Shown here piece after piece: positions 1-36,190 of a stretch of 36,190 bases of DNA. Position 1 is the stretch's first letter, and the number at the start of each line of letters is the position of its first letter. Origin of the DNA: a virus (lineage: Duplodnaviria; Caudoviricetes); the IMG/VR virus record IMGVR_UViG_3300014656_000074, positions 1 to 36,190 of that record; one strand, given 5' to 3'. The notes beneath the pieces were generated by a model. It ran no database searches, had not been told where the DNA came from, and saw nothing but the letters and a program-made list of their open reading frames with translations. The translations under genes and the position numbers were made by a program.

Positions 1-779
1 TTATATACAGTCTTATAGTCTACTGGGTCCCTTATCCCGTATCTGAGTAGGGAAGTGTGGTTATAAGCCTTCCAGGCGGCGAACAGATGCATAAAGCTAT
101 TATAACACCCATCTATACTCTCCTTAGCCTCTATTAAACGGCCTTTAGGGTTAAAAACACCAGTCTTCAAGTCACAATGCACTACCCTTACAGCCTCTAT
201 AGGAGGCATACCAAGCAACTTCTCTGCCATTATAGCATATACACATAGCTGCCAAGAGGCTTTTACTGAATATTCCCAGCTACTCCCTGTCTTATAATCC
301 CATAGCTCTACCCTACCATTACACCTTACTATCTTATCAGCAGTACCAGCTATACCTAGTTCAGGATCTATCATAGACTGCTCTAAGCTTAATACCTCTA
401 GTTCTTGTGCCTCTTCCCAGTTATTCTGTATTCTAAGCATATCAGCAAAACCCTTATTACTGCCTTTCTTACCCTGCTTACGTCCTCTATCATAATCCTC
501 TTTAAACTTATGGTAGTCTGTACCTATCTTACCTGCCCTCTCCATCATGCTTTTAACCTTCATACCTTGACTCATTAAGAACTCTTTATCTCTTTTAGTT
601 ACAATACAACCTAGTATGGTGGTAACAGATACACACGGATGCTCTAAGCCTTGCTCCCAGTACCATCTCCAATCGCTCTTAGTCTCAGTCCACCTCTTAT
701 GGGTATAGCTCTCCTCCTTGCCCATAACAGCTCTATCATGCGCCCACTTGTTATCCTTTAGGTGTATCCAATCACTCAT
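1..779 (-). CDS. PD-(D/E)XK family exonuclease (RecB/Cas4-like fold), 3' end outside window
   Basis: Not in ORF track; translated by hand from ATG 779 (SD AGGGGA): ...SVTTILG...GTDYH...LGIAGTADKIVRCNGRVELWDYKTG...WQLCVYA..., matching G-x-x-D / D-x-K / Q-x-x-x-Y motifs; no stop before base 1. Confidence 0.85.
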   Translation of the reverse strand, partial: MSDWIHLKDNKWAHDRAVMGKEESYTHKRWTETKSDWRWYWEQGLEHPCVSVTTILGCIVTKRDKEFLMSQGMKVKSMMERAGKIGTDYHKFKEDYDRGRKQGKKGSNKGFADMLRIQNNWEEAQELEVLSLEQSMIDPELGIAGTADKIVRCNGRVELWDYKTGSSWEYSVKASWQLCVYAIMAEKLLGMPPIEAVRVVHCDLKTGVFNPKGRLIEAKESIDGCYNSFMHLFAAWKAYNHTSLLRYGIRDPVDYKTVY

Positions 780-807
780 ATTGTATCCCCTTACTTGCCC
801 TATCAGG

Positions 808-869
808 AAGGCCCCTGAGACGAACGGAAATAGGCCTAGGTTCAACGACCACCCCTTGTCTGGGGCCTT
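808..869 (-). promoter_or_regulatory. Intergenic imperfect hairpin upstream of exonuclease gene
   Basis: AAGGCCCC..AGAC / GTCT.GGGGCCTT inverted repeat enclosing a copy of the dispersed motif. Confidence 0.4.
818..850 (-). repeat. Dispersed bipartite motif, degenerate copy 1
   Basis: Minus strand GGTCGTTGAA-cctaGGcctattt-CCGTTCGTCT (spacer 1 nt longer than the other copies). Confidence 0.5.
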
Positions 870-975
870 ACCCCTGCTCTGAAAACCACTCAGCAAGATT
901 TTCCAATAAAGGCCTTACACACACATAAGCCAATATAACACCCAAAATAAAGATGCCAATACATATTACAATCAT
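868..975 (-). CDS. 35-aa single-TM peptide
   Basis: MIVICIGIFILGVILAYVCVRPLLENLAEWFSEQG; TGATG overlap with upstream gene, SD GGGGAG. Confidence 0.5.
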   Translation of the reverse strand: MIVICIGIFILGVILAYVCVRPLLENLAEWFSEQG

Positions 976-1379
976 CACTCCCCCTTTATTCTTCGGCCAA
1001 AACCTTTTAGGCGGTGTTTAACAGCCTCCAATAAATCCTTCTTTGTCACGGGTATGGTCATCACTATGGGTTGAATAAGTCCGACTCTAACGCCGCGTTT
1101 CTCTAATTCTTTGCGCACGGGGTCTGTACACCTCTCACACTCGCACCCGTCCTCGTGCGCTTCTACAGGCACTTGACTAAGTTTTATATCAGGGTTTACT
1201 TGACTAACTTCTATATCATCAGGCAAGCGGTTGAAAATACTAGCCAATAGATCAACGAGACATATCTGCTCATTGACCGCCTCTCGCTCTGGCGAGTCTT
1301 TAGCGGTTTCTTTGCGTGCTTCCCAAAGCATTTTATGCTTTTCACTACACGCTTTTAGTACGTCACTTTTGGCTATCAC
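975..1379 (-). CDS. Hypothetical protein (H/C cluster HEDGCECERC)
   Basis: ORF track; overlaps neighbours in a packed operon; AGGGGA upstream. Confidence 0.7.
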   Translation of the reverse strand: MIAKSDVLKACSEKHKMLWEARKETAKDSPEREAVNEQICLVDLLASIFNRLPDDIEVSQVNPDIKLSQVPVEAHEDGCECERCTDPVRKELEKRGVRVGLIQPIVMTIPVTKKDLLEAVKHRLKGFGRRIKGE

Positions 1380-1578
1380 TTTTCATCCCCCTTAGTTCTT
1401 TGGCTATCATGCCCAAATTAATTGTCCCCTGCGCCCACCCTTTTCTTGCTAACTCCTCGGCTACTTGTGCGGCCTCTTCCAAAATTTCGTCTCTCAACAC
1501 GATAGGACACTTGGCTATCCCACACTCAGGATGCCCCTCTTGTGTATAGGCTACATATTCACATTGCTTGCAGTTCAT
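1363..1578 (-). CDS. Small Cys-containing hypothetical protein
   Basis: MNCKQCEY...C...C; SD AAGGGA. Confidence 0.7.
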   Translation of the reverse strand: MNCKQCEYVAYTQEGHPECGIAKCPIVLRDEILEEAAQVAEELARKGWAQGTINLGMIAKELRGMKSDSQK

Positions 1579-1582
1579 TTCT

Positions 1583-2089
1583 TTATCCCTTCACTGAGTA
1601 CAAGAATATCCATTTGTTCATAGAATCTGGGCCGTGGGTGGCTCTAAGCGTATTATAGAGTTGATCGAAATGCTCAGTTGCTCCAAAATCTTTCATCATA
1701 TCGTAGAAACCTAACGCTACAATTTCTTCCTCCGTCACATCCTTTGCGAGCTTCGCTGTTACGTCGGTGACTTCGAGTATAGCAGCTACTAAATCGGGTT
1801 CTTCTGCCGCAACTATCCGGTCGCCTATGGCGTAAGGTACCGGTACTTCCACCACCTGTTGTTCGCCCCTTTTTAACATATCTTCCCAGCGGTCCTTACG
1901 CTGTGTCACAAATTTTGCTATCGTCGGGCCATATTCACCCTGCTTTACTATCCACGCACTGAATTTGAAGTCTATCGGCGGCTGCGGCTCCATAACCTCC
2001 GCAAACATCCCGAAGCGCCCGCCTTCCATAGCCTTTAGCTGCCACTCATCGAATACTTTTAAGTGTTCTGTTGGCTTATCCTTTGCCAT
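1583..2089 (-). CDS. ASCH/PUA-like domain protein
   Basis: Start moved to ATG 2089 (GGAGG SD). PYAIGDRI..AE / ILEVTDV....KDVTEEEIVALGF / F..LY / N.WIFLY follows the phage ASCH-like pattern. Confidence 0.6.
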   Translation of the reverse strand: MAKDKPTEHLKVFDEWQLKAMEGGRFGMFAEVMEPQPPIDFKFSAWIVKQGEYGPTIAKFVTQRKDRWEDMLKRGEQQVVEVPVPYAIGDRIVAAEEPDLVAAILEVTDVTAKLAKDVTEEEIVALGFYDMMKDFGATEHFDQLYNTLRATHGPDSMNKWIFLYSVKG

Positions 2090-2372
2090 TGTCTGCCTCC
2101 TCGATATGCTCATAGGTCTGCTCAAAAATGTCATCTTCAACTGGATAAATTTCGCCCTTAATGCCTTTTACTATCCACCACCCCCTGCGCGCTAGGTGAT
2201 TGCCTTCTAATGTTTTTATTACCATACAAATATCAGGCGTACCTTGGTTAATAAAAAATACCTCACCCGCATCAATTGCTTTTATAATCCATTCGGGGTC
2301 TTCAGTTTGGTTTCTATCCGCAGTCCATTGAAAAGCCTCAACCACCACTGGTTTTTTTCTATATTTTGTCAT
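2076..2372 (-). CDS. PGDYG-like small phage protein
   Basis: KYRKKPVVVEAFQW...IKTLEG...GWWIVKGIKGEIYP...DIFEQTYE, a widespread phage family signature. Confidence 0.8.
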   Translation of the reverse strand: MTKYRKKPVVVEAFQWTADRNQTEDPEWIIKAIDAGEVFFINQGTPDICMVIKTLEGNHLARRGWWIVKGIKGEIYPVEDDIFEQTYEHIEEADNGKG

Positions 2373-2393
2373 CCTTCACCTCTCCTTCGGGGG

Positions 2394-2522
2394 TTAGCTT
2401 TTTGCATGTTTACCAAACTTTGCTGGCATCTTGATGCGTAGCCCGTCCTTGTACTCAACTTCAATGCTCGCAAATCCAAGAAACAGGCAATAAACACAAA
2501 GCCAAAATAAAAATCTAAACAT
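2394..2522 (-). CDS. 42-aa membrane-anchored peptide
   Basis: MFRFLFWLCVYCLFLGFASIEVEYKDGLRIKMPAKFGKHAKS, GGAGG SD; preferred to track ORF 2369..2620. Confidence 0.55.
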   Translation of the reverse strand: MFRFLFWLCVYCLFLGFASIEVEYKDGLRIKMPAKFGKHAKS

Positions 2523-2537
2523 TCCTTACCTCCGTCA

Positions 2538-2729
2538 CTAGTCGTCATACATCCAATAGCACTCATCAAAGTCCTCCTCATCTTCCACATCCCTAATCCC
2601 TTTAGGTAAGCTCCACCCATTCGCCCTCAGTAGTCCTGCTACTCTATAAAGCATTTCCCCCATAAGCAGGTCATCGTTCTCCTGCTCCACAGTAGTCTTA
2701 ACACCGTACATTTCTAATATTAATTTCAT
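2538..2729 (-). CDS. Hypothetical acidic protein
   Basis: ORF track; GAGGTG SD. Confidence 0.7.
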   Translation of the reverse strand: MKLILEMYGVKTTVEQENDDLLMGEMLYRVAGLLRANGWSLPKGIRDVEDEEDFDECYWMYDD

Positions 2730-2779
2730 TTACACCTCATCACCTTCTCTGCTATCTGTTTATCTATATCTCTACTCAT
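2726..2779 (-). pseudogene. 17-codon remnant resembling N-terminus of phage ABA-sandwich-type proteins
   Basis: AGGAG SD then MSRDIDKQIAEKVMRCK*, ATGA overlap with next gene. Confidence 0.35.
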
Positions 2780-2795
2780 TCTTTAGGTTCTCCTC

Positions 2796-3137
2796 TTATG
2801 TGTATCTCTTCCGATGTATACGTACTCCTCGCATCTTAGCTCCTATTCCATAAGGTCTATCTTCTTTTTTATTGTACCAATAGTACTTAAACACGTGCTG
2901 TGCTCCTTTTCCCTTCGTAACAGTTTCTACGTCTGACGGATGCATACTCCCTAAACTAGCTGTGCTATGCTTTAAGGTAAGCCAATCTACTACACCACAC
3001 CCTAATTGAAATCCTGCAACAGTGTATACCCGCTTTGTATTAAAGAGTCCCCACCTATCCAGCTCACAACCACGCTTCATTACACGCACTCTATCCCCGA
3101 CTCTAAACGAACGCTGCTTAACGACATATTTACTCAT
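2796..3137 (-). CDS. Hypothetical protein with SH3/KOW-like start (FRVGDRVRV)
   Basis: ORF track; GAGGTG SD; ATGA overlap. Confidence 0.65.
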   Translation of the reverse strand: MSKYVVKQRSFRVGDRVRVMKRGCELDRWGLFNTKRVYTVAGFQLGCGVVDWLTLKHSTASLGSMHPSDVETVTKGKGAQHVFKYYWYNKKEDRPYGIGAKMRGVRIHRKRYT

Positions 3138-3361
3138 TTACACCTCGTACCTTTATATAGTTCATTACAAGCATTGGCTTCTTCTATCTCATCTTTAGTA
3201 TGGGACAGCTCCTTGCCTCTCTCTATATTATTCAGTACGTTGGCAGTAATTTTACATATCTCCTTACATCGTTTCTTAGTCACATTGACGGGAAGCATCA
3301 CTAGAACCTGCTCTCCTTCATCAGTCTCTAAAGCATTTCCTACTGCTTTGTATAGGATCAT
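3134..3361 (-). CDS. Hypothetical protein
   Basis: ORF track; AAGGAG SD. Confidence 0.65.
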   Translation of the reverse strand: MILYKAVGNALETDEGEQVLVMLPVNVTKKRCKEICKITANVLNNIERGKELSHTKDEIEEANACNELYKGTRCK

Positions 3362-3383
3362 TCCTTCTCCTTTAGTTCATTAC

Positions 3384-3596
3384 TCATCTCAATAGCTCCT
3401 TACATACTTGGTTCATCTTTTCCCTAACTTCTACATGATAACATCTAACAGGCAGGTCCATCAATATCTCCTGGAATATCTCTTCTATCTTAGATAACCA
3501 CCATTGCTCTACCTCTTTAATACGACAAAGCATGTAGTCATTAGTCTCAGGATCATTAAACATCATCTCTTTCCTAAACTGTTCTATTAAGGTCAT
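3384..3596 (-). CDS. Hypothetical protein
   Basis: ORF track; GAGGAG SD. Confidence 0.7.
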   Translation of the reverse strand: MTLIEQFRKEMMFNDPETNDYMLCRIKEVEQWWLSKIEEIFQEILMDLPVRCYHVEVREKMNQVCKELLR

Positions 3597-3663
3597 ATCA
3601 TTACTCCTCGCTTCATTCTATTCCGCGATCCTCAAACAAGAAGTTTAAGTCTCTAATAGATCT

Positions 3664-4065
3664 TTATTTACCAAACTTCTCCCTCAATGCTTCTCTAATA
3701 GTAGACTCAGATACCTCACCAATACCCTCTATAGTAATCATGTTCTCTTTTTTCTTTGATAAGACTTTAATGCACCTCCCATTAAAAAACTCACCAATCA
3801 TATATAGAGTACCTCGGTTACGCCCTACATTACCAACTTCAGCCGAGTGTAGTATTCCACTATTGTGATCGCCCTCCACCTCATCTCCAATATTAGCATC
3901 AGTGTCCGGCTGTTTAGAGAAGATCCGATCTCCGCCTACATACAGAGTTCTATTTGGAAATGACTTTCGGCTTATGCAGACATCTACGTCCCCTTCGCAA
4001 TCCCCATCTGCGTTCCCCACCACCTCTGCTCTTACCAATACCTTATCCCCTACTTTATATTTCAT
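3664..4065 (-). CDS. Hypothetical protein with SH3/KOW-like start (MKYKVGDKVLV)
   Basis: Start moved to ATG 4065 behind GGGAGG SD. Confidence 0.75.
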   Translation of the reverse strand: MKYKVGDKVLVRAEVVGNADGDCEGDVDVCISRKSFPNRTLYVGGDRIFSKQPDTDANIGDEVEGDHNSGILHSAEVGNVGRNRGTLYMIGEFFNGRCIKVLSKKKENMITIEGIGEVSESTIREALREKFGK

Positions 4066-4075
4066 ATAGTACCTC

Positions 4076-4276
4076 CCTATTATTGGACTGCTTAGCAGGT
4101 TGACAACCCATTCACCCTTCTGACGGACATGTCGGTGCCCGCTGCGTGAACCTATCAATTGAGACTAAGCAGCCCTAAATAGGGGCTAGATAAGTAGCGC
4201 TCACTCATGAGGGCCATCCCCAATGGAGAGCCTATTGCGCATTATCCTATCAATTAACGGAATAACTCATCTAGCC
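4076..4276 (-). ncRNA. Putative structured RNA: two abutting long stem-loops in a ~490-nt leader
   Basis: GGCUAGAUGAGU/ACUUAUCUAGCC (4184-4276) and GGGCUGCUUAG/CUAAGCAGUCC with inner stems (4076-4183); wobble pairs favour minus strand; both contain AAUUGAUAGG. Confidence 0.55.
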
Positions 4277-4563
4277 TTTTAGTTGTTAAAGAACAAAGTA
4301 GACCGGATCTATTAAAGTGATGTTAAAGAAGCACTTCTTTTACGTCATGTAAGCAGCTCTTCCGCTCTACGCTCATCACTTATCAGCTTCGATGGCTTTG
4401 CTGCTATTTCTCAGTTCCGTTATGCCAGGGCTTTGGCCACTTCTGCCGGATCAGATAGTGGGTATGTTCTTATCATGCCTCTGCTTCGCCTGACGCCTGA
4501 AACCACATCCCATTACCTTTTTAAAGAGAACATGTTAACTCTATTAAATCTACCATACATTAC

Positions 4564-4592
4564 ATTCTACACTACTTTATCAGTTCTGTCAA
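4564..4592 (-). promoter_or_regulatory. Sigma70-type promoter
   Basis: TTGACA-17 bp-TAGAAT. Confidence 0.8.
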
Positions 4593-4788
4593 GAAAAATC
4601 GACATCTGTCTGCGTATTCTTATAGGACATATCTTATTTAGCTTACACATAGCCTCAAATCCAGTGTCATCCTCATATATAAATCTCTCAGCATCCTCTC
4701 TAATTGATTTATTAGTATGGGATAGATCCTTACACGCTTGCTCTATAACCCAATAATATAGCTCTCTAGCGTCGTCAACTGTCATCAT
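4567..4788 (-). CDS. Conserved-looking small phage protein (VIEQACKDL...AERFI...FEAMC)
   Basis: Start moved to ATG 4788 (ATGA overlap). Confidence 0.7.
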   Translation of the reverse strand: MMTVDDARELYYWVIEQACKDLSHTNKSIREDAERFIYEDDTGFEAMCKLNKICPIRIRRQMSIFLDRTDKVV

Positions 4789-4976
4789 TTGGACTCCATA
4801 CCATAGGTCTTTACCCATATAGTGTGAGATAACCAAGCAACTTCACTACCAATTTCACTAGTTAAGCTCTCCAATTCATCCCTATCCTCTAGCTTATCCA
4901 GATCAAGGTGCTGTAGCTCCCTACTTCTATCACAAGCATCACAAAAGGCCTCTTTAAGCTCTCTAATAGTCATCAT
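4785..4976 (-). CDS. Hypothetical protein
   Basis: MMTIRELKEAFC...; start trimmed from track ORF. Confidence 0.6.
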   Translation of the reverse strand: MMTIRELKEAFCDACDRSRELQHLDLDKLEDRDELESLTSEIGSEVAWLSHTIWVKTYGMESK

Positions 4977-5103
4977 CCCCCCATATCCAATCATATATGG
5001 CTGTAAAAGCCAAAGGAATGCCCATAACAATTATCAATAACAGATAACACAACACCAACACCATACCCAGTGTCTCCCAGTAAGTTCCACATGACCTAAT
5101 CAT
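4963..5103 (-). CDS. 46-aa single-TM peptide
   Basis: GGAGG SD; MIRSCGTYWETLGMVLVLCYLLLIIVMGIPLAFTAIYDWIWGDDDY. Confidence 0.55.
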   Translation of the reverse strand: MIRSCGTYWETLGMVLVLCYLLLIIVMGIPLAFTAIYDWIWGDDDY

Positions 5104-5164
5104 TATCTTCCTCCCTAATAAAATATCCATAACCGCCACACTCAGGGCACACAATACTAGACAT
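5096..5164 (-). CDS. 22-aa microprotein with CxxCxGxG
   Basis: AAGGAGGT SD; MSSIVCPECGGYGYFIREEDND. Confidence 0.45.
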   Translation of the reverse strand: MSSIVCPECGGYGYFIREEDND

Positions 5165-5174
5165 ATATACCTCC

Positions 5175-5600
5175 TTAGCTCAATAAGAATCTAACAGCTT
5201 GTCTTGCTTTGTTATAAGCCATCCTTTTGTCTTCTGCAGATAGTGTCGTCAAATAAGCCATAAGTAGTCGTTTCCAGTACTTAGCGCTTTTTAAACCAAC
5301 ACCTAATTTCCTACTCAACATAGTCTGCCCGTATATTGCAATAGCTTCCTCAATCTGCTTGTTTTTCCAATTCGACCGTTGATAAGTATTAAGTGATCTT
5401 ATTATTGGTCGGTTGAGTCTCTTACGGTGTCCTGTCCAGTGGATCATTTCATGTAGAAGTATCACTATAGTCGGAATGGTTCTTGGCGCTATTTCAATAG
5501 TATCCTCGTCAGGCCAGTAACATCCGTCAAAGCCAGACCAACTCGTACGAGTTATATGTGGGTACTTCCCTATCTTTACTAAGACTTGGTTAACGTTCAT
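5175..5600 (-). CDS. Zincin-like metallopeptidase (ArdC C-terminal / MPTase type)
   Basis: LLHEMIHWTGHRKRLNR...EEAIA; start ATG 5600 behind GGGAGGT. Confidence 0.8.
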   Translation of the reverse strand: MNVNQVLVKIGKYPHITRTSWSGFDGCYWPDEDTIEIAPRTIPTIVILLHEMIHWTGHRKRLNRPIIRSLNTYQRSNWKNKQIEEAIAIYGQTMLSRKLGVGLKSAKYWKRLLMAYLTTLSAEDKRMAYNKARQAVRFLLS

Positions 5601-5616
5601 ACATACCTCCCCTTTA

Positions 5617-5817
5617 TTACACATCATCCTCAATACCCTCTTCCACAACCTCAATAGCCTCTTTACACATAAGATACATACACTGAGCCTCACTCAATTC
5701 AGTATCAACAGTACAGTCTTCAATCAAGTCTGGTAGATAGAAGTCCACAGTCACCTCAGGTGTTGGAATACACCCCGCAAGCAATAGACAACACAATGAT
5801 ATTATTATATATTTCAT
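5617..5817 (-). CDS. Small acidic lipoprotein
   Basis: MKYIIISLCCLLLAG-C canonical lipobox LAGC. Confidence 0.75.
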   Translation of the reverse strand: MKYIIISLCCLLLAGCIPTPEVTVDFYLPDLIEDCTVDTELSEAQCMYLMCKEAIEVVEEGIEDDV

Positions 5818-5851
5818 TTGAGAGGCCCTCCACCTGGACCTTACCCCTTGC

Positions 5852-6163
5852 CTATTCATAATTCCCCCTCTTCACAACCTGTTCATCATGTCTAACAACC
5901 TCTTTTCCACAGTCCTCACACACAAGGTATTCATCATCCAATAGATCTCTTATATTAACAAGATCCTCAGTACCACACTCAGCACAGTAAACCCTCCCAC
6001 ACACCTCACAAGCTTCCCAGGGCTTCCAGTCATCGTCCAAAGTCTCCCCACAATCAACACAATGAAACAGGTCGAACTCTGGGGATATCCTGTAATCCTC
6101 TCTTAGCCTCTCAGCCATCTCCCAAACCGCATCCTTATATTTCTCATCCAATGTCTGACTCAT
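5852..6163 (-). CDS. Cys-rich double zinc-finger protein
   Basis: Four CxxC pairs (CVDC, CEVC, CAEC, CEDC). Confidence 0.75.
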   Translation of the reverse strand: MSQTLDEKYKDAVWEMAERLREDYRISPEFDLFHCVDCGETLDDDWKPWEACEVCGRVYCAECGTEDLVNIRDLLDDEYLVCEDCGKEVVRHDEQVVKRGNYE

Positions 6164-6180
6164 TTAGGATCCTTCCCCTT

Positions 6181-6399
6181 TTATATTAATCTCTCCATTA
6201 TCTCTCTATTAACCAATACAACACCTACATTAACATACTCATAACCATTGACTGTTCTAATCCTATGATAATTGATAACAAACAGCTTTCTAATAGCCTT
6301 TATATGCCTATCCAGAGCCTTTAATCCTTTATGACAATGCCTATACTCTTGATGCTTTCTAAGCTCCTGGATTTGCTGATTTAGGTCTCTCTCTACCAT
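6181..6399 (-). CDS. Hypothetical basic protein
   Basis: ORF track; GAGGGGA SD directly behind promoter. Confidence 0.7.
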   Translation of the reverse strand: MVERDLNQQIQELRKHQEYRHCHKGLKALDRHIKAIRKLFVINYHRIRTVNGYEYVNVGVVLVNREIMERLI

Positions 6400-6422
6400 G
6401 TTTTATCCCCTCATCCTAACCT

Positions 6423-6451
6423 ATACTATCATACTATTATATCCTTGTCAA
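6423..6451 (-). promoter_or_regulatory. Sigma70-type promoter
   Basis: TTGACA-17 bp-TAGTAT with TG at the extended -10 position. Confidence 0.75.
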
Positions 6452-6510
6452 GCACCAAGTAACCACTTTGTCACTTTACTAATTGTCTTTATATTCTCAT
6501 AGTACCCCTC

Positions 6511-6542
6511 AGACGCACACAATTGACCTGTATTGAACGATC
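6511..6542 (-). repeat. Dispersed bipartite motif copy 2
   Basis: Minus strand GATCGTTCAA-tacaGGtcaatt-GTGTGCGTCT. Confidence 0.65.
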
Positions 6543-6611
6543 ACCCGCTCTATAGGGCCTAGGTATACCCTTCACACCTAGACCCTAACAATGGGGGTTA
6601 TTCCTCTTTAA

Positions 6612-6860
6612 TTACCAATCGCCTCCGTCTTTTAATACATCAAGCATTTGATCCGCCTTTGCATATAATCCATCAACCATATCAGAGATAACCTCAACGC
6701 AACCATCAATGTCTGGACAATCACCTCCGTCACCTTCATGATACGCTGCCCAAATGCTTTCAGATACGTCGTCACACAGACTTTTAGGCACACAGACGCG
6801 CTTTCTTCTTAGCTCTTCCCAAACGGCTTGCTCGAATAGTTCAAAATAACAATAGCTCAT
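6612..6860 (-). CDS. Hypothetical acidic protein
   Basis: Start ATG 6860 behind AGGAG. Confidence 0.65.
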   Translation of the reverse strand: MSYCYFELFEQAVWEELRRKRVCVPKSLCDDVSESIWAAYHEGDGGDCPDIDGCVEVISDMVDGLYAKADQMLDVLKDGGDW

Positions 6861-6871
6861 TTTGCACGCTC

Positions 6872-7003
6872 CTAAATAAAATCTGTTATGTAATGACATT
6901 CATTAAATACTAATATATCAATCTCAGTCTCGCTTAATCTATAAAGCGCGTCCCGATCCCATCCGCTCTGAAACAGAAACTCTATTTTTTCTTCGCGTGT
7001 CAT
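6872..7003 (-). CDS. 43-aa hypothetical protein
   Basis: MTREEKIEFLFQSGWDRDALYRLSETEIDILVFNECHYITDFI; ATGA overlap, fills the gap exactly. Confidence 0.55.
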   Translation of the reverse strand: MTREEKIEFLFQSGWDRDALYRLSETEIDILVFNECHYITDFI

Positions 7004-7164
7004 AATGTCCCCGCAATCGCTCGTTTTAGTGTCTCTTCGTCAAACTGATTTAATATCTCCTCCGTATCTGCATCGTTTATTACTATTTCAACTTGACCCC
7101 GCCCGTAGGTATAGATATCAACCTTCGTAATAGTGAAATTTTCACTTGTTAGTTTTAAGATCAT
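7000..7164 (-). CDS. 54-aa hypothetical protein
   Basis: MILKLTSENF..., starts 1 nt after upstream stop. Confidence 0.6.
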   Translation of the reverse strand: MILKLTSENFTITKVDIYTYGRGQVEIVINDADTEEILNQFDEETLKRAIAGTL

Positions 7165-7165
7165 G

Positions 7166-7363
7166 TTATTTCTTTTTTTTATTATATACAGCATCCATAA
7201 AGCGTTGACGGTTAAGTGCAATATCCAAACAGGTCCGACAAGTGTAATTGGAGCCACAAGTGCAGTTGGTACCGCTTAACATACGCGTCTTACCCCACCG
7301 AGCTTTTCCTCGTGTAGGGCCCCTATCATACTCTTTTGCTTCTTTATGCTCTTTACGTGTCAT
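7166..7363 (-). CDS. Small basic Zn-binding protein
   Basis: MTRKEHK...CTCGSNYTCRTC; AGGGGG SD. Confidence 0.65.
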   Translation of the reverse strand: MTRKEHKEAKEYDRGPTRGKARWGKTRMLSGTNCTCGSNYTCRTCLDIALNRQRFMDAVYNKKKK

Positions 7364-7373
7364 ATATCCCCCT

Positions 7374-7553
7374 TTATTTGTAAACAGCGTTACCATCAAT
7401 AACAACCTCGACCACCTTAGACATCTCCTCAGTGGGAAACTGCCCAACATCAAACCACTTGCCCAAAAAGTAAGTAACAATCTCCTCATCCGTACCATTT
7501 ACACTTGTGCTCCACGAAACCCCATTTTCTGTAGTTATTCTCGCTGTTCTCAT
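7374..7553 (-). CDS. 59-aa hypothetical protein
   Basis: Not in track: MRTARITTENGVSWSTSVNGTDEEIVTYFLGKWFDVGQFPTEEMSKVVEVVIDGNAVYK; AGGGGA SD. Confidence 0.7.
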   Translation of the reverse strand: MRTARITTENGVSWSTSVNGTDEEIVTYFLGKWFDVGQFPTEEMSKVVEVVIDGNAVYK

Positions 7554-7571
7554 ATAATCCCCTTTCAGTTA

Positions 7572-7763
7572 TTAAGCATTATAGCCCTGCATCACTCGCA
7601 ATTCTTTTGCACTTATTGACCAGTTATCCCGTCTATTAACTAATGCCATTGTTTTCTGATATATCTCTGGGTGCTTCACTAGGTACGCCCTCGCTTCGTT
7701 TGCTTCAATCATTATAGCATCTCTGAATACTTTCCTCAAGCCCTTTTTACTCATATTCATCAT
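7572..7763 (-). CDS. First gene of the leftward arm, hypothetical
   Basis: Start ATG 7763 behind AGGAGG. Confidence 0.7.
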   Translation of the reverse strand: MMNMSKKGLRKVFRDAIMIEANEARAYLVKHPEIYQKTMALVNRRDNWSISAKELRVMQGYNA

Positions 7764-7801
7764 TTTGTTTTCCTCCTTGCTTGCCATTCACCTATTATAT
7801 A

Positions 7802-7817
7802 AGCAATTAACATGCCA
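7802..7817 (-). promoter_or_regulatory. Sigma54 (-24/-12) promoter
   Basis: TGGCAT-GTTAA-TTGCT vs consensus TGGCAC-N5-TTGCW, correct spacing, 39 nt upstream of the start codon. Confidence 0.7.
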
Positions 7818-7834
7818 ACATGCCAGGCCAATGA

Positions 7835-7847
7835 TATCAGCCACTTA
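7835..7847. promoter_or_regulatory. IHF-type binding site
   Basis: TATCAG-CCAC-TTA matches WATCAR-N4-TTR; lies about -44 to -56 of the sigma54 promoter. Confidence 0.6.
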
Positions 7848-8025
7848 CACCGATTACATGGGTGCTCATACACCTGCACTAATGCTTAACCAACCTATAA
7901 CTATGATTCTAAACCACTATAATTGAAAAGCAAAGTCAACTAACACCCAGTGTCAAAAAACCGATAAGACACTATGACCGCACAATAGTGCTCAATAGAG
8001 CATAATGACACTATTGATATTGATT

Positions 8026-8057
8026 AGGCTTCCATAAATGCCCCAGGTTTAACGATC
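8026..8057 (-). repeat. Dispersed bipartite motif copy 3
   Basis: Minus strand GATCGTTAAA-cctgGGgcattt-ATGGAAGCCT. Confidence 0.8.
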
Positions 8058-8438
8058 ATAGGACTTGGCTACCCTTACCCTTACCAAAACAGAGCGTGGC
8101 AAGGTTGCCAAGCGGCGTTAGTATAATGATAGCGATAGCTTGCATGCTCTGGCCTTACCCCAAGAGGGAGACAAAAGGATACAGATACCCAATACCCTAA
8201 CACCTATAACACTAAGGCTTATGCACTATACATAAGAGTATAAGATAACATGCTACTCCTACATGCTCTGGCTCTGGTCTAACACCCCCGCCCCGCTAGC
8301 TCCTCAGAATCCTAGTCCTATATACCCATTTATACCCTACCCCCTAGGGCCCCCCATTGTGATTCTATATAGAGGAATGACCCCATCTCAAAATATAATA
8401 ATAATAAAATTAGTCCCTAGAGCATACAATACCAATAA

Positions 8439-8451
8439 TATCAGCTACTTA
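8439..8451. promoter_or_regulatory. Second IHF-type site
   Basis: TATCAG-CTAC-TTA, within a 19/21 direct repeat of 7828-7848. Confidence 0.55.
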
Positions 8452-8473
8452 CTATGAGCATCATAAACACCTA

Positions 8474-8502
8474 TTGACGAACACCCTAAACTATGATATA
8501 CT
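8474..8502 (+). promoter_or_regulatory. Sigma70-type promoter for the late operon
   Basis: TTGACG-17 bp-TATACT with extended -10 TG. Confidence 0.75.
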
Positions 8503-8545
8503 AGAAGTATAGAGTCAGTAGAGTCCCAGTACTACCCCCTCCGTA

Positions 8546-9985
8546 ATGACTAAACAACTAAACTCAGCAGAGCAATTCAGGGCATGGTGTTACTTATACC
8601 TTACACACCACTTTAAATCCCTCCTAGGACCACTCCATGACGAGTGGTTTAGTCTTATAGACCACAAAAGAGTATGTATCTCAGCCCCTCGCGGCTTTGC
8701 TAAAAGCCACTTCTGGACTTTGTACTACCCTCTGTTCAAAGCTCTCTCCTGCCCAGGTACCAGCATCATCATCGTATCAGCCTCAGCCACCCTAGCAGAG
8801 AAGTTCCTTATGAAGATCAAAAGGGAACTAGAGCTTAACAGCGATCTTATAGCCCAATACGGTACCCAAGAGACAAAGACATGGCGTAACAACCTCCTAC
8901 ACCTCTCTAATGGCTCTATGCTCGAAGCTATAGGAGCTAATGGCCGTATCCGTGGTAATAGACCCGATATAGTAATAATGGACGATCTAGAGAATGACAT
9001 GAACGTCCGTTCCGAAGACATCCAGCTCCACATGGTTCACTGGTTCAAGGAAGCTGTTATCAATACCCTAACCGTAGACGGTCAAATAATCATCGTAGGC
9101 ACCCCTCTCCACCCAATGTCCTTCCTAAGCCGTATACTGGACAAAGACATCTCAGTCCTCCACAGCTATGATAAATGGGTAATCAAGCACTTTGGAGCCA
9201 GAGGAGAAGATGGTAAGTCAGTATGGCCCCAGCACTACACCACAGCTTGGCTAGACGAAAAAGAAGATGAGATCGGTCCCGCTGCCTTTGCCCAAGAATA
9301 CATGGGTAACCCAGTCCCTGATGAACTAAGACCCTTCAAACCCGAAATGATCCAATGGTACAAAGAACTACCCAAACGCCTTATCTTCACCACTACGGTA
9401 GACCCAGCAGCCACCACAGGTAACGAATCAGACTACACAGCCATAGTAACCGTAGGAACAGACGCCGATGGCACTATGTACGTAGCAGACGCAATAAGAG
9501 GCCGCTGGGAACCAGACGAGATCATTGAAAAGATCTTCCAACAGTACCTAACCTACGGCTCCAGAACCATAGCCATAGAAGAAGTAGCCTTCTCTAACAT
9601 GCTCCGCAAACAACTAGAGAAGGAAATGCTCCGCCGTCACCTCCCCCTAAACGTAGTAGCCCTAAAGAAAGACAACTCTTCAATGGGTATCAAGAAGACC
9701 CTACGCATAGAAGGTCTACAACCCCACATAAAAGCAGGCTGGATGCTCTTCTCCCACGCCCACAAAGACCTAGAAACCGAACTCCTCTGCTTCCCAGGCC
9801 GTCACGACGACCTCCTAGACGCCCTAGCATACCAACTAGACATAATCCAACCAGCCTCCAAAGGTAACACAGAACGAGAATACATAGAAAATGCCCCAGC
9901 AGGCTCCTACCTAGACTGGGATAAGTACTGTAACCCAGAAAAATACCTCCCCAAATGCGGCAAACGCAAAACCTGGCATATCTAA
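8546..9985 (+). CDS. terL: Terminase large subunit
   Basis: Walker A APRGFAKS, Walker B IVIMDDLE, coupling motif GTP, FAQEYMGNP, nuclease VDPA...SDYTA and HDDLLDALAY. Confidence 0.95.
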   Translation: MTKQLNSAEQFRAWCYLYLTHHFKSLLGPLHDEWFSLIDHKRVCISAPRGFAKSHFWTLYYPLFKALSCPGTSIIIVSASATLAEKFLMKIKRELELNSDLIAQYGTQETKTWRNNLLHLSNGSMLEAIGANGRIRGNRPDIVIMDDLENDMNVRSEDIQLHMVHWFKEAVINTLTVDGQIIIVGTPLHPMSFLSRILDKDISVLHSYDKWVIKHFGARGEDGKSVWPQHYTTAWLDEKEDEIGPAAFAQEYMGNPVPDELRPFKPEMIQWYKELPKRLIFTTTVDPAATTGNESDYTAIVTVGTDADGTMYVADAIRGRWEPDEIIEKIFQQYLTYGSRTIAIEEVAFSNMLRKQLEKEMLRRHLPLNVVALKKDNSSMGIKKTLRIEGLQPHIKAGWMLFSHAHKDLETELLCFPGRHDDLLDALAYQLDIIQPASKGNTEREYIENAPAGSYLDWDKYCNPEKYLPKCGKRKTWHI

Positions 9986-9994
9986 AGAGGCCCA

Positions 9995-12004
9995 ATGTCC
10001 AAAGCATCCAAAGACAAAAAGAAAGAAATCTTTAAGAATATCCAGATAGGCCTAGACTACCAAGACGTCAAAGATGCCCACGGCCCATGGCGTAGTACCA
10101 CAGAACGCCTCCTCCGCTACCTAGAAGGAGACTACACCAAACCAGGCTACGATAACAAATACATTGTAAACAACATCTACAACTTCGTAAACATCCTTGT
10201 CCCCAACCTCTTCTACGAAATGCCCTACGTAAGGTTAACAGCAGCCAAACCAGAATTTATCTACAAAGAAAAAGGAAAACCAGACAAAGTATACAATGGT
10301 GCCAAATGCGCCATGTTAATGGAATCCTTACTAAACAACGAACTAAAGAAGATGGACGTAGAAGAACAGTTCAGACAATGCATCCAAGACACCCTATTCG
10401 CAGGCTTTTCCATAGACAAGACAGGCTACTCCTCAGATACAGACCCAGACTCAGATGACGACTATCTTGAAGAAAAAGGCTCTATCTTCTCCCAGCGTGT
10501 AGACCCCATGGACTTCCTCTTTGACCCCCTCTGCACCGATATAACCAACGCTCGTTGGGTAGTCCACCGCTTCACCGAGTCTCTAGAAGCAGTAAAGAAC
10601 AGCCCCAACTACAAGAACAACAAAGACCTAATAGGCGTTGCCCTAGACGACTCAGACCCCAAGAAGAAAACCAAAGAAGACTCCAAAGACACCTCAGACT
10701 ACATAGTCCTCTATGAATATCATGACCTAATAGAAAACATGATTTATACTGTAACCAAAGACACAGGAAAAAAGAAACGTATTCTATGGGAACGTAAGAA
10801 CACATCCCCCATAAAAGAACACTTCACGGCTCTACGCTTTACCCGCAACAACTCCAAGTTCCGTGGCATCCCAATGGCCATTATGATAGAAGACGAAGCC
10901 CTAGCAGCCAACGAACTCTTCACCCTAATGATCCGCCACTACCAACTCTTCCCAGGAACTTTCCTCTTTGAACAAGGTGCAGTAGACGAAGACGAAATCT
11001 CCAAATTCGAAAACGCTGAACAAGGAGCCTTTCTATTCGTACAACCAGGAACCCTCCAAAACAAACGCTACGTCCGTGAAGCCCCCCTTACAATGGGCTC
11101 AGACTACTTCAACGGCATAGCAACAGTAAACCAAGTAGCCGACAGAGTCCTAGGCATCCCAGAGTTCCAAAGAGCAGACCAACAAGCAGGCCGCCGCAAG
11201 ACAGCCACAGAAGTATCCCTAGAAGGCCAAGACGCAGGTATCCGCAGAGCCTACTTCCTCCACTTCGTCCGTAAGTTCATAATCGAAGTATCCAAGAAAG
11301 TAGCCTCTCTAATCCAAACCCACTACACCTCAGAAGACGCAGTATTCATATCAGGCGAATTCAACGAATGGCTCAAACCAGACATAGGAGCAATAAGAGC
11401 AGGAGAATACAACTACGACTTCGAGGTTTCGTCTTTAACCCAAGTAGAACGAGGCCAAGCACAAGGCCTAACCCAACTACTCCAAATAGCAGGCCAAGCC
11501 CCAGAACTCTTCAAACCCATGCTAGCCAAGATCAACCCAGAAAAAACAATGAAACTCCTAGCCAAAGGCATGAACGTCCCCTGGGACGCCATATCTAACG
11601 ACGAAGCCTTTGTCCGTAGAGCCATATCCCCCCACACAGAAAACCAGATACTACTGGACAGCATAGAAGAAGGTAAAGTACAGCGGCTCCCAGACCCCAA
11701 CCCAGGCGAAAAGCACATGGAAGAGCATATCCCTGTACATAAGTCCCTTGCCCTACAGATAGACCCATCTACAAAGATAGGACAGCAGGCTTTAGAAGAG
11801 GCTTCAAGACACATAGAAATGCACATGGCCATGATGCAAGTAGTATCTCAATGGCCAGGCCAGCTCTTCGCAGAACAACAAGGCCAAGGAGCCCCAGAAC
11901 AACCCCCACAGCAACAAGCTCCAGCCCCTGAATCAGCAGCCCAACTACCAACAGAAGGCGAAGCCGTTGGAGGATTTACACAGTCTACGGAGCCTGAAGT
12001 ATAA
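9995..12004 (+). CDS. Portal protein (P22-like podovirus type)
   Basis: 669 aa directly after TerL; RVDPMDFLFDP, TATEV, Gln/Pro-rich C-terminal barrel-like tail. Confidence 0.85.
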   Translation: MSKASKDKKKEIFKNIQIGLDYQDVKDAHGPWRSTTERLLRYLEGDYTKPGYDNKYIVNNIYNFVNILVPNLFYEMPYVRLTAAKPEFIYKEKGKPDKVYNGAKCAMLMESLLNNELKKMDVEEQFRQCIQDTLFAGFSIDKTGYSSDTDPDSDDDYLEEKGSIFSQRVDPMDFLFDPLCTDITNARWVVHRFTESLEAVKNSPNYKNNKDLIGVALDDSDPKKKTKEDSKDTSDYIVLYEYHDLIENMIYTVTKDTGKKKRILWERKNTSPIKEHFTALRFTRNNSKFRGIPMAIMIEDEALAANELFTLMIRHYQLFPGTFLFEQGAVDEDEISKFENAEQGAFLFVQPGTLQNKRYVREAPLTMGSDYFNGIATVNQVADRVLGIPEFQRADQQAGRRKTATEVSLEGQDAGIRRAYFLHFVRKFIIEVSKKVASLIQTHYTSEDAVFISGEFNEWLKPDIGAIRAGEYNYDFEVSSLTQVERGQAQGLTQLLQIAGQAPELFKPMLAKINPEKTMKLLAKGMNVPWDAISNDEAFVRRAISPHTENQILLDSIEEGKVQRLPDPNPGEKHMEEHIPVHKSLALQIDPSTKIGQQALEEASRHIEMHMAMMQVVSQWPGQLFAEQQGQGAPEQPPQQQAPAPESAAQLPTEGEAVGGFTQSTEPEV

Positions 12005-12357
12005 TGCCACTATACGACACCAAATGCTTTGAATGTGGAGCAGAACAAGAAGAGCACAGAAAGCTCTCAGAAGCCCATATCTGCCCTCCATGCACTTGTG
12101 GCGGAGAATACCGTATAATCATCAAGACAGCCCCTAGCGTTCAAGGAAGCACCCTTGACGGCTCTTTCACACCCCATTATGACACCTCAGCAGGCCGCTA
12201 CTTCCAACACGCCTCTGAAAAGACACACTGGCTCAAAGAAACAGGCAAGGTACAATTAGGCGGCAACTTCTCCCCCAAGTTAGGGGATAAAGGAAAATCA
12301 CAAATACCAATGACAAAAGATCAAGCCAAAAAAGGTATATCATCGGGAGATCTCTAG
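12004..12357 (+). CDS. FmdB-family zinc-ribbon protein
   Basis: MPLYDTKCFECG...CPPCTCGG; typical position between portal and scaffold. Confidence 0.8.
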   Translation: MPLYDTKCFECGAEQEEHRKLSEAHICPPCTCGGEYRIIIKTAPSVQGSTLDGSFTPHYDTSAGRYFQHASEKTHWLKETGKVQLGGNFSPKLGDKGKSQIPMTKDQAKKGISSGDL

Positions 12358-12392
12358 TATAGAGGTTAGCCCATAACCGAAAGGCTTAACAC

Positions 12393-13298
12393 ATGCCAGC
12401 AGAAAACGTCAATATACAGGAGTCTGACGAATCCGTAGATAGCTCCCCAGGAGAGTCTACAGACGAAACCCAGATAGCCAGTAACGACACAGAGTTAGCC
12501 CCCGCAGAAGGAGACTCTGAAGCAGCACCAACTGCACCATACGATTACTATAATCCGGACACTTGGGGAGATAAACAACCCAAGGATGTAATGAAAGAAG
12601 TCCAAACTTATAATAATCAAATATCAACAAGAAAGGCAGAATTAGAACGCGAAGTAGCTAAAAAGGCCGAAGAACAACAGCAATGGGAAACATGGGCAAA
12701 ACAGGTCATAGCAAATCCAGAAGCCTACAAAAACATCCGTAGACAGTATGGATACCAAGACGAAGTTACCCAAGCTCAAACAGACGGTCCCCCCAAACTA
12801 GCTCTAAACCTTAACGAGAATGCAACCCTAGACGATCTTGAAAAACAACTTGCTACGCACTTTGAACAAAGAGATCAATACTGGGCCTCCCGTTATGACA
12901 GTGAACTAGCCAAAAGAGACAAGATGTATGAAGAACGGATAGCTCGCTCAACCCAACCAGTAGCCCAAATGAAATGGGATGCTGCTAAAGAATCTGTAAG
13001 GAACAAGCTTGGTAGTGCCTACGCTAAAGTAGAAGACGGTGTACTCTCTCAGGCAGTCAATGGACCCCTGAAAGCCCTATACGGAACAATGCCAGACGAC
13101 GTATTCCTGGAAACCGTATACAAAGCCGCATACGCAGATCAGTATGCTGAGTCCATCTTAGCTTCTAAACAAGCAGAAGCAATTAAACGTAAAGCCTCCT
13201 CTACAGCCAAACCCTCCACCAAACAGTCCTCAGCTAACGCTGGTAAACTAACTGGTGTAGACGCTGCACTCGAACGCCTCAAAGCCAAAGGCTTCTAA
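12393..13298 (+). CDS. Scaffolding protein
   Basis: Acidic disordered N-terminus, coiled coil, basic C-terminal helix; directly before capsid gene. Confidence 0.75.
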   Translation: MPAENVNIQESDESVDSSPGESTDETQIASNDTELAPAEGDSEAAPTAPYDYYNPDTWGDKQPKDVMKEVQTYNNQISTRKAELEREVAKKAEEQQQWETWAKQVIANPEAYKNIRRQYGYQDEVTQAQTDGPPKLALNLNENATLDDLEKQLATHFEQRDQYWASRYDSELAKRDKMYEERIARSTQPVAQMKWDAAKESVRNKLGSAYAKVEDGVLSQAVNGPLKALYGTMPDDVFLETVYKAAYADQYAESILASKQAEAIKRKASSTAKPSTKQSSANAGKLTGVDAALERLKAKGF

Positions 13299-13323
13299 TC
13301 CTGCCTAATATCAGGAGATAACT

Positions 13324-14289
13324 ATGTATCCAGGTGGATCTACAGTAGCTGTTGATACCTCTGCATCTCGTAATAGTGACATTCTCACAGCTTTTATGTC
13401 AGAAGTCCTTAACGATTTTCCAGTGGACAACAGAACAGTCTTAAACCCCACCCTCGATCACCTCAAGCAAAATGCTCGCATTAAGTCTTGGGGACGTCAG
13501 GCATATTGTCCCATCTATACAGGCACCAACACAACTGGTGGCTACTATAGTGGGTACGATGAGTTTGATGCAACACCTCAGTCAGCAGCCCGTAGCGTTA
13601 ACTACGCTATGGTCAACTGGGGTCAGACCGTTGTGGTCAATGACGAGGAACTAACAGAAACAAAAGGTGATAGACACAAAATCTATGACCTCGTTAAGTT
13701 TAAAAAGCAAGTAGCAGAAGACACTTGCTTCGACGATCTCAACGAAGATTGTTATGCCGCTGCTCCAGCAGCAGATGAACTTAACTCCCTAGCAGTAATG
13801 ATTGATTCTACAGGCTCATGTGGTGACCTCTCAGCCACCACAGACGCTCAGTGGGCATCAGTTGAAAACGCTGGTGGTGTCTTTACAGCCCAAGGTTACG
13901 CAGACATGATTACCATGTACAACGACCTAAAAGCCAACAAGTCCCATCCATCAGCAGTCATGACAACTCAAGCAATCCATGAGTTGTATGAACTCGAACA
14001 CAACGTAGACGTCCGTTATGGTGACCCCAAAATGGCCGGAAAACGTGGTGTCAAGGAACTCTTTTTCAAAGACATTCCTATCCTGTGGGATGACGATTGC
14101 ACCGCCGGTGTAATGTACTTCCTTAACAATAAACATCTGTTCCTAGCTATCGAATCAAGTCAGAACTTCCAGTTCGACCCATTCGCAAAGCCAGTCAAAC
14201 AGAAAGCCCAAATCTCCCTGTTCCACGTTCGTCTCCAGATCATGTGTGACAAACGTAACGCCCAGGGTAAGATCACAGGCATAAGCTAA
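13324..14289 (+). CDS. Major capsid protein
   Basis: 321 aa after scaffold, AGGAGA SD; HK97-like pattern (YSGYDEF, LFFKDIPILWDDDC, MYFLNNKHL, RNAQGKITGI). Confidence 0.85.
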   Translation: MYPGGSTVAVDTSASRNSDILTAFMSEVLNDFPVDNRTVLNPTLDHLKQNARIKSWGRQAYCPIYTGTNTTGGYYSGYDEFDATPQSAARSVNYAMVNWGQTVVVNDEELTETKGDRHKIYDLVKFKKQVAEDTCFDDLNEDCYAAAPAADELNSLAVMIDSTGSCGDLSATTDAQWASVENAGGVFTAQGYADMITMYNDLKANKSHPSAVMTTQAIHELYELEHNVDVRYGDPKMAGKRGVKELFFKDIPILWDDDCTAGVMYFLNNKHLFLAIESSQNFQFDPFAKPVKQKAQISLFHVRLQIMCDKRNAQGKITGIS

Positions 14290-14301
14290 TAGGAGGATGA
14301 T

Positions 14302-14742
14302 ATGGGAGAATTAATTGGTGGATATACCCATGGTGATTCTACTATTGGGTGTAATCAAAGAGTAATGTGGGTAGAAGATGGTGTCGGCATGACAGCAGGT
14401 AAAGTCTACGCTGTAGGCCCAGCTCTTCTCACAGAAGCAATACCAAACGCAGAAATTCATCTTCCTTGCGTAGCCCTAAAAACCTCCGCCTCTGGCGATA
14501 AGGTTCAGGTCGGCATAGAAGGTGTGTTTGAAGCATGGCTTAAAGCAGGTACCTTAACAGCAGGTGACGGTATTCGTTCCGACAACTCTGAGGCTCTTGC
14601 CGTATGCACAGAATCAGCAGCTACTGATAACCCAGGTGACCAGACAGCCGATGAAATTGGCTTTGTGGTAACAGCTGGAAGCGGTGGCTCAAAAGACAGT
14701 GTGATATACCTCTATGGTCTACCAGTATTGTCAATCGCGTAA
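14302..14742 (+). CDS. Capsid cement/decoration protein
   Basis: Small Gly/Ala-rich beta protein after MCP (VQVGIEGV, LTAGDGI, IGFVVTA). Confidence 0.6.
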   Translation: MGELIGGYTHGDSTIGCNQRVMWVEDGVGMTAGKVYAVGPALLTEAIPNAEIHLPCVALKTSASGDKVQVGIEGVFEAWLKAGTLTAGDGIRSDNSEALAVCTESAATDNPGDQTADEIGFVVTAGSGGSKDSVIYLYGLPVLSIA

Positions 14743-14747
14743 GTAAA

Positions 14748-14794
14748 CCAAGGAACTTGGGGGGAGGTAACTCCACTCCCCCCTTGGCCTTTAT
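14748..14794 (+). terminator. Stem-loop/terminator after capsid genes
   Basis: GGGGGAG/CTCCCCC (alternatively CCAAGG/CCTTGG) followed by TTTATT. Confidence 0.55.
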
Positions 14795-14808
14795 TAAGGA
14801 GTAACAAA

Positions 14809-16866
14809 ATGTTATCAGCAGGAAAGATTAAAAATAAATCCATTATAAGAAGCTCTGTATGCGCTACAGGAGAGAAGTACGATCAACTTCCTCTAGTAGC
14901 CACAGCCTCTCTAGAAGCAGCTGCCTCTGGCAACGAAGGCGGTATTGTCTATGACTCTACTACCAATAGCGTTAAGTTCAGTAACGGTACTTCTTGGGCA
15001 GCTATAGCAGGCTCTGCTATTACAGGCGACGCAGTATACAACGCAGGTGCATGGACCGTAGCAGTTGATGCCAATGATGTCATTTTCAACCTAGCAGACT
15101 CAACCAATGACTATGACTTTGAACTCAGAGCCTCAGCCACTGGAACCCTAGCCTCTGCTCTTGTTGTAGATGCCTATCATGCCACAGCAACCATTACGGA
15201 TGCTATAATCGTTAAAACAACTGGTGCAACAGCCGTTGTAACAGATGCTCTTGACATGTCAGACGCAGGAATCGTAAACGCCTTAAACATAGGTGCAAAC
15301 GCCATTGTAGGCTCCTCAGGAACCATTGATCTCGGTTCTTTTGAAGTCGACGGATCAGGTAACGTCTCATGCGTAAACCTTACAGCATCAGGCACAGTTA
15401 CCCTAGCTGCTTTTGAAGTAGCTGGCCCAATCACGGTAGACGAACTCATCCTCGATACCGATGGTGTAGCCCCAGCGGCCACAGTCTGCTATGCAGTCCG
15501 TGACAACTCAGGTGACTTAACAGTCAACTGTGTAACTGGCAAAACAGTCAACGTAGCCGTAGCAGGCTCCGATGAATATGCCTTCGCAGCAGCTTCTCTC
15601 GACATGAAGGGTAATCACCTAGACAACAGTGGTTACGTAATCATGAACGCTGTAACCCTTCCCGCAGGTACGGAATGTTACATCGGACATGACAATAGTG
15701 GCGATACCACAGTCAACTGCCTCACAGGCAAAACCATCAACTTTGCCGTAGCAGGTACAGATGAAATCAGCATTGCTGCCAATCTTCTACAGATTACAGC
15801 AGGCTCTGACATCAAGTTCATGGACGACGGTGGTCTCCTTGACTCCTCAGGTAACGAAGTCCTTCTGGTTGAAGCAACCGGCTCGGCTGTAAACTACCTC
15901 CAGGTCAAGAACGCAGCAACAGCAGATCCTATCAGCTTAGCCTGTATGGGCACAGCAGACAAGGGCTTCAAGTTCGAAAACGATCAAGATGAAGTTATCT
16001 TTGCATGTACCCCAGTAGCAACTGGTGTATGCTACATGGATCTCATCAACTCAGCAGCTGCTTCCCCAATTATTCGGGCAACTGGCATCGCTGATATGGG
16101 TCTTATCCTCCAGAACGCAGCCTCAGAACCTATCTTCCAAGTATCTTGTGGCGGAACCGCCGCAGTCAACTGGGCTACCTTAAAAGCCAGCGATACTGGT
16201 GTCCAAGTCATTATGCAGAACGATGGCGAAGATGACGTAGGTTTCCTCTTCAACGCCAAAAACGCTGAAGAAATCCTGTCCCTCAAGACAGCCGCAGCAG
16301 CAGTAGACTATATTGAAATCACCGCTTGTGCCGCAGATGGCTCCCCCAGCATCAAGGCCCTCGGTGACGATACCCATATTGACTTGCTCTTACAGGCCAA
16401 GGGTACAGCCAACGTAATCATTGACCAGTGTGGTATTGCAGGTGGTGATGGGTCTGGTGAAGACTTTGTTATCCAGTCCACTACACATGCAACCAAGGGT
16501 TGGGTATCAGTCCCCAACGGTGGTCAAGGCCTCCAAATCGGCGGTGTCGTAGACCGCGCAGGTACAGCTCAAGATAATACTTTAACTATTGTCAACGCAG
16601 CTACGCCTCCTCAGGCCGGTCAAGCAATCGTCAATGCTGTGCAGTTCTACAGCTCAGGTGGCGAAGCTTTCGTTATTGATGCAGCTGGTACCGCAACGCA
16701 GCTTTCTCCTCATAATGATGACGGAGAATGGCACTTTAACTCCTATTCAGCTAAAACAGGCAAAACCCTCAGAATCAAGATGGAACGTATGATGAAGAAA
16801 CTGGCAGAGAAGTATCCAGAAGACTTCGCAGATTTCATCGAGGAAGTAGATGGTGTTGATGTATAA
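14809..16866 (+). CDS. Large repeat-containing virion fibre protein (head or tail fibre)
   Basis: Ala/Gly/Thr/Asp-rich beta sequence, internal 63-aa and ~40-aa repeats, C-terminal TQLSPHNDDGEW...TGKTLRIKMERMMK domain. Confidence 0.65.
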   Translation: MLSAGKIKNKSIIRSSVCATGEKYDQLPLVATASLEAAASGNEGGIVYDSTTNSVKFSNGTSWAAIAGSAITGDAVYNAGAWTVAVDANDVIFNLADSTNDYDFELRASATGTLASALVVDAYHATATITDAIIVKTTGATAVVTDALDMSDAGIVNALNIGANAIVGSSGTIDLGSFEVDGSGNVSCVNLTASGTVTLAAFEVAGPITVDELILDTDGVAPAATVCYAVRDNSGDLTVNCVTGKTVNVAVAGSDEYAFAAASLDMKGNHLDNSGYVIMNAVTLPAGTECYIGHDNSGDTTVNCLTGKTINFAVAGTDEISIAANLLQITAGSDIKFMDDGGLLDSSGNEVLLVEATGSAVNYLQVKNAATADPISLACMGTADKGFKFENDQDEVIFACTPVATGVCYMDLINSAAASPIIRATGIADMGLILQNAASEPIFQVSCGGTAAVNWATLKASDTGVQVIMQNDGEDDVGFLFNAKNAEEILSLKTAAAAVDYIEITACAADGSPSIKALGDDTHIDLLLQAKGTANVIIDQCGIAGGDGSGEDFVIQSTTHATKGWVSVPNGGQGLQIGGVVDRAGTAQDNTLTIVNAATPPQAGQAIVNAVQFYSSGGEAFVIDAAGTATQLSPHNDDGEWHFNSYSAKTGKTLRIKMERMMKKLAEKYPEDFADFIEEVDGVDV

Positions 16867-16956
16867 TCAACCCATTAACCTATTTAACTGATAGGAGGTG
16901 ATCTAGTATCTGTCTCACCCCAGTATCAATTAAGATACTGTAAATCAGGAGGTACC

Positions 16957-17163
16957 ATGGAACTCGAAGCAATGAAGACCGAGATAACGGAAAGATTTGA
17001 AACGACGAAGGCCCAAGTGCAGGAGCTGGGCAAGCATCGCTCAGAGCTTGACCGTAAGATCCAGGCCGGTGTTGACGAGATGAAAGCCATCCAAGGAGAA
17101 TATCGAGCAATCGAGAAACTTCTAGCTCAGAAACCAGCCAAACCCGTAAAATCGGTTAAGTAA
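16957..17163 (+). CDS. Small coiled-coil protein (possible fibre chaperone)
   Basis: AGGAGGT SD; heptad-rich 68 aa. Confidence 0.7.
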   Translation: MELEAMKTEITERFETTKAQVQELGKHRSELDRKIQAGVDEMKAIQGEYRAIEKLLAQKPAKPVKSVK

Positions 17164-17168
17164 ATGGT

Positions 17169-17191
17169 AGGGGGTACTAAAACGTACCCCT
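17169..17191 (+). terminator. Stem-loop after coiled-coil gene
   Basis: GGGGTAC-TAAAAC-GTACCCC; weak U-tract. Confidence 0.45.
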
Positions 17192-17270
17192 CTCCTTGTA
17201 TTTAACCATTAACCCCACCTCAACCTCTTAGAACCGTAGAATTAGCTTTAGGACATAAAAGGAGAAACCT

Positions 17271-17663
17271 ATGTCAGCAGTAAAATCCAGAAAGATAACA
17301 ACAACCCTCTTTAACGTAGCCGCAGGCTCTGCCGCAGATGGCACTACCTACCACTACGTAAGCATGATGGGCTCCCGTAAGCTAGGAACCCAGCTAGAAT
17401 GGACCGCAGGCGGAGCAGGTGGTACCATAACCTGTACCCTAGAAGGCTCCTGCCAAGCAGCTAGTAACTCAACCACAGCAGCTTCAATCGAATATGATGA
17501 TATAACCAACGCTACCTTTGGGGTTGCCAACTTTACAGCCGACTTCGTGGCAGCAGATAACCAAGAGAAACTAGCCTGCTACTCCTGGCTACGCTGGAAA
17601 ATAATTGTCGCTAACAAAGACGCTTCAACAGCGTACCGCATGGACGTTGTTAGAGTAGGATAA
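17271..17663 (+). CDS. Small beta-sandwich virion protein
   Basis: AAGGAG SD; GTITCTLEGS...YDDI...YSWLRWK pattern. Confidence 0.6.
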   Translation: MSAVKSRKITTTLFNVAAGSAADGTTYHYVSMMGSRKLGTQLEWTAGGAGGTITCTLEGSCQAASNSTTAASIEYDDITNATFGVANFTADFVAADNQEKLACYSWLRWKIIVANKDASTAYRMDVVRVG

Positions 17664-17678
17664 GAATGGAGGACCAGT

Positions 17679-19856
17679 ATGACTGTTTATTACTCAGCTA
17701 ATGTATTTACAGGTAAAGTAACCTCCTATGATGAGATCATAACAGAAGGCGCCCTTGACCTTGTAGCTCCATCAGGAGAAGACCTCGTAATAAAGATGGG
17801 AGACGCTATAGCAGGAAACAAAGTGTCTTTTGTTGATTCAGCAGGCGTAGAGGTAGCCTGGATTGACTCAGATGGTGGTGCCTCCTTTGCAGGTGGCGGT
17901 GCTGACTTCTTTGCAGACGACATACCAATCAAATTTGGTAACGTAACAGGCACCCCAGACGCTTCAATCGAATGGGACACAGCCTCGGCCCCCAACTGCC
18001 TCCTCACCACATCCCCCTTTAACGTCCTCTCAGGAGACTACAAACAGATTCAAGGCGCAACAGACATGATGTATCTTGACGCCCGCTCTACCCCCCACAC
18101 ATTCACAGCAGGTATCCTAGACATCGATCTTACTACAGCTACCACCAACAACAAGGGCATAGACGTAGATGTTGTAACAACTGCAACAACTGGTATCCAA
18201 ACCTACGGCCAGTTAATTACCGTTGTAGACCACGCTGTTGTAACAGCCACAGACCAGTACATCTACGGCCACTCAATCGGTATAACCAAAGACGGAGCAG
18301 ACACCTCAACAGACCACTGCTACGTAACAGGACAACATGTTCAAATAACCAACAGCGGTGCGACAGATGCAGGCAGCAAAACAACCAAAGGTCTAGACCT
18401 CTACGTAACGGGAGACTCAGCAGGAACCTCCATAGCCTATGGTGCCTATTCCTACGTACAATCAGCAGACACCAACTATGGTTACTACACCTCCTCACAA
18501 GGTGGATCCCTAAACTATGGCCTCTATGCCGTAGCAGCCTCCCAAGTAACCCAAACCTCCTACGGTATATACGCCACATCAGCAGGTGGCGGTACCAACT
18601 ACGCAGCTTACCTAGAAGGCCCTGTAGCAGGCATTACAACCCTTGACATTGACTCTATGGCCTCAAACTGGACCAACGCAGGCCGTACAATAGCCGATCT
18701 AGGCACAGTATCCGCAGGTGCAATAGCCGACGTAGCCCTCTCCGCAGGTGCTCAGTCAGTCATAGCCGCAGGCCCCTGCGACGTTGATGCAAACTTGAGC
18801 GTAGCAGCACAGGCAGCCATATCAGCCAGCCACGCCCAGAACACCGACACAGGAACCACAGCGGCCACCTTTGCCCTTGACGGTGATCTAACCCTAGCCA
18901 ACTCAGCAGCACGTTCTATAACCGTCCCCACCCAAGGCATAGCTGATGCTAACGGTGTTGGTCTTACCATTGCAGCAGATGCTGCTGGTTCAGGCGGAGC
19001 AGGCGTCCACAACGGCGGTATTGTTCAAATATACGGTGGTGCAAAAGCAGGAGCAGGTACAGATGGTTATGTAAAGATAGGACATTCGGCTGGGACTCCA
19101 ACACATCTGTCCTCTGACGACGACTTATATGTAAACGGTAGGCTAGAGGTAGATGGTCTATGTTATTTGGATAGCAACGTGACTATAGGCAATGACCTCA
19201 CATGCGGTAACGGCATCTATGCCTATCTCTCTAGTTACATAGGTGCTTATGCGGATGATGGTATGCACATAGCTCCATATGTCAATAGCAACCTCATCTA
19301 TGGTCACTACGACTGGAGGTCTAAGGACTATGATCACTCTGGGGCATCTACAAACCCAACCGTTTTCATTCACTCTGCCGTTGATCCTGATCTTTCTAAC
19401 AACCAATGGGTCAGCATTACTCACGATCAAGAAGGTGCTGTAATATCCACAGGAGTGAATGTAGGAACGGGTTCAGCCCCAACTACAGACGACAATTATA
19501 TAATGTTCAGCCCTCGTGGTGCAGAACAAATGCGTCTTCATGGTACAGGCAGACTCTCTATTAAAGCCCTTTCAGTAGACGTAGAAGCCGTAACAGCTTC
19601 AGTAGATACATCTCGTGATTCTTATTACTTTGGTTGTGATACTGCAGGTGCTGATACTATAACAATTAAATCACTTGACTGTGTAGATGGACGTATTCTC
19701 GTTATAAAAGACGAAGGCGGTAACGCATCAGCCCAAAACATAGTTATAGCTACAGAAGGCGCAGAAACAATAGACGGAGCAGCATCATTAACCCTATCAG
19801 TAGACTATGATGCAGTAACCCTAATAGCCCGTAACTCTAACTGGTGGATAATATAA
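17679..19856 (+). CDS. Tail fibre/spike protein
   Basis: 725 aa, NYG/YG beta-helix-like repeats, C-terminal GRILVIKDEGGNA...ETIDG...W domain. Confidence 0.7.
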   Translation: MTVYYSANVFTGKVTSYDEIITEGALDLVAPSGEDLVIKMGDAIAGNKVSFVDSAGVEVAWIDSDGGASFAGGGADFFADDIPIKFGNVTGTPDASIEWDTASAPNCLLTTSPFNVLSGDYKQIQGATDMMYLDARSTPHTFTAGILDIDLTTATTNNKGIDVDVVTTATTGIQTYGQLITVVDHAVVTATDQYIYGHSIGITKDGADTSTDHCYVTGQHVQITNSGATDAGSKTTKGLDLYVTGDSAGTSIAYGAYSYVQSADTNYGYYTSSQGGSLNYGLYAVAASQVTQTSYGIYATSAGGGTNYAAYLEGPVAGITTLDIDSMASNWTNAGRTIADLGTVSAGAIADVALSAGAQSVIAAGPCDVDANLSVAAQAAISASHAQNTDTGTTAATFALDGDLTLANSAARSITVPTQGIADANGVGLTIAADAAGSGGAGVHNGGIVQIYGGAKAGAGTDGYVKIGHSAGTPTHLSSDDDLYVNGRLEVDGLCYLDSNVTIGNDLTCGNGIYAYLSSYIGAYADDGMHIAPYVNSNLIYGHYDWRSKDYDHSGASTNPTVFIHSAVDPDLSNNQWVSITHDQEGAVISTGVNVGTGSAPTTDDNYIMFSPRGAEQMRLHGTGRLSIKALSVDVEAVTASVDTSRDSYYFGCDTAGADTITIKSLDCVDGRILVIKDEGGNASAQNIVIATEGAETIDGAASLTLSVDYDAVTLIARNSNWWII

Positions 19857-20075
19857 ATGTCTTATAAGAAAGAATCCTACGGAGGAATGTTTATCTATAA
19901 TGGCTCCCAGGCTCTAGGGATTGAAGACAACTCATCAGGCCAAATACGCTCTCGCTCCGCATCGGGCTTTGAAACAATCCTTGCAGGAGATTGCATCTGG
20001 CTATCAGCAGCCAACCTAACAGATGGTTCAGAATTTACAATCAAGCACTGTAACGTCCACATAAGCAGTATATAA
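19857..20075 (+). CDS. 72-aa protein, possibly internally deleted C1q/BclA-like fibre-tip domain
   Basis: YGGMFIYN start joined almost directly to SASGFETILAGDCIWLSAAN...HCNVHI end. Confidence 0.45.
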   Translation: MSYKKESYGGMFIYNGSQALGIEDNSSGQIRSRSASGFETILAGDCIWLSAANLTDGSEFTIKHCNVHISSI

Positions 20076-20113
20076 CCCTTACCTAGAAATAGGTTCTATA
20101 AAAGGAACAAACC

Positions 20114-21070
20114 ATGTCAGTAATAAGAAAAGGAAAACTATTAACATCAGTAGCAGGAGGAAGCGTAGTAGTATCAACAGTAGGTAAAACCCTAGTAGAA
20201 CTCCCCAGTGCTACAGGAGGTGCCACAGTCCTCCTAGACATCTCAGGCTCTACCTGGACAATCCCCTGGGTTACCTCCTTCCAAAACGCTGTCTTTGGTA
20301 TCACAGATGCTGCTTGGGCCTCTGCCATGCCCTGGTTCATCTACCTCATCAATGGCACCAACGCTAAAGCAGGTGTCCAACTAGGCATGTCACGTTCCCC
20401 CGTCTACCGCTTTGCCCCAGTTGAAGCAGACTTCGCCTACACAGACGCAGCCTGTTCAGGAACCGATGACCAAGGTATCGTAGCCGTATCCTACGTAGAT
20501 GGTACAGACTACAATGGTAAATCCATGTCCTTAATAGGTGCAGTTAGCATGACTTATGATGCAACCAAATGGGTACCCTCCCTTACCATCTCAGCAGCCA
20601 ACTCAGGTGGATGTACAGAAGATGCTCTTCGTGATGCCTTTGCTACCAAGTTTACCATGCCGGTTGGTCAGAATGGTTGTAAAGATGCAACAGAAGTCTT
20701 TGATGAAGGAGGAGCAGCAGCCACAAACCTTAATTTCAGCCCCACCTCCTCAATTAAGTATCAACTGGATGCAAAGGGTATCCAACACATTCAAGGGGCT
20801 TTCGTTACACAAGCAACAGCTGGAGCCAATGCTGTGAACGTTTTTTGGTACATTCCTTACACAACAGCAGGAGCAGCCACCCAAGCATACTTTGGCTCAG
20901 GAAAGCTTCGACTTGGAGCCAATAACTTCTCCGCAATGGTGGAAACTGTAGGAACATTATCTTATATTAATGCTTATGCAGTTGCTGCTCCTCCAGCCTC
21001 AATTCAGGCCAATGATTTCTCAGACACATCTGACAGCTTCTACTTTTCCATCAGTGCACCAGCGTTCTAA
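20114..21070 (+). CDS. Putative fibre/receptor-binding protein
   Basis: AAGGA SD; beta-rich, WFIYLIN motif, C-terminal beta-sandwich ending SFYFSISAPAF. Confidence 0.55.
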   Translation: MSVIRKGKLLTSVAGGSVVVSTVGKTLVELPSATGGATVLLDISGSTWTIPWVTSFQNAVFGITDAAWASAMPWFIYLINGTNAKAGVQLGMSRSPVYRFAPVEADFAYTDAACSGTDDQGIVAVSYVDGTDYNGKSMSLIGAVSMTYDATKWVPSLTISAANSGGCTEDALRDAFATKFTMPVGQNGCKDATEVFDEGGAAATNLNFSPTSSIKYQLDAKGIQHIQGAFVTQATAGANAVNVFWYIPYTTAGAATQAYFGSGKLRLGANNFSAMVETVGTLSYINAYAVAAPPASIQANDFSDTSDSFYFSISAPAF

Positions 21071-21094
21071 TGGCCTACCCCCCACCCAGCCCCT

Positions 21095-21126
21095 GATCGT
21101 TCAACCACGGGGCAATATGGAAGCCT
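21095..21126 (+). repeat. Dispersed bipartite motif copy 4
   Basis: GATCGTTCAA-ccacGGggcaat-ATGGAAGCCT. Confidence 0.85.
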
Positions 21127-21154
21127 GAGGGCTATTTAATGAAGGGTTAATAAC

Positions 21155-22108
21155 ATGTCAACACAGTGGAATCTACTCAACTTAAGATCAGAGATAAAGG
21201 CTAGGCTTAAGAACGCCTCCTTAACTAATGCCTCTGTAGACAGATGGATCAACGATGCTCAAGACCGTCTATACAGAGAAATAGACTTTGACCATAAGAA
21301 TAGACCTATATCCTTTGATACCGTAGCCTCTCAAAGAGAATACTACATAGAATGCTCCTATAGACGTATTAAGAACATAGTAGACCAAGATACCAATGTA
21401 ACCCTAGACGAAGTATCAGTAAACGACATAGAGAACTCAGACCCAGATCAATCTACTACAGGTAACCCCTATTGTTATGCAGTAGAAGGTATATATGAAG
21501 TTAAAGCCCAACCAGAGACAGCAGGCAACCTAACCGTAGTATCCTCCTCCGCCTCAGACGCTTCTCAAACCGTTAAAGTAATAGGTGAAGATGCCTCAGG
21601 AGACACAGTATCCCCTACCTCAGTATCCCTTAACGGTACCACCTCAGTAGCTATAACAGGCTCCTTTACCACCGTTATACGTTTCAGGGTATCAGCCTCT
21701 ACAGTAGGTGATATAACCCTTAAAGACTCAGATGGTAACATACTAGGTGTAATCCAACCCAACAAGCTCCGTACCCAGTATATAAGATTAATACTAGCAC
21801 CAATCCCCTCAGGTGCCAATACCCTTAACATCTATGCCTTACAACTCCCATGGTCTTTAGAGTACGTAGAAGATGTACCAGATCTTCCAGAGGAGTGGTG
21901 GGGCCTTGTCCTAGAAATGGCAGTAGAAACAGGCCACCTTAACCTCTATGAATTTGAAGCAGCAGATAAGATAAAAGAACGTAACACAGCAGAGATCCTA
22001 CGCCTTAAACAACAGCAAGGAAACAGCCGTAACCAAGCAAGAAAGCGCAGAGTAGAGAACCTAAGCTCCTCATCTGGTATCACAGGATACCCCTTTAAGA
22101 TAGGGTAA
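21155..22108 (+). CDS. Head-to-tail adaptor (P22 gp4/T7 gp11-like) with inserted beta domain
   Basis: N-terminal helices (VDRWINDAQ), LAPIP, PDLPEEW...LVLEMA; precedes nozzle gene. Confidence 0.75.
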   Translation: MSTQWNLLNLRSEIKARLKNASLTNASVDRWINDAQDRLYREIDFDHKNRPISFDTVASQREYYIECSYRRIKNIVDQDTNVTLDEVSVNDIENSDPDQSTTGNPYCYAVEGIYEVKAQPETAGNLTVVSSSASDASQTVKVIGEDASGDTVSPTSVSLNGTTSVAITGSFTTVIRFRVSASTVGDITLKDSDGNILGVIQPNKLRTQYIRLILAPIPSGANTLNIYALQLPWSLEYVEDVPDLPEEWWGLVLEMAVETGHLNLYEFEAADKIKERNTAEILRLKQQQGNSRNQARKRRVENLSSSSGITGYPFKIG

Positions 22109-22110
22109 AC

Positions 22111-24168
22111 ATGGGTCAGAACGAAGTAGAGATCAAAACTATCGAACTATCCGAGTTTTCCGGAGGGTTGAACTCCAACAAGCTCTCCAGCCAGGTTAAA
22201 GATAACGAGTTTGCAGACTGCCAGAACGTAATCTGGTACGATGGCTCCTTACAGCAAGTACCAGGCTTTGTACGCCATTCAGCTCAAATAGGTGGTTCAG
22301 GTAGCACCAACTCCATTAACGGTATCTTTGACTTCCAAATGAGGGATACTACGAACTTCCTCATGTGCATGTCAGATACTACTCTATACTACTGGGACGT
22401 AGCTACCTCTAAATGGGTAGCTATTCAAGGCGTAATGGGTAACTTCTCAGATACCTTGCATAGCGTAGTCTGTGTCAACGATAGAGCCATAGGAACCAAC
22501 TTCTCACAAGAACCATGGGTATGGGACGGAGACGTAACAGGTGTCCCAGCAGCAGTCAAGATGTCCTCCTTTGCAAACGGCTGGACAGCAACCACCAGAG
22601 CCAAGTACTTTGCTACCTTCAACGATAGACTGGTAGCAGCCCACTGTACTATCCTAGGGGTTGAGCTTCCTACCGCTGTAATGTACTCAGATAGAGACTC
22701 ACCAACAGGCTGGGATGAAGCAGAGCAGTACTGGTCCTTTGATACAGACGATGGTACAGTTATAACAGGCGTAAGACAGCTAGGTGAGAAACTACTGGTA
22801 TTTAAGTCTAACTCCATTGGCTATGTAACAGGCTACGGAGACTACTCATACACAGTAGCCAGAGACTGGAAAAAGGGTGTAGGTGCTGTATCAGGACATA
22901 CAGTATCAACAGGCTACGTAACAGCAGAAGGCGTACTACGTGAAGTCGTGATCTTTCTTTCCCAAGAAGGTCTTAAAGCCATAGATGAAGGCGGTAACAT
23001 ATACCACTTACCAGTACCAGATACAGGTGAAGAATACAAATGCTACGAACACTTTGATGGCCTAGCCAAAGGATCTCTTAACTCAGCAGTAGGAACCTTC
23101 TACCGTAAACGCAACTGGTATTTCTCCTTCTACCGATCCTCTGGAGGTACCTACAATGATTGGGGTTCCATATACGACTACAACAGCAACTCCCTCTGGC
23201 CCATTAAGAACATATCAGCCAACTGCTCAGCCCAAGTATACAACACAACCTCAGGTGAATACGAACTATTCATAGGAACAACAGACGGTGTAATACTACG
23301 CCTCTCCGAGTCCCGTAAAGGTGTAGAATCCCTTACAGAACTTATAACCAACGGCTCCATGGAAGCAGCTGGAGCAGCAGACACAGGTACTAACCCAACA
23401 GGCTGGACAGACCTAGGAACCCCTACCACTACAGAGAAGTCCACTACCAGCCCTTACCAAGGAACCCACTGCTGTAAAGTAGTAACAGATGCCATAGACG
23501 AAGGTATATACCAAGACATAACCACAGTAGTTGGAGAACGCTACAGGATATATGCCTATGGCAACACAGCAGCCTCCAGCGACTGTATCATAGAAAAGAC
23601 AGACACAGACGGTACAAATGCAGTAGAAGGCACTTCCCTAGCAGCCTCCTCAGGCTGGTCCCAAATGTCCGTAGTCTTCACAGCCACAGCAATCCTATCC
23701 AGAATATCCTTCCACAGTGTAGCAGACCTTACCTCTACCTTCTACATAGATGATGCCTCAGCTCGTAACATAGAAGTAGACGCCTACGGTACCACTAAAT
23801 ACTACGACTTTGGGGACGAAGGCGAAATGAAGTTCCTTAGAGAGCTAGTAGGCTTTGCCTCAGCCACTGATACAGGCGGCCTTACCATAACAGTAACCTA
23901 TGATAAAGGAGCAGGTACCGAAACCTCAGATACAATGTCCCTATCCTCAGCTCAACTTAACTGGGCTACAGAGATGGACTGGGACATAGATATAGACTGG
24001 GACAGTTACGAGGAACTAAGCGACTCCTTCACAGCTGACGGCCTTACCCAAGACTCCTTTAGAACAATTAGATTCAAGATAGAGAACAACACAGGCTCTT
24101 CTAACTTCCAATTCAACCGCTTACTATTAGCAGCTAAACTGCTAGGAAGACGTTGGTTTACTTACTAA
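22111..24168 (+). CDS. Tail nozzle / DNA stabilisation protein (P22 gp10-like beta-propeller) with inserted CBM
   Basis: FSGGLN, FNDRLV, VMYSD...W, ITGVRQLGEKLLVFKSNSI, TKYYDFG...KF; CBM4/9-like insert at about 23338-23770. Confidence 0.8.
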   Translation: MGQNEVEIKTIELSEFSGGLNSNKLSSQVKDNEFADCQNVIWYDGSLQQVPGFVRHSAQIGGSGSTNSINGIFDFQMRDTTNFLMCMSDTTLYYWDVATSKWVAIQGVMGNFSDTLHSVVCVNDRAIGTNFSQEPWVWDGDVTGVPAAVKMSSFANGWTATTRAKYFATFNDRLVAAHCTILGVELPTAVMYSDRDSPTGWDEAEQYWSFDTDDGTVITGVRQLGEKLLVFKSNSIGYVTGYGDYSYTVARDWKKGVGAVSGHTVSTGYVTAEGVLREVVIFLSQEGLKAIDEGGNIYHLPVPDTGEEYKCYEHFDGLAKGSLNSAVGTFYRKRNWYFSFYRSSGGTYNDWGSIYDYNSNSLWPIKNISANCSAQVYNTTSGEYELFIGTTDGVILRLSESRKGVESLTELITNGSMEAAGAADTGTNPTGWTDLGTPTTTEKSTTSPYQGTHCCKVVTDAIDEGIYQDITTVVGERYRIYAYGNTAASSDCIIEKTDTDGTNAVEGTSLAASSGWSQMSVVFTATAILSRISFHSVADLTSTFYIDDASARNIEVDAYGTTKYYDFGDEGEMKFLRELVGFASATDTGGLTITVTYDKGAGTETSDTMSLSSAQLNWATEMDWDIDIDWDSYEELSDSFTADGLTQDSFRTIRFKIENNTGSSNFQFNRLLLAAKLLGRRWFTY

Positions 24169-24383
24169 TGGCACTAAGAGCACCACCCAAAAGCTTTAAA
24201 GACCCAGAACTAGACTCATGGAGACTAGCCGTATGGCATCGCCTCCTAGAACTACCATCAGCTACAGTACCCACAGCAGCCACAGATCCTGGGGTTAAAG
24301 GTACAATAGCTTTTGATGATACATATGTTTATCTCTGTATTTCTACAAATACTTGGAAAAGAGCACTACTATCTACATGGTAA
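24168..24383 (+). CDS. Small tail-associated protein
   Basis: TAATG coupling; VPTAATDPGVKGTIAFDDTYVYLCISTNTWKR motif typical of phage fibre modules. Confidence 0.7.
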   Translation: MALRAPPKSFKDPELDSWRLAVWHRLLELPSATVPTAATDPGVKGTIAFDDTYVYLCISTNTWKRALLSTW

Positions 24384-24392
24384 GGAGACCTT

Positions 24393-24917
24393 ATGGCAGT
24401 AAATAGAATATACACCAGAACAGGAACCCAGGCTTCTCCTGGCACCAAGATTGATGCTGATATTGATAACACCAATACCTACATTAATGCCCATGAAGTA
24501 GACTCTACAGCCGTTCATGGAGTAGGTGGAACCCTGGTAGGCACTACTGACACTCAGACTCTTAGCGCAAAGACACTTGCTGCTCCTACTATATCCACAG
24601 GTATTAAAGAGCTTTCTCTTAATAGAGAAGAGATAACCACTACAGCTAACGTAGCAGCTAGTACAGTTATAGTTAGTATCGTTACCATTGCAGCCTCCTA
24701 CACCATAACTCTTCTTACGTCTCAGATAACAGGTCAAGCAGGTCGTATATGGATATTTAAGGATGAAACAGGAGCATGTGGTAATGCTTATAATATAACA
24801 ATCGTTGGAGAAGGCGGAGAAACAATAGACAATCAAGCCTCCTACGTAATGTGCTCTAACTATGAAGCACTAATGCTCTACAGTGACGGAGCTAAACTAT
24901 GGACAAAACCTTACTAA
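24393..24917 (+). CDS. Short tail fibre/needle-like protein
   Basis: VGTTDTQTLSAKTL repeat motif plus C-terminal domain paralogous to 17679..19856. Confidence 0.65.
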   Translation: MAVNRIYTRTGTQASPGTKIDADIDNTNTYINAHEVDSTAVHGVGGTLVGTTDTQTLSAKTLAAPTISTGIKELSLNREEITTTANVAASTVIVSIVTIAASYTITLLTSQITGQAGRIWIFKDETGACGNAYNITIVGEGGETIDNQASYVMCSNYEALMLYSDGAKLWTKPY

Positions 24918-25393
24918 GATATCAGTACGCTACAGAGTGTGACTGTGACACCCTATTCAAGCTCTACATAGATCCCTCCTACGGGGTTTACTTTAGACAT
25001 GTCCAGCCCTACCTCAACATGATACAGTTTCGTTCAATACAGACCAAGTATGGAAGCCTCATGGCTATATATGAAGGACGTAACAAGATAGGCTTCTCCC
25101 ATATATCCCCTCACCCTAACACAGGTATAACAGAGATCTCTATAATCCTTCTTAAACATAAACAAGGCAAAGGCTACGGACTACAGATAGCCAAGGATCT
25201 AGGCCTATACCTCTTTAAAGGCTCCACAGACAAGCTCCTCTGTGTAACCTTAGAATCAGATGAACGTACCAATAAGATACTCAAACAGGCAGGTTTTACC
25301 CAAGATTGTATACTACCTGAGTCCTGTATATACAATAATGAATACCAGAATGAAATACGCTGGAGCCTTAAAAAAGGAGATACACCATGTTAA
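24899..25393 (+). CDS. GNAT-family (RimJ/RimL-like) acetyltransferase
   Basis: EISIILLKHKQGKGYG (Q-G-x-G acetyl-CoA motif), KILKQAGF; usual podovirus position before ejection genes. Confidence 0.8.
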   Translation: MDKTLLRYQYATECDCDTLFKLYIDPSYGVYFRHVQPYLNMIQFRSIQTKYGSLMAIYEGRNKIGFSHISPHPNTGITEISIILLKHKQGKGYGLQIAKDLGLYLFKGSTDKLLCVTLESDERTNKILKQAGFTQDCILPESCIYNNEYQNEIRWSLKKGDTPC

Positions 25394-26361
25394 GCGGAAG
25401 CGGCCCCTTAGCTCAAATAGCTACAATGATTGACCCAGAATTTGGACAAGCCTTAGGAGTGCTCTCAGGCCCAGCTATGATGGCAGCCTCAGCAGGCATG
25501 GCAGGAGGAATGGGAGCAGCTGGTGGCATGGAAGGCGCAGGCATGGGAGCAGTAGGAGCACCTGACCTAGGCGCTATATCAGGCGCAGCTATGCCTATGA
25601 CCCCTCCTGTATCTGCACCAGTTATGCCTCCAATGGACATGGCCTCAATGGCTCCTCCAGTAGATATGCCTCCCCCAGCCCCTTCTATGCCAGTAACAGA
25701 ACCAGGCTTTGGTACAAACCTAATGTCCAGCGTATCTGATCTAGCTTTTCCCTCAGCAGAAGCAGGCCAATCTCCTTCCTTTCCCACTCTATCAGGTGAA
25801 GCTCCAGCCCCCAAGATACCTTCCAACATGATGAACCCAATGGGTCCTCAGGTATCCTCAAGACCATCGCTCTCGTCTAGTCCTCCCCAAAGCTCTTCCC
25901 AACCAGGAGGCACATTTAAGTTCAGTAATATACCAGACTCACAGACACTAGGTAAGAACGTACAAAGCTCAATAGCTGAAAGCCCATTGAATAACGGAAC
26001 TACTACCCCACCCCCTCAAAAAGAACCCTGGGAAAAGATGATAGACAACTATGGTAAATACCAAGAAAAGATGCTTAAGTACAAGATGGGCATGGGAGCA
26101 GCCGGATCAGCCATGAAGGGTATAGGAGCAGCCTTTAGTGAAGGTGAAAAGAGACGTAACTATGACTACAAGAAGAGCAAGAACCGTAAGAATCAGATAA
26201 AGGCCATGAATGCTCAAGGACGTAGACGTTCTTTAGCCCAACTCCAACAGGGTAGGCAGGAGAGAGCAATGGCTGGTGATCAGTACGAAAGATCTTCAGT
26301 AGGCTCTGGAACTCCTTTTGGAACGACTCGGTATGGTAGTATGGATCGGAGGAAGATATAA
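25387..26361 (+). CDS. Internal virion / DNA ejection protein (low complexity)
   Basis: Gly/Ala/Met-rich N-terminus, Pro-rich middle, basic C-terminus; AAGGAG SD. Confidence 0.55.
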   Translation: MLSGSGPLAQIATMIDPEFGQALGVLSGPAMMAASAGMAGGMGAAGGMEGAGMGAVGAPDLGAISGAAMPMTPPVSAPVMPPMDMASMAPPVDMPPPAPSMPVTEPGFGTNLMSSVSDLAFPSAEAGQSPSFPTLSGEAPAPKIPSNMMNPMGPQVSSRPSLSSSPPQSSSQPGGTFKFSNIPDSQTLGKNVQSSIAESPLNNGTTTPPPQKEPWEKMIDNYGKYQEKMLKYKMGMGAAGSAMKGIGAAFSEGEKRRNYDYKKSKNRKNQIKAMNAQGRRRSLAQLQQGRQERAMAGDQYERSSVGSGTPFGTTRYGSMDRRKI

Positions 26362-27452
26362 TGGCTCAAACTAAACTATGGGATCAATTTAAGAACTTAA
26401 CTAGCGCAGGCTCTCAGGGCTCTATGGGCCGCTACGCTGGGCAGGTGCATAATGCCGCGGCTGAGAATGCGTTGAGTGGACGGGCTTATCATAACTCTAT
26501 GAATAACATTAATAATGTCCAGAAGGGCCTAAACGAAGGCGGACCCCAATTTGAAATAGCAGATCCTCAAGCTCCTCCAATACCCAACGCCCCAGCAGGT
26601 GGTATGTTCCCCATGGGAGGCGGCTTTGATGCCAACGCTCTCAACTCCCCCATGAATATCTCTCCTATACAGGTACCTGAGATTAAGCTACCAGGCCTGG
26701 AAGGTATACGCAGTGCTTTAGACTCCCAATTCGGAGCAAGCCGTGAAGCCCTTAACATAGATCTAGAACGTCAGGCTAGACCAGCTAGAGAACAAAGATA
26801 CGAGTCTTTATCCGAAAGAGGCCTTACAGATTCTGGTCTTGGTGATAGAGTAAACCGTATGGGCGAAGAAGACCTACAACAGACCCAACGCCAAGCCTTC
26901 CTAGAACTACAATCCAACCGCATGGCAGCAGAAGCCCAAATGCTACAACAACGCAATGAACAAGAATTCAACGCAGCTATCCAATCAGGCAACTGGCAAC
27001 AAGCAGCCCAGATAGAGAACAAGAATATCAAGATCTCAGTGAAACAACTAGAACTAGACACAGCCAATGTCCTCGACAGAATAAGAGGTACAGATGCTGA
27101 AATAGAATTCAACAGGATAAGATCTGAAATAGATAAACTAAGATATGAACTAGAAGTAAAAGGCCAGATGACCGAGGAGAAAGCCCTAGCTCTCACAGAC
27201 TACCAAAATAGACAAATAAACTGTGATGCTGAAAACAAAGATGATGGAGATAGCTATCACACCTGTATGGCTCTAGCGGGTAACGATCTTATCAGATCCT
27301 ATGGGGATTTATGGCCTGAAGGCGACGCCCCGTGGGTACTTGATGAGGATGTAGAGCAATATAGGTTAGGTGACAGCCCAGAAGAAAACCGACAGGCCCA
27401 AGCAGACGACCTCCAACGTCGTAGAGTAGATTGGGTAAATGGCGTAGGATAA
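26361..27452 (+). CDS. Internal virion / DNA ejection protein
   Basis: Gln-rich coiled coil, LSERGLTDSG motif, position. Confidence 0.6.
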   Translation: MAQTKLWDQFKNLTSAGSQGSMGRYAGQVHNAAAENALSGRAYHNSMNNINNVQKGLNEGGPQFEIADPQAPPIPNAPAGGMFPMGGGFDANALNSPMNISPIQVPEIKLPGLEGIRSALDSQFGASREALNIDLERQARPAREQRYESLSERGLTDSGLGDRVNRMGEEDLQQTQRQAFLELQSNRMAAEAQMLQQRNEQEFNAAIQSGNWQQAAQIENKNIKISVKQLELDTANVLDRIRGTDAEIEFNRIRSEIDKLRYELEVKGQMTEEKALALTDYQNRQINCDAENKDDGDSYHTCMALAGNDLIRSYGDLWPEGDAPWVLDEDVEQYRLGDSPEENRQAQADDLQRRRVDWVNGVG

Positions 27453-27463
27453 AGGACAACAAT

Positions 27464-28069
27464 ATGGCATCAGGTAAACGAGCACTAAAAGCACTCTTCG
27501 AAGGCCTAGGAGATACCATAGCTGGTACAGGTAAAGACTACGCTGATTCTAAATCAGACATTATGGGTAAGCTTACCATGATGAAGATAGCTGATATTAT
27601 GAGACAGTCAGATCCAGCGTACAAGCAACGAGTAGAACTTAACCAAAAGTCTTTAGATGAGCCAGGTTTTTATGATAAAGAGAAGTTCAGACAGGACTAT
27701 GATACAAGCCAACAAGCCATTAAGGACAAAGCATCTAGAGACCTTATAACCTTTAGATCACAGACAGCAGGAGAAGCACCTCCTACATTCAATCAGTTCT
27801 TGACTCAATGGCGTGTTATGAAGTCTGGTAATAAGGGGTGGATTGACAAAACCTTTGGTGGTACATTTAAGTCCCCAGAGGCCGAAATGGCAGAGGCTAG
27901 AGAAGCATATAACCGTACATACGGACAAGCAGCACAACCAGCCCCAGTGGCACAAGATCCTCAAGTAGCAGTGGCTGCTGGTAGAGTGCAAGAGTTAAGA
28001 TCTCAGGGTAAGTCAGATGAAGAGATAGCCCAAGTAATAGATACAGAGTTTCCAGGACTTGTTAAGTAA
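27464..28069 (+). CDS. Internal virion / DNA ejection protein
   Basis: Start moved to ATG 27464 (AAGGA SD); helical, position. Confidence 0.55.
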   Translation: MASGKRALKALFEGLGDTIAGTGKDYADSKSDIMGKLTMMKIADIMRQSDPAYKQRVELNQKSLDEPGFYDKEKFRQDYDTSQQAIKDKASRDLITFRSQTAGEAPPTFNQFLTQWRVMKSGNKGWIDKTFGGTFKSPEAEMAEAREAYNRTYGQAAQPAPVAQDPQVAVAAGRVQELRSQGKSDEEIAQVIDTEFPGLVK

Positions 28070-28074
28070 ACCCT

Positions 28075-30798
28075 ATGGCATCCACACTAGACTTCGTTAA
28101 AAGCGTTCCAGCAGAAACTCCTTCCAAGGCTCTAGACTTCGTTAAGAGTGTTCCTAAAGCTTCTGAAGAAGAGGAACAGTCCCCATTCATGGAGATCTTA
28201 GGAAAGGCTATGAAAGCCTATGATGCATATAAAACAGCAGCAGTAATCCCTAAACTACTGGAGACTCCTACCAAGTATGCTTTAGATGTTCCCGCAGCAG
28301 TAGCAGGAGCACAGATAGCTCATGCAGGTAAGAAGGCAGATCCACTACAAAAGCTATCAGATATAATCTTTCAACGTACTACAGAACCTAAGGATATAGC
28401 AAAAGCACAGAACATACAGTATGAGCCTAAGCAATCAGAAGCTTCTGGTATATTCCAGCGTATGGTAGAGAACATAAAAGAACGAGCTAAGACACTACCA
28501 GCACGACAGGCAGGAGCAGCATTTACTGGAGCAATGACCCTACCACAGATGATACTAAGCGGCATAATCCCTAAGAAATCCCCTAAAGTGGACTCATTCT
28601 TTAAGGAGATGGGACACGAATCTGGACTAAAAGCGCAGATTGCCGAAGGACAAGCTAAGTCTAAAGTTGCTTTTGATGAAATGGAAGAGGGTATTGCTAC
28701 AGCCAATAAGAACCTAAAGACGATGTTCCCCTCTAAGATACTTACTAGAAGACCAGTAAAGAACCCTTTTCAATCCAAGAAGTTTGATCTAAGTGAGAAA
28801 CCTCTGGGTGTTATTAAGGCCCCCAAGAACCCATACGAACTTATCAATAAACGCTGGACTCCTGGTACAGCAGTAAAGAGAACTCGTAACGAAATATCAG
28901 CAGTAGAAAAGCAGATAGCTACAGACCATATAGCCCGTAACAATCAGTTAGCTCTTTTTAATAAAAGCCTTAAATCAATGGGGGTAGATCCAGCCACAGT
29001 TCCTGGGGTATCCGACGAAGCCTTATCTGGTCTTAACGCCACAGAAGCCTTTGCCAAGATTGATGCAGCCCACTCTACCACACTAACTACTATCCCAGCA
29101 GCACTAGAAACAGCGAAGAACGCAGCAGCTAGACAAACAGCTACTCTGTATGGAGTAAGAAACATTATAACTAAACGTCTTAATACAGCAGGTGTGTCAG
29201 GCGTAGACGCTCTTAAAATGCTACGTGGCGAGATACCTCTTACTCCTGAGCTTCAGCCTCTTAAACCCCTAGTAGATAGAATGTCTAATGTTATCCATAC
29301 AATGGCAAAGAACAAAGGACATAAGATAGGTAAACTAGATGATTATATCCCCACCATGCGCCGTCTCAAGGTACATGTAGCTAATCCAGATAAGGTGGTA
29401 GTACCTTCACTGAAACAGCAACAGATGACCCTGGGAGATCTTATCCCAAGTACCGTCAAGCATAGAGCTAAACTAGCTAAACTTCCTAAAGAGGTGTATG
29501 AAGACGATCTCTTAAAGCTTATTGATAGACGTATCTGGGAGACCCATGTAGAAGCTCTATTAACTCCCGAACGAGTAGCACAGATCAACTATAATCGTGC
29601 TATACTAGGCTTAAAGGGTAAGACCAAGGAACTTAACTATCTGATGGATTACGTTAAGAGAACTACAGGCCTTTCCACTAGCTCTACCTACGAAGCTCCT
29701 ATAGAAGCTCTTGTATCCTCAGAGGGTCAACAGACCATGCAGCGTATTAGGGACGTAGTAGATGCTCAACAGCCTGGTATGGGTAAGCAGCTCTTACGTG
29801 ACATGAACAAGGTTATGTTCTCCTCTTGGATAGGAGCTAACCCAACTGCTCACATTAAACAGATACTACAGCCCATGTACGTAGGTTCTCCTGAGATAGG
29901 CATTAAATCAGTACTTAGAGGAATGAAACTTGCTGCTAAAACGCCTAGTAAGTATAAAGCAGTATCTGCCAGGTTTAAGCGTATCTTCTCTAAACCAGGC
30001 AGTATTAGGTTACTAGAGTCTAACGAAGATGTACAGGCCTTAAGCGGGTTTCATAAAGGCATAGATAAGATGACACAGGCTCTAATGAAGGGGTTTACTG
30101 GGTTGGACAGATACAACCGGTCAGCGATATCCCTTGGTGTATATGATGATATACTGCGTAATGGCCCTAAGGCGGTTCATTTAGAGGGATTGTTGCCAGG
30201 ACAAGCTCAGTACGTACAGGAAGGTCTTAAGGGCGGTATCAAAGAGTTTGCCTTTAGAGCAGGGCTTATGCGTACCTTAAGGGTAAACTACATATACTCA
30301 ATATTTGATAAACCACAGCTATTAGCTAATGCGCTTGGTGAGGCTATCCCGTTTACTACATGGTCTCGTAATACTATTAACCGTATGGTAGGCGATGCAA
30401 TGATAGGTAACACTACTCTAATGGCTAAACGGCTGGCATACCCCCTAATGATGAGAGAGGCCATTATCGCAGCTACTGGCTATGACGTACCTAACTCCCT
30501 ACCAATACAAGCCGCTACTGGTGCCTTTGATCTACAGCCTTACCCAGCTGTAACAGGCTTTATAGATAGACCAGACAAAGCACTACAACACGGAGCATCC
30601 CTTATACCAGGAGAACAGCGCATTGTAAAGACCTTAACAAGAGGTCCCGTTGAAGGTCTTACAGGCCTACGACAAGGATGGCACCCAGGACTACTACAAG
30701 TAGGACTACATCTTCTAAACTCTATGGAGGATACCCCTAAACCAGCTAGTACCTTAGACTTTATTAAAAGCATACCTAGACAGGAAGAGATGAAGTAA
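28075..30798 (+). CDS. Large DNA ejection/transfer protein
   Basis: 907 aa, helical, last of tail cluster; IPFTTW-type C-terminal region; terminal LDF.KS.P repeats. Confidence 0.65.
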   Translation: MASTLDFVKSVPAETPSKALDFVKSVPKASEEEEQSPFMEILGKAMKAYDAYKTAAVIPKLLETPTKYALDVPAAVAGAQIAHAGKKADPLQKLSDIIFQRTTEPKDIAKAQNIQYEPKQSEASGIFQRMVENIKERAKTLPARQAGAAFTGAMTLPQMILSGIIPKKSPKVDSFFKEMGHESGLKAQIAEGQAKSKVAFDEMEEGIATANKNLKTMFPSKILTRRPVKNPFQSKKFDLSEKPLGVIKAPKNPYELINKRWTPGTAVKRTRNEISAVEKQIATDHIARNNQLALFNKSLKSMGVDPATVPGVSDEALSGLNATEAFAKIDAAHSTTLTTIPAALETAKNAAARQTATLYGVRNIITKRLNTAGVSGVDALKMLRGEIPLTPELQPLKPLVDRMSNVIHTMAKNKGHKIGKLDDYIPTMRRLKVHVANPDKVVVPSLKQQQMTLGDLIPSTVKHRAKLAKLPKEVYEDDLLKLIDRRIWETHVEALLTPERVAQINYNRAILGLKGKTKELNYLMDYVKRTTGLSTSSTYEAPIEALVSSEGQQTMQRIRDVVDAQQPGMGKQLLRDMNKVMFSSWIGANPTAHIKQILQPMYVGSPEIGIKSVLRGMKLAAKTPSKYKAVSARFKRIFSKPGSIRLLESNEDVQALSGFHKGIDKMTQALMKGFTGLDRYNRSAISLGVYDDILRNGPKAVHLEGLLPGQAQYVQEGLKGGIKEFAFRAGLMRTLRVNYIYSIFDKPQLLANALGEAIPFTTWSRNTINRMVGDAMIGNTTLMAKRLAYPLMMREAIIAATGYDVPNSLPIQAATGAFDLQPYPAVTGFIDRPDKALQHGASLIPGEQRIVKTLTRGPVEGLTGLRQGWHPGLLQVGLHLLNSMEDTPKPASTLDFIKSIPRQEEMK

Positions 30799-30971
30799 TG
30801 ACACATCCCAACATACAACAACGACTAGACCGCATAGAAGATAAGATGGATGACCAGTTTGCTAGGGTCTTCAAGGAGCTATCACACCTAAGAGGTAAGC
30901 TCTACTTTGGTGCAGGATGTATTAGCGTAGCTGTATCAGTACTTATAGCGTATTTAAGGGGATGGTTATGA
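30798..30971 (+). CDS. Holin-like / XhlA-like protein (57 aa)
   Basis: Not in track: MTHPNIQQRLDRIEDKMDDQFARVFKELSHLRGKLYFGAGCISVAVSVLIAYLRGWL; coiled coil + C-terminal TM, coupled to both neighbours. Confidence 0.65.
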   Translation: MTHPNIQQRLDRIEDKMDDQFARVFKELSHLRGKLYFGAGCISVAVSVLIAYLRGWL

Positions 30972-31396
30972 AACTAACCAAGGAAGGTCTAGATCTAATC
31001 AAGAAGTTTGAGGGCCTGTCCCTTGAGGCCTACCGCTGCCCTGCTGGTCTGTGGACAATAGGCTATGGACATACTAAGTTTGTACAACAGGGAGATCAGA
31101 TTACTGAGAAAGAAGCCAACGCCTACCTTATTAAAGATCTACAGTGGGCAGAACATGTAGTAGACTACTCAATAGGTGTTCAGCTATCAGATAACCAGTA
31201 CTCAGCTCTTGTCTCTCTTGTCTTTAATATAGGTAAACAAGCCTTCTTAAGGTCTACCCTACGTAGATACCTTAATCATGGTAACTACCTACGAGCCGCT
31301 AATGAACTACTAAGATGGAATAAGGTAGGTACAAGAGTACTAAAAGGCCTAGAACGTCGTAGGAAGGCTGAGAAGGCCTTATTTGAGAAGGACTAG
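30968..31396 (+). CDS. Endolysin, GH24 lysozyme (no SAR anchor)
   Basis: FEGLSLEAYRCPAGLWTIGYGHT (E-x8-C-x5-T), ALVSLVFNIG, GLERRRKAEKALF. Confidence 0.95.
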   Translation: MKLTKEGLDLIKKFEGLSLEAYRCPAGLWTIGYGHTKFVQQGDQITEKEANAYLIKDLQWAEHVVDYSIGVQLSDNQYSALVSLVFNIGKQAFLRSTLRRYLNHGNYLRAANELLRWNKVGTRVLKGLERRRKAEKALFEKD

Positions 31397-31418
31397 GCCT
31401 TACCCCTTACTAGGGGTA

Positions 31419-31450
31419 GATCGTTCAATGGTGGGCCTATATGGAAGCCT
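31419..31450 (+). repeat. Dispersed bipartite motif copy 5
   Basis: GATCGTTCAA-tggtGGgcctat-ATGGAAGCCT. Confidence 0.85.
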
Positions 31451-31484
31451 CAGGTACCTTTAAAACAGGCTAATCGGAGTTATC

Positions 31485-32141
31485 ATGCCTAAGATAGAAG
31501 ACCTTATAAAAGCAATGGCTGGGGGTAATGATAACTATGGTATATTCCCTGATGATAATACTACTGATATGATGCCTATGTTAGATATGCTTATGGCTAT
31601 ATCAGGTACAGGTATGCCATTAGATCCTTCTACAGGAGCCATGCCTATTATAGACAATATGGGTAGAGCAAAGAAACCACAGGCTTGGATGGGTATTGGT
31701 CAAGGAGGAACCTCTGAAATAGGTACTAAAGCCAAAGTAGCCCCAGCTGACATATATGATTACCTTGTTAACACCAAAGGACTGTCCCATAATAAAGCAA
31801 TGGGTATACTACCAAACATACAAGCTGAGTCTGGGTTTAATCCTGGTATAAAAGAGAAGGGTGTTAGTAAGGGTGGGGTAGGACTATTCCAGCATACAGG
31901 ACCAAGAAGAGAAGGGCTATACAATGCCCATGGAGTACGTGATGCCTCCCAGATACCGTGGCAGAAGCAGGTAGACTATGCTCTATCAGAGCCTGAAGGA
32001 CAACAGTATCTAAACAGGACATATCAGAGCCCCGCTGAAGCAACTGGTAGGTTTCTAAACGTCTTTGAGAAGCCTAAGATACGTAACATAAATGAACGAC
32101 TTAAGTACCTTAGAGGCTTAGAGAAGGTGGTGCAAAGATGA
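31485..32141 (+). CDS. Phage tail-type lysozyme (Phage_lysozyme2-like) with low-complexity N-terminus
   Basis: AMGILPNIQAESGFNP, GVGLFQHTGPRR, QVDYALSE, FLNVFEKP. Confidence 0.85.
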   Translation: MPKIEDLIKAMAGGNDNYGIFPDDNTTDMMPMLDMLMAISGTGMPLDPSTGAMPIIDNMGRAKKPQAWMGIGQGGTSEIGTKAKVAPADIYDYLVNTKGLSHNKAMGILPNIQAESGFNPGIKEKGVSKGGVGLFQHTGPRREGLYNAHGVRDASQIPWQKQVDYALSEPEGQQYLNRTYQSPAEATGRFLNVFEKPKIRNINERLKYLRGLEKVVQR

Positions 32142-32323
32142 TATTAGTACTAGCAGAGCCTGTTAGATCAGGAACAGAATGGATACCAGTAGCTACAGCA
32201 GCTATACTAGGCATAGCAGGTCTTATAGCAGCTTTAAACTATTTGATAAGGCAGAGCAGTCTTTTAGCCAATACAGTGTGGGAGCTTACGGAGTATGGGT
32301 TTAAGAGGGGTGAGCAGGAATGA
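32138..32323 (+). CDS. 61-aa single-TM protein (holin/antiholin-like; candidate rhomboid substrate)
   Basis: TM segment VATAAILGIAGLIAALNYLI; ATGA overlaps on both sides. Confidence 0.65.
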   Translation: MILVLAEPVRSGTEWIPVATAAILGIAGLIAALNYLIRQSSLLANTVWELTEYGFKRGEQE

Positions 32324-32595
32324 TAACAGCAGCTATTGTAGGTGGGTTTCTAAAGAAGGCCTTGTGGAATAAGTATGCCCTGGTAGCAGGTCTTATGCTT
32401 GTATCCTTCATAGCTGGTAGTACATGGATGTGGAAGAGAATGGTACTTAAAGAGTCTCAGGCTGTTACCAGAGAGCTTGTAGAACATATAAGAGAGAAAG
32501 ACAAAGTAAAGGAGCATTATGAGAATCGTTTCGATGATGAGTGCATTCTTAGTGGAAGGGTGTCAATGCATAGTAAGGGCTGTAAGAAAGACTGA
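32320..32595 (+). CDS. Inner-membrane spanin (Rz)-like protein
   Basis: N-terminal TM then charged helical domain with C-terminal Cys residues; in lysis region. Confidence 0.5.
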   Translation: MITAAIVGGFLKKALWNKYALVAGLMLVSFIAGSTWMWKRMVLKESQAVTRELVEHIREKDKVKEHYENRFDDECILSGRVSMHSKGCKKD

Positions 32596-33184
32596 AGCTT
32601 TCTTAAATAAACCTAGATCAGCTCCATTAGGCTTAGGTACAGGCATTCTATTGTCTGTATGTGTATTCCTCTACTTCTATACAACCCCAATGTTTGGTCC
32701 AACCACCCTCAAAGGTGCAGAAGCCTTGGTAGTATATGAGATGTCCCCTTCTGTATGGTTGGTACTCTCTTCCTTCCTACACGGCAACTGTGCTCACCTT
32801 GTTGGTAACTTTGCAATCCTTGCTCCTTGTCTTCTCCTAATAGAGCGTAAGCTAGGCTGTATGCATGTCATCCTATTCTGGTTGATCTTAGCCTTAGTGC
32901 AGGGTGTTCTCTGTCTTCACTTTGGACAGGGCGGTATTGGCTCCTCTGCTGTTGCTTTTGGTACCCTTGCTCTAGCAGTTGGTTTATATACAAAGGGGAT
33001 TTATAGATTGATATTAGTACCGGGATTGGTATTCTTTATGTCAGAGATTGCTGTATGGTGGATACCTGATGGTATTGGTCATTTAGCTCATGGCTTGGGT
33101 TATGCTGTAGGCCTTATGTGGCTCCTCTGCCTCTCTCCTGAGATTAAAGACAAGGTGCCTTGCAAGAAGTGCTGTAATCATTAG
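32519..33184 (+). CDS. Rhomboid-family intramembrane serine protease
   Basis: Six hydrophobic segments; FLHGNCAHLVGN (HxxxxHxxxN), IERKLG, GSS143A, AH191GLGYAVG. Confidence 0.88.
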   Translation: MRIVSMMSAFLVEGCQCIVRAVRKTEAFLNKPRSAPLGLGTGILLSVCVFLYFYTTPMFGPTTLKGAEALVVYEMSPSVWLVLSSFLHGNCAHLVGNFAILAPCLLLIERKLGCMHVILFWLILALVQGVLCLHFGQGGIGSSAVAFGTLALAVGLYTKGIYRLILVPGLVFFMSEIAVWWIPDGIGHLAHGLGYAVGLMWLLCLSPEIKDKVPCKKCCNH

Positions 33185-33210
33185 TCCAATATTAGACCAT
33201 AATTAGACCA
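33180..33210. repeat. Three 9-bp direct repeats with 11-bp period
   Basis: ATTAGTCCA (33180), ATTAGACCA (33191), ATTAGACCA (33202). Confidence 0.7.
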
Positions 33211-33239
33211 AAGCCCCAACCGAAAGGAAGGGGCTTTTT
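33210..33239 (+). terminator. Intrinsic terminator at the convergence of the two arms (possibly bidirectional)
   Basis: AAAGCCCC-AACCGAAAGGAA-GGGGCTTTTT. Confidence 0.8.
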
Positions 33240-33264
33240 GTTTGGTCTCATCGGGCGGGGTACG

Positions 33265-33474
33265 TTACGTAATGCTAAATGGTACTGCTTCGTCCTTCTT
33301 AATCTTTTTAACTGCTGCATCAACTCCCTCAGTAGCTAATCGTCTCACCATATGGATATCCTGTATTCTATGGTTCTGAAGCGTACCAGGCTCTACTTCT
33401 ACAAATAGAACATTGTTATCCTCTAGCACCTTCTTAGCAACACCATCTAAACAGCCTTTCTCAATCATTAACAT
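33265..33474 (-). CDS. Hypothetical protein
   Basis: ORF track; AGGAGG SD. Confidence 0.7.
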   Translation of the reverse strand: MLMIEKGCLDGVAKKVLEDNNVLFVEVEPGTLQNHRIQDIHMVRRLATEGVDAAVKKIKKDEAVPFSIT

Positions 33475-33487
33475 TATTCCTCCTAGG

Positions 33488-33661
33488 TTATAAGTGACTT
33501 ATGTCTAAAGCAGCCTCAAACTCGTACATAAACTCATGGGCAGCAATTAACTGACACTTCAGCTCTTTTGCTTCTGCCATCTTATTAATCAACTCATACT
33601 CTTCATCAGTTAGCTCACTATAACGTATTACTCTAGATAACTCTTCTTTGTTTAGTCTCAT
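33488..33661 (-). CDS. 57-aa hypothetical protein
   Basis: Not in track: MRLNKEELSRVIRYSELTDEEYELINKMAEAKELKCQLIAAHEFMYEFEAALDISHL; GGAGG SD, ATGA overlap. Confidence 0.65.
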   Translation of the reverse strand: MRLNKEELSRVIRYSELTDEEYELINKMAEAKELKCQLIAAHEFMYEFEAALDISHL

Positions 33662-33921
33662 TTATCCTCCCAACACGGTGATATGCTTAGAGAGTCTCCC
33701 CACTCTTGGAGCTTAAGCATATTGTTTATGGCCCTTGTTAACATAGTATCACATACACAACCATTTGTGTCTATCTTAACATCTTCCATAACAGGATAGG
33801 AAGGTCTAGGTATCTTTAACAGATGGGGACGAGCACACCCAGGAGCAGTACAAATTAGAAACACCCCTAGTAATACCCATAATATAGTATAACAAGTAAA
33901 GAACCTTTTGTCATATTTCAT
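33658..33921 (-). CDS. Putative lipoprotein, outer-membrane spanin (Rz1)-like
   Basis: Start ATG 33921 (AGGAGG); hydrophobic signal then APG-C (imperfect lipobox), Pro-rich IPRPSYP, Cys pair, C-terminal helix. Confidence 0.55.
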   Translation of the reverse strand: MKYDKRFFTCYTILWVLLGVFLICTAPGCARPHLLKIPRPSYPVMEDVKIDTNGCVCDTMLTRAINNMLKLQEWGDSLSISPCWEDK

Positions 33922-33931
33922 TCTTCCTCCT

Positions 33932-34633
33932 TTAATCAAGATTAGTAGTATTGAACATAGCTATGCCGCCAACAGGAAATATGGCATCTCCATACCACCT
34001 AGATACCACACCTAATACTACCCCTCTATTGTCTACAACAGGGCTTCCAGACATTCCAGGCAATATGATGCCAGACACCCATGTCATTCTAAAGTTTAGA
34101 TCATCTGGTGTGATTCTCCATAACCTACTGTAATGAATGGCATCGCCCTTTAAGTCAATGGTTGTTCCTTTGACAGTGATGATCGCTTCATCAAAGTATG
34201 GCTGCACCGCCCACAACTCTCTATCCTGTAAGGTTCCATCATTAGGATACTTTATCCACCTTATGTCTCCTATCCTTAGATCAGTCGTATGTCTATTAGC
34301 TGTTCCAGGCAACCTGCATATATCAGTACCATTGGAATCACCATCGCTAACGTGCACTATAGAACTAGTATGTCTAGCGTTTCTATACATATAAGTTACA
34401 TACTTCTTGCCAGACACTTCCTGCACTCCAGCACTACAACAATGCAAAGCAGTCCAAACATGAGATACCCCTTTCCTGTCCTCAGCTATAAAACCACTAC
34501 AATAGGGTTCACTGTCTTTATCCACCAACAACACTGTTGATTTCATTACACTCTTAACCTTCCCTGGAACACCAGCTTCAGCTGTCCATGGAAAAAGACA
34601 TATGACCATTATTATGGACAATAGATACTTCAT
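33932..34633 (-). CDS. Secreted trypsin-like (S1) serine protease, no PDZ
   Basis: Start ATG 34633 (AGGAGGT); signal peptide ending AEA; CSGF, TALHC, DICRL, PGMSGSPV. Confidence 0.88.
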   Translation of the reverse strand: MKYLLSIIMVICLFPWTAEAGVPGKVKSVMKSTVLLVDKDSEPYCSGFIAEDRKGVSHVWTALHCCSAGVQEVSGKKYVTYMYRNARHTSSIVHVSDGDSNGTDICRLPGTANRHTTDLRIGDIRWIKYPNDGTLQDRELWAVQPYFDEAIITVKGTTIDLKGDAIHYSRLWRITPDDLNFRMTWVSGIILPGMSGSPVVDNRGVVLGVVSRWYGDAIFPVGGIAMFNTTNLD

Positions 34634-34718
34634 TCGACCTCCTTCAGGAATAGGCCTGAGAGTCCCATACTTGCCCTGTGTTGAACGTTCGTAGTCTTTC
34701 CTAGGGGTAACCCTACCA

Positions 34719-35054
34719 TTAACATATCTTACCCCCATGTCTTTTACTACGGGTCTTATTATAGGTCATCTTAACAGCCAAAGCATCGGCTAATGGTATA
34801 TTAAAAGCAGCACACACATCAAATACCCTTATTAATATGTCTGCCATCTCTACAGCCAAACCTTCAGGCTTCTTAGTAATACCATCATAGGCTATGCTTG
34901 TGCCTTTATCTCCTACCCTAAAGGCTTCTAAGGCTTCAGATACTTCAGAATGGATAAGAGCAAGACATTCAGGAATACCCCTGCTCTCTTCCCACCAGCC
35001 TTTATCAACTGCTGTAGCATGAGCCTTTTGACACATCCTGTCAAGAGTCTTCAT
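34719..35054 (-). CDS. MazG-like nucleotide pyrophosphohydrolase
   Basis: LALIHSEVSEALEAFR...EMADILIRVFD...KMTYNKTR..RHGGK. Confidence 0.85.
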   Translation of the reverse strand: MKTLDRMCQKAHATAVDKGWWEESRGIPECLALIHSEVSEALEAFRVGDKGTSIAYDGITKKPEGLAVEMADILIRVFDVCAAFNIPLADALAVKMTYNKTRSKRHGGKIC

Positions 35055-35175
35055 AGGAATCCTTTCCTGGTAGTGCACTAAACACCTTCTCCAGTAAGTT
35101 AAACGCTGCCTGCTCTCTGCTCCATTCTACAGATACCTCGTCTAGTGCCTTAAGAAGAAGCTCTTTTGTAATCAT
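35041..35175 (-). CDS. 44-aa hypothetical protein
   Basis: MITKELLLKALDEVSVEWSREQAAFNLLEKVFSALPGKDSYEDS; GAGGA SD. Confidence 0.55.
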   Translation of the reverse strand: MITKELLLKALDEVSVEWSREQAAFNLLEKVFSALPGKDSYEDS

Positions 35176-35191
35176 TACTTCCTCAAAGACC

Positions 35192-35542
35192 TTAATTGTC
35201 TTCATCTTTAACCCCCGTATGAGTTGAGTATTCTCCCTTAAGAAACTCTAATTCTTCTGTAATCTCTTTATCCTTAAAGTAATCTGACATGATATTGGCT
35301 AGTTTAAAGAACCATTGGTCATAAGGAACTTCATCTATAGACCCCATTGGAGTAAACCCTGGTAACATGTCTAGACTATATACTAAGTTTGTTCTACGCC
35401 GCTTATATGCCTCAGCAGCCTCAAGTGCTCCAATGCCTGTACCTCCACAATCAGGACACTCCGACCATTTAGGCTCCTTTTTATTCCCAAATAGGGGGTT
35501 AGAGATCCTACCAAAGCCTTCGCATATGCTACACCTCGTCAT
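35192..35542 (-). CDS. Protein with DnaJ-type zinc finger
   Basis: CSICEGFG ... CPDCGGTG. Confidence 0.75.
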   Translation of the reverse strand: MTRCSICEGFGRISNPLFGNKKEPKWSECPDCGGTGIGALEAAEAYKRRRTNLVYSLDMLPGFTPMGSIDEVPYDQWFFKLANIMSDYFKDKEITEELEFLKGEYSTHTGVKDEDN

Positions 35543-35903
35543 CAGGAGCACTCCCCTCTAGTATCATCTCATCCCATGTCTTATTATTATACTTAACAGA
35601 CATCTGATTCCTATGCATCTTCATATGGTTAGGACAACAGAAGAACAAAGGATCAAAGTCTTTATAGTATTTACTAGGATCAGGCCATTCTCCACAGAAC
35701 TTACAAGGACCTGGGATAGGGCCTATGTCTTTGCCTAGTCTAACTACCTCAGGGGCATCTACCTCTAGCTGAAATGTACCATCAGCTCTTTCCTGTATCC
35801 AGCAGTTAATACCTTTGTTATGGAAGTGTGTCTCCCATTGGCACAGGTCTTCACGCCTCTTCTGAGGCTTAGACATTACATACATGGTTATCTCCCTTTT
35901 CAT
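35529..35903 (-). CDS. Hypothetical protein with CxxC...CCxxH motif
   Basis: ORF track; CKFCG...FCCPNH. Confidence 0.7.
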   Translation of the reverse strand: MKREITMYVMSKPQKRREDLCQWETHFHNKGINCWIQERADGTFQLEVDAPEVVRLGKDIGPIPGPCKFCGEWPDPSKYYKDFDPLFFCCPNHMKMHRNQMSVKYNNKTWDEMILEGSAPDDEV

Positions 35904-36043
35904 CTATTATACTTCCAGTACTTATATAAAGCTATATGGAACTTTACTATAGCGTGCGCACAGCTTTGGTTACGAGCAACAGCATAGGCATTGAGTAGTA
36001 GAGTCATTAACTGAGGTGGTTGGTCCACTATCTGTTTCTTCAT
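35900..36043 (-). CDS. 47-aa hypothetical protein
   Basis: GGAGG SD; ATGA overlaps at both ends. Confidence 0.55.
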   Translation of the reverse strand: MKKQIVDQPPQLMTLLLNAYAVARNQSCAHAIVKFHIALYKYWKYNR

Positions 36044-36190
36044 GTATTCCTCCCAGCAAGACAAATGGCTACGGCATCTGTTTCATCGTACCGCTGTTCT
36101 TTAATGAGTATATCCATAGCCTCTGGATTATCTATCATACCCTGTACTAGGTTAGCTAGTATAGCCTTATCCATCTTACCATCCCCTGAA
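36040..36190 (-). CDS. RuvC-like Holliday junction resolvase, C-terminal fragment
   Basis: ...SGDGKMDK...YDETDAVAICLAG* matches RuvC G-x-G-x-x-x-K and D-x-x-D-A-x-A-I motifs; 5' part outside window. Confidence 0.7.
   Translation of the reverse strand, partial: SGDGKMDKAILANLVQGMIDNPEAMDILIKEQRYDETDAVAICLAGRNT

Follow-up and report, generated by a model that had tools for sequence, protein, structure and literature searches.

The window analysed here is the whole of a virus record of 36,190 bases, without terminal repeats. The last gene of its late operon has the features of a rhomboid intramembrane serine protease, which raises the question of what such a protease would do at the end of a set of phage lysis genes. 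In the general view, the moment of lysis depends on how holin accumulates and how antiholin binds it; if the reading favoured below is true, a phage protease dedicated to this task and working within the membrane would add a new level of control to lysis. The sequence-only reading of this locus described rhomboids as cellular proteases; phage rhomboids as such are already annotated, in phages DLP3 and DLP5, in two huge phages (INPHARED), in BFVD entries and in phrog_16931. What is unusual is that phage rhomboids turn up repeatedly within lysis cassettes, most clearly in a second clade. No report on phage rhomboid function or on rhomboids in lysis cassettes was found in the literature covered (full texts, few of them subscription papers); genes of this kind may be listed in the annotation tables that accompany papers on metagenomic phages.

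The rhomboid gene and its cassette

The late operon is podovirus-like and occupies the plus strand from about 8.5 kb to 33.2 kb, with genes for a terminase, an SU10-type portal and adaptor, a major head protein and a GNAT protein (Pfam, PHROGs). The phage is far from cultured phages: its terminase matches are less than 30% identical, its capsid protein has one match (25%), and no close relatives were found with the capsid protein in an IMG/VR scan. The loose ends of a 27.9-kb contig from run X3 match the window and, if colinear, the contig would extend about 9.8 kb beyond the window end; thus the record is probably incomplete or permuted. The read runs are labelled groundwater metagenome, and the presence of a lysozyme and of lipoprotein-like genes suggests that the host is a bacterium. 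On the minus strand, convergent with the rhomboid, lies a gene for a trypsin-like protease (33658-34738) with a signal-peptide-like hydrophobic segment and a likely start near residue 36, a second exported protease of the same phage, followed by a small lipoprotein-like gene. The early minus strand encodes a zincin-like metallopeptidase (MPTase-PolyVal; 5175-5693) with an anti-restriction PHROG match and, far from the lysis genes, a small lipoprotein-like protein (5617-5859) with a weak match to an Rz-like spanin PHROG (E 3e-4).

The product of the last late gene matches Pfam Rhomboid (PF01694) at E 8.2e-9 and 36.2 bits, above the gathering cut-off of 22.6. Its motifs are in place as originally read (H88-x4-H93-x3-N97, E109xxxG113, G141-S142-S143, H191-x2-G194-x3-G198), and the L1 WR motif is absent as had been said, V79-W80 standing where W-R is usual. 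WR is likewise absent from the subfamily and from most other rhomboids compared; it is common, not required for family membership. In an AlphaFold model of pLDDT 75, residues 39-55, 91-112, 114-134, 143-157, 161-181 and 186-211 form six long helices and residues 2-29 an N-terminal one. VIA-align superposed the model on GlpG with Z 17.4 and an rmsd of 3.4 over 166 residues, the next unrelated fold reaching Z 5.6. The top 30 Foldseek PDB matches, among those listed, were all GlpG, none at E<=0.001 (best E 0.004). A single-sequence phmmer search of the PDB gave no rhomboid match for the window protein, and the subfamily profile matched H. influenzae GlpG at E 1.3e-7 with the GxS and AH motifs aligned. 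The protein shares with GlpG of E. coli and H. influenzae (PF01694, MEROPS S54) the six-TM fold, GxS on TM4, His on TM6, HxxxxHxxxN and ExxxG; it differs in being only about 19% identical, in having GSSA instead of GxSG and no WR, in its amphipathic N-terminal helix, and in being phage-borne. Lysine and arginine number 13 on the N-terminus, TM2-3 and TM4-5 loops and C-terminus against one on the other loops, as expected of an N-in/C-in rhomboid with an outward active site; by analogy with GlpG, the active site would lie near the outer face of the inner membrane. The rhomboid is therefore real, with six helices, an intact-looking Ser-His dyad and, apparently, activity.

More specialized families gave no such assignment. 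The window protein has no match at E<=0.1 to the NCBIfam GlpG equivalogs NF008155 and TIGR04239, and none in PHROGs, where its relatives match phrog_16931. Neither does it match rhombosortase (TIGR03902; its relatives score 16-24 bits, cut-off 84), although the rhombosortase/GlyGly-CTERM system offers a likeness in having a rhomboid dedicated to neighbouring membrane-anchored proteins. The tail of the protein is Cys-rich (C215, C218, C219 and H221; 33161-33181), and P0002 has two Cys there; it is a possible site of metal binding or lipid modification.

The start codon is either M1, which has a Shine-Dalgarno-like sequence, or M6; databases call M6 or M58. From M1 the gene overlaps the preceding 91-aa gene by 77 bp. 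In each of the six relatives that were checked, the N-terminal segment likewise forms an amphipathic helix. The possibility that it is a fused o-spanin signal peptide was considered and rejected on that ground and because it aligns with P0002, which has His at the position of Cys15.

The rhomboid gene closes a cassette of two muramidases and three small membrane proteins (Table 1), in which successive gaps are -1, -10, 88, -4, -4 and -77 bp, followed by a terminator-like hairpin. Its description as the last gene of a late/lysis operon before a terminator is thus borne out, although a simple terminator scanner did not pick up the hairpin, which is possibly bidirectional; late expression of the rhomboid would follow from this position. 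The overlap with a spanin-like gene holds as to the overlap, from M1, but the label is not supported: the 91-aa protein has no spanin or other family match in Pfam, PHROGs or NCBIfam and no homologue was found, and no lipoprotein ORF is present in its other frames, the lipoprotein-like genes being on the minus strand. By anatomy only, it may be holin- or i-spanin-like; its look-alikes in the Atlas, at 0.90-0.91, are three clusters without names, of which two are mostly viral. None of the 57-, 61- and 91-aa TM proteins matches a holin family (Pfam, PHROGs, NCBIfam). In anatomy the 57-aa gene is like the genes of 71-97 aa found just ahead of the rhomboid in L016 and L018-L025, with weak similarity (E 0.01-0.09 in an 11-protein set). 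By position, the 907-aa protein is likely an ejection or internal virion protein, and the second muramidase, from its matches, is possibly virion-borne rather than lytic. The sole real gap, after the lysozyme, contains a hairpin (31390-31445; one fold, no shuffle control) that, lying upstream of the last four genes, might serve to attenuate the transcript or to stabilise it.

Table 1. Features of the cassette in the window and gene orders around second-clade rhomboids
Sequence	Feature or gene order	Positions	Strand	Remarks
Window	907-aa protein heading the cassette, no family	28075..30798	+	Same slot as 829-1143-aa genes in L016, L018-L025
Window	57-aa coiled-coil protein with C-terminal TM, holin-like	30798..30971	+	TM 35-53
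Window	Endolysin (soluble phage lysozyme) without TM or SAR segment	30962..31396	+	PF00959 E 6e-46, phrog_7
Window	Phage_lysozyme2 muramidase, low-complexity N-terminus	31485..32141	+	PF18013 E 7e-18; PHROG tail/tape-measure matches
Window	61-aa single-TM protein	32138..32323	+	Candidate substrate; TatA-like site V18-A-T-A|A-I23 at 32189-32206
Window	91-aa single-TM protein	32320..32595	+	TM 20-38; charged helical C-terminal part, two Cys
Window	Shine-Dalgarno-like AAGGAG	32509..32514	+	4 nt before rhomboid M1; inside 91-aa gene
Window	Rhomboid intramembrane serine protease	32519..33184	+	221 aa (216 if start is M6); Pfam, AF2, Foldseek, VIA, charge distribution, hydrophobic moment
Window	Codon of catalytic Ser143 (G141-S142-S143)	32945..32947	+	Invariant in 8/8 subfamily alignment rows; aligns to GlpG GxS
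Window	Codon of catalytic His191 (TM6)	33089..33091	+	Invariant in 8/8 subfamily alignment rows
Window	Terminator-like hairpin with U-run	33205..33248	+	z -3.49; 0/200 shuffles as good; between rhomboid and convergent genes
L021	Holin (Phage_holin_4_1), rhomboid, lysozyme	1112-2467		Overlaps of 1 and 41 bp (L021, L022)
L022	Holin (Phage_holin_4_1), rhomboid, lysozyme	7552-8892		As L021
L026	Rhomboid, holin (Phage_holin_4_1), lysozyme	147-1533		
L027	Rhomboid, holin (Phage_holin_4_1), 146-aa TM gene, lysozyme	7872-9727		
L016	Amidase, coiled-coil + TM gene, rhomboid			
L019, L020, L023, L024, L025, L094	190-362-aa gene, 46-54-aa TM gene, 73-aa coiled-coil + TM gene, rhomboid			

The subfamily and other phage rhomboids

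A search of 1.84 billion representatives returned 49 matches, and an alignment search added two relatives. Five subfamily relatives stand at E 1e-43 to 1e-13, followed by a gap, with general rhomboids from 1e-6, and in quick trees the subfamily forms one long-branched clade (SH-aLRT 98-100). No members were found in IMG/VR by single-protein and alignment queries, or in INPHARED at E<=0.01, where P0003 has a single weak match, to a huge-phage rhomboid that falls in a different clade. A subfamily pattern covering six of the seven distinct subfamily sequences gave two matches in 185,579 species genomes, both by chance. The canonical pattern IGASGA[IV]FG gave five matches, two huge-phage rhomboids and three by chance. 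The window protein is a true rhomboid in a new, divergent and apparently phage-associated subfamily.

Read-derived variants of the closest relative, L002, which is present only in small shares in runs X3 and X4, have 20 of 21 changed codons silent (8 of 8 in the first variant, for which 8 of 14 differences were listed, and 12 of 13 in the second) versus 25% expected at random. A read-derived variant of the window sequence has seven base differences in ten codons around H191, all silent by eye. Purifying selection on the rhomboid appears supported by these sequences. It is very improbable, and largely refuted, that the gene was recently captured from a host and is neutral or decaying: rhomboids are present in all 14 control genomes, and the codon adaptation of this gene (0.63) is the lowest of the 17 late genes (others 0.69-0.83), but its GC content is the same as that of the genome (0.44), its variants are almost all silent, and it belongs to a long-branched clade with no member found by pattern in the species genomes.

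Genomic context is known for three subfamily relatives. The L002 rhomboid is the last gene before a hairpin (z -4.95) and convergent genes, the upstream part being missing from the contig. In L003 and L004, short contigs that look viral, the rhomboid is followed by a 72-aa gene common to both (51% identical) and by fibre-like genes, and a 399-aa gene in this context has a C-terminal stretch in common with the 725-aa protein of the window. Thus one of three relatives is at an operon end, two are in fibre-like surroundings, and lysis genes near a subfamily rhomboid were seen only in the window itself; given the contexts of L003 and L004, the lysis link is not fixed in the subfamily. The L003 protein (1178-2077) has an N-terminal extension of about 115 residues, made of amphipathic and hydrophobic helices, and its gene lies before fibre-like and repeat-protein genes.

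Such surroundings would suit a protease of morphogenesis, which would release a virion or assembly protein from its membrane tether, and the rhomboid of L028, the nearest outside row to the subfamily in one tree, also lies among structural (fibre-like, adaptor) genes, about 10 kb from a GH108 endolysin; no close relatives of L028 were found. This role is improbable for the window protein, as its gene is outside the structural block and hydrophobic segments are absent from the major capsid protein, the portal, the scaffold and the rest of the large late proteins; among the late genes before the cassette, only a 174-aa gene has one, internal and marginal. Capsid-leader processing was likewise rejected, the major capsid protein (13324-14289) having no hydrophobic segment.

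A second pattern found 56 loci, 30 of them with a clear rhomboid (4 re-finds, 21 jumbo-type and 5 others). The jumbo-type loci make up 21 of the 26 new ones and have the rhomboid beside a topoisomerase or an L030-type gene; lysis queries had no match in the 26 new loci among the matches listed. In jumbo-type phages (L005-L008, L029-L031, L034-L087), canonical rhomboids occupy two fixed neighbourhoods: type II topoisomerase subunit, rhomboid and phosphatase-like gene; or sigma-factor-like gene, rhomboid, small exported protein and 530-550-aa gene (labels by sequence inspection). Stenotrophomonas phages DLP3 (gp93) and DLP5 (gp96), whose rhomboids appear in PMC7326821 and PMC5834331 as annotations or as morons, resemble the window in being tailed phages with a rhomboid; theirs, however, are of an unrelated lineage (14.8 bits to the subfamily profile), sit among sugar-modification morons and are about 35 kb from the lysozyme. 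The rhomboids of jumbo phages and of DLP3/DLP5 are not lysis-linked.

Accessory genes are commonly located at the end of a late operon, which counts against a role in lysis. The window rhomboid could accordingly be a moron protease acting on a host receptor, a defence effector or an envelope-anchoring protein, its operon-end position meaning late expression only. The many contexts of phage rhomboids (topoisomerase or non-structural neighbours at 21 of 26 new loci in jumbo phages, cell-surface modification morons in DLP3/DLP5), the lowest codon adaptation among the late genes, the presence of a signal-peptide trypsin-like protease in the same phage, and the cutting of host membrane proteins by bacterial rhomboids described in part of PMC7232013 all favour this alternative. 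We nevertheless consider it rather unlikely, as it leaves unexplained why rhomboids of the second clade stay next to holin or holin-like genes whatever the gene order and the types of holin and hydrolase, and in L021 and L022 even lie between holin and lysozyme with overlapping frames.

A second clade beside holin genes

Six weaker matches with an IGSSG/IGASG motif were followed into IMG/VR, where a scan gave 16 loci from 50 candidates. The second clade comprises 13 contigs, 11 placed by tree (SH-aLRT 97-99) and the cut-off L024 and L094 placed via near-identical neighbours. In 12 of the 13 the rhomboid is directly beside a holin or holin-like gene, and in 10 (9 over the Pfam cut-off) a wall hydrolase of one of three families lies within three genes, in varied orders. 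The rhomboid touches a Pfam Phage_holin_4_1 gene in four contigs (L021, L022, L026, L027), and the lysis linkage of these is cleaner than that of the window itself. It directly follows a small gene for a coiled coil and a TM segment in eight, and is the last of its strand run in seven of these, L024 being cut off. The synteny with lysis genes that had been named as a check on homologues is therefore seen for phage rhomboids in general, through the repeated holin and endolysin neighbours of this clade, but is not fixed in the window's own subfamily, in which L003 and L004 lie among fibre-like genes.

In the L019 group (Table 1, last row) the 190-362-aa gene is an amidase or glucosaminidase in L019, L020, L023, L024 and L025 and has no family in L094; the nearby hydrolase of this group may be a virion enzyme. 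Between closely related phages, the amidase or glucosaminidase domain is swapped in one slot (L019, 6580-7557; L020, 6676-7560; L023, 6955-7527; L024, 6499-7587; L025, 6703-7584), and the three membrane genes downstream are nearly unchanged. Where relatives of the 51-aa TM gene occur, the rhomboid is also present wherever the contig reaches far enough (six of seven; L093 is cut off). L018, the complete genome G003, has its rhomboid with small TM genes and its endolysin candidate, an M15 peptidase, about 17 kb away; since the rhomboid stays with the TM genes while the endolysin candidate is distant, the link is to membrane genes. L017 has neither a holin-like neighbour nor a nearby hydrolase. 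A hydrolase is nearby in five of seven arrangements, for which a rough binomial test gives p 4e-4 at an assumed rate of 12% and 0.013 at an assumed 25%, the arrangements sharing ancestry.

The plan of the window is that of L016 and L018-L025: a large ejection-type gene, one or more hydrolases, small TM genes and the rhomboid last. The tree test is compatible with a common lineage of the window subfamily and the clade linked to lysis but does not establish it (p-AU 0.43; 11 rows were dropped from that tree, for speed and because of long branches).

The rhomboid might also act without cutting, as a membrane scaffold or adaptor for a holin or wall hydrolase, in the manner of the rhomboid-fold ActH with the amidase LytH. 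ActH, a rhomboid-domain protein, binds an amidase and some bacterial rhomboids are chaperone-like, according to portions of PMC9245657, and WR is missing from the window protein. The same source has ActH act via extracellular TPRs, however, which the window protein does not have, and the subfamily has an invariant Ser and His, which the second-clade members checked also retain, so that a purely structural role is quite improbable.

Candidate substrate and possible role in lysis

Related phage proteases beside holin genes, together with an intact-looking rhomboid at the cassette end, make the clipping of a small phage membrane protein likely; the -4, -4 and -77 bp gaps from the second muramidase to the rhomboid, followed by a terminator, support a role in lysis. 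Our preferred reading, held tentatively at somewhat below an even chance, is that the rhomboid cuts a co-expressed, N-out, holin-type phage protein and so tunes lysis timing. The late-expressed protease would cut the outward-facing end of the small membrane protein, for which the 61-aa protein is the lead candidate from its sequence. Its 21-residue head would be clipped at V-A-T-A|A-I, and the clipped protein licensed to assemble into lesions, as AarA licenses TatA; alternatively, should the 61-aa protein be an antiholin, clipping would eliminate it. The lesion would then let the soluble lysozyme through, just as happens when lysis is by an ordinary holin and endolysin. That the tethered protein whose release was proposed earlier is an endolysin was rejected, since both muramidases lack TM and SAR segments; SAR and membrane-tethered endolysins have an N-terminal TM.

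Providencia AarA removes a short N-terminal extension from the N-out, single-TM pro-TatA, allowing assembly, and rhomboids require a site close to the upper end of an N-out TM helix, with P1 small, P4 both large and hydrophobic, and P2' hydrophobic (from parts of PMC3712462 and PMC2941825 for AarA, and of the latter for the site rules). In the 61-aa protein V-A-T-A|A-I stands atop the TM helix, followed by two glycines, in parallel with I5-A-T-A8|A9-F10 of Providencia TatA, with which it shares the ATAA core and hydrophobic P4 and P2'; the predicted head, however, is 21 residues long, not the 8 of TatA. Homology to TatA was rejected, as there is no TatA Pfam match. A single copy of the strict TatA-like hexamer, a motif chosen after the sequence had been seen, is present in 262,634 six-frame residues; shuffling of the TM yields it in 0.3% of cases, versus 42% for the general rhomboid motif, which was present in 64 of 169 single-TM proteins in Strisovsky 2009. 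With one TM and a weakly amphipathic tail, the 61-aa protein has the outline of TatA and of the single-TM BhlA/TpeE holins, which resemble TatA in topology (PMC9527704, section 7). It is plausibly N-out, by a weak charge bias, and has a weak PVV-CTERM match (16 bits, below the cut-off of 27). No shared cleavage-type site equivalent to that of the 61-aa protein was found in the second-clade holins.

Holin-endolysin cassettes of the T4 T/RI type, with antiholin, likewise combine a soluble muramidase with small membrane proteins at the late-operon end and a timing set in the membrane. The holin-endolysin-antiholin systems described in the literature found have no phage-encoded intramembrane protease, unlike the window, whose holin and spanin are putative. 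A broader proposal, which we advance with slightly more reserve, is that a rhomboid is a fourth lysis component in widespread podovirus-like phages, triggering or timing lysis through the cutting of a pro-holin or antiholin within the membrane (here a TatA-like 61-aa pro-holin), and that it was recruited, perhaps repeatedly, to the side of at least two holin types and three hydrolase types. Bacterial rhomboids have few natural substrates and roles called enigmatic in a passage of PMC7232013. With protease and candidate substrates adjacent in a three-gene cassette, the control of lysis and the natural substrates of rhomboids are both open to test in E. coli, and the holin-rhomboid-lysozyme order of L021 and L022 is the cleanest test case. 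The 91-aa protein of the window begins M-I-T-A-A-I, a stretch that is probably on the cytoplasmic side.
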